A stretch of DNA of 64,000 nt from an uncultured Thermoleophilia bacterium. GTDB lineage: Bacteria > Actinomycetota > Thermoleophilia > UBA2241. Position numbers and translations under genes: made by a program. The stretch is taken from assembly GCA_963702475.1 (NCBI GenBank), contig CAVPCT010000003.1, positions 992,001 to 1,056,000 of the forward strand, read 5' to 3'. Below are positions 1-64,000 of the stretch, in pieces. The notes below the pieces were generated by a model. That model worked only from the letters and a program-made list of their open reading frames with translations, was not told where the DNA came from and did not search any database. Numbering within the stretch: position 1 is the stretch's first letter; the number at the start of each line of letters is the position of its first letter.

Positions 1-995
1 GCACGACCATGACGTGCGCGTTCAACCTCGCGTCGCCGACTGTCACGCAGGCCGGAAAGTACGACGTCGTGATCACGTACGCGGGTAACAAGACGGTGAC
101 CAAGGCGCAGACCTTCGATGTCACGAACGCGGTGCCGGTCGTCACGGCCATCAACCCCGCCACGACGTGGGCGGGTTCGGTGAAGCCGACCACTCTCGCG
201 GTGACGGGATCCGGGTTCGTGCCGGTGCCGTCCCTGCTGGGTGCCGTGGGGTCCAAGGTACAGATCGGGGCGCGCCTGACGTCGGACACGACGTTCCTCT
301 CGACGTCGCAGTTGACCGTCCCGTTGCTCACGGCGGACGTCCCTGTGGCCGGCACGGTACCCATCGCTGTGGTCAATCCGGCTCCTGGCGGTGGAACGTC
401 CGCGACTGTCCCGCTCGTGGTGATGGCGGAGACCACCACGCCGATCACGACGATCTCCGGTGCGGACACCAGGTGGCACAGAAGTCCCGTCACCCTCACC
501 GTCACTGCCACCGACGCGCAGTCGGGCGTGCAGACGACGCAGTGGGCTCTCAACGGAGGCGCTCCCCAGACCCTGGTCGGGTCGACCATCACCATCGGCA
601 CCGTGGCCCAGGGTGCTCAGACCGTGACGGTGTGGTCCACCGACTGGTGCAACCGCGTGGAGCAGCCGGCCGTGTCCGCGGTCGTCAAGATCGACTCCAT
701 CGGGCCGGTCACGTACGTCTCGGCTCCGTCGTCTGCGACCAGGGGCGCGAGGATCGCGTTCAAGTACCGTGCCGACGACGTCTCGCCGAAGTGCTCGATC
801 GTGCTGAAGATCAAGAAGTCCGGCGGCTCGGTGGCACGTGCCTACGAGCTGGGAAAGAAGCCATCCAAGAAGACGTACACCTACGCCGTGAACCCGAACC
901 TGGCCAAGGGCACCTACAAGGTGTACTGCTATGCCAAGGACGAGGCCGGCAACACCCAGAGCGAGCTGGACAGCCAGGCGTTCAAGATCAAGTAG
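1..995 (+). CDS. IPT/TIG and Ig-like domain surface protein (5'-truncated by window edge)
   Basis: Thr/Val-rich beta-sandwich repeats (PVVTAINP...VTGSGF...VVNPAPGGGTS), 'ATDAQSGVQTT' Ig-like module, Lys-rich C-terminal domain ending ...AKDEAGN...FKIK. Confidence 0.7.
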   Translation, partial: TTMTCAFNLASPTVTQAGKYDVVITYAGNKTVTKAQTFDVTNAVPVVTAINPATTWAGSVKPTTLAVTGSGFVPVPSLLGAVGSKVQIGARLTSDTTFLSTSQLTVPLLTADVPVAGTVPIAVVNPAPGGGTSATVPLVVMAETTTPITTISGADTRWHRSPVTLTVTATDAQSGVQTTQWALNGGAPQTLVGSTITIGTVAQGAQTVTVWSTDWCNRVEQPAVSAVVKIDSIGPVTYVSAPSSATRGARIAFKYRADDVSPKCSIVLKIKKSGGSVARAYELGKKPSKKTYTYAVNPNLAKGTYKVYCYAKDEAGNTQSELDSQAFKIK

Positions 996-1020
996 CTGGG
1001 TCCGACTGCCGATGAACCGG

Positions 1021-1089
1021 GTGTGGGGCGGGGCGCCCGTGAGGCTCCCCGCCCCACACGGGCGCGGAGCCCGTGAGGCGCCCCGCCCC
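1021..1089. terminator. Tandem GC-rich hairpins with GTGA loops (probable U-less terminator)
   Basis: gtgtggggcgggg...ccccgccccacac (1021-1059) followed by a near copy (1060-1089), just after the stop of the first ORF. Confidence 0.6.
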
Positions 1090-1181
1090 GCGCAACCGCG
1101 TCGAGCGGCCTCCCGAACTGCCGGGGGGGCGTCTGCGTCACGTAGTACAATCAAGTCGGTAGGCGGCCGTACGGGGGGCAC

Positions 1182-2456
1182 GTGAAGCTGGCAAGCAAGG
1201 TGATCGGTCCGCTGGTGACCGCTGGCGTCGCCCTGACCGCCGTCCTCGCGCTCGGCTTCATGCTCTCGGTGCCCCCCGCTCTCGCGGCCGAGGGCGTCTT
1301 CACCCCGGGCCTCGTCGCCGAGATGTCGGGACCGGCTCCAGAGGTCACCGGTCTCAGCCCGTCTGAGGCCATGTTGGGCGACCTCGACTTCACCATCACG
1401 GTCATCGGCTCCGGCTTCGTGCTTGGGTCCAGGGTGCTCTGGAACGGGCAGCCAAGGGACTCGGGCTTCGTCTCGTCGGCGATGCTCACGGCCACCGTGC
1501 GCGCAGCGGACGTCGCCTCACCGGGTGTGGCCTACGTCAGTGTCGCGAATCCGGTGTCGCAGGGCGGGCAGTCGCCCACGGCGCGCGTCTTCAGCGTCCT
1601 CAACCCGCTCCCGGCGGTCGAGATGCTGGAGCCGGCGGCGGCGTGGGCCGGCGGCGAAGGCTTCACCCTCGAGGTCCTGGGGTCCGGCTTCACTCCGACC
1701 TCCGTGATCCAGCTCGCCGGCGTCGACACGACCACCGATTATGTGTCCACGCAGGTCCTCGTCGCGCAGGTGTCAAGGGACGTCGTCGCCCACGCCGGTG
1801 GCCTCAGCGTGCGTGTGTTCACGCCCTCTCCAGGGGGCGGTCTGAGCCCGCCCTTGTTCCTCCGGGTCGCGGACGACGACCGGCCGCCGGTCACCGCCGT
1901 CACCGGCTTTCTGGGTCTGTGGAACAGGACGGCGGTCACGCTTTCACTCGTGGCCACCGACGTGGGCCTTGGGGTGGAGAAGACGTTCTACCGCCTCGGT
2001 AGGACCGGGCGTTACAGGACTGGGACGACCGTGAAGATCCCTGCCCCCGCAGACCATTCCAACGACGGCCTGTACGTGGTCCAGTTCTTCTCCATCGACC
2101 GCGTGCTCAACTGGGAGCAGCCGCCCAAGGAGCTCCAGGTCGGCATCGACACCACGCCGCCCGTCACTTCGGTCCTCTCGTCGACGGTGCGGTCGGGCCA
2201 GTCGCTGGCGCCGAAGTACTACATCTACGACAAGCTGAGCGTGCGGGCCAAGGACGCTACGCTCCAGTTCGTGGACGCCAAGGGCAAGGTGGTACTGCGT
2301 GCCGCGCTGGGCAAGCCCTCTACGCGCGCCTGGCACGTGGGTTCGGGCGTCACGGTCGACCTGCCCAAGGGCAGCTACAAGATGCGCGTGCTGGCCCACG
2401 ACCTTGCCGGCAACGCCCAGTCCAGCACCAAATCGGGCGCGCTCACCGTCAAGTAG
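1182..2456 (+). CDS. Secreted IPT/TIG-domain protein with C-terminal Ig-like domain
   Basis: Signal peptide (MKLASK...ALA), two IPT/TIG repeats (ITVIGSGF; LEVLGSGF), C-terminal DTTPP...LPKGSY...AHDLAGN domain; TACAAT -10-like box upstream. Confidence 0.75.
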   Translation: MKLASKVIGPLVTAGVALTAVLALGFMLSVPPALAAEGVFTPGLVAEMSGPAPEVTGLSPSEAMLGDLDFTITVIGSGFVLGSRVLWNGQPRDSGFVSSAMLTATVRAADVASPGVAYVSVANPVSQGGQSPTARVFSVLNPLPAVEMLEPAAAWAGGEGFTLEVLGSGFTPTSVIQLAGVDTTTDYVSTQVLVAQVSRDVVAHAGGLSVRVFTPSPGGGLSPPLFLRVADDDRPPVTAVTGFLGLWNRTAVTLSLVATDVGLGVEKTFYRLGRTGRYRTGTTVKIPAPADHSNDGLYVVQFFSIDRVLNWEQPPKELQVGIDTTPPVTSVLSSTVRSGQSLAPKYYIYDKLSVRAKDATLQFVDAKGKVVLRAALGKPSTRAWHVGSGVTVDLPKGSYKMRVLAHDLAGNAQSSTKSGALTVK

Positions 2457-2543
2457 GCGGCGGGAGGCATCACGGAGCCGATGCGGCGGCTGGGCGACTA
2501 CGTCCGCAACCGCCGTCGCTGACGGCGGGTTGGCCCCACTGCC

Positions 2544-3722
2544 TCACCGCGCGGCGCGAGCAGCCCGAGCAGTGGCGTGGTACACCGAGGCGACGCCGTC
2601 CGCCATGCGCTCTAGCGTGAACTCGCGCTCGACGCGGGCGCGCCCGGCCCGGCCCATGGCTCGGCCGGCCGCCGGGTCGGCGAGCACCCGGATGAGGGCC
2701 GCAGAGAGCGCCACGGGGTCGGCGGGGGGCACCAGCAGACCGGTCTCACCGTCGACAACGGCCTCCGGCACCCCGTCGACGGCGGTGGAGACCACAGGCA
2801 GCCCGTGCTCCATGGCCTCGAGCACCACGTAGGGCAGGCCCTCCCATCGCGAGCTGAGGGCGAACACGTCGGCGTCGGTGTAGGCGTCGTCCAGCGGGAT
2901 CCGGGGCGCGACGAAGCGGACGCTGGAGTCCAGACCCGCGGCCCGGGCATGCTCGCGCAGCCGTGCCTCGAGCGAGCCGGAACCGATGAGAGCAAGCACG
3001 GCATCCGGTCTGGCCGCGGCTACGAGCTGCCAGGCCTCGAGGAGCGTGGCCTGGTCTTTCTGCTCGTGGAAGCGACCCACGGAGAGCACCAGGGGGGTGT
3101 CGCCTGGCAGCGCGAGCTCGGCGCGGAAGCGCCCCTTGCGGACCGCCGCCTCGCCGGCGGCGATGCCGTTGTGGACGATGACCGTCCGCGACGCCGCCAG
3201 GATGCCGAGCCGCGCGCCCCGAAGGGCGTCCGCGCGGCACACCGTGACGAACCGGGCCGTCCGGGGCCTCAGCGTGCGCTCCACGGCGAGCAGGGCCGTC
3301 CTGCGCGCTGCCGTGCCCGCACGGTCGACGTGGACGCCGTGCACGTGGTACACCACGCGACGGCGCGCCTGCGCGTCCGCGAGGCGGGCGAACGCGGCGG
3401 CGCGAGAGCCGTGCGCGTGCACGACGTCCCACGGGGCCGCGCCGAGGGCCGCGCGCAGCGCGCGCACCTGCGCGGCCGAGACGCCGGCGGCGATGGGCGC
3501 CTCGAAGACCGGCACCCCCAGCGCCCGGGCGCGCTCGCCGAGGTCCCCGCCGGCGGGGCAGGCCAGCGCGAGCTCGAAGCCGCGCTCCGGCAGCGCGTCG
3601 AGGAGGTCGGCGACGTGCTTCTCACCGCCGCCGGTCGTTCCGGCAGCGGCGGCGAGAAGCAGCACGCGGAGGGGCCACTCGGTGCCGCTCGCTGCCCTGG
3701 GCCGAGGGGCCGAGTGGTTCAC
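2544..3722 (-). CDS. Glycosyltransferase family 4 (GT-B)
   Basis: GGGE, HAHG, VGRFHEQKD and SSRWEGLPYVVLEAM motifs; GTG start at 3722 overlaps the GT2 stop (GTGA). Confidence 0.9.
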   Translation of the reverse strand: MNHSAPRPRAASGTEWPLRVLLLAAAAGTTGGGEKHVADLLDALPERGFELALACPAGGDLGERARALGVPVFEAPIAAGVSAAQVRALRAALGAAPWDVVHAHGSRAAAFARLADAQARRRVVYHVHGVHVDRAGTAARRTALLAVERTLRPRTARFVTVCRADALRGARLGILAASRTVIVHNGIAAGEAAVRKGRFRAELALPGDTPLVLSVGRFHEQKDQATLLEAWQLVAAARPDAVLALIGSGSLEARLREHARAAGLDSSVRFVAPRIPLDDAYTDADVFALSSRWEGLPYVVLEAMEHGLPVVSTAVDGVPEAVVDGETGLLVPPADPVALSAALIRVLADPAAGRAMGRAGRARVEREFTLERMADGVASVYHATARAARAAR

Positions 3723-4564
3723 CTCGGCCAGACCTTGGCGACGAGCACGCCGAGCGGCCATGCCACCGGCACCATGGCGAGGTACGCCGCAGCGTACGCC
3801 CGGCCACGTTGGCGGCGCAGCAGCTGTGCCATGCTCACCACGCCGGCCACCCGCATGCGCGTGCGCGTCCGCCGGGAGGTGGCCGCGCCGCGGTGCCGGA
3901 CCTCGGCGTCGCTCACGTAGCGCACGCGCCATCCACCCGCGCGCAGGCGGTGGCACAGCTCGATGTCCTCCCCGTACATGAAGAAGTCATCGCGGAACAG
4001 GCGGCCGTCCAGCGCGGAGCGCCGAAGCAGGACGCACGCTCCCGACAGGACGTCGACGTCCCGCGAGGAGCGGTGGTCCCAGTCGTTGATGAGGTACCTG
4101 CCCAGCGGGCTCCGCGGCAGCTGCACGTTGAGGTGGCTGATGTTGCCGAACTCGCCGAGGATGCTGGGGTCGCGACGCCCGCCCTCGTACTGCACGCGAC
4201 CGTCCCAGCCGACGAGCACGGGACCCGCCGCCCCGACCTGAGGATCACGCTCCAGCTCCGCCACGAGAGCCCCCAGCGCACCGGGGGAGAGCTCGGCGTC
4301 CGAGTTGAGCAGCAGCACGGCGTCCGCTTCGGTCAGGGGGAAGGCGGCGTTGTTGGCGCGGGCGAACCCCACGTTCCTGCCCATGCGCAACAGACCGGCC
4401 CAGGGGAGCTCCGCTGCGACCATCTCAGGGCTGCCGTCCGAGGAGGCGTTGTCCACGACGACGGTCAGCCGCACGGGGTACGCGGAGGCCTGAAGCGAGC
4501 GCAGGCACGCGCGGAGCAGATCCCTGGTGTCCAGGTTCACCACGATGGCGTCGACCGTCAGCAC
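3719..4564 (-). CDS. Glycosyltransferase family 2 (WbbL/rhamnosyltransferase-like)
   Basis: VVDNASSDGS, NVGFARANN, LLNSD, FFMYGEDIELC motifs; AAGGAGG RBS before GTG at 4564. Confidence 0.9.
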   Translation of the reverse strand: MLTVDAIVVNLDTRDLLRACLRSLQASAYPVRLTVVVDNASSDGSPEMVAAELPWAGLLRMGRNVGFARANNAAFPLTEADAVLLLNSDAELSPGALGALVAELERDPQVGAAGPVLVGWDGRVQYEGGRRDPSILGEFGNISHLNVQLPRSPLGRYLINDWDHRSSRDVDVLSGACVLLRRSALDGRLFRDDFFMYGEDIELCHRLRAGGWRVRYVSDAEVRHRGAATSRRTRTRMRVAGVVSMAQLLRRQRGRAYAAAYLAMVPVAWPLGVLVAKVWPR

Positions 4565-4725
4565 AGCCCTCCTTCGGAGCAGTCGCCGGACGCGCCCAAT
4601 CCTCTCACGTTCCGGAGACGGGGGTGGGCGGACGGCAGCGCCGCGAGAACGGCGGTCGGTGCGGGACGCTGGCACGGGGTGTCCTCCACCGCCCAAGCCC
4701 CGGGGCGGCGGCGCCCGCTCTCGCG

Positions 4726-4731
4726 TAGAAT
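4726..4731 (+). promoter_or_regulatory. -10 box TAGAAT, probable leaderless promoter
   Basis: TAGAAT 6 nt upstream of ATG at 4738, no SD sequence. Confidence 0.45.
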
Positions 4732-4737
4732 CGCGGC

Positions 4738-6032
4738 ATGGCGAACAGGGGCCAGCGGGGTGCGCACAGCGGCGGGACGGCGCCGAGGCGGCCGGCGGCG
4801 TCCGGTGCGGACGCCTCGCGCCGGCCTCGCGTCACCATGGTCAACAAGTACTACTGCCCGCCGCACATCGGTGGCGTTGAGGCCGTGGTGCGTTGGCTGG
4901 CCGAGGGGCTCGTCGAGCACGCCGGGGCTCACGTGAGGGCTCTCGTGTGCAACGAGGGCCCGCAGCGCGTGGAGGAGGACGTCGACGGCGTCCACGTCGT
5001 GCGGCTGCCTCGCAGACTCGCCGTGTCGTCGGCGCCGGTGGCGCCGGCCCTGCCCGGCGCGCTGCGCTCCGAGGCGAAGGGTCCCGCGGCGCCCGACGTG
5101 CTCAACTTCCACGCTCCGTACCCCTGGGGCGAGCTCTCCTTCTTGCTGGCGCGCCCCGTCGTCCCCAGTGTGGTGCTGTATCACAGCGACATCGTGCGCC
5201 AGCAGCGGCTGCTGGCGGCGTACCGTCCCTTTCTCGAGCGGTTTCTGGATAGAGTCGACCTCATCGTGACTTCGTCGCGCGACATGGTGCAGAGCTCGCC
5301 GTTCCTGGCGTCGCGCGCGGCGAGGTGCCGTGTGGTGCCCTTCGGCCTGCCCGAGCGCAAGCTGCGGGCGGCGCCCGCCGTCCTGGAAAGCGCAGCGGAG
5401 TTGCGCGCCGCCCACGGCGGGCGCCGCCTCGTGCTCTTCGTCGGGCGGCTCGTCTACTACAAGGGCGCCGCCGTGCTCGTGCGCGCCATGAGCGGCCTGG
5501 ACGCGGAGCTCGTCCTGGTCGGCAGGGGACCGCTGGAAGAAGAGCTGCGCCGGGAGGCTGCGACGGCTGGCACCCGCGCTACGTTCTTGCCGCCGCTGGA
5601 CGATGACGAGCTGGCGGCCTGGTACCACGCGGCGGACGTGTTGTGCCTGCCCAGCGTGGCCCGCAGCGAGGCTTTCGGCCTGGTACAGATCGAGGCCCAC
5701 GCTGCCGGCACGCCGGTCGTCTCCACGGCGCTGCCCACCGGCGTCCGCTTCGCCAACCTGGACGGCGTCACAGGGCTCGTCGTGCCGCCGGGCGAGACCG
5801 CGGCGCTTCGCGCCGCGCTGGCCCGTCTGCTGGGCGACGAGGAGTTGCGCCTGCGGCTCGGAGGCCAGGCTCGCGAGCGTGCCCTGCGGGAGTTCACCGT
5901 GCCGCGCATGGTGGCCGGCACGGTGGAGGTGTACAAGGAGGCGGCCGCCGTCCACGCTGAGCGACTCACGGCCGTCCGCGAGCGCTCATGGCGCGCTGCC
6001 TCCGGGGCCGAGAGGGGGGAGAGACGAGCTGA
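4738..6032 (+). CDS. Glycosyltransferase family 4 (stop probably lost through a homopolymer indel)
   Basis: FVGRLVYYKG and LPSVARSEAFGLVQIEA motifs. The ORF runs on to 6627, but one extra G in the G6 run at 6014-6019 would put TGA(6030) in frame and give a TGATG couple with the next gene. Confidence 0.85.
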
Positions 6033-7552
6033 TGTCCCGCCGCGGCTTCATCGCGCTGTCCATCGTCGTCGATGCGCTCCTGGTCAACGCCGGCTTCGTG
6101 CTGGCCTTCCTGCTGCGTTTCGAGGGCACCCTCCCGGACTTCAACTTCCGTGCCTACGTACTGCTGGCCCCACTGCTCACACTCCTCTATCTCGCCGGCG
6201 CCTGGTCCTATGGCCTGTACGACCCCGAGCGCGCCGACACCGTCTGGGCGGTGATCCGCGGTGCGGTGGCGGCGGTCACGATGGGTACCCTGCTCACCGC
6301 CGCCGTCGCCTTCTTCGGCGGCGCCAGGACCGCCTCGTTCGCGCGATCGACGATCCTCATCGCCTGGGTGTTCGATCTGGCGCTGCTCATCGGCTGGCGC
6401 CTGGTCTTCCTGCGTCTCGCCCGCATCAGCTGGCCCGAGCAGCGCGTGCTCATCGTGGGCACGGGGCAGGCCGCCGTGGACCTGGCGCGCGAGGTGGCGG
6501 CCCGGGGGCGCTGGGGCTGGAAGGTCACCGGGCTCATCGAAGCCGACGCGGAGCCGGCGGGCAGGCCGGTCGCGACAGAGTCGCCGGGAGTGCCACCATC
6601 GCCCGCCGGAACCCCGTGCGGCAGTGACGTCGCGCCCTTCTTGGGCGCCGTCTCCGCCCCGGCCGCCGTCACCCCCGCCGGGAAGCCACTCGCCGCGACG
6701 GGGGACGCGGCCCTGCCGGCCGTCGTGGCCGGCTTCCCCGTGCTCGGCGCCGCGGACGACGTGGCGCGCATCGCCGCCGAGCAGCGCGCCAACCGCGTCA
6801 TCGTCGTGAGCCCCATCGCCCTGCGTGAGCTGGTGGAGTCCCTGGTCCTCGCCAACGAGGCCGCCGTGCGGGTGGACGTGGTGCCGGAGCTGTATGAGAT
6901 CTTCATCGGCACGGTGGACGCCATCGTGGGCGACGTGCCGCTGATGGAGATCACGCACGCCACGGTGCCCACGTACTACGCCGCCGCCAAGCGCCTGCTC
7001 GACGTCGCCGCGGCCGCCGTCCTGCTGGTCGTGCTCAGCCCGGTGCTCCTGGCCGCGGCCGTCGCCGTGGCCGCGGCCGACGGGTCCCCGGTGTTCTTCT
7101 CGCAGGAACGCGTCGGCCGCAACATGCGCCTGTTCCGCATCCACAAGCTGCGCACCATGATCAAGGACGCCGAGAAGGCGTGCGGTCCCGTGCTGGCGGA
7201 GCCCGGCGACGAACGCATCACGCGCGTGGGTCGCTTTCTCCGCAGGTACCGCCTCGACGAGATCCCCCAGTTGGTCAACATCCTCAGGGGGGAGATGAGC
7301 CTCGTGGGTCCGCGCCCCGAGCGTCCCTTCTTCGTGGAGCAGTTGATCGCACAGACGCCGGGGTACCGCGAGCGCTTCTCGATCCGGCCTGGGATGACCG
7401 GGCTCGCGCAGGTGAGTGGAGGGTACGCCACCACTCCCGAGCGCAAGCTCAAGTACGACCTCATCTACATGTATCATCAAACGCTGGCGATGGACGCGCA
7501 GATCCTGGCCGAGACCCTGCGAGTGGTGCTCACCGGGCGCGGAGCCCGGTGA
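6032..7552 (+). CDS. Polyprenyl glycosylphosphotransferase (WcaJ/WbaP-like priming sugar transferase)
   Basis: 4 N-terminal TM helices, VLIVGTG Rossmann-like domain, KRLLD, KLRTM, RLDEIPQL, MSLVGPRPE, RPGMTGLAQV. Confidence 0.93.
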   Translation: MSRRGFIALSIVVDALLVNAGFVLAFLLRFEGTLPDFNFRAYVLLAPLLTLLYLAGAWSYGLYDPERADTVWAVIRGAVAAVTMGTLLTAAVAFFGGARTASFARSTILIAWVFDLALLIGWRLVFLRLARISWPEQRVLIVGTGQAAVDLAREVAARGRWGWKVTGLIEADAEPAGRPVATESPGVPPSPAGTPCGSDVAPFLGAVSAPAAVTPAGKPLAATGDAALPAVVAGFPVLGAADDVARIAAEQRANRVIVVSPIALRELVESLVLANEAAVRVDVVPELYEIFIGTVDAIVGDVPLMEITHATVPTYYAAAKRLLDVAAAAVLLVVLSPVLLAAAVAVAAADGSPVFFSQERVGRNMRLFRIHKLRTMIKDAEKACGPVLAEPGDERITRVGRFLRRYRLDEIPQLVNILRGEMSLVGPRPERPFFVEQLIAQTPGYRERFSIRPGMTGLAQVSGGYATTPERKLKYDLIYMYHQTLAMDAQILAETLRVVLTGRGAR

Positions 7553-7564
7553 CGAGAGGACGGC

Positions 7565-9793
7565 GTGGCGAAGTCCAAGAGGAAGAGGCGGGCGGGCGGC
7601 GGTCAGGCCACCGGCGCGTCCGCGCGCCGGCCCGAGCGCCGGCCCGAGCGCCGGCCCGAGCCCGCCGCCTCAGCAGCCTCCCCGTCCGCCGGTCCTGCGC
7701 CCGCAGCCGCCGGCGCCGCCATCGACGAGCTCACCGGCGCCAGCCGCGTCGCCTGGTGGGCGCTGCTCGCCATGGTGTTCCTCGTGCCGGTCGCGATGAG
7801 CAACCTGAGCTTCCTGGGCATCAGCATGCCGCTCACCTGGGACGCTTTCGACATCGTCAAGATGTCGCTCGGTCGCATGCTCTCGCTCCTCGCCCTCGCC
7901 CTGTGGGCCTGGGACATGCTGCGCAGGGGCGGCAAGCTCCGGCACACCCCGGTCGACTGGCTGATCCTCATCTTCCTGGCGTGGGTGGCGCTGTCCACTG
8001 TCACCTCCGTCCACGTGCCCACCGCCGTCTTCGGCAAGCCGAGGCGCTACGAGGGCCTACTCTCCTTCCTCGACTACGCCCTCGTCTACTTCCTCGTGCT
8101 GCAGTTCGTGGACAGCACCGCTCGTCTGTGCCGCCTCGCCCAGGTGCTGTTCTGGTCCAGCATCGTCGTCGCCGCCTACGGCATCCTCCAGTACTCCGGC
8201 AACGACCCGGCCGCCTGGGGCACCCTGCCGTTCGAGACAAACCGCGCCTTCTCCACGTACGGCAACCCCGACCTGCTCGGCGCGGTGCTCATCTTCACCG
8301 TGACGGTGGCCCTCGGCCTGGCCCTGTTCGAACGGCGCCGCTGGTGGCGGCTGGCGTACTGGGTCGGCTTCGGCCTCAACGGCCTGGCGCTCATCGTGAC
8401 CTTCACGCGCGGCGCCTGGATCGGCGGAGCCGTTGCCCTGCTCGTGCTCGGCCTCGTGGCCTGGCGCCAGCGCGCTCACCTGGCGCGTGTCGACCTCGTG
8501 CCGCTGGTCGCGTTCGTGGCAGCCGGTGTGGTGATCGTCGTGCGCAGCCTCTCCAGCACCAACGAGGTCATGAACTTCGGCAAGCGCCTCGCCTCCATCT
8601 TCCAGTTCAGCGACGGCAGCGGCCGGACGCGCACCGAGATCTGGCAGGCGGCCTTCGCCGCCATCCGGGAGCGGCCCATCCTGGGCTGGGGCGCGGACAC
8701 GTTCCGCCTCGTCTTTCCTAAGTTCAAGCCGATCGAGTACGTGCGGGACGCCGGCGGCCTCTCCGTGGCGGACAATGCCCACGACTACCCGCTGCAGCTC
8801 GCCACCGGCGTCGGCGTGCCGGGTATGCTCCTCTTCTACGGCGTCGTGGTGTGGGCCGGCGTGCGCTCGTTCGGTACGGTCTTCAGGCGCTCGGGCGACG
8901 CCGGCCGTCTGCTCATCGGCGCCTTCTGGGCGGCAGCCCTGGGGTACCTCGTGCAGCTGTTCTTCGGCGTCTCGGTCACGGGCGTCACCTTCCTGCTGTG
9001 GATCGCGCTCGCCGTCGCCCTGGCGCCCACCGGGCGTCTCATCGAAGTGAGCGCCCCGCGCTGGGGCAAGGTGGCGGCCGTGGCGGCTGCGGCGGCCTGC
9101 TTCGCCGGCATCGCCTACTCCGGCGTGGTGCTGGCCGCCGACAACGCCTACATGGCGGCCCAGTCCGCCACCGATGCCCAGGTGCGCATCGACAAGGTGA
9201 AGCAGGCCATCCGGCTCTTCCCCTCCAGCCAGACCTATCGCTGGGGCCTCGGAGTCGCCTACGCGGACCTGATGAACCTGTACCTGCAGGCCGGGGCAGA
9301 GGCGCAGCAAGCCGGGGAGGACACCGCCCCCTACGCGGAGGCGGTGCAGGGCGCCTTCCGGGATGCCGTCGCCGCGTTCGAGGACGCCATCGCCTTCGTG
9401 CCTCAGGAGTACGACAACTACGTCTCGCTCGCCGATGTCTACAACACGGCGGGCGAGACCCTCGACGAGGGTTACTTCGACGACGCCGTCAGGGTCGCGG
9501 AGCGGGGGCTCGAGGTGGAGCCGCACGGCACGGCGGCAAGGCAGCAGCTGGCGCGCGCCCTCATCGGGCAGGGCAAGACCGCCGAGGCCGAGGAAGTGCT
9601 GCGCTACACGGTGAGGATAGACCCCCTGGGCGGGCAGGGCGCGCTCATGCTGGCCAGTGTGCTCAACCAGCAGGGCAAGACCGAGGAGGCCCTGGCCGTG
9701 GTGGAGCAGGTGGACCTCGTGGCCCCCGGCCAGGCGGGCGTGGCGGAGGCCATCGCCGCGCTCAAGGGCGACCTCGAGGAGCAGAAGCAGTAG
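7565..9793 (+). CDS. O-antigen ligase (Wzy_C) family membrane protein with C-terminal TPR repeats
   Basis: STYGNPD, TFTRGAW, RTEIW...RPILGWGADTF, NAHD motif, about 12 TM helices, TPR-like tail. Confidence 0.85.
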   Translation: MAKSKRKRRAGGGQATGASARRPERRPERRPEPAASAASPSAGPAPAAAGAAIDELTGASRVAWWALLAMVFLVPVAMSNLSFLGISMPLTWDAFDIVKMSLGRMLSLLALALWAWDMLRRGGKLRHTPVDWLILIFLAWVALSTVTSVHVPTAVFGKPRRYEGLLSFLDYALVYFLVLQFVDSTARLCRLAQVLFWSSIVVAAYGILQYSGNDPAAWGTLPFETNRAFSTYGNPDLLGAVLIFTVTVALGLALFERRRWWRLAYWVGFGLNGLALIVTFTRGAWIGGAVALLVLGLVAWRQRAHLARVDLVPLVAFVAAGVVIVVRSLSSTNEVMNFGKRLASIFQFSDGSGRTRTEIWQAAFAAIRERPILGWGADTFRLVFPKFKPIEYVRDAGGLSVADNAHDYPLQLATGVGVPGMLLFYGVVVWAGVRSFGTVFRRSGDAGRLLIGAFWAAALGYLVQLFFGVSVTGVTFLLWIALAVALAPTGRLIEVSAPRWGKVAAVAAAAACFAGIAYSGVVLAADNAYMAAQSATDAQVRIDKVKQAIRLFPSSQTYRWGLGVAYADLMNLYLQAGAEAQQAGEDTAPYAEAVQGAFRDAVAAFEDAIAFVPQEYDNYVSLADVYNTAGETLDEGYFDDAVRVAERGLEVEPHGTAARQQLARALIGQGKTAEAEEVLRYTVRIDPLGGQGALMLASVLNQQGKTEEALAVVEQVDLVAPGQAGVAEAIAALKGDLEEQKQ
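7624..7660 (+). repeat. 12-bp tandem repeat x3 (encodes RRPE)
   Basis: cgccggcccgag repeated three times in the N-terminal tail of the ligase. Confidence 0.7.
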
Positions 9794-9797
9794 CCGT

Positions 9798-9842
9798 ACG
9801 CGCGAAGGGCCGGTCGCCGCAGGCGACCGGCCCTTCGCGCGT
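9798..9842. terminator. Bidirectional hairpin terminator
   Basis: Perfect 21-bp inverted repeat acgcgcgaagggccggtcgcc-gca-ggcgaccggcccttcgcgcgt between convergent genes. Confidence 0.8.
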
Positions 9843-9864
9843 CGTCGTCGGCTCGGTGCCGAGG

Positions 9865-10185
9865 TCAGACGAGCTCGAACTCGCGCTCGAAGTCGGCCTT
9901 GGAGCGAGCTCCGATGACCTTCTTGGCCGGCTCGCCGTCCTTGAAGAGGATGATCGTCGGGATGCTCATGATGCCGTACTTGCCGGCCGTGCCGGGGTTC
10001 TCGTCCACGTTGAGCTTGCCGATGGACACCTTCTCGCTGTGCTCCTCGGCGATCTGGTCGATGACGGGGCCCACCATGCGGCAGGGGCCGCACCACGGGG
10101 CCCAGAAGTCCACGATCATCGGCGTGGCCGAGTTCTTGACCTCGTCGTCGAACGTCGCGTCGGTCAGGGTCTTGACGTCGCTCAC
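9865..10185 (-). CDS. trxA: Thioredoxin
   Basis: DFWAPWCGPC, IMSIPT. Confidence 0.97.
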   Translation of the reverse strand: MSDVKTLTDATFDDEVKNSATPMIVDFWAPWCGPCRMVGPVIDQIAEEHSEKVSIGKLNVDENPGTAGKYGIMSIPTIILFKDGEPAKKVIGARSKADFEREFELV

Positions 10186-10240
10186 GTTGCGTCCTCCTTG
10201 CGCGGCGGGACGGCCCCGCCCTCGGTGTCGTGACTACAGA

Positions 10241-10633
10241 TCACAGGCTCTCGAGCACGCGGCCCAGCCGCGACTGCACCTCGTCCGCGATGGGAGCGAG
10301 CTGCTCATTGCCGACCATGCCGAGCATGGCGCCGGCGTTGACGGCGACCACGCGCGTGCCGCCGTCCACCTCGTAGACATCCACGTTGCACGGCAGGAGC
10401 ACGCCGAGATCGGGCTCGACCTCCATGGCCGCGTGCGCCAGCTTGGGGTTGCACGCGCCCAGGATGTTGTGCGGCCGTACGTCGACGCCGAGCTTCTCCT
10501 TCATCGTCTTCTTGACGTCGATCTCGGTGATCACGCCGAAGCCTTCGGCCTTGAGCGCCTCGACGACACGGGGGAGCGCGGTGTCGAACGGCTCGTGGAG
10601 CTCGCGGCCGATGCCGTACATGATCGAATCCAT
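10241..10633 (-). CDS. DUF302 domain protein
   Basis: GFGVITEIDV...ILGACNP...LLPCNV signature; GGAGG RBS. Confidence 0.88.
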   Translation of the reverse strand: MDSIMYGIGRELHEPFDTALPRVVEALKAEGFGVITEIDVKKTMKEKLGVDVRPHNILGACNPKLAHAAMEVEPDLGVLLPCNVDVYEVDGGTRVVAVNAGAMLGMVGNEQLAPIADEVQSRLGRVLESL

Positions 10634-10668
10634 GGCAAACCTCCAAAGGTGGACGGGGTCGCTGCCAT

Positions 10669-10684
10669 ATACCCGCCTGGGTAT
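10669..10684. promoter_or_regulatory. CsoR/CstR-family-like operator
   Basis: ATACCC-gcct-GGGTAT palindrome 36 nt upstream of the DUF302 start. Confidence 0.6.
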
Positions 10685-10861
10685 GTGTCCACTCGCACCG
10701 GCCGGCTCCGGGTGCAGGGCTATCCTGCCCGCCGCGCCCGCTCGTCAATCCCCACGGGCGCGGAGCATCTCACGCCCGTGCGGGGGTTTCGGGTATCATC
10801 TTCTCTTCACGGTCGGCGCCCGTAGCGCCGCCGGCGACCCCGTGCCCCCGGAGAGGATGAG

Positions 10862-12529
10862 GTGAGCGTGAGAAGCGACGAGATCAAGCGCGGCGTGGCG
10901 CGCGCGCCTCATCGCTCGCTGTTGCGGGCCCTGGGCGTGAGCGACGCCGAGATGGACAGGCCGTTCATCGGCATCGCCAACGCCTACAGTGAGGTCGTCC
11001 CCGGTCACATGCACCTGGGCGGCATCGTCGACGCCGTCAAGGCCGGCGTGCGCTCCGCCGGGGGCGTGCCCATGGAGTTCGGCGTCATGGGCATCTGCGA
11101 CGGCATCGCCATGAACCACCTGGGCATGCACTACTCGCTGCCGAGTCGCGAGCTCATCGCCGACACGGTCGAGTCCATGACCATCGCGCACGCCTTCGAC
11201 GCCATCGTGCTGGTGCCGTGCTGCGACAAGATCGTCCCGGGCATGCTCATGGCCGCGATGCGGCTCAACGTGCCGGCCATCATGGTCGGCGGCGGCCCTA
11301 TGCTGGCCGGGCGCCTGCGGGATCGCGCCCTGGACCTCAACAGCGTGTTCGAGGCCGTGGGCCAGCACCAGGCCGGCCTCATCGACGACGAGGCGCTCAA
11401 GGCGGTCGAGTGCGGCGCCTGCCCCACGTGCGGGTCGTGCTCAGGCATGTTCACGGCCAACTCCATGAACTGCCTGGCCGAGGTCACCGGCATGGCCCTG
11501 CCGGGCAACGGGACCATCCCCGCCCCTTACAGCGAGCGCATCCGCTTCGCCAAGGAGACCGGTGAGCAGGTCCTCAGCGTGCTCGAGAAGGACCTCAAGC
11601 CGCGCGACATCTTCACGGCGAAGGCGGTGGGCAACGCCCTGGCCGCCGACGCCAGCCTGGGCTGCAGCACCAACACGGTGCTGCACCTCGCCGCCATCGC
11701 CACCGAGGCGGGGCTCGAGTTCGACCTGGCGCAGATCAACGAGGTCGCGGCGAAGGTACCCCACATCTGCAAGATCGCCCCGGCCGGCACGCATCACATG
11801 GAGGACCTGTACTTCGCCGGCGGCATCCAGGCGGTCATGGACCGCCTCATCGGCGCCGGCCTCATGGACGGCTCGGCGCTCTCGGTCGCCGGCGGTACCG
11901 TGGGCGAGGCCGTCGCCGGCGCCCGCGTGCTGGACGACGAGGTGATCCGCCCACTCGACCGCCCGTGGCACGCGACCGGCGGCCTCGCCGTGCTCTTCGG
12001 CAACCTCGCGCCCAACGGCGCAGTGGTCAAAGAGGGCGCCGTCGCCGACGAGATGCTGCGGCACAGCGGGCCGGCGCGCGTGTTCGAGAGCGAGAAGGAG
12101 GCCGTGGCCGCCATCTCCGCACGCGACATCGCCGACGGGTCCGTCGTGGTGATCCGCGGTGAAGGCCCCAGGGGCGCCCCCGGCATGCCCGAGATGCTCA
12201 GTGCGACGTCCATGCTCGCCGGCCAGGGCCGGGACAAGGACGTCGCGCTCATCACCGATGGCCGCTTCAGCGGCGCCACGCGCGGCGCTGCCATCGGCCA
12301 CGTCTCTCCCGAGTCCTTCGCGGGCGGCGTGATCGGCCTCGTGAAGGACGGCGACACCATCAGCATCGACATCCCCGCTCGTTCCCTCACGCTCGACGTC
12401 TCCGAGGAGGAACTCGCGCGGCGCAGGGCGGCGCAGCCGCCCCCGAAGCCGCGCGACGGCGTAACCGGCTACCTCGCCCGTTACGTCAAACTCGTCTCCG
12501 GTGCGGAGAAGGGAGCAGTCCTGCAATGA
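10862..12529 (+). CDS. ilvD: Dihydroxy-acid dehydratase
   Basis: [33 protein letters not shown] motifs. Confidence 0.97.
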
Positions 12530-14304
12530 CCCCAGACAGGAAGCTGAAGGGCTCCCGAGCCCTCGTCGCAGCGCTCGAGCACGAAGGCTGCGACGTGCTG
12601 TTCGGGTACCCCGGGGGCGTCGCCATCCCGTTCTACGACGCCCTGTACGACGCCGACCTGCGCCACGTGCTCGTGCGCCACGAGCAGGGCGCGGCGCACG
12701 CCGCGGACGGCTATGCGCGCGCCACCGGCAAGGTGGGCGTGTGCACCGCCACCAGCGGTCCCGGCGCCTCGAACCTCGTGACCGGCATCGCCACCGCCTA
12801 CCTCGACTCGTCGCCGCTCGTGGCCATCACCTGGCAGGTGCGCAGCGACCTCATCGGTACGGACGCCTTCCAGGAGGCCGACATCACCGGCATGACGCTG
12901 CCGATCGTGAAGCACTCCTACCTGGTCAAAGACGCCGCCGACCTGCCGCGCATCGTGCACGAGGCCTTCCACATCGCCTCCACGGGCCGTCCCGGGCCGG
13001 TGGTCATCGATATCCCGGTGGACGTGGCGCTCGCTGAGGCCGTGTACCACGAGGCCACGAGCATCGACCTGCCCGGGTACAAGCCCACGGTGACCGGGCA
13101 CATCAAGCAGATCCGTGCGGCCGCCAAGGTCATCAACGAGGCCGAGCGGCCGGTGCTGTACCTGGGCGGCGGGGTGATCGCCGCCGGCGCCGCCCCTGAG
13201 ATCTTCAGGCTCGCCGAGCTGCGCCGCCTGCCGGTGGCCACAACGCTCATGGCGCTCGGCGCCTTTCCGGAGACGCACGAGCTCTCTATGGGCATGCTCG
13301 GCATGCACGGCACGGTGACCGCCAACTATGCCGTGCACGAGTGCGACCTGCTCGTCAACATCGGGGCGCGCTTCGACGACCGCGTCACCGGCAAGCTCAA
13401 AGCCTTCGCGCCGCACGCCAAGGTCGTGCACGTGGACGTGGACCCGGCCGAGATCGGCAAGAACGTGGCGCCCATCGTGCCCATCGTCGGCAACGCCAAG
13501 ACCGTCACGGGGGCGCTGGTCAAGGAGCTCGAGGGCATGGAGTGGTCGCCCGAGCGCACCGCCCCGTGGCTGGCGCGCATCGCTGCGCGCAAGGACGAGT
13601 TCCCGCTGCACTACGAGGATCCATCGGACGGCACGCTGGCGCCGCAGTTCGTGATCCAGGAGATCGACCGCGTCACGGCGCACGACGCCGTCATCTGCAC
13701 CGACGTCGGCCAGCACCAGATGTGGGCCACGCAGTACTACACGTACACGTTCCCGCGACAGTTCATCAGCTCCGGCGGCCTCGGCACGATGGGCTTCGGC
13801 CTGCCGGCCAGCATCGGCGCGAAGATCGGCAGGCCCGACGCCACGGTCATCGACATCAGCGGCGACGGCGGCTTTCAGATGACCATGCAGGAACTGGCCA
13901 CCGCCATGAGCGACGACGTGCCGGTGATCGTCTGCATCCTCAACAACGGCTACCTGGGCATGGTCCGCCAGTGGCAGGACCTCTTCTGGAACAAGCGCTA
14001 CTCGTTCACCTGCATCGACGCGAGCGATTGTGTCGACTGCCCGATCGCGCCGTCGTGCGCGCGCCGGGGACGGCGGTCGCAGCCCGACTTCGTGAAGCTG
14101 GCGGAGGCCTTCGGCGCCGTCGGCATGCGCGTGACGGAGAAGGACCAGGTCGAGCCGGCGCTGCGCGAGGCCATCGCCGGCGAGCGGCTGACGGTCATCG
14201 ACTTCAAGGTCACGCCCGAGGAGAACGTGTTCCCCATGGTCCCTGCCGGGAGCGAGATCACCGAGATGATCGGCGGCACGGCGAGGAAACGGAGGAAGCC
14301 GTGA
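12526..14304 (+). CDS. ilvB: Acetolactate synthase large subunit
   Basis: [26 protein letters not shown], ThDP motif GDGGFQM...[12 protein letters not shown]. Confidence 0.97.
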
Positions 14305-14780
14305 AGCACACGCTCTCCATCCTCGTCGAGAACAAGCCCGGCGTGCTCACGCGGGTCGCCGGGCTGTTCGCGCGCCGCGGCTTCAACATCGAGAGCCTCG
14401 CCGTCGGCGTGAGCGAAGACCCGCGCCTGTCGCGCATCACGATCGTCATCGACGGCGACGAGCACCCCGTGGACCAGGTCACCAAGCAGCTGCACAAGCT
14501 GATCAACGTGGTCAAGATCAGAGACCTCGAGCCGGACAGATCGGTGTCCGCCGAGCTCCTGCTGGTGCGCGTGGCCGGCGAGGGTGACAAGCGCGCCGAG
14601 GCGCTGCAGATCGCGGAGATCTTCAAGGCCAAGATCGTCGACGTGGACCGCAAGTCGCTCACGCTGCGCGTCGTCGGCGCCGCCGACAAGCTCGAGGCGC
14701 TGCTGGAGCTGCTCCAGCCGCTCGGCGTGCTCGAGGTGGTGCGCACCGGCACCATCGCCATGGGCCGCGGCAGGGCCTGA
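14301..14780 (+). CDS. ilvN: Acetolactate synthase small (regulatory) subunit
   Basis: HTLSILVENKPGVLTRVAGLFARRGFNIESL; GTG overlaps the ilvB stop. Confidence 0.96.
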   Translation: MKHTLSILVENKPGVLTRVAGLFARRGFNIESLAVGVSEDPRLSRITIVIDGDEHPVDQVTKQLHKLINVVKIRDLEPDRSVSAELLLVRVAGEGDKRAEALQIAEIFKAKIVDVDRKSLTLRVVGAADKLEALLELLQPLGVLEVVRTGTIAMGRGRA

Positions 14781-14818
14781 GGCGCCGGGCGCCGAGGACC
14801 AACGGCACGCGGCCGCCG

Positions 14819-14977
14819 ATGGACGTCCCGACCCTCCTGACGCACGTGGAGGGTCCGGACGACGCGGCGGCCGCGCGCCTGCTCATCGACAGCCTCCATC
14901 CCGGGTCGACAGACGACGTGGAGGTCGGCGAGCCGCTGTGCGCCGGTCTCGCCGTGCGGATCGCGGCCGTGCTCTGA
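14819..14977 (+). CDS. Possible small hypothetical protein (52 aa)
   Basis: ATG-TGA ORF (MDVPTLLTHVEGPDDAAAARLLIDSLHPG...) fills the gap before the TDT gene; GC3-rich. Confidence 0.3.
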   Translation: MDVPTLLTHVEGPDDAAAARLLIDSLHPGSTDDVEVGEPLCAGLAVRIAAVL

Positions 14978-14987
14978 AGGGAGGACC

Positions 14988-16014
14988 ATGGAACCACGAC
15001 TGCGCTTTCTGCCCATCTCCGTGTTCTCGATCGTCCTCGGTCTCTCCGGCTACAGCATCGCCACGCAGCGCATCTTCAGTGGTCACGGTTGGGGCGAGGG
15101 CGTTCCCGCGGTCGCGCTCTACGCGACCACAGGCGTCTACCTCCTGCTGCTCGTGCTGTACGCGGTGAAGACGGTGCGCTACGGCGACGCCGTCAAGGCC
15201 GAGTTCCGCCACCCCGTGATGATCAGCTTCTTCCCGGCGCTCTCGATCTCGCTGCTGCCTGCTGGCGATCGGGTATGCCGAGGTCTCCGAGACGCTGTCG
15301 CTCGTGCTCTGGTCGGTGGGGGCGGCGGCGAACCTGGTCTTCACCCTGGTGGTGCTCTCCATCTGGATTCGGCACACGTACTTCGAGATAGCGCACTTCA
15401 GTCCGGCGTGGTTCATCCCCGTGGTGGGCAACCTGATCGTCCCTGTGGTAGGCGTACAGCACGCACCCGCCGACATCTCGTGGCTGTTCTTCGCGGTGGG
15501 CCTGGTGTTCGCCGTGGTGCTGCTGGTCGTCTTCTTCTACCGCATGGTCTTCCACCAGCCGCTGCACGACCGGCACCTGCCGACGCTCTTCATCCTGATC
15601 GCCCCGCCGGCCGTGGCCGCCGTCGCGTACGTCAAGCTGACGGGGTCGTATGATCCGTTCGCCCGCATCCTGTACTACCTCGCCGTGTTCTTCGCCGTGT
15701 TCCTGGTCGTCCACGTGAGGATGTTCGCGCGCATCCGTTTCTACCTGTCGTGGTGGGCCTACACCTTCCCGCTGGCGGCGCTCACCATGGCCACGTTCCT
15801 CGTGGGCAAGGAGACGTCCTCGGCGTTCTACCGCGACGCCGCGACCGTGCTGTGGGCCGGTCTGAGCGTGCTCGTCGCCGGCCTGCTGGTGCGTACCCTG
15901 GTCGCGGTGGGGCGGCGCGAGATCTGCGTGCCCGACGCCGCCGCCCAGGGCCAGGCCTCCGCAGCCGAGGAGCCGGCGGCCGTGGAGGAGCCGGCGGTGG
16001 GTTCCGAAGCGTGA
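14988..16014 (+). CDS. TDT/SLAC1 (TehA-like) anion channel, frameshift near 15258
   Basis: LPISVFSIVLGL, EFRHPV, SPAWFIPVVGN, PTLFILIAPP, FYLSWWAYTFP split across two frames. Confidence 0.88.
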
Positions 16015-16143
16015 GCGTCTCTCCGCGGGCGGAGGAGCTTGCGTTCCTGACCGACAACGCCAGGAGCGCCGAGAGCCGCGGCGGTCGCGATGCCGTAGAC
16101 TGGCCGGCACAGCACAGGCGCGCGTCTCGAGAGGTGACATCAG

Positions 16144-17373
16144 ATGAGTGAGCAGGCGGAACGGCGGTCGGCGAGGCGGCAGCAGCTGCCCGACGAGAAC
16201 GGGTTCTTCGGGGCGTACGGCGGGCAGTACCTGCCGCCCCAACTGGAGGCGCCCTTCGCGGAGATCACGAAGGCCTATCACGAGATCGAGAACGACGCCG
16301 CCTTCATCGCCGAGTTGCGGTACCTGCGCAAGCACTTCCAGGGGCGTCCCACGCCGGTGTACCACGCGCGCACGCTGTCGCTGGACAACGGCGGCGCGCA
16401 GATCTACCTGAAGCGCGAGGACCTCAACCACACCGGCGCCCACAAACTGAACCACTGCATGGGCGAGGGCCTGCTCGCCAAGTACATGGGCAAGAAGAAG
16501 CTCATCGCCGAGACGGGCGCAGGGCAGCACGGCGTCGCCCTGGCCACCGCGGCCGCGCACTTCGGCCTGGAGTGCGAGATCCACATGGGCGAGGTGGACA
16601 TCGAGAAGCAGGCCCCCAACGTGAGTCGCATGAGGCTGCTCGGCGCGACGGTCGTGCCGGTGAGCCACGGCCTCAAGACGCTCAAGGAGGCCGTGGACTC
16701 CGCCTTCGAGGCCTACCTGGCCGACTACGAGAACTCGATCTACTGCATCGGCTCGGTGGTGGGTCCGCACCCGTTCCCGCTCATGGTGCGCGACTTCCAG
16801 AAGGTGGTGGGCATCGAGGCGCGCGAGCAGTTCCTGGAGACGACCGGCAATCTGCCGGATGTGGTCGAGGCCTGCGTGGGCGGCGGGTCCAACGCCATCG
16901 GCATCTTCCACGGGTTCCTGGGCGACCCGGTCGACCTCATCGGGGTCGAGCCGCTGGGGCGCGGCGAGGCCGTGGGCGACCACGCCGCGACCATGACGTA
17001 CGGCACCGAAGGAGTGATCCACGGCTTCCGCTGCTACCTGCTGCAGGACGAGGACGGCGCGCCGGCTCCGGTGTACTCCTGTGCGAGCGGGCTGGACTAC
17101 CCGGGGGTGGGGCCCGAGCACAGCTACCTGAAAGACTCGGGCCGGGTGCGGTACGTCACCTGCACCGACGACGCCTGCCGGGACGCGTTCTTCCTGCTCA
17201 GCCGCAAGGAGGGCATCATCCCTGCCTTGGAGAGCGCGCACGCCGTGGCGCATGCGCTCGTCACGGCGCGCGAGATGGGGACCGGGACCATCCTCGTGAA
17301 CCTCAGCGGCCGCGGCGACAAGGATATGGACTACGTCATCGAGCACTGGGGCACGGGCGAGCGCGGCGCCTGA
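16144..17373 (+). CDS. trpB: Tryptophan synthase beta subunit
   Basis: [47 protein letters not shown]. Confidence 0.96.
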
Positions 17374-17412
17374 GCAGCGTTCCGGCGCCGCCTGAGCGAA
17401 AGCGAAGGGGTC

Positions 17413-18564
17413 ATGGATGACGGTGGCTCGACGATCGCAGGCCGGAGCGCGGGCGACTGGCTTCTCGACCTGCGGGACCCGCTCGCGGCCGAGAAGCGGA
17501 CGCGGGCGGCGGCTGCACTCGCGTGTGGCGGCGCGGCCGAAGCCAGGGGCGTTCTCCGTGGAGCGAGCTCGGCCGAAGACCGAGCCGTCTCCCTTGGCCG
17601 CCAGACCGTCCTCGTCGCGCTCGGTGAGGCTGCGGTAGGGCCGCTCACCGAGGGCCTCAGTGATGACTTCGCTTCGAGCGCGTTCCTGGTCGCGACGCTC
17701 GCCGCGATCGGGGACCCCGCCGCCCCGGCGCTGCGCGCGATCGTGGAGGATCGCGCGTCACCGGGGCTCGCCAGGGTCCGTGCGCTGCGGGCTCTCGCGG
17801 CCATGCGTCCCCTCTCCGCGGGCGTCGGCGACCTGCTCGTGCGGGTGCTCTACGACCCGGCGGAGTGGCCCCTGATGCGGCAGACGGCCGCCTCAGCCAT
17901 CGCCTCATGGGCGCCTGAGTGGGTCGAGGCCGATCCCGTGGGAGCCGTCGTTCTCGCCTCGTGCGTCTCGCCGAGCGAGGAGATCGACCGGCACGTCGCG
18001 GCGCGCCGGGAAGCCGGGGAGGCGGCCGCCGCCGCTGGGGAGCTGAAGGCCACGGCGCCGGCGGCGAGCGTGCCGGAGCCACCCCCAGGCCCTGTCCGCG
18101 AGGGAGACCCGGTTTCCTCGCCGCGCCCTCCGGGGTGGTACGCGCTCCTCGAAGAGCGAGGCGCGCAGTTCCGGCTCGCCTACTTCGACGGCGAGCGCTG
18201 GACCGGGGATGCGGCGGCGCGGGGCCTGAGCGACGCGGCTGTGACCCGGCTCGCGCGGCACGAGGACGTGCTCTCCCGGCTCGGCCCGGCGCTCATGGAG
18301 GTCTTGCGCGACCTCGAGTGTCTCGCCGCCATCGAGCACGACAACGACGCCGCGGAGGCGGCCGGGTACCGGCTGGTGGAGTCGCGCCGGACGCCCGGCC
18401 GCCAGGCGGCCCAGCGTGTTCGGGATCTCGGCGCGCGGCTGCGCGCCGAGATGGGAGAGCGGGGGTCGGACGGACTCGCCGAGGTGCTCGCGGCTCTTTG
18501 TCCGGCCGCGCAGGCCACGTCGGCCCGGGAACTGCTGCGCGGCGGCGCGTGGTTCCTTGAGTGA
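17413..18564 (+). CDS. Hypothetical protein, HEAT-like repeats plus DUF2510-like motif
   Basis: Ala/Leu helical repeats (LAAIGDPAAPAL); PPGWY...YFDGERWT motif. Confidence 0.5.
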   Translation: MDDGGSTIAGRSAGDWLLDLRDPLAAEKRTRAAAALACGGAAEARGVLRGASSAEDRAVSLGRQTVLVALGEAAVGPLTEGLSDDFASSAFLVATLAAIGDPAAPALRAIVEDRASPGLARVRALRALAAMRPLSAGVGDLLVRVLYDPAEWPLMRQTAASAIASWAPEWVEADPVGAVVLASCVSPSEEIDRHVAARREAGEAAAAAGELKATAPAASVPEPPPGPVREGDPVSSPRPPGWYALLEERGAQFRLAYFDGERWTGDAAARGLSDAAVTRLARHEDVLSRLGPALMEVLRDLECLAAIEHDNDAAEAAGYRLVESRRTPGRQAAQRVRDLGARLRAEMGERGSDGLAEVLAALCPAAQATSARELLRGGAWFLE

Positions 18565-19701
18565 GACTGACGGCGCGGGCGGGGCCGTCCGTCGCGAGGC
18601 CGAGATCGTCGGGCGCCGGCTGCGCGCGCAGCGCCTGACCGGCGCCGGCTTCGCCACAGCCGAGGAGGCGGTCGGGAGCCTGCTTGCGGTCCAGGCGCAG
18701 GACTACGGACCCGCGAAGTGGTCGGTCGGCATGCGCACCGCGGGCGCGACGGACGAGCTGGTGGAGCAGGCGTTCGCGAGGGGAGCTCTCCTGCGGACCC
18801 ACGTGCTGCGGCCGACGTGGCACTTCGTGCTGCCGGCCGACATCCGCTGGCTCCTGACGGCGACCGCCCCTCGCATCAGAGCGCGCGACGCGGGGCGGTG
18901 CCGGCAGCTCGGCCTCGACGAGGAGACGTTCGCCCGCAGCGCCCGTCTGCTGGCCGGGGCGCTACGCGGCGGCGAGGCGCTGACCCGTGCCGAGGCCGCG
19001 TCGTCCCTGAAGCGCGGCGGGGTCGACGTCGCAGGCCAGCGCCTGCCGTATCTGCTCATGCACGCAGAGCTCGACGCGCTCATCTGCAGCGGCCCTCGTC
19101 GCGGACCGCAACACACGTACGTGCTGTTCGACGAGCGGGCGCCGGATGCCGTCGACCTGCCGCGTGAGGAGGCTCTGGCCCGCCTGGCCCTTCGGTACTT
19201 CCGCGGTCACGGGCCGGCCACCGAGCGTGACCTGGCCGCGTGGGCGAGCCTGACGCGCGCCGAGGTGCGCCGCGCCCTGGAGGCCGCCGCCGGCGGACTG
19301 GTGCACGAGGAGGTGGGCGGCGCGGTCTACTGGTCGGGCGCCGAGCCGGTGCCGGCCGGCGATGGGACGGCGGACCCCGAAGTGCGCCTGATCCACACGT
19401 ACGACGAGTACATGATGGGGTTCGCGGAATCGCGGCGCCTGCTCACAGCGTCAGGGGAGGGACTGCCCGAGCGGTGGACGCCGCTGGTCCTGCTGAACGG
19501 GCGTGAGGCCGGCTCGTGGCGGCGCACCATCGCCCGCGACGTCCTCGTCGACGTCGTGCTGCGGCGTCCCTTCGACGTGGCGGAGGTCGCGGCGCTGGAG
19601 GCGGAGGTGGCCCGGTTCGGGGGGTTCCTCGGGCTCCCGCCCGCCTGCGCGTGGGATCCGGCGGAACGGACGAGACGGCGGACTGCCGGGGTGGCGAGTG
19701 A
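18557..19701 (+). CDS. AlkZ-like (HTH_42) DNA glycosylase, frameshift near 19638
   Basis: LAVQAQD, LRTHVLRPTWHFV, RYFRGHGPATERDLAAW, YDEY; the shifted tail ends at a TGA overlapping the next GTG. Confidence 0.85.
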
Positions 19702-20144
19702 ACCGCGTCCGCCTGCTCGCCGCGGTCGCTCCGGTGCTGCTCGTCGCGCTCGCGGCCTGCGGCGCCGCGGGTGGCGGCGCGGGTGGCGGCGCCGTCGGCA
19801 GCCCGACCGACGGCGACGCCGCGCTCGCGCGGGCCTTCGACGCTCAGGCGAGCGACCTCGAGGTCGAGGGCCGGGGTACGGTGGTCCGGCTCCTCGCGGA
19901 CGACGACGAGGGCGCCCGGCACCAGCGCTTCATCCTGCGCCTGGACTCCGGGCAGACGCTGCTGGTCGCGCACAATACCGACGTCGCCCCACGCGTCGAG
20001 GGACTCGCCGTGGGCGACGTGGTCGCGTTCCGCGGGGTGTACGAGTGGAGCGCCGAGGGCGGGACCGTTCACTGGACGCACCACGATCCCGGCGGCGTGC
20101 ACGCCGCCGGCTGGCTGCGCCGCGACGGCCGCGTGTACGAGTGA
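19698..20144 (+). CDS. DUF3465 lipoprotein
   Basis: Lipobox LAAC; RHQRFIL...LLVAHN...VHWTHHDP. Confidence 0.85.
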   Translation: MNRVRLLAAVAPVLLVALAACGAAGGGAGGGAVGSPTDGDAALARAFDAQASDLEVEGRGTVVRLLADDDEGARHQRFILRLDSGQTLLVAHNTDVAPRVEGLAVGDVVAFRGVYEWSAEGGTVHWTHHDPGGVHAAGWLRRDGRVYE

Positions 20145-20203
20145 GGGTCGCCGGCGCTTGGTGACGCCGCGGCCCACGCTGCGCCGCTCGCGCCGCCCGG
20201 CGG

Positions 20204-20977
20204 TCAGCCGTCGCGCGCGCCGAGGGCCGCGGCCGCACCGTCGCGCAGGTACTGCGCCAGACCCGGCCGCACGCCGTCGAACGTCGCCGCGAAGCGCGGG
20301 TCGGCGACGTACATCTCGCCGAGCGCGGCGTGCATCTCGCGCGAGCAGGGGTAGAACCAGCGGTCGATGAGCTGCCGGTGGCGCTCGACCGCCGCAAGCG
20401 CGCGCGGCTCGCCGGGCTGGACGTGCTCGTCCATCAGTGCGGCCAGGGCCGCGCTGACCTCATCGCTCTCCTGCTTGAAGCGGACCCGATCATCCGGTGG
20501 GTAGGCCTTCGTCCGCCGCCGCGACTCCCGGTACGCGTCGGTATTGCCCCAGCGCCTCCGGGTCTCGTCCTCGTAGGCCGCGGGGTCGAAGTCACCGAAG
20601 ACCTCGAACATCTCACGCTGCTCCATGTCGTGTTCCTTGCTTCAGCCTCGCGAGCGTCTCGTCGACGAGGGCGATCATCGCCGCCAGCCTGGCGGCGCGC
20701 GATCAGCAGGTCCCGCTGTCGCGCCAGCATTCCCGCGCGGTCGAGGCCGGGCTTCGCCAGGTCCTCGGCGATCTCGCGCAGCCCGAGGCCCGTCTCGCGG
20801 TAGAGCAGGATCTGCTGCAGGCGCTCCAGGTCGTTCCGCGAGTAGTGGCGATACCCCGCCTCGCTCCGTGAAGACGGCACTCAGAAGACCGATGCGGTCG
20901 TGGTGATGCAGCGTGCGCACGCTGACGTGCGCCAGTCTGGCCACCTCACCCACGCTGAACCCCGTCTCGTCGTCCAT
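20204..20977 (-). CDS. TipA-like MerR-family regulator (MerR HTH plus TipAS), several frameshifts
   Basis: SVGEVARLAHVSVRTLHH; RSEAGYRHY...LQQILLYRE; FEVFGDFDP...RWGNTDAY...FYPCS...YVADPRF, in three frames. Confidence 0.85.
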
Positions 20978-20983
20978 GACGGG

Positions 20984-21014
20984 AGGGTAGACCCTGACGC
21001 ACTGTGAGGGGCAA
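20984..21014 (-). promoter_or_regulatory. MerR-type promoter/operator with 19-bp spacer (tipA-like)
   Basis: Minus strand TTGCCC-19 nt-TACCCT containing the dyad CCTCAC-N5-GTCAGG; ATG 6 nt after the -10. Confidence 0.7.
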
Positions 21015-21100
21015 GTGCGGTTGCGAGACGACCGGCGCAACGAGGGCGAGCGGGCTGCGGTAGACTCGCCGTCAGGAAAGCGGACGACGGAGGGCTCACC

Positions 21101-22310
<1,210 letters not shown>

Positions 22311-22520
22311 CACGCGCGGGCGGCGACCGTCCGCTGCACGGACGGCGCGCCGCCGACCGGCCTCGTCACGAGGGGATCCGGCCTTGAGCGCACGGCACTT
22401 GAACTCCACGGGCAAGGTCGTACCATGTCAACCAGGACATGGACGGGCGGGCGAGGGGTCCTGCCACGTGGCGGCGCCGGCCGCCGGGGAGGTGCCACCA
22501 TGATGGGGCTTCGGGGGGCG

Positions 22521-24544
22521 ATGCGTCCGTTGGACCTCGCCGGGCGTTGCGTGCGCGGTCCTCGCACTCGTCCTGCTGCTGGTGCAGGGCGCCGGCCCAG
22601 CTGCGGCGCGGCCGGCACAGTGGGCCGGGGAGGAGGCGAGAGTGTCCGCGTCGGGTCCGCCGGCGCCCCGGACGACCTTCAAGGTGGATCGCCTGGACTC
22701 CGCCCTCGCCGAACTGGCCGCCGTCGCGAAGGGGCGGGGGTCCGCGGCGGCCGCGCGGTTCGGAGCCAGCCGCGACCTGGCGTTGGCCGGCGGCCGTGTG
22801 CTCGTCAGCATCGAGGCCAGGGATCGGCGGCCCGGATCCGTGGCGCTCGTGCGCCGGGCCGTCGCCGGATGCGGCGGCGACGTGCTGGCGGTGTACCGCG
22901 AGCTGGTGTCCGCACGCGTGCCGGCCGGAGGGCTCAGGCGCCTCGCCGCGGCGCAGGGCGTGCGCGCGGTGCGCGTGCCGGATCGCGCCGTGGCCGAAGC
23001 CGTCAGTGAAGGCGTCGCCGACATGGCTGCCGGCGTGTGGGCCGCTGCCGGGTTCGACGGCCGCGGCGTCAGGGTCGGCATCATCGACGCCGGCTTCAAG
23101 GGCTATCAGGGGCTGCTCGGCTCGGAGTTGCCGGATGACGTCACGATCTGGGGGCAGGGCTCGGGCGGTGTCGAGGGCGGCACCGACACCGACACGCACG
23201 GCACGTCGGTCGCAGAGGTGATCCATGATGTAGCTCCCGGAGCCGAGCTCTACTTCGCGCGCGCCCGGGGCACTGAGGAGTTCGGCCTCGCCGTGGACTG
23301 GATGCTGGCTTCAGGGTGTCGAGGTCATCAATCACTCGATGTCGCGCTTCGGCTGGGGCAACAGCGGCACCGGGCCGGTCAACGAGATCGTCAGCGGCGC
23401 AGTCGCCGGCGACGTCTTCTGGGCGAACAGCGCCGGCAACTACCGGCGCGCTCACTGGAAAGGGGACTTCGCCGACCCTGACGGCGACTCCTGGCTGGAT
23501 TGGGACGGAGTGCCGGGGCACGACGTCAACACCTTCATCGTCCGCGAGGGCACCGACATCACGGGATACCTCTGGTGGGACGATTCGTGGGCGGCTCCTG
23601 TGCAGGACTACGAGCTGCTGCTGATGCGCTGGGACGGCACGCGATGGGTCGAGCTCGCCAGGTCCACCAACGACCAGTCGGGACTCCAGGGCCAGCGGCC
23701 CTACGAGCTAGTCTACGTCGCTTCGGCCCCTGCATGGACGCACTACGCCTGGATGATCTTCCGGGCGGCGGCCTCGCGCACCGACGTGGACTTCGACCTC
23801 GTCTGCCCGGACATCTACCTCGACAGCTCCAACAACACGTGGGCCCACTACTACGTCCACGAGCGGTCCATCGGCTCGCCTGCCGACAACGCTTCCGCCG
23901 GGTTCATGCCGGTCGCGGCTGTGCTGAGAGGGCCCGGCTTCGCGGTGGCGGACTACAGCTCGCAGGGTCCGACGCGCGACGGCCGCCTGGCGCCGGAGGT
24001 GTCGGGGCCGACCTATGTCACCAACGTGTCCGATCCCACGCCGCCGTTCGCCGGCACGTCGGCCGCGAGCCCGCACATCGCCGGGCTCGCCGCGATCCTG
24101 CGGCAGGCGTACCCGTCGTACTCGGCGGCGCAGATCGAGGAACTCATCAAGGCCGGGGCGTTGGATCTCGGCGTGGCCGGCCCGGACACCGTGTACGGCT
24201 GGGGCCGGGTCCTGCTGCCGGCGGTGCCGGCAGACACCACGCCGCCGACGACCACGGCGCAGCCCGCCCGGGTGAAGAGAGGGCAGACGGCCGCACTGGA
24301 CTACCGCGTCGACGACCCGGGCTTCAGCGCCGGTCCGGCGACCGTGACCATCGTCATCCGGAACAGCAAGGGCAAGGTCGTCAAGAAGCTCGGTCCGTTC
24401 GCGGAGAACCTGATGTGCGTGGACTACGCGTGGCAGTTCACCTGCAGACTGGCCAAAGGCACGTACCAGTTCTCCGTCCTGGCCACCGACGCCGCGGGGA
24501 ACGCGGCGATCCAGGTCGGCAGCGCCAAGCTGGTGGTGAAGTAG
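22521..24544 (+). CDS. Secreted S8 subtilase with C-terminal Ig-like domain, frameshifts near 22550 and 23315
   Basis: Triad GIIDAG / HGTSVA / GTSAASP, oxyanion SAGN, signal-like N-terminus. Confidence 0.88.
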
Positions 24545-24726
24545 CGGGCAGCCGAGCTCGGAGGCTCGCGATCCCGGGGATGCCCTGTGCGGGCGTGAGG
24601 TCATCGCCTGCCCGCCTGTGCGTCCGGCGCGGCCGCGTTGCCCGCCGCGCCGCCGCGGCATACACTTCTACGTTCCGAGCGCAGCCAGCCGCCCGACCGA
24701 TTCCGGGCGCCCCAAGGAGGACACGC

Positions 24727-25732
24727 ATGTACTACGACAAGGACGCCGACCTCTCCCTGATCCAGAGCAAGACCGTGGCCATCATCGGCTTCGGCAGCCA
24801 GGGCCACGCGCACGCGCAGAACCTGCGCGACAGCGGCGTCACCGTGGTGATCAGTGAGCTGAAGGGCACTCCCAACGGCGAGCGCGCCGAGAAGGCGGGC
24901 TTCGAGGTGCTGGACGCGGCCGAGGCCACCAGGCGGGCCGACGTGGTCATGATGCTCGTGCCCGACCAGACGCAGGCCGTCGTCTACAAGAACGACGTGG
25001 CGTCCGAACCTCAAGGACGGCGCCACGCTCATGTTCGCGCACGGCTTCAACATCCACTTCGGGCAGATCGTGCCGCCCAAGTCGGTGGACGTGAGCATGG
25101 TCGCGCCCAAGGGTCCCGGCCATCTCGTGCGTCGCCAGTACGAAGAGGGCAAGGGCGTGCCGGTCGCGATCGCCGTGTATCAGGACGCCAGCGGCAAGGC
25201 CATGCAGCAGGCGCTGGCCTACGCCGCCGGCATCGGCGGCCTGCGCGCCGGCGGCCTCGAGACCACCTTCGCCGAGGAGACAGAGACCGACCTCTTCGGC
25301 GAGCAGGCCGTGCTCTGTGGCGGGTGCACCGAGCTCGTCACCGCCGCCTTCGACACGCTGGTGGAGGCCGGCTACCAGCCGGAGGTCGCCTACTTCGAGT
25401 GCCTGCACGAGCTCAAGCTCATCGTCGACCTGATGCAGGAGAAGGGCATCGCCGGCATGCGCTACAGCATCAGCGACACGGCGGAGTACGGCGACCTCAC
25501 GCGCGGCCCGCGGGTCATCGACGAGCACGTGCGTGAGACCATGCGCGAGATCCTCGCCGAGGTCCAGAGCGGCGAGTTCGCGCGCGAGTGGATCCTCGAG
25601 AACCAGGCCAACCGGCCGGTGTTCAACGCGCTGCAGCGCCAGGGCAAGGAGCACCTCATCGAGACTGTGGGCAAGGAGCTCCGCGGCATGATGAGCTGGA
25701 TCGACGAGGGCGGCCTGGACATCGACGTCTGA
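24727..25732 (+). CDS. ilvC: Ketol-acid reductoisomerase, frameshift near 25000
   Basis: [44 protein letters not shown]. Confidence 0.96.
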
Positions 25733-25751
25733 GGCTCGCCCGGGCGGAGCG

Positions 25752-25792
25752 ACGGGGCGGCGGGGAGCCGAAAGCGCTCCCCGCCGCCCCGT
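25752..25792. terminator. Hairpin terminator between convergent ilvC and VOC genes
   Basis: 17-bp stem acggggcggcggggagc / gctccccgccgccccgt with a GAAA-containing loop. Confidence 0.8.
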
Positions 25793-25816
25793 GCTCGTTC
25801 CGCTCCCGATCCCGCC

Positions 25817-26224
25817 TTACGCGGCGTTGCGAAGCGCCTCCGCGATGTCCGGCGCGATGGCGAGCGTGTTGCCCTCGCTGTCCTTGAAGAACGCGCCCTT
25901 GTTGCCGCCCATGTCGACGATGCCGTTCACCGTCTTGAGGCCCGGCAGGTCGTACTCCTCGAACGTGACGCCCCGCTCGCGGAGCTCTCGGACCGCCTCT
26001 TCGACGTCCGGCACCGAGAACGAGGCGACGGTGTTCTCGCCGCGCCTGAACTCGGTCTTGTACAGGAAGATGTAGCTGCTCGAGCCGGCCTGGACGACCG
26101 CGCTGTCGGGGTAGTCGTCCGACTTGCGGACCTCGAAGCCGAGCTTGTCACGGTAGAACGTCGTCGCGCGCTCGAGGTCGTCGACGGCGAGTACCGGCAT
26201 GATCGATGAATCCCTGAAGCTCAT
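25817..26224 (-). CDS. VOC (glyoxalase/bleomycin resistance) family protein
   Basis: LAVDDLERATTFYRDKLG...AFFKDSEGN; AGGAG RBS. Confidence 0.9.
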   Translation of the reverse strand: MSFRDSSIMPVLAVDDLERATTFYRDKLGFEVRKSDDYPDSAVVQAGSSSYIFLYKTEFRRGENTVASFSVPDVEEAVRELRERGVTFEEYDLPGLKTVNGIVDMGGNKGAFFKDSEGNTLAIAPDIAEALRNAA

Positions 26225-26464
26225 GGTCACTCCTCTGCTATGGGACGGACGGAGTGTTCCCCGGGCCACCGGCCGTCAAGCCGTCGCGCATCCGTGCGGC
26301 GGGCAGGGAGCGACCATGGGCGCCGCACGGGCCGCGTGCAGTGGACGCTGACCGTAGCGGTGGTCTAGCCTTGCGGGGAGGCGGCGCCGTCGTGGGCACC
26401 GCCGGGACGTGGACGCAACGGACACACGGCGCCCGGTGACGGGCGCCGTCACCGGGGGGCTGGG

Positions 26465-28015
26465 ATGAGCGCGACACAGAGGGTCTTGCTGCTGGGAGAC
26501 GTGGCGTCCGAGGGCGCCGTAGCGCTGGCCGGGGCCGGGGTGACGGTCGATGAGGGCGGCGCCTGGAGCGGCGCGCAGGTCCTCGCCCGCCTCGCGGAGT
26601 ACGACGCGCTCATCGTGGGCCCCCGCGAACCTGTGTCCGCGGCGCTGCTCCAGGCCGGCGTCCGGCTGCGCGTGGTCGGACGGGCCGGCGTCGACGTCGA
26701 GGGCATCGACGTGGACGAGGCCACACGGCGCGGGATCATCGTCGTGCACGCTCCGGGCAGCGACGTCGCCGCGCGCGCCGAGCTCTCGCTGGCGATGCTG
26801 CTCGCCTGCGCCCGGGGCGTGGCGCGGACGGACGCCGGGCTGCGCGCCGGCGAGGCGTCCGGCGCGCCCGAGGCCGTCGAGCTCCGCGGCAGGACGCTCG
26901 GGCTAGCCGGCCTCGACGGCTGCTCGGAGGCGCTGGCCGAGGCGGCGCAGGGGTTGCGCATGGCCGTCGTGGCCTGCGGCGCCCGCGATACCGCGCCGCC
27001 GGCACTGGCGGCCGACCTCGTGACCGCCGGTGATGTGTACGCCGCGTCCGACTTCATCGTCGCGGCCGCAGGCGCGGGCGTGCTCGGCGACGAGGCGTTC
27101 TCCGCGATGAAGCCCGGCGTGCGCCTGGTTGTGCCGGGCGCCGTCATCGACACGCCGGCCCTGGCGCGGGCGCTCGCGAACGGCCGCGTGGCCGCCGCGG
27201 CCGTCGGCGTCGGGCTCGGCGACCACGAGGTCGTGCGCGCGCTCGCCGGCCTCGCCGGCGTGACGTTCTACGACGTCGCCGGCGGCTCGACGCGCGACGC
27301 GCGCGTGCGCGCGGCTACCGCCGTGGCCGAGGCCGTCGCGGCCGCGCTCTGCGGCGGCTTCCCCGCCGGCGCCGTCAACGTACCGGTGGCGGCCGGCGAC
27401 GACGCCGCCGAGCTCATGCCCTACGTCGGCCTCTGCGACCGGCTGGGCCGCCTGCTCGTGCAGCTCTCGGGCGGCCCCGTCGGCGCCGTCGACATCACCT
27501 ACGGCGGCAGCGTGGCGTACTTCGACACCGGGCTGCTCACGCTGGGCGTGCTCGGGGGCGTGCTCTCCGGGCGCGTCGAGGGGCCCGTGAACTTCGTGAA
27601 CGCCCAGGACCACGCCCGGGCGCTGGGCGTGACCGCCACCGAGCACCGGCAGTCGGACATCCCCGACTTCCCACGCCTCATCACAGTGAGCGCCGGCGAC
27701 GTCTCCGTCTCCGGCACGTCGCTGGGACCCGAGCACAAACCGCGGCTGGTGCGCGTGTTCGGGGAGGACGTGGACATCGAGCCGGCGCCGCTCATGGCCT
27801 TTCTGCGGTACCACGACGCCGCCGGCATCGGCGGCAAAGTCGGCACGCTCCTCGGAGAGTGGCGCGTCAACATCGCCCACATGTCCGTCGGGCGCGGCCG
27901 CCGCGGCGACGAGGCCGTCATGGCGCTCACGCTCGACCAGCCGCTGACGCCGGCCCAGGCCGCCGACCTGGTGCTGCGCTGCGGCCTGCTCTACGCGCGT
28001 TCGGTCGAGCTGTAG
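26465..28015 (+). CDS. SerA (PGDH) paralog with degenerate catalytic/NAD sites and intact ASB-ACT domains
   Basis: Colinear with SerA at 29543 along its full length; catalytic motifs replaced. Confidence 0.85.
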   Translation: MSATQRVLLLGDVASEGAVALAGAGVTVDEGGAWSGAQVLARLAEYDALIVGPREPVSAALLQAGVRLRVVGRAGVDVEGIDVDEATRRGIIVVHAPGSDVAARAELSLAMLLACARGVARTDAGLRAGEASGAPEAVELRGRTLGLAGLDGCSEALAEAAQGLRMAVVACGARDTAPPALAADLVTAGDVYAASDFIVAAAGAGVLGDEAFSAMKPGVRLVVPGAVIDTPALARALANGRVAAAAVGVGLGDHEVVRALAGLAGVTFYDVAGGSTRDARVRAATAVAEAVAAALCGGFPAGAVNVPVAAGDDAAELMPYVGLCDRLGRLLVQLSGGPVGAVDITYGGSVAYFDTGLLTLGVLGGVLSGRVEGPVNFVNAQDHARALGVTATEHRQSDIPDFPRLITVSAGDVSVSGTSLGPEHKPRLVRVFGEDVDIEPAPLMAFLRYHDAAGIGGKVGTLLGEWRVNIAHMSVGRGRRGDEAVMALTLDQPLTPAQAADLVLRCGLLYARSVEL

Positions 28016-28074
28016 CGGCCGCGACCCCGTGCGGCCACTCGCCGGCGCGGGCTGTGAATCCCGTCACTACCGGG

Positions 28075-28103
28075 TGGACACCGTCGCTACGGTCGGGTAA
28101 AGT
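28075..28103 (+). promoter_or_regulatory. Sigma70-type promoter
   Basis: TGGACA-17 nt-TAAAGT, with ATG 7 nt downstream. Confidence 0.55.
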
Positions 28104-28110
28104 GCCCGCC

Positions 28111-28140
28111 ATGCGTGAGTCCAGACATCGCCCGTCGTGA
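28111..28140 (+). CDS. Putative leaderless 9-aa peptide MRESRHRPS
   Basis: ATG at the predicted TSS; stop immediately followed by a 21-bp hairpin. Confidence 0.4.
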   Translation: MRESRHRPS

Positions 28141-28187
28141 CGGCTGGAGCGGGCGGGGCAGTGAAGCTGCCCCGCCCGCTCCAGCCG
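28141..28187 (+). terminator. Perfect 21-bp hairpin
   Basis: cggctggagcgggcggggcag-tgaag-ctgccccgcccgctccagccg. Confidence 0.75.
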
Positions 28188-28268
28188 GCTCCCGCACCTC
28201 ACCACGAAGCTCCCCTCCGCCTGCGGCCGGTGCGCCTCTTGCCGCGCCTCACCATCCATCGATCGCCC

Positions 28269-28297
28269 TTGTGACGCTTCCCTGCGGCCTGTAGACT
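28269..28297 (+). promoter_or_regulatory. Promoter for aminotransferase-serA
   Basis: TTGTGA-17 nt-TAGACT. Confidence 0.5.
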
Positions 28298-28370
28298 GCC
28301 GCCTTTCCGCTTCGTCCTCGCCGGCGATCCACCAGGATGTGGGCGCCGCTGTCACAAGAAAGGACCACCG

Positions 28371-29532
28371 ATGCAGAAGCGCTTCCTCATCACTCCGGGC
28401 CCTACTCCCGTGCCGCCCGAGGTGCTCTCCGCCCTCGCCGAGCCGGTCATCCACCACCGTGCACCGCGGTTCACCGAGATCCTCAAGCAGGTCGTCGCGG
28501 GGATGAAGTACATCTACCAGACGCAGAACGACATCATGGTGTACGCCGCCAGCGGGACCGGCGCCATGGAAGCCGCCGTCACCAACGTCGTGAACCCGGG
28601 CGACCACGTGCTCGTCGCGTCCGTCGGCAATTTCGGCGAGCGCTGGAAGAAACTCAACGCCAACTGGGGCGCCGAGGTGACCGCCCTCGACTACGCGTGG
28701 GGCACCCAGGCCGTGCCGGCCGACATCGAGAAGGCGCTCGCCGCCGACCCGGCCATCAAGGCCGTGTTCGTGCAGCACAGTGAGACGTCCACCGGCGTCG
28801 TCAACGACATAGAGGCCATCGGCGACGATCGTCGCCAGGACGCCGGCGATCCTCGTGGTCGACGCTATCAGCGGCCTCGGCGCCAGCGATCTCAAGACCG
28901 ACGCGTGGCACGTGGACATCTGCGTCTCCGGCTCTCAGAAGGCCCTCATGGTGCCGCCGGGCCTCGCCTACGCGGCCGTGAGCGACAAGGCGTGGGCCGT
29001 GATCGAGCAGTGCACCACGCCGCGCTTCTACTTCGATTTCGTCGCCATGCGCAAGAAGATGACCGGCGACTCCGCCCAGACCCCGTACACCCCGGCCGTG
29101 AACCTCATGGTCGCGCAGAACGCCGCCATCGACCTGATCAAGGAAGAGGGCCTCGAGAACGTGTTCGAGCGACATCGGGTGCTCGGCAAGGCCGCCCGTG
29201 AGGGCGTCAAGGCGCTCGGTCTCGAGCTGTTCGCCGTCGAGGACCCCGAGGCCAACTCCGTGACCTCCGTCAAGGTGCCCGAGGGCGTGGACGGCGGCAA
29301 GATCGGCAAGATCGCCCGCGACAAGTACGGCGTGTGGCTGGCCGGCGGCCAGGGCGAGGTCAAGGGCAAGATCTTCCGCTTCGGCCACTGCGGCTACTTC
29401 GGCCACAGCGACATCGTCGTGGGCCTCAGCACCGTCGAGATGGTCCTCGCCGAGCTCGGGTACGACGTCAAGTGGGGCGCCTCCGTCGGCGCCGCGGAAC
29501 AGGTGTTCATGACGAGCACCGTCATGCTGTGA
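28371..29532 (+). CDS. Class V aminotransferase (AGAT/serine-pyruvate type, probable phosphoserine aminotransferase), frameshift near 28830
   Basis: ITPGPTPVP, SGTGAMEA, HSETSTG, DAISGLG, SGSQKALM; directly upstream of serA. Confidence 0.9.
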
Positions 29533-29542
29533 GGGCTGACGA

Positions 29543-31147
29543 ATGAGCGCTGAACAGAAGAAGGTCCTCGTCAAAGAGAAGCTCGCCCCCGAGGGTGTGA
29601 AGTTCCTCGAGGACCGGGGCTTCCAGGTCGACATCGGCACGGAGTGGGACGCCGACGAGCTGCTCGCCCGGATCCCTGAGTACCACGGCCTCATCATCCG
29701 CTCGGCCACGAAGGTGACGGCCGACGTGATCCAGGCCGGCGCGAACCTGCAGGTGGTGGGCCGCGCCGGTGTGGGCGTCGACAACGTCGACGTCAAGGAG
29801 GCCTCCAGGCGCGGCGTCATCGTCGTCAACGCGCCGCAGAGCAACGTGCTCAGCGCCGCCGAGCAGACGATCGCCCTGCTCATGGCCAGCGCCCGCAACC
29901 TCGCCCAGGCGCACGCCGACCTCAAGGCCGGCGAGTGGAACAAGGGCAAGTGGGGCAAGGGCGGCGTCGAGGTGCGCGGCAAGACGCTGGGCATCATCGG
30001 CCTCGGCCGCATCGGCTTCCTCGTCGCCGAGGACGCTCGCGGCCTCGGCATGGACGTGCTCGCCTACGACCCGTTCGTGCCGGCGGAGAAGTTCCACGAG
30101 CTGGGGCTCGAGCGTGCCGACAGCCCGGACAAGATCTACCGTGAGGCCGACTTCATCACGGTGCACCTGCCCAAGAACGCCGAGACCCTCGGCTTCATCG
30201 GCGACGACGAGTTCGCCAAGATGAAGGACGGCGTGCGCGTCATCAACGTGGCGCGCGGCGGCATCATCGACGAAGAGGCCTGGGCGCGCGCCATCGAGAG
30301 CGGCAAGGTGGCCGCCTCCGCCGTGGACGTGTACCCCAAGGAGCCCACCACCGAGAGCCCGCTGTTCAAGTACGACAGCGTGGTGTGCACGCCGCACCTC
30401 GGCGCCAGCACGGTGGAGGCGCAGCTCCGCGCCGGCATGATCATCGCCGAGCAGGTCGCGGCGGTGCTCAGCGGCCAGTTCGCCAGCAACGCCGTCAACA
30501 TCCCGCTGGCGCCCGGCGAAGACGCCGACGAGCTCATGCCGTTCCTCGGCCTCGCCGAGCAGCTCGGCAAGCTCATCGTGCAGATCGCCGAGGGCCCCGT
30601 GGACACGTTCGAGGTGGCCTACGGCGGCGGCATCGCCCGCTACGACACCAAGATCCTCACGCTCGGCGTGCTGCAGGGTATCCTCGCCGACAAGGTCGAC
30701 GGCCCGGTGAACTTCGTCAACGTGCAGGGCATCGCCGACGAGCGCGGCATCAGCGCCAAGGAGACCAAGCAGCCGGCCGCCGTGGACTTCCTGAACCTGA
30801 TCACGGTGACCACGTACGACAAGGAGCGCGAGCTCTCCGTGTCGGGCACCACGCTCGGGCCGAAGCACAGGCCGCGCCTCGTCAAGGTCTACCGCCAGGA
30901 TGTGGACATCGAGCCGGCGCCGCACATGGTGTTCTTCCGCTACGCCGACGTGCCCGGCATGATCGGCAAGATCGGCACCAAGCTCGGTGAGTTCGGCATC
31001 AACATAGGGCAGATGGCCGTGGGCCGCGAGGTCAAGGACCAGAAGGCCGTGATGGCGCTCACCGTCGACGATCCCATCACGCCGGAGCAGCTGCAGGAGA
31101 TGGTCGCCAGCTGCGGCCTCGCCGACGGGCACCGCGCGGAGCTCTGA
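29543..31147 (+). CDS. serA: D-3-phosphoglycerate dehydrogenase (type I, ASB plus ACT)
   Basis: IRS, GRAGVGVDN, GLGRIG, YDP, NVARGG, DVYPKEP, TPHLGAST. Confidence 0.97.
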   Translation: MSAEQKKVLVKEKLAPEGVKFLEDRGFQVDIGTEWDADELLARIPEYHGLIIRSATKVTADVIQAGANLQVVGRAGVGVDNVDVKEASRRGVIVVNAPQSNVLSAAEQTIALLMASARNLAQAHADLKAGEWNKGKWGKGGVEVRGKTLGIIGLGRIGFLVAEDARGLGMDVLAYDPFVPAEKFHELGLERADSPDKIYREADFITVHLPKNAETLGFIGDDEFAKMKDGVRVINVARGGIIDEEAWARAIESGKVAASAVDVYPKEPTTESPLFKYDSVVCTPHLGASTVEAQLRAGMIIAEQVAAVLSGQFASNAVNIPLAPGEDADELMPFLGLAEQLGKLIVQIAEGPVDTFEVAYGGGIARYDTKILTLGVLQGILADKVDGPVNFVNVQGIADERGISAKETKQPAAVDFLNLITVTTYDKERELSVSGTTLGPKHRPRLVKVYRQDVDIEPAPHMVFFRYADVPGMIGKIGTKLGEFGINIGQMAVGREVKDQKAVMALTVDDPITPEQLQEMVASCGLADGHRAEL

Positions 31148-31171
31148 GCAGCACCCACGCTGTGAGATCTT

Positions 31172-31215
31172 GAGGCCGGGGCCGGCCGCCCGTGAGGGCG
31201 GCCGGCCCCGGCCTC
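31172..31215. terminator. Bidirectional hairpin terminator
   Basis: Perfect 20-bp stem with GTGA loop between convergent genes. Confidence 0.8.
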
Positions 31216-31278
31216 GTTCGTGCGGCGTGCGGGCCGTCGCCGCGCGCTGGGGCGGGCGAAGGCAGGCAGTCGCCTTGG

Positions 31279-33198
31279 TCAGCGCGGCTTCACGACGACC
31301 TTGAGCCGCGCCGGCTGTGACGTGCCCTCGGCGTGGTCGCCGTGGGCCGGCAGGACGGTGCGGAAGACGTAGGTCGCCGTCTTGAGCGGGACCTTCCAGG
31401 ACGCCTTGTAGACCGACCCGCCGTCGAGCTTCGCCGAGACGAGCGGGCGCCAGGCGCCGCCCTGCTGCCGCTGCACGGTCACGGTGCTCCCCGGGTGCGC
31501 GGGGTCGACCTCGCCGGAAAAGACCGTGCGGTAGCCCGACCCGGCACGGCGCGTGGAGAGCGTGAGGCTCACCCTGGGCGCGACGGCCACGGTGACCGGG
31601 GCGCTGGTGACGGAAGCGCCGCCAGGCGCCCGCGCGCTCGCGGTCCAGGAGGCGCTGACGTCGGGTTTGAACCAGGTCGCATAGCGGCCGTCCGCGCCGG
31701 TGGGTGTGGCGGCCGGGACGGTGCCCGCGGACGGCGTCAGGTGCACCTCGACGTCGCGCAGCGGCGCGCCGTCGAGCGTGAGGTATCCGGACACCGCGAG
31801 GGTGTCGCCGTAGGTGAGCGCGGCGGCGCGTGGCCGCAGGGTCAACGCGCCGCCGCGCTCAGCGAAGCGCCACAGCCTGGCCCCGTCCCCGTCTCCCAGA
31901 GCGTACGCGCCGCCCGACCCGTCGCCCTTGAGGGCCGGGAGCCGCGAAGGCGGCGGGCTCAGCGCGGGCGACGTCCACGTGCCGAGACAGGTCATCTCGG
32001 CCACCGCGCCGTCGCCGGCCGCGGCCGCCGAGAAGGCGACGGCGAGGTCGCCGGACTCGTCGGAGCTCACCGCGTCGAGCTGCAGGCCGGGGTGGCCGGT
32101 GTCGAACGAGCTCTGGCCCGGCGTACCTGCGGCGGGACCTCCGGGGGGGATGTGGGTCACGGAGAGCCTGGTGCCGGCGGCGGACGTCACGTAGACGCCC
32201 CCGGCTCCGTCGCCGGCCGCCTGTGCGCCGGCGGGCGCCTTCATGGCGGCCGGTCGCAGCCACAGCCGGTCGCCGCTCTTGTTGTACCGCTGCACGAGCA
32301 CGGAGTCGTTCTCGCGCCACGCCACCCACGCGCCCGCGCCGGCGCCGAGGCCGATCGGGGTCTGCGCGGCTGCCGACGGAGGGTCGGCGAGCGGATTGTA
32401 CGGCCCCACCGGCTGGGGCCAGTCGGGCTCCAGTCCGGGGCCGAAGCGCTGCACGGCGATGCCGGAGCGGCCGGGTCCGGTGAGGAGCGTGACGAGGTGC
32501 CCTTCTGCGTCGCCAGCGATCAGGGCGGCGGTACCCCTGGCGACGGCGGCCCCGGGATCGGGGACGGCGAGGTGTCCTTCGGCCGAGACGTGGGTGAGGA
32601 GCGAGTCGCCGGAGGCGGACGACGGCGTGACGGCCAGGAGCAGGTAGGCGCCGCCTGACCCGTCCGGTTCCAGCACCACCGGGGTGGCCGTGGCGCCGGC
32701 CCCGCGCGCCTGCGCGACGGCCGTGTCCGAACACGCGGTGACGGGGGCGAACACGCTCGCCCCCAGGGCGGTGCGCGCGGCGACGACCACGGTCCCCCCG
32801 GCCTTCCAGGCCAGCAGCACGTCGCTTCCCCGTCCGGGTGCCGCCAGCCAGTCGGTCAGGCCGGCGATGCCGGTCATGAGCACGACGGGGGCGTCGCCGG
32901 CGGCCTGCCCGGCGCCGTCGTAGTGCCGGGCAAGGATGGCCGCGCCGGACGCTTCGTCCTGCGCGGCCCACACGGCCGTCGCGCCGTCGCCCACCACGAG
33001 CCGGGCGGCGCCGCTCACGGGCTGCGACCACAACGGCGCGAAGCCCACGCCGGAGGACCTTGCGGCCTCGGCGGGCGCGCTCGCCGAGGCCGAGGCGCGG
33101 TCGCCGCTCGCCGCGGCCGGAGTCACGGCGACGCCCAGAAGGAGCAGCGCGGCGGCAAGCGCGGCCGCGCTTGCCATGATGTCACGATGTGCGAACAT
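31279..33198 (-). CDS. Secreted hypothetical protein (propeller-like DGxGG repeats, C-terminal Ig-like domains)
   Basis: Signal peptide; DGSGGAY/DGAGGVY repeats; basic beta-rich C-terminus. Confidence 0.65.
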   Translation of the reverse strand: MFAHRDIMASAAALAAALLLLGVAVTPAAASGDRASASASAPAEAARSSGVGFAPLWSQPVSGAARLVVGDGATAVWAAQDEASGAAILARHYDGAGQAAGDAPVVLMTGIAGLTDWLAAPGRGSDVLLAWKAGGTVVVAARTALGASVFAPVTACSDTAVAQARGAGATATPVVLEPDGSGGAYLLLAVTPSSASGDSLLTHVSAEGHLAVPDPGAAVARGTAALIAGDAEGHLVTLLTGPGRSGIAVQRFGPGLEPDWPQPVGPYNPLADPPSAAAQTPIGLGAGAGAWVAWRENDSVLVQRYNKSGDRLWLRPAAMKAPAGAQAAGDGAGGVYVTSAAGTRLSVTHIPPGGPAAGTPGQSSFDTGHPGLQLDAVSSDESGDLAVAFSAAAAGDGAVAEMTCLGTWTSPALSPPPSRLPALKGDGSGGAYALGDGDGARLWRFAERGGALTLRPRAAALTYGDTLAVSGYLTLDGAPLRDVEVHLTPSAGTVPAATPTGADGRYATWFKPDVSASWTASARAPGGASVTSAPVTVAVAPRVSLTLSTRRAGSGYRTVFSGEVDPAHPGSTVTVQRQQGGAWRPLVSAKLDGGSVYKASWKVPLKTATYVFRTVLPAHGDHAEGTSQPARLKVVVKPR

Positions 33199-33244
33199 GT
33201 GTCCCCCCTTGACCCCGACCTTGCGCAGGGCAGTCAGGCTCCCG

Positions 33245-34957
33245 TCAGCCGCCGTCGGCCTGCTTACCGTGCCCCGTCAGCCAGCCGTGTCCCCGCTGCT
33301 CCGCGAGCCGGCACGACCCGTAGGCCTGCTCAGTGGCCGACAGCACGGCGTCTTCTCCCAGCGTCTGCAGGAGGCCGGTGCGTTCGAGCTGCTCCCGCAT
33401 CTCGCTGCCCACCCCTGCAAGGTACAGCCTGCCGCCGCCGGCCGCCAGAGCAGCGGCGTACTCGCGGATGAGCTCGAGGGACGCGCTGTGCAGAGTCCCC
33501 CTGCCGCGCAGGCGCAGTACGACCACGGCGCGGCGCGCCCCGGCCGGGTCGGGGAGCAGCTCCTTGACCTTGGGACCGGCGGCGAAGAACAGGCTGCCGT
33601 AGATGTCCAGTACCGTCACGGAGCCGTTCGCGAGGGCCTTGGGAGGCTCGCCCTCACGGCAGCGGCCCTGGTCGTCGATGTCCAGCTCCACCACGGTGAT
33701 GTCGACCGACGACAGGTAGATGTACTTGAGCACGGTGATGGCCGCGCCGGCCAGGACCGCATACTGCAGTGGGATCACCAGGACCAGGGCGAAGGTGACG
33801 GCCATCACCGCCGCCGAGACCCGGTCGGCCGCCCAGATCTCGCGGATCGTCCGCGGCGTGATGGTGGCCGCCGCCGCCACGATCACGATGCCGGCCGTGA
33901 CCGCCTGGGGCACCGCGGCCACGAGTGGAGCGGCAGCGACCACCAGGAGGACGATGAGCACGCCGGCGAAGACCGCCGCCCAGCGGGTGCGCGCCCCCGC
34001 GGCGACGTTGACCGACGTGGCCGCCACCGAGCCGCCGACCGTGGCGCCCCCGAAGAACCCCGAGGCGAGGTTGGCGAGGCCCTGGGCCGAGAAGTCGCGG
34101 GAGACGTCGCCGTGATGTCCGTCGCTGTTGCGCACGGAGCGGCTGATGCCGGCACCCTGCACGAGCCCGATGATGGTGAGCGACAGCGCCGGCACCAGCA
34201 GCCGCGGGACGAGCGAGAGGTCGGGGAGCTGCGGCGCCGGGAACCCGCCCGCCAGCGGCGCGATGTCGCCGATGGTCGCCACCGCCGAGAAGGCGGGCAG
34301 GACGGCGAGCGCCGTGCCCGCCGCCAGCGCCACGGCCATGGCGAACAGCTTCGCCTTCGTGCGCCCCACGACGAGGATGACGGCGATCGTCACCAGGCCG
34401 ACCGCGATCGTCGCAGGGTCGATGCGGCCGGCGTGCACGACGAGGTCGCCGGCCTTGACGACCTTGTTCTCGTAGCCGCTCGAGAAGCCGGTGAGGGCTC
34501 CCAGCTGGCTGAGGACGATCTGCACGGCCACGCCGGTCATGAAGCCGACCATGACGGCGTGCGAGATGAAGCGCGTGAGGCCGCCGCCGCGCAGCAGCCC
34601 GGCGGCCAGCATCATGAGCCCGGTCAGGACGGTGAGCACGACCAGACCGGGCACCCTCTGCTCGGCCGGCAGGTGGGCCAGTGAGGCGCCCACCGTGAGG
34701 CTCAGCGCCGCCGTCGTCACCATGGCCATGCGCTGCGTGCCGGCCGTGAGCGCGCCGACGGGCGTGCCGGTCATGGTCGCGTACAGCCCGTGCACCGGCG
34801 GCACGCCGGCCACGATGGTGTACGCGAGCGCGAGGCCGATCTGCGTGACGCCGAGGGTGAACCCCGCGAGCAGGTCGTGGGGAAGGTCGCGGCGCGACGG
34901 CAGCCGCAGCGTCGGGCGACGCGCTGTCGGTTCGCTGGTCAGGGTCTCCTCCTCCAC
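33245..34957 (-). CDS. SulP family anion permease with STAS domain
   Basis: DLLAGFTLG...GVPPVHGLY, QGLANLASGFFGG, GSLFFAA. Confidence 0.92.
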   Translation of the reverse strand: MEEETLTSEPTARRPTLRLPSRRDLPHDLLAGFTLGVTQIGLALAYTIVAGVPPVHGLYATMTGTPVGALTAGTQRMAMVTTAALSLTVGASLAHLPAEQRVPGLVVLTVLTGLMMLAAGLLRGGGLTRFISHAVMVGFMTGVAVQIVLSQLGALTGFSSGYENKVVKAGDLVVHAGRIDPATIAVGLVTIAVILVVGRTKAKLFAMAVALAAGTALAVLPAFSAVATIGDIAPLAGGFPAPQLPDLSLVPRLLVPALSLTIIGLVQGAGISRSVRNSDGHHGDVSRDFSAQGLANLASGFFGGATVGGSVAATSVNVAAGARTRWAAVFAGVLIVLLVVAAAPLVAAVPQAVTAGIVIVAAAATITPRTIREIWAADRVSAAVMAVTFALVLVIPLQYAVLAGAAITVLKYIYLSSVDITVVELDIDDQGRCREGEPPKALANGSVTVLDIYGSLFFAAGPKVKELLPDPAGARRAVVVLRLRGRGTLHSASLELIREYAAALAAGGGRLYLAGVGSEMREQLERTGLLQTLGEDAVLSATEQAYGSCRLAEQRGHGWLTGHGKQADGG

Positions 34958-35035
34958 TGCCGGTGCGTGACTCAGCTAATCCGCACGGGTGGGCGAAGTC
35001 AAGGGAAACCGAGTCGTTAGCGCTTGCAAGCATAT

Positions 35036-35080
35036 GGAATCTGAATGCTCATGGGAAAACCGCGTCGGAATCTGAACGCT
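35036..35080. promoter_or_regulatory. 14-bp direct repeat pair upstream of sulP
   Basis: GGAATCTGAATGCT (35036) and GGAATCTGAACGCT (35067), 31 bp apart. Confidence 0.5.
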
Positions 35081-35227
35081 GGTTGCCGTGAGGTGCCACG
35101 TGACGTCTTCGCGCAGCGGACGGCGCGCCGCGCGCACGCCGCAGGCGTGCGAGCCTGCGCGCCGTCCGCCCGCAGCGGGCGCGCGTGCTTGCGTGCCCGC
35201 GCGCGCCTGACATACACTACCCGGACT

Positions 35228-35341
35228 ATGCGTCGCCGCGGGACAAGCGAGGTCACCCGGGAGGACCACATTGAGGTACGCGCCAGCGTGCTCGGTGTCC
35301 TCGGCCTCGCCCTGCTCCTCCCCCCTCGGGGGGATGTGTAG
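35228..35341 (+). CDS. Leu/Val-rich leader peptide of leuA
   Basis: ...VLGVLGLALLLPPRGDV*; TACACT box upstream; start uncertain. Confidence 0.55.
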   Translation: MRRRGTSEVTREDHIEVRASVLGVLGLALLLPPRGDV

Positions 35342-35431
35342 ACACCTGCCGGCCGTACGGCCACTTTTCGGATCCCACACCAGATCCACGGCACCAAGAG
35401 CGGCGAAGACGTCCGCCTTGGGAGGAGTAGG
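35311..35431 (+). promoter_or_regulatory. LEU-element-like anti-SD/SD helix
   Basis: CCTGCTCCTCCC (35311-35322, within Leu codons) pairs with GGGAGGAGTAGG (35420-35431, leuA SD) with one G-U pair. Confidence 0.6.
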
Positions 35432-35437
35432 CGCACC

Positions 35438-36972
<1,535 letters not shown>

Positions 36973-36973
<1 letters not shown>

Positions 36974-38274
36974 TGGGTCACACGATCACCGAGAAAATCT
37001 TGGCGCGCGCGGGCGGGCTCGACGAAGTCCAGCCCGGCCAGATCATCGAAGCGAAGCTGGACCTCGTGCTGGCCAACGACATCACCGCGCCGCTCGGCAT
37101 CGCCGAGTTCGAGAAGGCCGGGTTCACCAAGGTCTTCGACCCGGCCAGGATCGCCCTGGTGCCCGACCACTTCACGCCGAACAAGGACATCAAGGCGGCC
37201 GGCCAGGCCAAGATCATGCGCGAGTTCGCCCGCAGGCACGGCATCGTCAACTACTTCGAGGTCGGGCGTGTGGGCATCGAGCACGTGCTGCTGCCCGACC
37301 TGGGCATGATCGCGCCGGGCGACGTCGTGATCGGCGCCGACAGCCACACCTGCACCTACGGCGCCGTGGCCGCCTTCAGCACCGGCGTCGGCAGCACCGA
37401 CTTCGCCGCCGCCATGGCCTGGGGACGCGTGTGGCTGCGCGTACCCGAGAGCATCAAGTTCGTGTACTCGGGCAGGACGCAGCGCTGGGTCACCGGCAAG
37501 GACCTGATGCTGCACACCATCGGCCTGATCGGCGTCGACGGCGCCCTGTACCAGGCCATGGAGCTCACCGGCGAGGCCATCGAGAACCTGTCCATGGACG
37601 AGCGCTTCACCATGTGCAACATGGCCATCGAGGCCGGCGGCAAGAGCGGCATCGTGGGCTTCGACGAGAAGACCACGGCCTACCTGCAGAGCCGGCCGGA
37701 GGGCAGCCGCGCCCGCGCCGCGGGTCAGGTGTTCGCCAGCGACCGCGACGCCGAGTACGCGCGCGTCATCGAGATCGACGTCGCCCGGGTGCCGCTGACC
37801 GTGAGCAAGCCGCACCTGCCGAGCTACGCCGCGCCGGCTGCCGAGCTGGCCGGCACGACCATCGACCAGGTCGTCATCGGCAGCTGCACCAACGGCCGCC
37901 TGGAGGACCTGCGCCAGGCGGCCAGCATCCTGCGCGGCCGCAAGGTGCACCCGGACGTGCGCTGCATCATCCTGCCGGGCACGCAGCAGGTGTGCCTGGA
38001 CGCCGCCGCCGACGGCACCATGCAGGCCCTCATCGAGGCGGGCTGCGCCTTCAGCACGCCCACCTGCGGGCCGTGCCTGGGCGGCCACATGGGCGTGCTC
38101 GCCGAGGGCGAGCGCGCCGTCGCCACCACCAACCGCAACTTCGTGGGCCGCATGGGCCACACCGGCGGCGAGGTCTACCTGGCGAGCCCGTACGTCGCCG
38201 CCGCCTCGGCCGTGACCGGGCACATCTCGACGCCCGAAGAGGTCGTCGGCGCGGAGAAGGGAGCCACGCGATGA
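36973..38274 (+). CDS. leuC: 3-isopropylmalate dehydratase large subunit
   Basis: [28 protein letters not shown]; TGATG coupling. Confidence 0.96.
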
Positions 38275-38777
38275 TCTTCGAGGGCACCGTGCACAAGTAC
38301 GGCCGGGACGTCGACACCGACGTCATCATCCCGGCCCGTTACCTCAACACGCACGACCACGCGGAGCTGGCCAAGCACGCGATGGAGGACATCGACGCCG
38401 GCTTCGTGGACCGCGTACAGCAGGGCGACATCATCGTCGCCGGCGAGAACTTCGGTTGCGGCAGCTCGCGAGAGCACGCCCCGGTGGCCATCAAGGCCTC
38501 CGGCATCAGCGTCGTCGTCGCCGCGTCCTTCGCGCGCATCTTCTACCGCAACGCCATCAACACCGGCCTGCCCATCGTCGTGTGCCCGGCCGCCGTCGCC
38601 GACGCCGAGAACGGCGACGCGATGAAGGTCGACCTCGGCGCCGGCACCGTCGAGAACCTGACCAGGGGCACGAGCTACGCCGCCGAGGCGTTCCCGCCCT
38701 TCATGCAGGACCTCATCGACCGCGGCGGCCTCATGGAGTACGTCAAGGCGCAGCTCGCCGAAGGAGACAAGGCGTAA
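38271..38777 (+). CDS. leuD: 3-isopropylmalate dehydratase small subunit
   Basis: [30 protein letters not shown]. Confidence 0.96.
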
Positions 38778-38820
38778 GGCGCCGGACAAGCAAGACCATT
38801 CACCAGCAGAGAGAGGAACC

Positions 38821-39903
38821 ATGGGGAACACCTACAAGATCGCGGTGATGCCGGGCGACGGGACCGGGCCGGAGGTCGTGGCCGAAGGGCTCAAGGTCCT
38901 GCAGGCGGCCGCCGCCAAGTACCGGTTCGCCCTCGATCTGACGCACTACGACCTCGGCGGCGACCGCTACCTGAGCACCGGTGAGATCCTGCCGGACTCG
39001 GTCGTCGACGAGCTCAAGGGCTTCGACTCGATCTACCTCGGCGCGATCGGGCATCCCGACGTCGCGCCGGGCATCCTCGAGAAGGGCCTCCTGCTGCGCC
39101 TGCGCTTCGAGCTGGACCAGTACATCAACCTGCGTCCCGTGCGTCTGTACCCCGGCGTCGAGACGCCGCTCAAGGACAAGACCCCGGCCGACATCGATTA
39201 CGTGGTGGTCCGCGAGAACTCCGGCGACGTGTACGCCGGCGGCGGCGGCGTGATGATGAAGGGCACGCCCCACGAGGTCGCCTCGCAGCTCATGCTGTAC
39301 AGCTGCGCCCAGGTGGACCGCTGCCTGCGCTGGGCCTTCGACTACACGCGCGCGCACGGCAAGAAGGCGCGCGGCCTCGGCGACGACAACACCCTGGGCC
39401 TGGTCGGCAAGACCAACGTGCTCACCTACGTGTACGACCTCTGGTTCCGGCGCTTCAACGAGATCGGCGAGGAGGACTACCCGGACGTCAAGCGCGAGTA
39501 CTACCACGTGGACGCCACCTGCATGTGGATGGTCAAGAGCCCCGAGTGGTTCGACGTGCTCGTGACCGGCAACATGTTCGGCGACATCATCACCGACCTG
39601 GGCGCGATCACACAGGGCGGCATGGGCGTCGCCGCCGGCGGCAACATCAACCCCGGGGGCGTCAGCATGTTCGAGCCCATCGGCGGCTCCGCGCCCAAGT
39701 ACACCGGTATGGGTGTCATCAACCCCGTGGCCGCCATCGTGGCCGGCGCGATGATGCTGGACACGCTGGGCGAGAGCCAGGCGGCGGCCGAGGTGGAGCG
39801 CGCCGTGACCGAGGTCACCGGCACCAAGATGAAGGGTATGGCCTCCGGCCAGATGGGCTACTCGACGAGCGAGGTCGGCGACCTCGTGGCGGAGCGTGTC
39901 TGA
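38821..39903 (+). CDS. leuB: 3-isopropylmalate dehydrogenase
   Basis: PGDGTGPEV, NLRP, NMFGDIITD, FEPIGGSAP. Confidence 0.94.
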   Translation: MGNTYKIAVMPGDGTGPEVVAEGLKVLQAAAAKYRFALDLTHYDLGGDRYLSTGEILPDSVVDELKGFDSIYLGAIGHPDVAPGILEKGLLLRLRFELDQYINLRPVRLYPGVETPLKDKTPADIDYVVVRENSGDVYAGGGGVMMKGTPHEVASQLMLYSCAQVDRCLRWAFDYTRAHGKKARGLGDDNTLGLVGKTNVLTYVYDLWFRRFNEIGEEDYPDVKREYYHVDATCMWMVKSPEWFDVLVTGNMFGDIITDLGAITQGGMGVAAGGNINPGGVSMFEPIGGSAPKYTGMGVINPVAAIVAGAMMLDTLGESQAAAEVERAVTEVTGTKMKGMASGQMGYSTSEVGDLVAERV

Positions 39904-39986
39904 GAGGACGCAGGAAGAAACTCTTACCCTCGAGGAGAGGTTGAAGCTCTCGCGCGGAGCCCGCGCGTAAGGACAGGAGGAAGGCG

Positions 39987-40910
39987 ATGGCCCCCATCCC
40001 CGAGATGGACACGATCTGGATGAACGGCGCTCTCGTGCCCTGGCACGAGGCCAAGGTGCACGTGCTCACGCACGCCCTGCACTACGGGTCCGGGGTCTTC
40101 GAGGGCATCCGCGCCTACAAGACGCCCAAGGGCGTCGCGGTGCTGTGCCTCACCGAGCACCTCAAGCGCCTCGTGCGCTCCGCCAAGCTGTACTACATGC
40201 CGGTGCCGTACACCGTGGAACAGCTGTACGACGCCACGTTCGAACTGCTGCAGTCCAACAAGCTCGAGTCGTGCTACATCCGCCCGCTGGTGTTCCGCGG
40301 CTACGGCGAGATGGGCCTGTATCCCATCAACGCGCCGGTGGACGTCATCGTCGCCGCATGGCCGTGGGGCACGTACCTCGGCGAGGAGGGCATCAAGCAC
40401 GGCGTGCGCGCCAAGACCTCCAGCATCCAGTCGCTCGACCACACGTCCCTGGCCCGCGCCGCCAAGGCCTCGGGCCAGTACCTCAACAGCATCCTGGCCA
40501 AGATCGAGGTGCTCAACGCCGGCTACGACGAGGCCATCATGCTCACCGAGCACGGCCACGTGGCCGAGGGCTCGGGCGAGAACATCTTCGTGGTGCGCAA
40601 CGGCGTGCTCATGACGCCGCCGCCCAGCGACGGCGTGCTCGAGGGCATCACGCGCGACATCATCATCAAGCTCGCCGCGGCAGAGGGCATCCCCTTCGAC
40701 GAGCGCTCGCTGGCGCGCAGCGACCTCGTGATCGCCGACGAGGCCTTCTACACCGGCACCGCCGCCGAGATCGTGCCGATCCGCGAGGTGGACGACCACC
40801 CCATCGGCGAGCCCGGTCCGGTCACGCGCAGGATGCAGGAGCGCTTCAAGGCCATCACCGAAGGCCGCGACGCCGAGTTCGGCCACTTCATGGAGTACGC
40901 GAGGAGCTGA
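39987..40910 (+). CDS. ilvE: Branched-chain amino acid aminotransferase
   Basis: HALHYGSGVFEG, YIRP, EGSGENIF, LEGITR, GTAAE. Confidence 0.96.
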   Translation: MAPIPEMDTIWMNGALVPWHEAKVHVLTHALHYGSGVFEGIRAYKTPKGVAVLCLTEHLKRLVRSAKLYYMPVPYTVEQLYDATFELLQSNKLESCYIRPLVFRGYGEMGLYPINAPVDVIVAAWPWGTYLGEEGIKHGVRAKTSSIQSLDHTSLARAAKASGQYLNSILAKIEVLNAGYDEAIMLTEHGHVAEGSGENIFVVRNGVLMTPPPSDGVLEGITRDIIIKLAAAEGIPFDERSLARSDLVIADEAFYTGTAAEIVPIREVDDHPIGEPGPVTRRMQERFKAITEGRDAEFGHFMEYARS

Positions 40911-40915
40911 GCTCG

Positions 40916-42504
40916 ATGCACGAGCGACAGGTGCAGCTCTACGACACCACTCTGCGCGACGGCATGCAGCAAGAAGGCATGTCGGTCTCCGTCGAGGAGA
41001 AGGTGCGCATCGCGCTGAAGCTCGACGAGCTGGGCATCCACTTCATCGAGGGCGGGTTCCCGTCGTCCAATCCCAAGGAGGTCGAGTTCTTCCGCCGCAT
41101 GGAGCGGGAGAGGCTCGAGACGGCGCGTCTGGTGGCCTTCGGCATGACGCGCCGCAAGGGCGTGGCGGCCGACCAGGACGAGGCCCTGCGCGTGCTCGCC
41201 GACGTGTTCGCCGGCACGGTGGCCGTCGTCGGCAAGACGTGGGGCCTGCACCTCAGCAAGGTGCTGCGCGTGAGCCACGCCGAGAACCTGCGCATGATCG
41301 AGGACTCCGTCGAGTTCCTCGTCGCGCAGGGCAAGCGCGTGGTGTACGACGCCGAGCACTTCTTCGACGCCTGGCGCGACGACGCCGCGCTACGCGCTGC
41401 AGTGCGTGCGCACGGCAGCCGAGGCCGGCGCCGAGGTCGTCTGTCTGTGCGACACCAACGGCGCCTCGCTGCCGCCGTTCGTCGCCGACGTGGTCGGCGA
41501 GGTGGTGGCGGCACTTGCCGGTGCCGGTGGGCGTGCACGTCCACAACGACAGCGAGTGCGCGGTCGCCAACAGCCTCGTGGCCGTCGACCGCGGCGCCCT
41601 GCAGGTGCAGGGCACCATGAACGGCTACGGCGAGCGCTGCGGCAACGCCAACCTGGTCAGCATCATCCCGGCGCTCAAGCTCAAGATGGGGCTCGACGTC
41701 GTCTCCGACGAGCAGCTCGCCCGCCTGGCCGAGACGGCGCACTTCGTCTCCGACATCTGCAACATCTCCATCGGCGCTCACCAGCCTTATGTGGGCAAGG
41801 CGGCCTTCGCGCACAAGGGCGGCCTGCACGTGGCCGCCGTCGAGCACGCGCCGCAGACGTTCGAGCACGTCGACCCCGCGGCGGTGGGCAACGAGCAGCG
41901 CATCCTGGTCTCCGAGCTCTCCGGCAAGGCCACCGTGCTGCGCCGCGCGCGCGACCTGGGCCTGGCTGTGGAGGGCGACGACGAACGGGTCGCCAGGGTC
42001 CTCAAGCGCCTCAAGGACCGCGAGCACAAGGGCTACCACTACGAGGCCGCCGACGCGAGCTTCGACCTGCTGCTGGGCGAGGAGCTGGCGCCGCGCGAGC
42101 CGCTGTTCCGCCTGGAGAGCTTCCGCGTCATCGTCGACAAGCGCGAGGACGGACAAGCTGTGGTGGAGGCCACCATCAAGGTGCACGTGGGCGGCGAGCG
42201 CATCATCAGCACGGCCGAGGGCAACGGTCCCGTGAACGCCCTGGACACCGCGCTGCGCCAGGCGATCACGCAGAAGTACCCGCACCTCAGCGACATCGAG
42301 CTGGTGAACTACAAGGTGCGCATCCTCGACGAGACCAAGGGCACCGGCGCCGTGACGCGCGTGCTGCTCGACGCCAGCGACGGCGACGACGTGTGGGGCA
42401 GCATCGGCGTGAGCGAGAACATCATCGAGGCCAGCTGGGAGGCCCTGGTCGACTCCATCGAGTACGGGATGGTGCGCAGCCAGCGGACAGGAGGGACACC
42501 ATGA
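40916..42504 (+). CDS. cimA: Citramalate synthase, frameshifts near 41390 and 41515
   Basis: [45 protein letters not shown]. Confidence 0.9.
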
Positions 42505-42683
42505 GTGCCGACGCGGACAAGGTCCTCGAGGTCATGGCCGCGGCGGGCGAGCCGCTCAACGCCGGCGCGGTCGCTGAGCGTTCCGGCATGGACCGCAAGG
42601 CCGTGGACAAGGCGATGGCCGAGCTCAAGAAGGACGGCCGCATCGAGTCGCCGAAGCGTTGCTACTGGGCGCCGGCGGGCTGA
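42501..42683 (+). CDS. Small winged-helix (MarR-like) protein, 60 aa
   Basis: [39 protein letters not shown]; GGAGG RBS, ATGA overlap with cimA. Confidence 0.8.
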
Positions 42684-42728
42684 GCTGCCTAGACCGCGGG
42701 CGGCGCCGCAGCGGCGGCGAGTCCGTGC

Positions 42729-43133
42729 TCAGCGCCGCTTGAGCAGCCGCTCGGCTTCCGCGAGTGTCAGCGTCCTCATGTCGTCTGCGGCGTAGCCGGC
42801 GGCGAGCAGCGCCCGCACCACGCTGAGCGGCAGGGTCTCGCGGGACGCCTCGCGCGGCCGAGTCCCCGGGCGGAGCGGCGGCGTTGCCTTCTGGACCGCG
42901 GCCCAGAACTCAGCCTCCGTCACGCGCAGTTCGTGCTTGAGGATGCGTGCCGTGGTGCTGAGCTTGTAGGTCCCGCGGCCCTTCGAGATGACGGTGCGCA
43001 GGAGCGCGCCGTCGCGTAGTGGCTTGATCCACACCTCGTGCTTGGCGACCGACCGCCCGGGCGAGTCGGCCTTTCGCTCCCAGCCGTCGACGCGGCAGAA
43101 CGTGCGCACGTCGTCGTACCGGGCCGGCTTCAT
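42729..43133 (-). CDS. Putative HicA-like toxin
   Basis: Basic 134-aa protein, FCRVDGW...KHEVW...LRTVIS...ILKHELRVTEAEFW; ATGA coupling to the antitoxin. Confidence 0.65.
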   Translation of the reverse strand: MKPARYDDVRTFCRVDGWERKADSPGRSVAKHEVWIKPLRDGALLRTVISKGRGTYKLSTTARILKHELRVTEAEFWAAVQKATPPLRPGTRPREASRETLPLSVVRALLAAGYAADDMRTLTLAEAERLLKRR

Positions 43134-43591
43134 CGCGCGTCGGGATCGTCCGCGCCCTCGGCGCGGGAAGCCGCTTCCGCGTCGGCATCGGCGTTGAGCA
43201 TGGCCACGACACCCTGCGTGTCGCCGGCGAGCTCGATGCGGCGGACGTAGCCCGCGCGGTGGCGATGGTTGGGGGCGTGACGCAACTGGTCGACCCAGTC
43301 GTCCGCGTACTCGAGCATGGCCTCCGCCAGGTCCTCCAGCGCCTCGTCGAGCGTGCCCCCGACTCCGTGGACGTCGAGCTCGAAGAGGTAGATGCCGACG
43401 TCGCCGTCGTCGATGTCCACCTCGGGGCGGAAGCGGAACGCCGGCGCCAGGAGCGCCTCCATCTCGCCGACCTCCGCGACCACGACCTCGGGGCGACCGC
43501 GCCGGCCGATGAACTGCCACTTGCCGGCGCGGGCCTTCTCGAGCAGCGTGGGCAGTTGCGCGCGCGCCTCGGTCATCGGCCAAGTCTCCAT
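43130..43591 (-). CDS. Putative antitoxin (Phd/YefM-like N-terminus plus HicB-like domain)
   Basis: MTEARAQLPTLL...IGRRGRP, then GVGGTLDEALEDLAEAMLEY; acidic. Confidence 0.7.
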   Translation of the reverse strand: METWPMTEARAQLPTLLEKARAGKWQFIGRRGRPEVVVAEVGEMEALLAPAFRFRPEVDIDDGDVGIYLFELDVHGVGGTLDEALEDLAEAMLEYADDWVDQLRHAPNHRHRAGYVRRIELAGDTQGVVAMLNADADAEAASRAEGADDPDAR

Positions 43592-43633
43592 GTGAGCACC
43601 TCGCGGTCCATGAAGCGAGTGTAGGTGACTGCA

Positions 43634-43666
43634 GCTACATTCTGTAGCGATTGTAGTGATTGTACA
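43634..43666 (-). promoter_or_regulatory. TA promoter/operator
   Basis: GCTACA-N3-TGTAGC inverted repeat, TGTA at 9-bp period, TGTACA palindrome, two TACAAT on the minus strand. Confidence 0.6.
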
Positions 43667-43764
43667 CCGGTGGACGTTGGCGGCGGCTGGGTGGATGTTG
43701 CTGCCGGTCCGTCCGCGGCGGCCGATAGAACGTGACCCACGTGGGTGACCGGAGGGAGAGCAGC

Positions 43765-44079
43765 GTGGCGCGGGCGAAGAAGGCCGCCAACGGCGGCGAG
43801 CCCCTCGGCTTCGAGCAGAAGCTCTGGGCCGCGGCCGACAAGATGCGCGGCCACATGGACCCGGCCGAGTACAAGCACGTGGCGCTCGGCCTCATCTTCC
43901 TCAAGTACATCTCGGACGCGTTCGAGGAGAAGCACGCGGCGCTCGTCGCCGAGGCTGAGGCCGAGGAGGCCGCGAGCCTTGCGGCCGGCGGCCCCGGCGA
44001 GTCCGGCATCGACCCCGAGGACCGCGACGAGTACCTCGCCGAGAACGTCTTCTGGGTGCCGCGCAGAAGCCGGTGGTAG
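43765..44079 (+). pseudogene. hsdM: Type I R-M methyltransferase N-terminal fragment
   Basis: [14 protein letters not shown]...[19 protein letters not shown]...NVFWVP, then truncated. Confidence 0.88.
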
Positions 44080-44981
44080 ACGCCGAGTTCGACGAGGTGA
44101 CCGAGGCGACCGAGGTCCAGCGTCGCGAGAAGCTCAAGAGCAGATGGGCGCGCATCGAGGCCATGGTCGGCACCGATCGCCGCCTCGAGCTCGTGGCCAA
44201 GGACCTGGTCGACCACTTCGAGGCGCGCCAGGCCGGCGATCCGGCCACGCCCATGAAGGGCATGGTCGTGTGCATGAGCCGGCGCATCTGCGTCGACCTG
44301 TACGCGGAGATCGTGAAGCTGCGCCCGGGATGGCACGGCGCTGCGACCGGCGCCGACGCCGACGACGAGGTCGGCGCCGTCAAGGTCGTGGACGTCTTCA
44401 AGGTCGCCGGCCTGGAGCATCCCGACATCTCGGTGCTCGACGACAAGTTCCTCGCCGAGGTGCGGGACATGCCGCGGCGGAACCTCGCGGTCGAGCTTCT
44501 GGAGAAGCTGCTGCGCGACGAGGTCACCGTGCGCTTCCGCCGCAACCTCGTCGAGTCGCGCCGCTTCTCGGAGATGCTCCAGCACGCGGTCATCCAGTAT
44601 CAGAACCGCGCCATCACCTCGGCCCAGTTCATCGAGGAGCTGATCAAGCTGGCCAAGGAGATCCGCGAAGCCAAGGACCGCGGCGAGCAGCTTGGCCTGA
44701 ACGAGGACGAGGTCGCGTTCTACGACGCGCTGGAGACCAACGACAGCGCCGTCGCGGTGCTCGGCGACGAGACGCTCAAGGCGATCGCGCAGGAGCTGGT
44801 CGTGACCGTCAAGCGCAATGCGACCATCGACTGGAACCTGCGCGAGAGCGCCCGTGCCAAGATGCGCGTCATGGTGAAGCATCTGCTCAAGAAGTACGGC
44901 TATCCCCCGGACAAGACCGAACACGCGACGGCCCTCGTGCTGGCGCAGGCCGAGGTCGTCTGCGAGGAGTGGGCCGCCTGA
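44064..44981 (+). pseudogene. hsdR: Type I R-M endonuclease C-terminal remnant with internal deletion (DUF3387 tail)
   Basis: [12 protein letters not shown] helicase segment joined directly to DVFKVAGL...ELAFYDAL-like...IDW...KYGYPPD. Confidence 0.85.
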
Positions 44982-44993
44982 CTCTCCGGGGGT

Positions 44994-46153
44994 CTATGCA
45001 CCCTGTCCACCGCCTGGTGTGGTCGTCGCGGCCGACGCCCGAGCCGCCTTCCACGGGGCCGTCACGGACCGGTCGTAAGCGAGCGCCAGAAGGTGACTCG
45101 CGGCGAGCACCGGCACAGCCAGCAGCGCCGCGAGCCACGACGGCTGGTCGACGATGCCGGCGCCGATGGCGAGCCAGCCGATCAGGGCCCACTGGACCAG
45201 GTAGACGACGGTGATGTGGCGGCTCAGCGAGGTCAGGTAGCGTGGCACGAGCTGCCAGGAGAGGCGCCGGTCCAGCCACCACAGCGCCGGCAGCCACACC
45301 AGCACGAAGCCGGCCAGCAGGAGCTGGATCGAGAGCCCGCTGCGGAAGTAGTCGCCCAGCACCAGCGGGCCGCCGGCAGTCCGCCGCCAGCGCGACGAGC
45401 GCTCCGCCGGCCACGGCGGCGGCGAGCGCTCCGCGATCGGGCCCAGGCGCGCATCAGCGCGCCGGCGGACGCGGCGCGTTGCGCGAACCGCGCCAGGGCG
45501 AGGCCCAGCAGCGGGTAGGCGAGCCAGGGGAACAGCGGGAACGACACCCACTCGGCCGTCCCCCAGAGGGGATCGAGCACGGGCGAGCCGCCGCCGGTCC
45601 CCCAGAGCAGGGGCGCCACGGCGGTCACGGCGATGGCCATCGCCACGACCGGCCATGCGCCGCGGACCACGTGCTTCACCACGCCCAGCACGATCAGCGA
45701 GAGGCCCGCCAGCTGCAGGATGTCGATCTCGAGCAAGGCGTGCCACGCGCCTCCCAACGCGTCCTCGACGAGCACCGAGTGGGCCGCGAGCGCGGGCGCG
45801 GTGAAGCGCACCAGGTTGAGCGCGTAGCCCAGGGCGAAGAGCGCGATGCCGCGGCGCAGCCCACTCCAGACCCCGGTGCGGCGCGAGGCGCCGAAGAGGA
45901 ACCCCATCGACACCATGAACACCGGCGCGGCGGGGGCGGTGCCGAGGAGCAGGAAGGTCGTGCCGACTGCGGACGTCTCGCCGTAGTCCACGGCGAAGAG
46001 GAGCTGCACGTGCTGGAGCACCATCAGCACGATGGCGATGCCGCGCGCCAGGTCGAGGAAGCGGAGGCGGCCGTCGACGGTGAGCAGCGGGCCGAAGGAG
46101 CGCGCGGGATCCATGGAGGGGCTGTCGGCCGCCCGGTCCCTCGTGGCGCTCAT
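44994..46153 (-). CDS. DUF1624 / heparan-alpha-glucosaminide N-acetyltransferase-like membrane protein, frameshift near 45440
   Basis: LDLARGIAIVLMVLQH, APVF, DILQLAG, FPLFPW. Confidence 0.75.
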
Positions 46154-46266
46154 TCCGGTCTGATTCCTCCCCGGGGATCGCGATCGCCGCGGGCACGTGT
46201 CTGGCGGCTGCTCACCCGACCTTCTAGACTGCGTGTCGAGCCGAGTCAAGGGAGAAAGGCGACCGC

Positions 46267-47555
46267 ATGAGCGCCACCATCACCGCCGTCCACGCCCGGA
46301 TGATCCTCGACTGTCGCGGCTACCCGACCGTGCAGGCGGAGGTGGAGGCCGGCGGGCGGCTCGGCAGAGCCGACGTCCCCGCCGGCCGGTCGACCGGCAG
46401 CAGCGAGGCCGCAGAGCTGCGCGACGGGGGTGCCGCGTACCGCGGCAAGGGCGTCGCGCGCGCCGTCGCAGACGTGCAACGAGGTGATCGGGCCGGCCGT
46501 CCTCGGGCGCGACGCGGCCGACCAGGTCGCGCTCGACCGCTTCCTCTGCGAACTCGACGGCTCGGCGGACAAGAGCCGGCTCGGCGCCAACGCCGTCCTC
46601 GGCGTCTCGCTGGCCGCTGCGCGCGCCGCCGCGGACTGCGCCGGCCTGCCGCTGCACCGGTACCTGCGCGCCGACTCGCGCGTGCTGCCGGTGCCGTTCG
46701 TGAACCTCATCAACGGCGGCAAGCTCACCTCCAACGACCTCGACTTCCAGGAGTTCATCTGCATGCCGGTCGGCGCCGCCACGTTCAGCGAGGCGCTGCG
46801 CATGGCCAGTGAGTGCCACATGGCCCTCATGGAGATCGTGGTCGAGCGGTACGGCAAGCTGGCCGCCAACACCGGCGATGAGGGCGGGTTCGCGACGCCC
46901 ATCGTCGACGTGCGCGAGGCGCTGCAGGTGCTGCACGACGGCGTGGCCGCGGCCGGATACGCGAGCGACATGGTCTACGCGCTGGACTGCGCCGCGACGC
47001 ACCTGTGGGACGCGTCGCGGCGCACCTACACCGTCGCGGGCACGGAGTACACGACCGGCGAGCTCATCGACTTCTACGAGGAACTGGTGCGCGACTACGG
47101 CATCGTCTCCATCGAGGACCCCCTCGCGGAGGACGACTGGGACGGCTGGGTCGAGATCACGCGCAGGCTGGGGCCGGACGTGCAGCTCATCGGCGACGAC
47201 CTCTTCGTGACGAACGCGGAGCTGGTGCGGCGCGGGGTGGAGCTGGGCGCGGCCAACGCGATGCTGTGGAAGGTCAACCAGATCGGCACGCTGAGCGAGG
47301 CGTTCGCGGCGGCCGAGACGGCGTTCCGCAACGGCTACGGCGTGTGCGTGAGCGAGCGGTCCGGCGAGACCGAGGACCCGCTCATCGCCGACCTCGTGGT
47401 GGCGCTCAACGCCGGGCAGATCAAGACCGGGCTCTCCGGTGCGCGGCGAGCGCACGGCCAAGTACAACCGGCTGTTCCAGATCGAGGAGTGGCTCGGCGC
47501 CGACGCGGTGTACGCGGGGCGCGATTGGCGTCACCCGGCGCCGGCGATCCGGTGA
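46267..47555 (+). CDS. Enolase-family protein (divergent), frameshifts near 46477 and 47435
   Basis: [56 protein letters not shown]. Confidence 0.9.
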
Positions 47556-49119
47556 GCGACCGCGGGCAGCCGGGGGAGGGCGCGCGCCGGCGCGGCCGGC
47601 AGGGCGCGCGGCACGCGGGCGGGGCGCCGCCGCCGCCGCACGAGCTCGCGGCCCGCCGCTTCGTCAACCACGCGGAGCTGACCGGTCACGGCCGCGTGGA
47701 GCTTCGCCGCGACGCGCTCTCTGTGGCCGCCGCGGCGCTCGACGCGGTCGACCCGGCGGCGGCGCTCCGAGGCATGGTCGCCCTCGAGGGTGACCGACCT
47801 CGATCGTCACCCCGCCGGGTGACGTGAACCGGACCTTCGACCTTTCCGGCGGCCGGCGCGTCTTCGTCGCCGGCGCCGGCAAGGCCACGATCGGCATGGC
47901 CGCCGTGCTGGACGAGCTGCTCGGCGGCCGCATCGCGGCCGGCGTCGCCGTGGTCAAACGCGGCCAAGCCGTTCCGTTGCGGCACATCGAGGTCCTCGAG
48001 GCGTCGCACCCCGTCCCGGACGAAGTCGAGCCTCGCCGGCGGCCTGCGCCTGCTCGAGATCGCCGCCGGCGCGGCCCCCGGCGACCTGTTCATCGGCCTC
48101 GTGACCGGAGGAAGCTCGGCACTCGCCGTGGCGCCGGCAGAGGGGCTCACGCTCGCCGACAAGGTCGCCGTCAACCGTCTGCTGCTGGCGTGCGGGCGCC
48201 GACATCGTGTCCATCAACAAGCGTCCGCAAGCACCTCTCGCGCCTCAAGGGCGGGCGCCTGGCGCGAGCGGCCGGCTGCGACGTGCTCAACTTCACGGTC
48301 TCCGACGTCGTCGGCGACCCGCTCGACGCCGTCACCGACCTCACGGTGCCGGACACCTCCACCTTCGCCGACGCCCAGGCCGTCTGCGACCGCTGGGACC
48401 TGTGGCCGCACCTGCCCACGCGCGCGGCCGCCCATCTGCGGCGCGCCGACCCGGCCGAGGAGAGCTGTCACGCCCTCGACGGCGTGACGTCGTTCGTCGT
48501 GGCGGACGCGCGCACGATGTGCGGGCCGCGGCCGCGACCGCCGAGGAGCTGGGGTACCGCGCCGAGGTGCTGCGCCTCGACCTGGAGGGCGACAGCGCCG
48601 GGGCCGGCCGCTGGTTCGCGCGGCGGGTTGACGGCGGCTGCGCCGGGAACGGCACTGGTGGCCGGCGGTGAGGCCACCACGGTGCTGGCGCACGGGCAGG
48701 GGCTGTCCGGCGGCGGTGGGCCGAGTCAGGAGGGCGCCCTCGCGGGCGCCCTCGAGCTCGCCGGCGGGTCCGCCGCCTGCCTGCTCTGCCTCGACTCCGA
48801 TGGCACCGATGGGCCCGGACACGCCGCCGGCGGCCTGGTCGACGACGTCACGGCGGCGGCGCTCGCCGCCGCCGGGGCCGGCGCGCATGCCGCCCTCGCG
48901 GCGCACGCCTCCGGGACGGCGCTCGAGGCCGCCGGCGACCGCGTCTTCACCGGCCCGACGGGGACCAACGTCAACGACCTCAAGCTCGGCCTCGTCGGTC
49001 CCGCTCCGTCCGGCCTGCCGTCGGCGGCGCGAGGCGCTGCGCCTGACCGCGGCGCCCGGAGCCGCGGCCGCCACCCGCGCCTCACGCGTCCGCGGATCGT
49101 CCCTTCCGCTCTCTCATGA
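47552..49119 (+). CDS. Glycerate 2-kinase (DUF4147/MOFRL), several frameshifts
   Basis: GAGKA, ASHPVPD, TGGSSAL, RKHLSRLKGG, SDVVGD, GGE, DSDGTDG, TGPTGTNVND. Confidence 0.85.
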
Positions 49120-50631
49120 GGAACCACACGATGACGGTGGTCGCCGGCATCAGGCCGACGGCCGCGAGCATCGCACCGTGCAGGCCGGTGACGAAGGAGC
49201 TGCAGGAACTGGCGCACGGCCTCCGGGAAGACTGCGGCGGCGCGCCGTTCTCGATGCTGTCCACGGTCGTCCTGACCTCCGCCTCGGTCACGCCGAGCGC
49301 CTTGAGGTCCCGCCACAGGTCGAATCCCGGTGACCACCTTGACGGTGAGCATGGTGAGCACCATCCCGAGCGCCGACCCCAGCTGGCCGATGCTCGTCCT
49401 GGACGACGTCACGGCCCCGTAGTCGCCTTCGGTGACGGCGAGGATGATGACCTGTCCCTGTGCCGTGAGGGTCGCGCCGATGCCGGCGCCCACCACGACG
49501 ACGCTGGGGATGTACGCCCAGGACGGCAGATGCTCCGCGAGCGGGACGAACGTCAGGAACCCGAGCGAGGCGACCAGCAGACCGCGCGTCATCACGGTGC
49601 GCTCCGCCCCGGGTCTCGCCAGGACCCGGCCGGCGATCAGGCCGCCGATCCCGCCGGCGATGTAGAGCGGCTCCAGGGCGAGCGTCGTGACGAGCTCCGA
49701 GCCCTGCTTCACGAACTGCACCCCGCCATTGATGGTCAGGGCCATGGCCGACATGGCGATGGGGCAGGCAAGGCCGACGGCGACGGCCGCGCAGAAGGCC
49801 CGCGAGCGGAAGATCCTCACCGGGAAGGACGGCGCCTCGAGGCGCGACTCCACGAGCGCCCAGGCGACGAAGCAGACAGACCCCGACCAGGATGAAGAAC
49901 CAGCCGGTGCGGTCCGGCGGGTGGGCGGTGACGCGCGAGACGCCGGAGATGACCGCGACCATCGCGGCCCCGAGCAGCACGAGGCCGACGACGTCCACGC
50001 GTCCGGAACCGGTGCGCGGCATGGGCGGCAGCAGGCGCGGCGTGAGCACGAGGCTCACGGCGCACATCACCGGCACGACGAGGAACAACCAGCGCCAGCC
50101 GATCCCCGCAAGGGCGCCGCCGCCGATGGTGGTCGCCATGACGACGATGGTCGTGAACATGCCGACCAGGCCCAGGCCAAGGCCGAGGCTGCGGCCGGGC
50201 GCCACCGCCTTGGTGTAGGCGTAGGAGGACGTGAGCATGACGCTGTAGCCGAGGCCCGCCAGCACGAGGCAGGCCACATACACCCAGCCGGCCGGGAAGA
50301 ACACGATGGCCAGGTTGGCCGCGCCTGCCAGCACGAACGACGCCATCAGCAGCGGGCGGCGGCCGAGCCTGTCGGCGGCGACGCCGGCCGCCACGGCGGT
50401 GGCGGCGATGGAGAGGCTCACGGCGCTCGCCGCGGCGCTGCGCAGCCCGGCGGAGAGGGCCATGTCCCGGGCTGCGTCGACCAGGGACACGGTGGCCAGG
50501 GTGCCTCCCGTGGCCTTGATCGCCTCGATCCAGGCGAGCAGCAGGAGAGCGTAGGGGCTCCTGAGATGGTCGGCGGCGCCGGCTTGCGTCGCGCCGCCCG
50601 TGCCCACCGTGCCCGCGGGTGCAGTGCCCAT
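49082..50631 (-). CDS. MFS transporter (DHA2-like), frameshifted
   Basis: AGVAADRLGRR motif A, GWRWLF, many TM helices across three frames. Confidence 0.8.
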
Positions 50632-50790
50632 CGCGGCCCCCTCCTCTCAGCGGGAGTCTACAGCCGCTCGCGGACGCGGTGTCAGGAGGCCGCGGAGCGC
50701 GCGACCACCACCGTCCGCCGGACAACCCGTCCAGTCCGGGTGGTAGTGTGGCGGCGAGACCGTCCGGGCCACCGCGAGCGGGAGTGAGGC

Positions 50791-51951
50791 ATGAGGTTCA
50801 TCCACACCGGCGACTGGCATCTCGGCAAGCTCCTGCGGGAACGGTCGCTGGTGGAAGACCAGCTGTTCGCGCTGCGCGGTCTCGTGCGGCTCGCCGACGA
50901 GGTGCGGCCGGACGCCATCGTCGTAGCGGGCGACGTCTACGACCGTGCCGTGGCGCCCACCGAGGCCGTGCGTGTGCTTGACGACGTCCTCGCGACCCTC
51001 ACCCTCGACCTGAGGGTCCCGGTCGTCGATCATCGCCGGCAACCACGACAGCGCGGCGCGGCTGGACTACCTCAACGGCCTGGTCACGCGCGTCGGGCTT
51101 CATGTGGTGGGCACGGTGGGCGCCGAGCCGCGGGGCGTGCCGGTCACGCGGCAGGGACGGCGTGGACGTGGTGTTCTGGCCGCTTGCCTACACCGATCCC
51201 GAGACCGCTCGCTGTCGACCTGGGCCGCTCCGACATCCGCAGTCACGAGGCGGTGCTGCGCGGCTCACCTCGGAGCGGGTGCGCGAGCTGTCGCGACGAC
51301 GATGCCCGCAGCGTCGTCGTCGCCCACGCCTTCGTCACCGGGCGCGCAGCCGTCGGAGTCCGAGCGGCCGCTGTCGGTCGGCGGGTCCGGCGAGGTGTCG
51401 CGAGACGTGTTCGAGGGGTTCGACTACGTCGCTCTCGGCCACCTGCACCGGCCCCAGCGCGTGAGCGAACGCGTGCGGTATGCGGGGTCGCTGCTCAAGT
51501 ACTCGTTCGACGAGGCCGACCACCGCAAGTCGGTCACCGTGGTCGACCTCGACCGCGAGGGCGCCGTGACGGTCGAGGAGCGCCACCTGCCGGTGCGGCG
51601 AGACCTCGTGCGCCTGCGCGGCTCGTTCGAGGAGGTCAGGGAGCGGCCCGACGCCGGCGACTTCGCGGAGGCCTACGTGGAGGTCATCCTCACCGACACC
51701 GACCCTGTGCTCGACCCCATGCAGAAGCTCCGCGCCGTGTATCCCAACGTCCTCTCGCTGCGGCGCGAGACCTGGCTGGCCCAGACGCGCGCCTGCGAGA
51801 GGCTCGAGGTCGGCACCATGTCGACGCGCGACCTCTTCGGGGAGTTCTTCCGTGAGGTCACCGACCAGCACCTCACCGAGGCGCAGCAGGACGAGGTCGA
51901 CGACGCCCTCACGTCCGCCCGGCGCGCGAGGAGCGGGAGGTGGTCGAGTGA
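50791..51951 (+). CDS. sbcD: SbcCD nuclease subunit D, frameshifted
   Basis: HTGDWHLG, AGDVYD, GNHDS, YVALGHLH, YAGSLLKYSFDE. Confidence 0.9.
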
Positions 51952-54900
51952 GACCGCTCAGGCTCGCCATGCAGGCCTTCGGCCCGTACAAGGGCACGCG
52001 AGACCGTGGACTTCGCGCGAGCTCGGCGACCAGAAGCTCTTCCTCATCCACGGCGAGACCGGGGCCGGCAAGACCAGCATCCTCGACGCCATCGTGTTCG
52101 CCCTGTACGGCGATACGAGCGGCGGCGAGCGCAAGGCGGGGCAGATGCGCTGCGAGTCGGCGGATCCGGCCACGCCCACCGTGGTCACCTTCGACTTCGC
52201 TCTGGGGCCGCAGACGCTACCGGGTGGTGCGCCGCCCGGCGCAGGAGTCTGGCCCGGGCGAGCGGCGAGGGCGTCGTGAGCAAACCGGCCTCCGCGGCCA
52301 TGTGGGAGACCACTGAGGCGGCGCCGGGCGCCGAGGGCGACCTGCTCGCTTCGCAGATCGGCAAGGTCAACGACAAGGTCCACGAGCTGCTGGGCTTCTC
52401 GTCAGAGCAGTTCCGGCAGGTCGTCGTGCTGCCGCAGGGCAGGTTCCGGGACCTGCTGGCCGCGGGCTCCGACAAGCGCGAGGAGATCCTGCGGCAGCTC
52501 TTCTCGACAAGGGAGTGCGCCGAGCTCGAGCGCCGTCTCAAGGAGCGGGCGCGCGAGGTGGTCCGGCGGAGTCAGGACCTCGCGCTCATGAAGCGCACGC
52601 GGCTCGAGGCGACGGGGGCGGAGGACGAGGGGCAGCTGGAGGCGCTGCTGCGCGAGGCCGGCGAGGCCGTCGCGGAACGCGCCGGGGAGGCAGGGCGCCT
52701 CACCGCCGAGGCCGCGGCTGCGGCCGCGGCGCTCGCCGAGGCGCAGACAGGCTGACGAGGCCGCGCGCGCGGTCGTCGAGGCCCGGGCCCGGGTCGAGAC
52801 GCTCGCGGCCGAGCAGCCGCGCGTCGACGCGCTCAGGGCGGTGGCCGAGCAGGCCCGGAGGGCGCAGCGCGTCGAGCCGTTCGCGGCCGCGCGGCATCGG
52901 GCCGCTGAGCGTGCGGGCTCCGCGGCGGAGGCGGTGGGCGAGGCTCGTCAGGGTCTCGCGGAGGCGACCGAGCGCGAAGCCCGTGCCGCCGAAGTGCTGG
53001 CCGAACAGCAGGCGCGGGAGCCGGACCGCGCCGCCGCGGCGCAGGAGGTCCGGCGGCTCTCGGAGATGGCGGCGGTCGTCACCGCCTGGCGGCAGGCCGA
53101 CCAACGGCGCGTCCGGGCAGACGCCGCCTCGGCGTCCGCCGCCGCCGAGCTCGGCGCGGCTGAGGCCGCCGAGGCGGAGGCCAGAGCGGCGCGGGAGACG
53201 GCGGCGGGGCGGGTGGCCGCCGCCACCGCGGCCCGCGCCGGCCTCGACGCCGCCCGGCAGCGGCGCGAACAGGCCGCGCAGCTGGCGGCGCTCTGCGAGG
53301 CGCGTGAGGCGGCGGCGGCCGCGATGGAGCGGGCGCGACAGAAGCGCGCCGCCGCCGCCGAGCAGCACGCGCACGCGCAGTCCGAGGCGGACGGCCGCCA
53401 GAAGGAGCAGGCGCAGGCCCAGGAGTCGTGGCGCGGCGGCAGGGCCGGGGCACTGGCCGCGGGGCTCGTGGACGGCGTGCCGTGCCCGGTGTGCGGGTCC
53501 ACCGAGCACCCGGCGCCGGCGCCGCAGGTCGACGGCGCCGACGACGACGCCCTGGCCGCCGCCGGGGAGCGCCTCGAGCAGGCCCGTCGACGGCTCGAGG
53601 GCTGCAGGGAGGCGCTCGGCGCGGCCGACAGTGAGCTCGCCAGCGCCTGTGGAGAGCTCAGGGCCTTGGATGGGCAGCTGCCCGGCGACGCCACGACGCA
53701 CCGTGCCCGCGAGGCAGTGCTCGCGTGCGAGGGCGAGTGTGCGACGCTCGACCTACAGGTCGCCCAGGTGGCCGACCGCGACGCGCTGCTCGCGGGTGTC
53801 GAGGCGGCGCTGCAGGCGGCCGAGGCTCGTCTGGCCACGGCCCGTGGGTCGGACCGCGACGCCGCCGGCGTCGCGGCCGAGACGCGCGCTCGTGCCGACC
53901 AGCTCGCCGCCGGCATCCCCGAGGACCTTCGCGATGAGGAGGCGTTGGAGCGCGCGCTGGCGGGAGCCATCGCGCACAGCGAGCGCCTCGTGGCCGAGAT
54001 CAAGGCAGCCGAGGACGAGAGCGGCGCTGCGCGCGAGCATCGCGTCGCCACCGAGCGCGACCTCAAGGCGGCCGACGACGCGGCCGGCAAGGCCCGGCAC
54101 GACGACGCGGCAGCTGCGGCCGCCCTCGGTGCCGCACTCGAGGAGCACGGTTTCGCGGCTGCCGAGGCCTTCGCTGCCGCCGTCGTGGCGGACGACCAGA
54201 TCGCCGCGGCCGAGGCTGCGGTGGCCGCTCACGCCGAGGGCCTCGGTCAGGCCCGGGGGCAGCTCACGCAGGCCCGGGCCGCCGCCGAGGAACACCCAGT
54301 CACGGGAGAGCCGGCCGCCTTCCGCGCGCGTCACGAGCAGGCAGCGGTGGCGGCCAGGGAGGCGCAGAGCCGGCAGACGCAGGCCGAGGCTCGTCTGGCG
54401 CAGCTCCGTGAGGCGCGCGAAGCCTTGGACGGGCTCGCGCGCGACGAGCGGGACGTCGACGCCACGTACAAGGTGGTCGGCATGCTGTCGGACGTCGCCA
54501 ATGGGCAGGCCGACGGCGCCAAGGTCTCGTTCCAGCGCTGGGTGCTGGGCAAGTACCTCGACATCGTGCTTGTTTCGGCCAGCGAGCGGCTGCGGGCCAT
54601 GAGCCGCGAGCGCTACGAACTCCATCGCCAACTCGAAGCCGAGAACCTCAGAGCAGAAGAGCGGCCTCGATCTGGCGGTGGCCGACAGCTGGTCCAATCG
54701 CTCACGCCCCGCCGTCACGCTGTCGGGCGGGGAGAGCTTTCTCGCGGCGCTTTCGCTGGCCCTGGGCCTCGCCGAGACGGTGGAGGCCCAGTCGGGGGGC
54801 GTCAGACTCGAGACCATCTTCGTGGACGAGGGCTTCGGCGCTCTGGACCCCAGCGCCCTCGACCTCGCCATGGACGCCCTCGTGCAGCTCAAGGACAGCG

Positions 54901-55013
54901 GCAGACTGGTCGGGGTCATCAGCCACGTGCCGGAGCTGCAGCAGGTCATCTCGGCACGGCTGGAGGTGAAGGGCGGACCGGGCGGCAGCACCGCCCACTT
55001 CCACGTGTCCTGA
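51948..55013 (+). CDS. sbcC: SbcCD ATPase subunit C, frameshifted
   Basis: AFGPY, GETGAGKTS, LPQGRF, CPVCGS zinc hook, LSGGE, FVDEGFG, ISH. Confidence 0.92.
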
Positions 55014-55099
55014 CGCTCGCCGCGATCGCCCTCATGTACCGCCCGGTGCGGCCCGGGCTCCTGCGCGCGCCCCACCGGCGCCGTGCGCTCGCGCACGGC

Positions 55100-55597
55100 C
55101 GACTGCGTCGCGCCGCGGCACACCTCGTCAGCGCCTCCACGGCGCGCTTCGCGTGCGCCACGGCCACGACGACCGTGCGCGGCCCGGTGACGATGTCGCC
55201 GGCCGCGAACACTCGCGGCCGGGAGGTCCGGCCGTGCTCGTCGGCCTCCAGCAGCCCGCTCTGCGTGAGCCTGAGGCCGACGTCGGGGACGTCCGACGCC
55301 GGCCCCCGGCCCCTGACCCACGGCGATGATGACGGCGTCGGCCTCCACGTCGCCTGTCCGCGCGAAGTCGTCCTCGAACGAGACACTCCCGTCCTCGGCC
55401 CCGACCCGTTCCACGGCGACCCACTTCACCGCGTGGTCGGTGATGCGGATCGTCTTGCTGCAGTGCAGGAACCCGACGCCGTCGATGAGCGCCAGCTCGA
55501 CCTCGTCCTGGTAAGCAGCGACCTCGCGCGGCCCCATGAAGTTGAGGATCGTCACGTCGGTCGCGGCCTTGCGCACCGCCGTCCTGGCCGCGTTCAC
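55100..55597 (-). pseudogene. C-terminal fragment of a GltD-like FAD/NAD(P) oxidoreductase
   Basis: AARTAVR, ADAVIIAVGQ, VFAAGDIVTGPRTVV; no N-terminal FeS or GxGxxG region; frameshift near 55310; 3' end uncertain. Confidence 0.65.
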
Positions 55598-55669
55598 GCG
55601 GCCCCTCTCTCGGCACGGATGCGGATACGGAACAGGCGCCCGGGGTGGCCAGGGTCGGCGTGTGCGTGG

Positions 55670-56404
55670 TCACGCCCGCGGCGAGTATGCCGTCACCGCG
55701 TGCGCCCAGTCCAGCAGCGCGGGGGCCGCGCGGCGCAGAGCGCGGCAGGCCGCCAGCAGGTCGCCGGCCGAAGCGCGCGGACGGGAGAGGCGCGTGGCCG
55801 GCGTGTCGAGGACCACGCGGAGCACGGCGAGCGGGCGGCCTCCGGCCGCGGCTCGCAGCCACGCCGACTCCATGTCGACGGCGAGCGCTCCGTCCGCGGC
55901 GAGGCGCGTGCGCTCGGCGCCGCGGACGATGCGGGACGACGAGACGATGCGGCCCGCGTGGACGCGCTCGATCCCGCGTGCGCGGAGGGCGGCAGTCAGG
56001 CGGCCGGCGCCGGCGTGAGCCGGCGCGCCGGCCGGGCCGGGCGGCCGCAGCTCGGCCCACGGCTCGCCGTCGGCGGCCAGGCTCGTCGCGACCACCACGT
56101 CGCCGGTCCGCAGGTGGCCCGTGAGGCCGCCACAGAAGCCGGCGACGGCCACCGCGTCCGCTGGGGTCCTCAGCGCCCTCTGGGCCGCGGCCACCGCTCG
56201 CCGCCGCCCCATGCCCGTGCGCAGCACGGTCACGTCCGGCGGCGCCCCGGCAAGGACTGCGGCCTCCGCGATCAGCGGGACCAGCAGCAGGAGCGCCGGG
56301 GTGTCGTGCGCGCCGCGGCCTGCGGGCGCACGGACTGCCCGAGCTGAGTCTGTGCCGCCCGCCGCGGCTGTCCCCGAGTCCGTGTCCGCTGCCATAGCCG
56401 TCAT
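55670..56404 (-). CDS. HpnG-like nucleoside phosphorylase family protein
   Basis: RTGMG, AGFCGGL, GDVVVA, AVDMESA, LRVVLDTP. Confidence 0.75.
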   Translation of the reverse strand: MTAMAADTDSGTAAAGGTDSARAVRAPAGRGAHDTPALLLLVPLIAEAAVLAGAPPDVTVLRTGMGRRRAVAAAQRALRTPADAVAVAGFCGGLTGHLRTGDVVVATSLAADGEPWAELRPPGPAGAPAHAGAGRLTAALRARGIERVHAGRIVSSSRIVRGAERTRLAADGALAVDMESAWLRAAAGGRPLAVLRVVLDTPATRLSRPRASAGDLLAACRALRRAAPALLDWAHAVTAYSPRA

Positions 56405-56535
56405 CGTACTGCGGGCGCCCAGCGGTCGCGCGCTCCCGTGTTCTCCTTCGTCGGACCACCCGGACTCCGGCCCCGGATCGGGGGCAGGGGAACACGGCCG
56501 CCGCGCCGCAGGGGGTGCTAGAATCGGAGTCCTCC

Positions 56536-59500
56536 ATGGCCGCCGATTTCGTCCACCTGCACGTGCACAGCGAGTACTCGCTGCTCGACGGCGCCTGCCG
56601 TGTGAAGAGTCTCGTGCAGCGGGCCAAGGAGCTGGGCATGCCCGCCGTGGCGCTCACCGACCACGGCACGCTGGGCGGCGCGATCAAGTTCTACGACGCC
56701 GCCCGCAAGGAGGGCATCAAGCCCATCATCGGCCTCGAGCTGTACGTGGCGACCGACCGGCGCTCGCGCGCCGGCGTCAAGGAGCGCAACGCCCACCTCA
56801 CTCTGCTGGCGCGCGATCAGACCGGCTACAAGAACCTGGTCAAGCTCAGCACGCGCGCCTACCTGGAGGGCTACTACTACAAGCCGCGCGCCGACTGGGA
56901 CCTGCTGGCCGAGCACAGCGAGGGGCTCATCGCCCTCACCGGCTGCATGAGCGGCCGCATCGCCATGCTGCTGCGCGACGGCGACGAGGACGGGGCCGTG
57001 GCCGAGGTCCGCCGCCTCGCGGACCTGCTCGGCCCCGAGAACGTCTTCATCGAACTGCAGGACGCCGGCCTCCCCGAGCAGCGCGAGCTGCTGCCCAAGC
57101 AGTGGGCGCTCGCGCAGAAGGCCGGCCTGCGCACCGTGGCCACCAACGACGTGCACTACCTGCGGCACGAGGACTCGTACGCGCACGACGCCTTGCTCTG
57201 CATCCAGACGCAGAGCAACCTCGACGACGAGGACCGCATGCGCTACGGCAGCGACGAGTTCTACCTCAAGTCGGGCGAGGAGATGCACGAGCGTTTCAAG
57301 GACTACCCGGGCTCGTGCGAGGCTACGGTGGAGATCGCCGCGCGCTGCGACGTCGACCTTGACTTCGGCACGTACCTGCTACCGTCTTACGCTGTACCTG
57401 AGGGTTATACCGAGGCAACCTACCTGCGCGAGCTCTGCGAGCAGGGGATGCTCCGGCGCTACGGCGGCGACCCGGGGCCCGAGATGCGCGAGCGCCTCGA
57501 GTTCGAGCTCGGCGTCATCGGCGAGATGGGCTTCGACGCCTACTTCCTCATCGTCTGGGACTACGTCAAGTTCGCCAAGGACAACGGCATCGCCGTCGGA
57601 CCCGGCCGTGGGTCGGCCGCCGGGTCCATCGTGAGCTACTGCCTCGCCGTCACCGACATCGACCCGCTCAAATACGACCTGCTCTTCGAGCGCTTCCTGA
57701 ACCCGGGGCGCAAGAGCATGCCCGACGTCGACATGGACTTCAGCGTGAAGCGCCGTGGCGACGTCATCGACTACGTGGCGCGCAAGTACGGGCGTGACAG
57801 GGTGGCGCAGATCATCACCTTCGGCACCATGGCCGCGCGCGCCGCCGTGCGCGACGCGGCGCGCGTCATGGGCAAGCCGTACGCCGTCGGCGACAGGATC
57901 GCCAAGATGATCCCGGAGGCGGCCCCGCCGGCCACGTTCGCCCAGGCCATGCTGCCCGGCGGCGAGCTCAAGCAGGCCTACGACGCCGACGAAGAGGTCA
58001 AGGAGGTCGTCGACCTCGCCATGAGCCTCGAAGGGCTCATCCGCAACGACTCCATCCACGCCGCCGCCGTGGTCATCAGCGACAAGCCGCTCACCGAGTA
58101 CCTGCCGTTGCAGCAGAAGGGCGACGCCGAGCTCGTCACCCAGTTCGACATGGACGACGTCGCCAAGCTCGGCCTGCTCAAGATGGACTTCCTCGGGCTG
58201 CGCAACCTCGACGTCATCGAGTCGGCCCTGGAGATCATCGAATCCACGCGCGGCGTGTGCATCGAGATCGACCAGCTCCCGCTGGACGACGAGAAGACCT
58301 ACAGGATGCTCGCCAGAGGCGACTCCACCGGCGTGTTCCAGTTCGAGAGCCCCGGCATGAAGGAGGCGCTGCGCGAGATCGGCCCGACCGAGTTCGAGGA
58401 CCTCATCGCCATCGTGGCCCTCTACCGGCCGGGGCCGATGCAGTACATCCCGACGTATGCGCGCAACAAGAAGGACCCGGCCTCGGTCGTCTACGACCAC
58501 GAGGCCCTGCGCCCCATCCTGGAGCCCACGCACGGCGTGACCATCTACCAGGAGCAGTACATGGCCATCGCCCGCCGCGTGGGCGGGTTCAGCCCGGCGC
58601 AGGCCGACGACCTGCGCAAGGCCATCAGCAAGAAGAACCACCAGCTGATGGCCACCCTCAGGGATCCCCTCATGCAGGGTCTCGCGGCCAGCAGCGTGCC
58701 GCCGGCGGTGGCCAACAAGCTCTGGGCCAACTTCGAGGCCACCGGCGACTACTCGTTCAACAAGAGCCACGCGGCCTGCTACGCCCTGATCAGCTACCGC
58801 ACAGCTTGGCTCAAGGCCAACTATCCGGTCGAGTACATGGCGGCCCTGGTCAGCAGCGTCATGAACACCAAGGACAAGGTGCCGTTCTACGTGAACCAGT
58901 GCCGCGAGATGGGCATCGAGGTGCTGCCGCCGGACGTCAACGAGAGCGTCGTCGACTTCACCGTGGCCGGCGGCAAGATCCGCTTCGGCATGAACGCCGT
59001 CAAGGGCGTGGGCGTGGGCGCCATCGAGGAGATCATCAAGGCGCGGCAGGAGGGCGGGCCGTTCACGGGCCTCTACGACTTCTGCGCCCGCGTCGACTCG
59101 GCCCAGGCCAACAAGCGCGTGCTGGAGGCGCTCATCCGCGCCGGCGCCTTCGACAGCAGCGGCGACCCGCGGCGCGGCATGCTGGAGGCCCTGCCGGCGG
59201 CCATGTCCGACGGCGACCGCCGTCGCAAGGACGCGGCCCAGGGCCAGGGCGGTCTGTTCGACCTCGTGGCCCCCGAGGACGGCGGCACGCCGGCTCCGGA
59301 GGTGCCGCGGCGCGAGTTCGACCAGGCCACGCTGCTGCGCGGAGAAAAGGAGGCCCTGGGTCTCTACGTCTCCGCCCACCCGCTCCAGGACCTCCGTGAG
59401 CAGCTCCGTGAAGAGATCGAGGTCCCCGTCGGCTCCCTGGACGACGCCTCGGACGGCGCCATGGTGTGGACCGGCGGCATCGTCGCCAACGCCCAGAAGA

Positions 59501-59949
59501 AGGTCAGCAGGAACGGCGGCGTGTGGCTGGCGTTCCGCCTCGAGGACGTGGACGGCGGCGTGGAGTGCCGCGCCTGGCCCGCCACCTACGAGCAGTACAA
59601 GGACCTCCTCGCCGAGGACTCCATCATCAAGGTCAAGGGCCGCATCGAGCGCAAATCCGAGGGTGAGACGGGCCTCATCGCCATCGAGGTCGTCCCGTTC
59701 AGCGGCGTCAGCGAGTACCGGCCGCTGACGGTGACCATCGACGCCACGCGGGTGCGGCCCACGGTGCTGGACGACCTCAAGAGCATCCTCGCCGACTTTC
59801 CCGGCCGCGTGCCCGTGGTCCTGCAGATGGTCGGCGGCGACCAGAAGGCCAGGCTCCGCGTGAGCGACTCGCTGCGCGTCGACCCCGTCGGCGGCCTGTA
59901 CGCTGAGCTCAAGGCTCTGCTGGGCGAGAGCTGCGTCGGGGTCGGCTGA
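56536..59949 (+). CDS. dnaE: DNA polymerase III alpha subunit
   Basis: HLHVHSEYSLLDG PHP domain, GRGSAAGS, PDVDMDF, KMDFLGL, FNKSH; TGCTAGAAT extended -10 upstream. Confidence 0.98.
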   Translation: MAADFVHLHVHSEYSLLDGACRVKSLVQRAKELGMPAVALTDHGTLGGAIKFYDAARKEGIKPIIGLELYVATDRRSRAGVKERNAHLTLLARDQTGYKNLVKLSTRAYLEGYYYKPRADWDLLAEHSEGLIALTGCMSGRIAMLLRDGDEDGAVAEVRRLADLLGPENVFIELQDAGLPEQRELLPKQWALAQKAGLRTVATNDVHYLRHEDSYAHDALLCIQTQSNLDDEDRMRYGSDEFYLKSGEEMHERFKDYPGSCEATVEIAARCDVDLDFGTYLLPSYAVPEGYTEATYLRELCEQGMLRRYGGDPGPEMRERLEFELGVIGEMGFDAYFLIVWDYVKFAKDNGIAVGPGRGSAAGSIVSYCLAVTDIDPLKYDLLFERFLNPGRKSMPDVDMDFSVKRRGDVIDYVARKYGRDRVAQIITFGTMAARAAVRDAARVMGKPYAVGDRIAKMIPEAAPPATFAQAMLPGGELKQAYDADEEVKEVVDLAMSLEGLIRNDSIHAAAVVISDKPLTEYLPLQQKGDAELVTQFDMDDVAKLGLLKMDFLGLRNLDVIESALEIIESTRGVCIEIDQLPLDDEKTYRMLARGDSTGVFQFESPGMKEALREIGPTEFEDLIAIVALYRPGPMQYIPTYARNKKDPASVVYDHEALRPILEPTHGVTIYQEQYMAIARRVGGFSPAQADDLRKAISKKNHQLMATLRDPLMQGLAASSVPPAVANKLWANFEATGDYSFNKSHAACYALISYRTAWLKANYPVEYMAALVSSVMNTKDKVPFYVNQCREMGIEVLPPDVNESVVDFTVAGGKIRFGMNAVKGVGVGAIEEIIKARQEGGPFTGLYDFCARVDSAQANKRVLEALIRAGAFDSSGDPRRGMLEALPAAMSDGDRRRKDAAQGQGGLFDLVAPEDGGTPAPEVPRREFDQATLLRGEKEALGLYVSAHPLQDLREQLREEIEVPVGSLDDASDGAMVWTGGIVANAQKKVSRNGGVWLAFRLEDVDGGVECRAWPATYEQYKDLLAEDSIIKVKGRIERKSEGETGLIAIEVVPFSGVSEYRPLTVTIDATRVRPTVLDDLKSILADFPGRVPVVLQMVGGDQKARLRVSDSLRVDPVGGLYAELKALLGESCVGVG

Positions 59950-59989
59950 GGCGGGGCCGGCGAGGCGCGGAAGGCGAAGGAGCAGGCTC

Positions 59990-61189
59990 ATGGCGATTCC
60001 CGAGGGCATGCGCGACGTGGTGCCGCCCGAGTCCGGCGACCGGCGGGCGCTCGAGGACACGCTCCTGCGCCGGTTCGCGGCCTACGGGTACGGCCAGGTG
60101 ATGACGCCGTGGCTGGAGTACGCCGAGACGTTCGCGGCGGCCGAGGACGAGACGCTGGCCGGCGGCTACCGGCTGTACGACCGGCAGGGACACGAGCTCG
60201 TCACGCGCACCGACATGACGGTGCCGGTGGCCCGTCTGGCGGCGGCGCGCTTCGACGACGCTCCCTTGCCCCTGCGGCTCTGCTACGTGGCGCCCTCCAT
60301 CCGGCCGTGGGCGCCGCAGCGCAGCCAGGACGGTGAGTTCGTGCAGGCGGGGGCCGAGCTGCTCGGTCTGGGCTCGGCCGCCGCCGACGCGGAGAGCGTC
60401 GGCCTGCTGTGCGACTGTCTCGCCTCCGTCGGCCTGCGCGACTTCCGGGTCGCGCTCGGCTCGGTGGCGTTCTACGGCGCCCTGATCGACTCCCTCGGGC
60501 TGGATGAAGCCGATCGCGAGACGTTCCTCACGGCGCTCGCCGACCGCGACTACCCGCTCATGGAGAGCGTCGCCGGCAACGCCGGGGTGGACGAGCGCGC
60601 GCTCGGCGTCTTGTGGAAGGTCCTTGGGCTGAGCGGCTCGCACGACGGCCTCAGCCAGGCGCGCAGGCTCGCCACCACCGACGCCATGGAGGCCGCTATC
60701 CAGCGCATGGTGGAGGTGCGCGACCTTGTGGAGGAGGCCGGGTTCGCCGAGGTGATCGCCTTCGACTTCGGCATGTACCCCGACCTCTCGTACTACAGCG
60801 GCGTGATCTTCGAGGCCTACGCCCGAGGCGTGGGCCTGCCCATCGCCACCGGCGGCCGCTACGATGGCCTCCTGGGACACTTCGACTGGGACATCCCCGG
60901 CGTGGGCTTCGCCCTCGCCCTGGACCGCCTGCTCGACGCCGTGGCTGAGGCCGGCGCCCCGCCGGCCGGCGCCGTGCCGGTCCTCGCGTTCTCCGGCGGC
61001 CTGGAGGAGCCGGCGCGGGCGGCGGAGCTCCGCCGTGCCGGCTGGGCCGTGGCCACACTGCCGGATGGTTCGCAGGCCGCGGCGCCGTGGCTGCGGCGCG
61101 AGGGCGGCCGTTACGTGTACGAGGCCCCCGACGGCACGTCCAAGACGGGCGGCTGGCGCGACGTGCGCCGCGCCTTGGGCATGGAATGA
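59990..61189 (+). CDS. hisZ: ATP phosphoribosyltransferase regulatory subunit
   Basis: IPEGMRD, RTDMTVPVAR, QAGAEL, YYSGVIF, GGRYD. Confidence 0.93.
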   Translation: MAIPEGMRDVVPPESGDRRALEDTLLRRFAAYGYGQVMTPWLEYAETFAAAEDETLAGGYRLYDRQGHELVTRTDMTVPVARLAAARFDDAPLPLRLCYVAPSIRPWAPQRSQDGEFVQAGAELLGLGSAAADAESVGLLCDCLASVGLRDFRVALGSVAFYGALIDSLGLDEADRETFLTALADRDYPLMESVAGNAGVDERALGVLWKVLGLSGSHDGLSQARRLATTDAMEAAIQRMVEVRDLVEEAGFAEVIAFDFGMYPDLSYYSGVIFEAYARGVGLPIATGGRYDGLLGHFDWDIPGVGFALALDRLLDAVAEAGAPPAGAVPVLAFSGGLEEPARAAELRRAGWAVATLPDGSQAAAPWLRREGGRYVYEAPDGTSKTGGWRDVRRALGME

Positions 61190-61815
61190 GGCTCGGCATC
61201 GCCTGTCGCGACGAGCGGCCGCCGCGCGACGTGGTGGACCTGCTGTGCGACGCCGGCCTGTGCGGCCGGTTCGATGATGTGAAGGCGCCGGCCCTCGTGG
61301 AAGAGCCGGCGCCGGGCGGTCACGTCTGGTTGCTGGCCTCCGCCGCCGACGTGGTCGGCGCCTGCGAGCGCGGCGCCCTCGACGCGGCCGTCGCCGGCAA
61401 GGACGTGCTCCTGGAGGCCGAGCCGGAGGTCCATGAGCTGCTCGACCTGCGCGCCGACCGCGATGCGCTGGTGTACGCGCTGCGCGAGCGCCCGGCCGGG
61501 CTCTCGCGGCGCGTGCGCCCGCGCGTGGCCACGCGGTACGTTCGCGTCACGCACCGGTTCTTCGCCGGGGCGGGTGAGGAGGTCGATGTGGTCGGGTTCG
61601 ACTCTCCGGCGCTGGCCGTGCGTCTTGGCCTCGCCGACGGCGTGGTCGAGTTGCGGGCCAGTCTGGACGGCGCCCTCGGAGCCGGACTGCTGGAGCGCGC
61701 CGAGGTGGCCGGCTGCAGCGCCCGGCTCGTCTGCGGCCGGGCGGCGCGCACGCTGGACGGGGCGGCGCTGGAGGACCTCGCGGAGCGCCTGCGGGCGCGT
61801 TTGGAGGAAGGGTGA
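61186..61815 (+). CDS. hisG: Short-form ATP phosphoribosyltransferase-like protein (degenerate motifs)
   Basis: GKDVLLE, LLDL, VATRY, GLADGVV, SARLV; position between hisZ and hisD. Confidence 0.75.
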   Translation: MRLGIACRDERPPRDVVDLLCDAGLCGRFDDVKAPALVEEPAPGGHVWLLASAADVVGACERGALDAAVAGKDVLLEAEPEVHELLDLRADRDALVYALRERPAGLSRRVRPRVATRYVRVTHRFFAGAGEEVDVVGFDSPALAVRLGLADGVVELRASLDGALGAGLLERAEVAGCSARLVCGRAARTLDGAALEDLAERLRARLEEG

Positions 61816-63101
61816 AGGAGCTCGTCTGGACCGGCGATGCGCGCGCCCTCGTGGCCGGGCTGCGCGCCTTCGCGCCTCCGGCCGCGCAGGTGGCGGCCGC
61901 GGTCGGGGCCATCGTCGCCGACGTGCACGCGCGCGGCGACGACGCCGTCCGCGAGCACACGCTGCGTCTCGACGGCGTCGAGCTGCCCGAGAGCTATGCG
62001 GAGCCGCCGGAGCGGCTCCGCGAGGCGCTCGCCGGGCTCACGCCGGCGGTGCGAGAGGGACTCGAGGTCGCGGCGGCCAACATCCGCGCCTACCACGAGC
62101 GTGAGGCGCCACGCTCCTGGCGCGAGACGCTGGCGCAGGGCCAGGTCGTCGGACAGGAGATCGTACCCGTGGGCGCCGCCGGCCTCTACGTGCCGGGCGG
62201 CCTCGCCGACTATCCGTCGTCGGTGCTCATGACGGCCATCCCCGCCCAGGTCGCCGGGGTGGATCGCGTCGTGGTGTGTTCTCCGCCCAGACGGGGCGGC
62301 GGCGCGGCGAGGGGGGTCGCCGCCGCCTGCGAGCTCCTCGGGGTCCGCGACCTGGTGCCCATCGGTGGCGCGCAGGCCGTCGCGGCCATGGCGTTCGGCA
62401 CCGCCGTCGTGCCGCGCTGCGACGTCATCGTCGGGCCCGGCAACGCCTACGTCACCGAGGCCAAGCGGCAGGTCATGGGACAGGTCGGCATCGACGCGCT
62501 CGCCGGCCCCAGCGAGGTGCTGGTGATCGCCGACGAGTCGGCCGACCCGGAATGGCTCGCGGCCGACCTGCTCGCCCAGGCCGAGCACGGCTCCGGCGCC
62601 ATGGCCTGCCTCGCCGACATCGGCGGGGCCCAGATGGCGCCGGTCCGCGCGGCCGTCGAGGCGCTGGCGGACGAGCTCGGCCTCTCCCACGACAACGTGG
62701 CCCTGATCGCCTGCCCAAACCGTGCCGCCGCGGTCGAGCTCTGCAACGAGTTCGCCCCGGAGCACCTCGAGTTGCACGCGCGCGACGCCGCCGGGCTCGT
62801 CCCGCTCGTCCGCAACGCCGGCGCCGTGTTCGTGGGCGGCTTCGCCGCGACGGCGTTCGCCGACTACGCCGCCGGCAGCAACCACGTGCTACCCACCGGC
62901 GGCTCCGCGCGCTTCGCGCAGGGCCTCAGCGTAGAGCAGTTCCAGAAGCGCGTCGCCGTGGTCGAGCTGGATGCGGCGTCGGCCGCCGCTCTGGCCCCCC
63001 ACGTCGCCGCCGTCGCCGACGAAGAGGGGTTGCGCGCCCACGCCCGTTCCGCGCGGCTGCGCGGGAGTGCCCCGCCGCCGACCGCTCCCACCGCAGACTG
63101 A
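61812..63101 (+). CDS. hisD: Histidinol dehydrogenase
   Basis: YVPGG, GPGNAYV, AGPSE, QAEH, APEHL, NHVLPT. Confidence 0.96.
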
Positions 63102-63116
63102 CCCGAGGAGACCCGC

Positions 63117-63707
63117 ATGGACGATCGCCGTGCCACCGTCGAGCGCAGCACCACCGAGACCAGGGTGAAGGTCGCCGTGGGCCTCGACGGGCCCGCCCAG
63201 GCTCGCGTGGACACCGGCGTCGGCTTCTTCGATCACATGCTCACGCTGCTGGCGCATCACGGCGGCCTCGACCTCGAGGTGGCCGCCGAGGGCGACCTGC
63301 ACGTGGACGCCCACCACACGGTAGAGGACGTCGCGCTGGCACTGGGCCAGGCGCTCAAGGACGCGCTCGGCGACAAACGCGGCGTGCACCGGTACGGCTC
63401 CATGGTCCTGCCGATGGACGAGGCCCTCGTCATCGTGGCCCTCGACCTCTCGGGGCGCCCGTTCTACGCCGACGACCTGCGCCTCTCCGGCGTGCACATC
63501 GGCGACTTCGACGGCGAGCTGGCCTCGCACTTCTTCCAGTCGCTGGCCATGCAGGCCGGCCTCACGCTGCACGTGCGCCTGCTTGCCGGCAGCAACGCCC
63601 ACCACATCGTGGAGGCGGTGTTCAAGGGCTTCGCGCGAGCGCTGCGCCAGGCATGCCGGCGCGAGGAGGGCGCGCGGGACGTGCCGTCCACCAAGGGAGC
63701 GCTGTGA
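63117..63707 (+). CDS. hisB: Imidazoleglycerol-phosphate dehydratase
   Basis: FFDHML, DAHHTVED, PMDEAL, NAHHIVEAVFK. Confidence 0.97.
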   Translation: MDDRRATVERSTTETRVKVAVGLDGPAQARVDTGVGFFDHMLTLLAHHGGLDLEVAAEGDLHVDAHHTVEDVALALGQALKDALGDKRGVHRYGSMVLPMDEALVIVALDLSGRPFYADDLRLSGVHIGDFDGELASHFFQSLAMQAGLTLHVRLLAGSNAHHIVEAVFKGFARALRQACRREEGARDVPSTKGAL

Positions 63708-64000
63708 CGCGGGTCCCCGCCGCCGCGCCGCCGCGTGTGGCCGTCGTCGACTACGGCATGGGCAATCTGGCGAGCGTCGCCAAGGCGCTCGAGCGCAGCG
63801 GCGCCGACGTGCGCGTCACCGAGAGCGCGGCGGAGCTGCGCTCCGCCGCGGCCGTGGTGCTGCCCGGCGTCGGCGCCTTCCGCGACGCGGCGGCGCGGCT
63901 CGAGCAGGGCGGCCTTGCGGCCGCCCTGCTCGAGCGCATCGCCGCCGGCACGCCGTTCCTGGGCGTGTGCCTCGGCCTGCAGCTGCTGTTCGAGAGCAGC
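63704..64000 (+). CDS. hisH: Imidazole glycerol phosphate synthase glutaminase subunit (3'-truncated)
   Basis: VDYGMGNL, LPGVGAF, LGVCLGLQLLFE. Confidence 0.95.
   Translation, partial: MTRVPAAAPPRVAVVDYGMGNLASVAKALERSGADVRVTESAAELRSAAAVVLPGVGAFRDAAARLEQGGLAAALLERIAAGTPFLGVCLGLQLLFESS

Follow-up and report, generated by a model that had tools for sequence, protein, structure and literature searches.

A degenerate, full-length SerA paralogue beside the aminotransferase-serA pair of an uncultured actinobacterium: a candidate serine-binding regulatory pseudo-enzyme

The window analysed here, a stretch of 64,000 nucleotides from an uncultured actinobacterium of soil or sediment type, raises the question why a second, degenerate copy of a biosynthetic enzyme is kept beside the intact one. 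It encodes on the forward strand a canonical type I D-3-phosphoglycerate dehydrogenase (PGDH), SerA (29543..31147; 534 aa), with all catalytic and NAD motifs intact, and a full-length, catalytically degenerate paralogue, here termed pSer (26465..28015, + strand; 516 aa). As the preliminary description of this locus had claimed, the pSer frame is free of stops and colinear with SerA: a BLASTP alignment runs from residue 1 through the last residue with 245 of 537 positions identical (46%; 63% positives; E = 4e-143), and SerA proteins within the genus are 82-92% identical. All four Pfam domains of SerA (2-Hacid_dh, 2-Hacid_dh_C, PGDH_inter and ACT) are also found in pSer. Its NAD-binding domain scores 60 bits, compared with 184 bits in SerA, and matches only profile positions 1-151 of 178. 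With 307 bits, pSer also stays below the 454-bit cut-off of TIGR01327, the NCBIfam equivalog model for PGDH, which SerA exceeds with 626 bits.

The degeneration is concentrated in the substrate-binding and NAD-binding half (residues 1-305; 26465..27379, + strand), in which every motif replacement previously listed is present in the alignment with SerA. IRS has become VGP, GLGRIG has become GLDGCS, YDP has become CGA and VHLPK has become AAAGA, while NVARGG is replaced by VVPGA with a deletion of two residues, DVYPKEP by GVGLGDH and TPHLG by FYDVAG. The Arg-Ser motif, the GxGxxG motif, the NAD-binding Asp and the Arg/Glu/His triad are gone, and the signature of key residues reads GPRGDSG-GDV in pSer versus RSRGGGDRDEH in 35 of 35 SerAs examined. 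The roles that the preliminary description assigned to the His/Glu/Arg triad, the NAD site and the ACT serine site (Tyr461/Asp463/Asn481′) agree with those given in PMC6303947 and PMC6300728, from which the roles of the NAD Asp and the Arg-Ser motif are also taken. The AlphaFold2 model of pSer is confident (mean pLDDT 91.9, pTM 0.87), its best fold match being 3ddn_B, a PGDH from M. tuberculosis (E 1.4e-46), and in this model the N-terminal half retains a Rossmann-like secondary structure at high confidence.

How these residues were lost bears on the idea that pSer has been neofunctionalised, its N-terminal half having gained, analogous to CtBP, a new activity or binding function (a phosphate-free substrate, another cofactor, or binding to a protein or nucleic acid). 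The Arg-Ser motif is kept in none of 119 metagenome relatives among the matches listed, two of which have a gap at this position, and the Gly-Pro in its place is itself conserved, with Pro in 87% of 142 paralogues. In the clade as a whole the first loss concerns this phosphate clamp alone: the early-branching members P0108, P0112 and P0118 (= L041) retain GxGxxG, Asp, Arg and His, and in genome G105 (2.1 Mb, completeness not given) an early-branching pSer-type gene is the sole SerA-like gene found. A confident fold and dN/dS values below 1 in the N-terminal half (see below) would also fit. However, members of the window's clade keep neither the glycine motif nor the Asp of the NAD site and none of the three catalytic residues, with replacements that vary by subclade. 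Only 11 of the 62 columns that are invariant among 82 paralogues lie in the N-terminal half (L68, G90, V93, E106, E139, G149, D196, G240, V291, G297 and N305); all of them are common to SerA and look structural, and no new invariant polar cluster was seen among the invariant columns. The composition of this half has drifted toward Ala, Gly, Val and Arg (Ala 24%, Lys 0.3%, GC1 0.83). A new function of the N-terminal half is improbable.

The C-terminal half consists of the conserved ASB (intervening) domain (residues 306-438; 27380..27778, + strand), with a PGDH_inter match at residues 317-431 (64 bits), and the ACT domain (residues 439-516; 27779..28012, + strand), which was aligned to 1ygy_A. 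The motifs reported as shared with SerA (ELMP, LTLGVL, GPVNFVN, VSGT.LGP.H.PRLV, DVDIEPAP, RY.D..G, NI and AVMALT) were all recovered, and 51 of the 62 invariant columns fall within the C-terminal 211 residues. Those in the ASB domain include D313, L323, C324, G328, N376, N379, E393, P403, G421, R427, F432, E434 and D437. The Pfam score of the ACT domain is 22 bits and thereby under the 27-bit cut-off (SerA: 28 bits), and the model shows the beta-alpha-beta-beta-alpha-beta pattern at residues 443-515. Tyr449, Asp451 and Asn469 align with Tyr461, Asp463 and Asn481′ of the M. tuberculosis enzyme, which are the L-serine ligands between ACT domains according to PMC6300728, and are invariant in the 82 paralogues as well as in the set of 142. 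As expected in the preliminary description, the loss is concentrated in the catalytic half while the serine-site triad is kept. Residues that are invariant specifically in the paralogues (Gly456, Trp466, His472 and Gly478) cluster at the same inter-subunit serine site. A sensor of anions, as had also been suggested, is not favoured, because the ASB anion residues of the M. tuberculosis enzyme (Arg446, His447 and Arg451) are replaced by Q/E, D and E in the SerA and the pSer of this lineage alike.

With so many residues lost, pSer could also be a slowly decaying or tolerated duplicate without function, the more so as long frames are easily kept in DNA of 70-79% GC. The N-terminal half has drifted in composition, with a GC-content of 0.78-0.79, and the opposite strand of the window carries many long chance ORFs. 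In a phylogenetic tree the 51 paralogue sequences form a clade (support 1.0) that is nested within the SerA clade of the genus, and since their shared node pSer has accumulated 1.23 substitutions per site versus 0.10 in SerA, that is, it evolved about 12 times faster. The median pairwise identity of the C-terminal half is 65% for pSer versus 88% for SerA (171 pairs from 19 genomes), and in only 13 of these pairs is pSer at least as conserved as SerA. The preliminary description had named a lack of orthologues or a dN/dS near 1 as signs of a decaying duplicate; instead, both halves show dN/dS values (NG86 with bootstrap) clearly below 1. These amount to 0.07-0.20 for the C-terminal half in eight pairs (bootstrap upper bounds no higher than 0.30) and to 0.27-0.37 for the N-terminal half in six close pairs. 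In the lineage of the window itself the N-terminal half is clearly relaxed (0.47-0.56; window versus metagenome contig L067: 0.47, bootstrap 0.34-0.66). The values for SerA are 0.05-0.17 (N-terminal half) and 0.11-0.26 (C-terminal half). No co-variation is apparent, as the SerA values show no consistent difference between carriers and non-carriers of pSer.

Syntenic orthologues are likewise present. Of 89 genomes of the order, 37 carry one: 33 of the 54 from the genus itself and 4 of the 13 from a second genus (g23); a search of the 22 remaining genomes found none. The order in carriers is ilvC-pSer-aminotransferase-serA, as also on L067, and pSer adjoins the aminotransferase-serA pair in 36 of 37 carriers, the exception being G023 with pSer on another contig. 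Its frame is free of stops in 24 full-length copies, in which frame and colinearity are kept down to about 50% identity. On the other side, pSer was not found in 21 of the 54 genomes of the genus, five of which are 97-100% complete, the locus being cleanly devoid of it in G004, G007 and G012, so that many relatives can dispense with pSer. Split copies occur in three genomes (G020, G011 and G023), but two of these copies come from assemblies with other split genes (in G011 SerA, the aminotransferase and ilvC). In G013 it is SerA that is split while pSer is intact, and genes of the window are split as well. As syntenic orthologues, dN/dS below 1, invariant C-terminal columns and a confident fold coincide, these comparisons argue against a decaying duplicate, which is already disfavoured and highly improbable. 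Nor is pSer an assembly artefact, because independent relatives share its degenerate motifs (e.g., P0002 at 80% identity) and near-identical short-read contigs cover the gene without gaps (26409-26838, 27374-27679, 27499-27849 and 27920-28154). Orthologues, dN/dS and residue loss together support the part of the earlier interpretation which saw in pSer a selected, catalytically dead paralogue of SerA.

A class-V aminotransferase (28371..29535, + strand), which is probably the phosphoserine aminotransferase of the pathway, lies between pSer and serA, and no canonical serC scored over the cut-off in the genome. Upstream, the conserved locus is anchored by ilvC, encoding ketol-acid reductoisomerase (24727..25732, + strand). 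Both genes are split in the window, which had been overlooked before: the aminotransferase into two ORFs, each with a Pfam Aminotran_5 match, by a 1-nt insertion at about 28825/28826, and ilvC by a 1-nt insertion at 25003. These insertions are probably assembly errors, as both are missing from short-read contigs (for the aminotransferase X1 and X2); the aminotransferase is intact in relatives with 77-97% identity. A glyoxalase/VOC-family gene (25817..26269, - strand; Pfam Glyoxalase) is a mobile neighbour, located 5′ or 3′ of pSer depending on the genome. An alignment of the aminotransferase upstream regions from 25 loci with and without pSer revealed a conserved promoter-like block of the TTGTGA-N-TAGAAT type (28270-28300) and a GAAAGGA ribosome-binding site (28358-28366), together spanning 28270..28366 on the + strand, downstream of pSer and ahead of the aminotransferase-serA pair. 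As the pair has its own promoter-like block, it need not share a transcript with pSer, and the two are possibly separate transcription units. Another block, apparently conserved, is located upstream of pSer at 26341-26374 (window versus L067). RNA-library contigs over pSer are sparse and stem from relatives, their depth being unsuited to ranking genes.

Separate transcription would also suit a stand-alone sensor or buffer of amino acids. Such a protein would form homo-oligomers of its own through its ACT and ASB domains, along with residual Rossmann contacts, and its ligand would be serine or a different small molecule; it would then either act on a target other than SerA (e.g., the neighbouring aminotransferase, an ilv enzyme or a regulatory protein) or simply sequester that ligand. 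The invariance of the ACT triad and of the C-terminal columns fits this equally well as a heteromer, and the paralogue-specific residues at the serine site might reflect a newly acquired ligand or a new interface between pSer subunits. Furthermore, the prediction of a heteromer is weak. For the ASB+ACT halves of SerA and pSer a score of 0.55 was obtained (best of three controls: 0.34), with at least 90% of contacts agreeing between runs and a partner pLDDT of at least 83. Of 80 solved complexes, 58 reached the mark for a pass, as did 2 of 110 mismatched pairs; at scores of 0.60 or less, however, only 7 of the 80 and both passing mismatches did so, and by this calibration most passes in that range would be wrong if the pairing was not likely beforehand. 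As a similar homotetramer has already been solved, the pass could also reflect likeness to it, and the prediction lends weak support to a SerA:pSer pairing. Newly duplicated subunits of homotetramers generally begin as heteromers, and the descent of pSer from the genus's own SerA favours residual cross-assembly. This, the nearly constant adjacency to aminotransferase-serA and the fact that no result indicates another candidate partner speak against the stand-alone sensor, which we regard as rather unlikely.

We give about even chances to the proposal that pSer is a non-catalytic, serine-binding regulatory subunit which pairs with SerA via ASB/ACT contacts. In this account, pSer arose when the genus's own serA was duplicated, with the copy placed downstream of ilvC and ahead of the aminotransferase-serA pair. 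First to be lost was the phosphate clamp of Arg-Ser; in the lineage of the window, the NAD site (GxGxxG and Asp) and the catalytic Arg/Glu/His triad followed. Selection keeps the fold of the N-terminal half and, far more strictly, the allosteric ASB+ACT module with its Tyr/Asp/Asn residues. L-serine or a related amino acid might bind pSer at the ACT interfaces, and pSer might assemble with SerA, e.g., one dimer of each, into a mixed tetramer whose effector sites would be hybrid and whose feedback response would be altered. The model is limited to ASB/ACT-mediated pairing, since a heterodimer of the catalytic domains looks costly: in type I enzymes a Lys/Arg-bearing loop reaches the active site of the neighbouring subunit (PMC6303947), and as the alignment with SerA lacks this loop in pSer, such a dimer would probably cripple SerA. 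A serine sensor or hetero-oligomeric subunit is in this sense a well-motivated hypothesis.

Among known systems, type I PGDHs such as M. tuberculosis SerA1 (PDB 1YGY, 3DC2 and 3DDN) resemble pSer in four-domain architecture, fold and ACT serine ligands, whereas pSer is devoid of their catalytic and cofactor motifs, falls under the equivalog cut-off and, like the real SerA of its lineage, is missing the ASB anion residues. As described in PMC5201418 and PMC3663545, trypanosomatid prozymes, dead paralogues of AdoMetDC and of deoxyhypusine synthase (DHS, like PGDH an NAD enzyme, forming a heterotetramer), activate or regulate their active paralogues in heteromers. In both cases an oligomeric enzyme has a dead paralogue that selection retains and whose action, proposed in the case of pSer, is through hetero-oligomers. 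Prozymes, however, are eukaryotic, essential activators with demonstrated complexes, while pSer is bacterial, dispensable in many relatives and only predicted to pair; in addition, its conserved part is the allosteric effector module and not, as in prozymes, the catalytic-domain interface. HisZ, a histidyl-tRNA-synthetase paralogue and the regulatory subunit of the short-form ATP phosphoribosyltransferase HisG (PMC9734150), would be similar as a bacterial non-catalytic paralogue in allosteric end-product control of the first enzyme of an amino-acid pathway. Unlike pSer, HisZ is not a paralogue of its target, and its complex and function are experimentally established. The corepressor CtBP has a mainly regulatory and not metabolic role. 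It retains the NAD(H) site and catalytic residues but has no ASB/ACT domains, in contrast to pSer with its ACT module and lost NAD site; the CTBP subfamily belongs to the D-2-hydroxyacid dehydrogenase superfamily (PMC6303947), of which pSer is another member. A literature search found no description of a dead SerA paralogue like pSer, which probably represents a type of regulatory pseudo-enzyme so far undescribed for PGDH.

The pSer gene (26465-28015, +) is an uninterrupted ORF of 516 aa, whose product can be aligned end to end with the 534-aa SerA encoded by the neighbouring ORF (29543-31147, +), with 245 of 537 positions being identical (46%; E = 4e-143). The preliminary description had presented pSer as stop-free and colinear with SerA, with its chemistry motifs exchanged and its C-terminal motifs common to both proteins, and all of this was found in the alignment: IRS is replaced by VGP, GLGRIG by GLDGCS, YDP by CGA, VHLPK by AAAGA, NVARGG by VVPGA, DVYPKEP by GVGLGDH and TPHLG by FYDVAG. 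With these exchanges the NAD(H) site is gone (both the GxGxxG motif, GLGRIG to GLDGCS, and the Asp of the betaB-alphaD loop, YDP to CGA), as is the phosphate-binding Arg of the Arg-Ser motif (IRS to VGP). The catalytic triad is missing as well (SerA numbering: Arg238 deleted, Glu267 replaced by an Asp in non-homologous context, His285 by Val), and in the alignment to SerA the loop that would carry the trans Arg/Lys is shorter in pSer and has no charge. According to the available text of the 2HADH classification, the phosphate is bound by an Arg in the Arg-Ser motif that does not vary among SerAs, the preference for NAD(H) is set by the Asp in the betaB-alphaD loop, Arg, Glu and His form the catalytic site, and a Lys/Arg-bearing loop of type I enzymes extends into the active site of the adjacent subunit (PMC6303947); none of the residues named there is present in pSer.

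All four SerA domains are nevertheless recognized in pSer by Pfam (2-Hacid_dh, 2-Hacid_dh_C, PGDH_inter and ACT), the NAD-binding domain with 60 bits compared to 184 in SerA and the ACT domain with 22 bits, which is below the 27-bit cut-off. Against the curated NCBI equivalog model for PGDH (TIGR01327; cut-off 454 bits) SerA scores 626.1 bits, while pSer stays below the cut-off with 307.2 bits. Automatic annotation names these proteins D-3-phosphoglycerate dehydrogenase in the source records, an activity that they almost certainly do not have. The first half of pSer has a GC content of 78-79%, compared to 67-69% for SerA, and is rich in Ala, Gly and Val (Ala 24%, Lys 0.3%), with GC3 still at 0.94.

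Two neighbouring genes are each split into two frames by a 1-nt insertion, ilvC at 25003 and the aminotransferase at 28825/28826. As the extra bases are missing from contigs of public short-read runs (X1 and X2, for ilvC also X17), both insertions most likely stem from errors in the assembly consensus. Unlike these splits, pSer is no assembly artefact: four pieces of it are covered gap-free by near-identical short-read contigs, and its degenerate motifs recur in independent relatives, for example as GLAGLDGSS, ACGAG and YDVAGATT in the 80% identical protein P0002. Splits of SerA similar to those of ilvC and the aminotransferase are present in three related assemblies (G011, G013, G098). Among public sequencing runs, the fraction of sampled words recovered was 0.27 at most. 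Two RNA-type libraries, X20 and X17 (the RNA status of the latter being a guess), included sparse pieces over pSer which come from relatives, and their depth cannot rank genes.

A paralogue of the pSer type is present in 37 of the 89 genomes of the order, which comprises one family. These are 33 of 54 genomes of the window's own genus g1 and 4 of 13 of a second genus, g23, while none of the 22 genomes from the nine other genera has one. A gene was counted if it matched pSer at 50% identity or more along most of the length, or if it was the second SerA-like gene beside a 45-48% one; the count for g1 combines 32 genomes from the survey with a split copy in G011 seen at its locus, and two partial 50% matches (G055, G081) were excluded as probable SerA fragments. 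In 16 genomes from other families of the class only a SerA with 29-42% identity and no paralogue was found. In the search for conserved synteny that had been suggested, the order ilvC, pSer, class-V aminotransferase, serA recurred in 40 loci and in the metagenome contig L067, the closest relative. The paralogue-free genomes G004, G007 and G012 have the order ilvC, (glyoxalase), aminotransferase, serA, and in G023 the paralogue lies on another contig. Twenty-four copies are full-length and stop-free, two are cut by contig ends and three are split (G020, G011, G023), with SerA, the aminotransferase and ilvC being split in G011 as well. A locus search with pSer alone yielded five loci on genome contigs, one of them from a close relative, and two on metagenome contigs. 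A gene of the glyoxalase/VOC family (25817-26269, −, in the window) is a mobile neighbour; its place and orientation vary between the ilvC/pSer gap, the pSer/aminotransferase gap and a position after serA, and some loci have two copies.

A search of 5.8 billion proteins with pSer gave 448 matches among 7998 scored candidates. The Arg-Ser motif is kept in none of the 119 listed relatives with 50-80% identity, two of which have gaps at this position, and its Arg is missing in all paralogues of the tree. The full signature RSRGGGDRDEH, on the other hand, is present in each of the 35 SerAs obtained from the order and the class. Read from these sequences, the degeneration of the paralogues is graded, with loss of the phosphate clamp only, then also of the NAD site and finally of everything. 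The early-branching proteins P0108, P0112 and P0118 keep GxGxxG, Asp, Arg and His. In several subclades Arg and/or His are retained, and the clade of the window (P0002-P0010) has lost everything. The gene for P0118 (locus L041, 4001-5599; genome G105) lacks only the Arg-Ser motif (VGPATR), has a basal position in the paralogue clade and may encode an active enzyme with altered substrate binding; it is the sole SerA-like gene found in G105 (2.1 Mb, completeness not given) and does not lie beside ilvC or the aminotransferase.

In a library of 1.84 billion representatives the paralogue family collapses into two full-length 50% clusters plus fragments, and 133 of the 148 other proteins listed carry the full SerA signature. 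Catalytic or Arg-Ser residues are substituted in four SerA-like cluster representatives outside the family (P0173, P0268, P0161, P0244), with SDRGSGDSGEH and His to Arg as examples, so that degenerate SerA copies may have arisen more than once. Three candidates for stand-alone ASB+ACT proteins were rejected as probable gene-calling or assembly artefacts because of Arg/Pro-rich tails of the frameshift type (P0201, P0125, as also in P0121) or a start at an internal Met (P0128). Matches to pSer in the ESM Atlas were limited to generic PGDH clusters.

A FastTree phylogeny (LG+gamma) with 160 sequences unites the 51 paralogues in a single clade (support 1.0, stem 0.35). This clade lies inside the SerA clade of genus g1, after the paralogue-free G004/G007 lineage; the two nodes that follow are supported at 0.91 and 1.0, and the immediate sister of the paralogues, the SerA of G023, at only 0.46. 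The mean distance from the node shared with this single sister SerA is 1.23 for the paralogues versus 0.10 for the SerA, a roughly 12-fold difference. The paralogues of genus g23 nest among those of g1, which implies either that the gene passed from one genus to the other or that the duplication is older and gene conversion has obscured it.

The per-domain dN/dS analysis for which the preliminary description had called, with a value near 1 expected for a decaying duplicate, gave values below 1 for both the N half (residues 1-305, substrate and NAD binding) and the C half (residues 306-516, ASB and ACT). Between the window and L067 (77% identity) dN/dS was 0.47 (0.34-0.66) for the N half and 0.10 (0.06-0.16) for the C half, between the window and L068 it was 0.56 and 0.17, and six other close, independent pairs of paralogues gave 0.27-0.37 and 0.07-0.20. 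All values here were calculated by NG86 with codon bootstrap, a method which in our assessment is prone to underestimate dS when codon bias is strong and may thus overstate omega. As dN/dS is below 1, both halves are under purifying selection, and it appears highly improbable that pSer is a functionless duplicate, even though absolute amino-acid divergence is faster in the paralogue than in SerA for both halves. Four SerA pairs gave 0.05-0.17 for the N half and 0.11-0.26 for the C half; by dN/dS, the N half of the paralogue is relaxed about three-fold and its C half is about as constrained as that of SerA. The faster divergence is based on 171 pairs from 19 genomes, with median identities of 48% (N half) and 65% (C half) for the paralogue versus 93% and 88% for SerA; in only 13 of the 171 pairs was the C half of the paralogue at least as conserved as that of SerA. 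Any one of three causes could account for this gap: codon bias being weaker in pSer, a burst of change early on, or older alleles. A co-variation of SerA with the presence of the paralogue was considered and dropped, as neither the ACT motifs nor the dN/dS of SerA differed consistently between genomes with and without pSer.

The predicted structure also points to a folded pseudo-enzyme rather than a disordered relic. AlphaFold2 with the paralogue alignment yielded a model of pSer (mean pLDDT 91.9, pTM 0.87) in which the N half is Rossmann-like and complete and the ACT domain is of the beta-alpha-beta-beta-alpha-beta type (E443-450, H455-465, E470-477, E483-490, H496-506, E508-515), and the top Foldseek matches of this model were structures of PGDH from M. 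tuberculosis (3ddn_B, 3dc2_B, 1ygy_A; E 1e-45 to 1e-46). The alignment of 82 paralogues has 62 invariant columns, 51 in residues 306-516 and 11 in residues 1-305. The latter are all common to SerA and look structural. The alternative that the N half has acquired a new function, with which intermediates still carrying NAD and catalytic residues would agree, is considered quite improbable.

In the available text of Grant's review, the serine site of the M. tuberculosis enzyme is formed by Tyr461, Asp463 and Asn481' together with the main chain of Leu468, and the ASB anion site by Lys439, Arg446, His447, Arg451 and Arg501 (PMC6300728). The retention of the serine-binding Tyr, Asp and Asn, as proposed from the sequence, was borne out: Tyr449, Asp451 and Asn469 of pSer fall on the ligands in a phmmer alignment with 1ygy_A and are invariant in the 82 paralogues. 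The option of an anion sensor is disfavoured, as the ASB anion residues are replaced in pSer and in the real SerA of the lineage alike; the anion site hence does not tell the two proteins apart and, being conserved in neither, was discarded as a distinguishing mark of pSer. The ACT segment of the paralogues is nearly invariant (FLRY-x-D-x-PG-[IV]-GG-x-x-GT-x-LGEW-x-x-NI-x-HMSVGRG, including Tyr, Asp and Asn). Gly456, Trp466, His472 and Gly478 are invariant only in paralogues, with Ile, Phe, Gln and Glu at these positions in SerA, and Gly456 corresponds to the position of the Leu468 main-chain contact in M. tuberculosis. By analogy with the residue roles given for that enzyme in the same text (PMC6300728), these four changes would surround the inter-subunit effector site.

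The real SerAs of genus g23 (L047, L049, L050, L051) and of three other genera (L053, L055, L056) lack the Tyr/Asp ligands. They have a motif of the RARAQVPG type in place of RYADVPG and may be insensitive to serine or different in effector binding; the paralogues of g23 retain Tyr and Asp. The g23 genome G089 has a SerA without these ligands, and no paralogue was found in it with pSer as query.

In the host genome (G000; 4.3 Mb, 9 contigs, 94% complete) no gene scored above the cut-offs of the canonical serC models serC_1 and serC_3. The class-V, AGXT/BhcA-like aminotransferase beside serA (28371-29535, +) is therefore likely the phosphoserine aminotransferase of the pathway. It is preceded by a promoter-like block of the type TTGTGA-N17-TAGAAT (28270-28300) and a GAAAGGA ribosome-binding site (28358-28366), both kept in all 25 aligned loci, irrespective of the presence of the paralogue. 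With a promoter-like block of its own, the aminotransferase-serA pair can be transcribed on its own, without pSer. The window and L067 also have a conserved block in common ahead of pSer (26341-26374), and in some genomes pSer follows ilvC after only 40-60 bases. An inverted repeat (10 bp, 3-nt spacer; 26433-26455), located 10-32 bases before the start of pSer, was rejected as it is not conserved in L067. An Rfam scan of 23000-32000 yielded no family at threshold; a gabT RNA motif in the pSer/aminotransferase gap (28138-28190, +; 33.8 bits against a gathering threshold of 45, E = 0.006) is probably due to chance and was treated as such, since this stretch has no counterpart in the alignment of the 25 upstream regions.

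The dead chemistry, the kept fold, the hyper-conserved allosteric module and the descent from a parent gene which is still adjacent are together best explained by pSer being a non-catalytic regulatory protein that would act through its ASB/ACT module. That it does so as a stand-alone sensor, an option already raised in the preliminary description and compatible with the retained serine ligands, is regarded as unlikely. Mixed oligomers of pSer and SerA are given about an even chance. Paralogues of homotetramers begin as heteromers and the effector site lies between two ACT domains, which, along with the precedents, favors mixed oligomers. Such precedents for a regulator role are, in the available text of the respective sources, the AdoMetDC prozyme and the dead paralogue of DHS (PMC5201418, PMC3663545) as well as HisZ (PMC9734150).

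A heterodimer through the catalytic domains would damage SerA, as the trans Arg/Lys loop is lost in pSer; dimers of SerA would instead pair with dimers of pSer via ASB/ACT contacts. A complex prediction with the ASB+ACT halves of both proteins scored 0.55 (best of three controls: 0.34), which counts as weak support, since passes this low are more often wrong than right unless the pairing was likely beforehand. In the calibration, 58 of 80 solved complexes and 2 of 110 mismatches passed the mark; with scores of up to 0.60, only 7 of the solved complexes did so, along with both mismatches. At least 90% of contacts agree between runs, with a partner pLDDT of at least 83, but as the homotetramer of a relative is already solved, the pass may reflect likeness to it. 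A more specific form of the mixed-oligomer reading can be put forward tentatively. In (SerA)2(pSer)2 tetramers, hybrid effector sites would receive Tyr/Asp from one protein and Asn from the other, the Gly456/Trp466/His472/Gly478 set would re-tune effector specificity or cooperativity, and in genus g23 the paralogue would supply the Tyr/Asp ligands which the real SerA has lost.

Regulation of an active enzyme by its catalytically dead paralogue is well documented in eukaryotes. To our knowledge there are few such regulators in bacterial metabolism, HisZ being the classic example, and PGDH is a textbook allosteric enzyme. A dead paralogue in the role of regulator is thus already known as such; the novelty lies in the family of the enzyme, in its occurrence in bacteria and in the ACT/ASB effector module being the part that selection has retained. 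The earlier statement that no system of this kind had been described agrees with a full-text search of the literature, in which no dead PGDH paralogue was described; the available text of the 2HADH classification names none either, but its supplements might list odd members (PMC6303947).

If the (SerA)2(pSer)2 reading is true, pSer would be the first 'prozyme-like' regulator in bacteria that acts on a dehydrogenase of an amino-acid pathway, and the family would represent a natural experiment on the division of a homotetrameric allosteric enzyme into a catalytic and a regulatory subunit. The family is compact, of recent origin and well sampled. As it includes graded intermediates and the ancestor gene is still adjacent, four or five synthetic genes would suffice for a direct test of the route from enzyme to regulatory subunit, and the family could reveal how ACT/ASB modules set feedback sensitivity.
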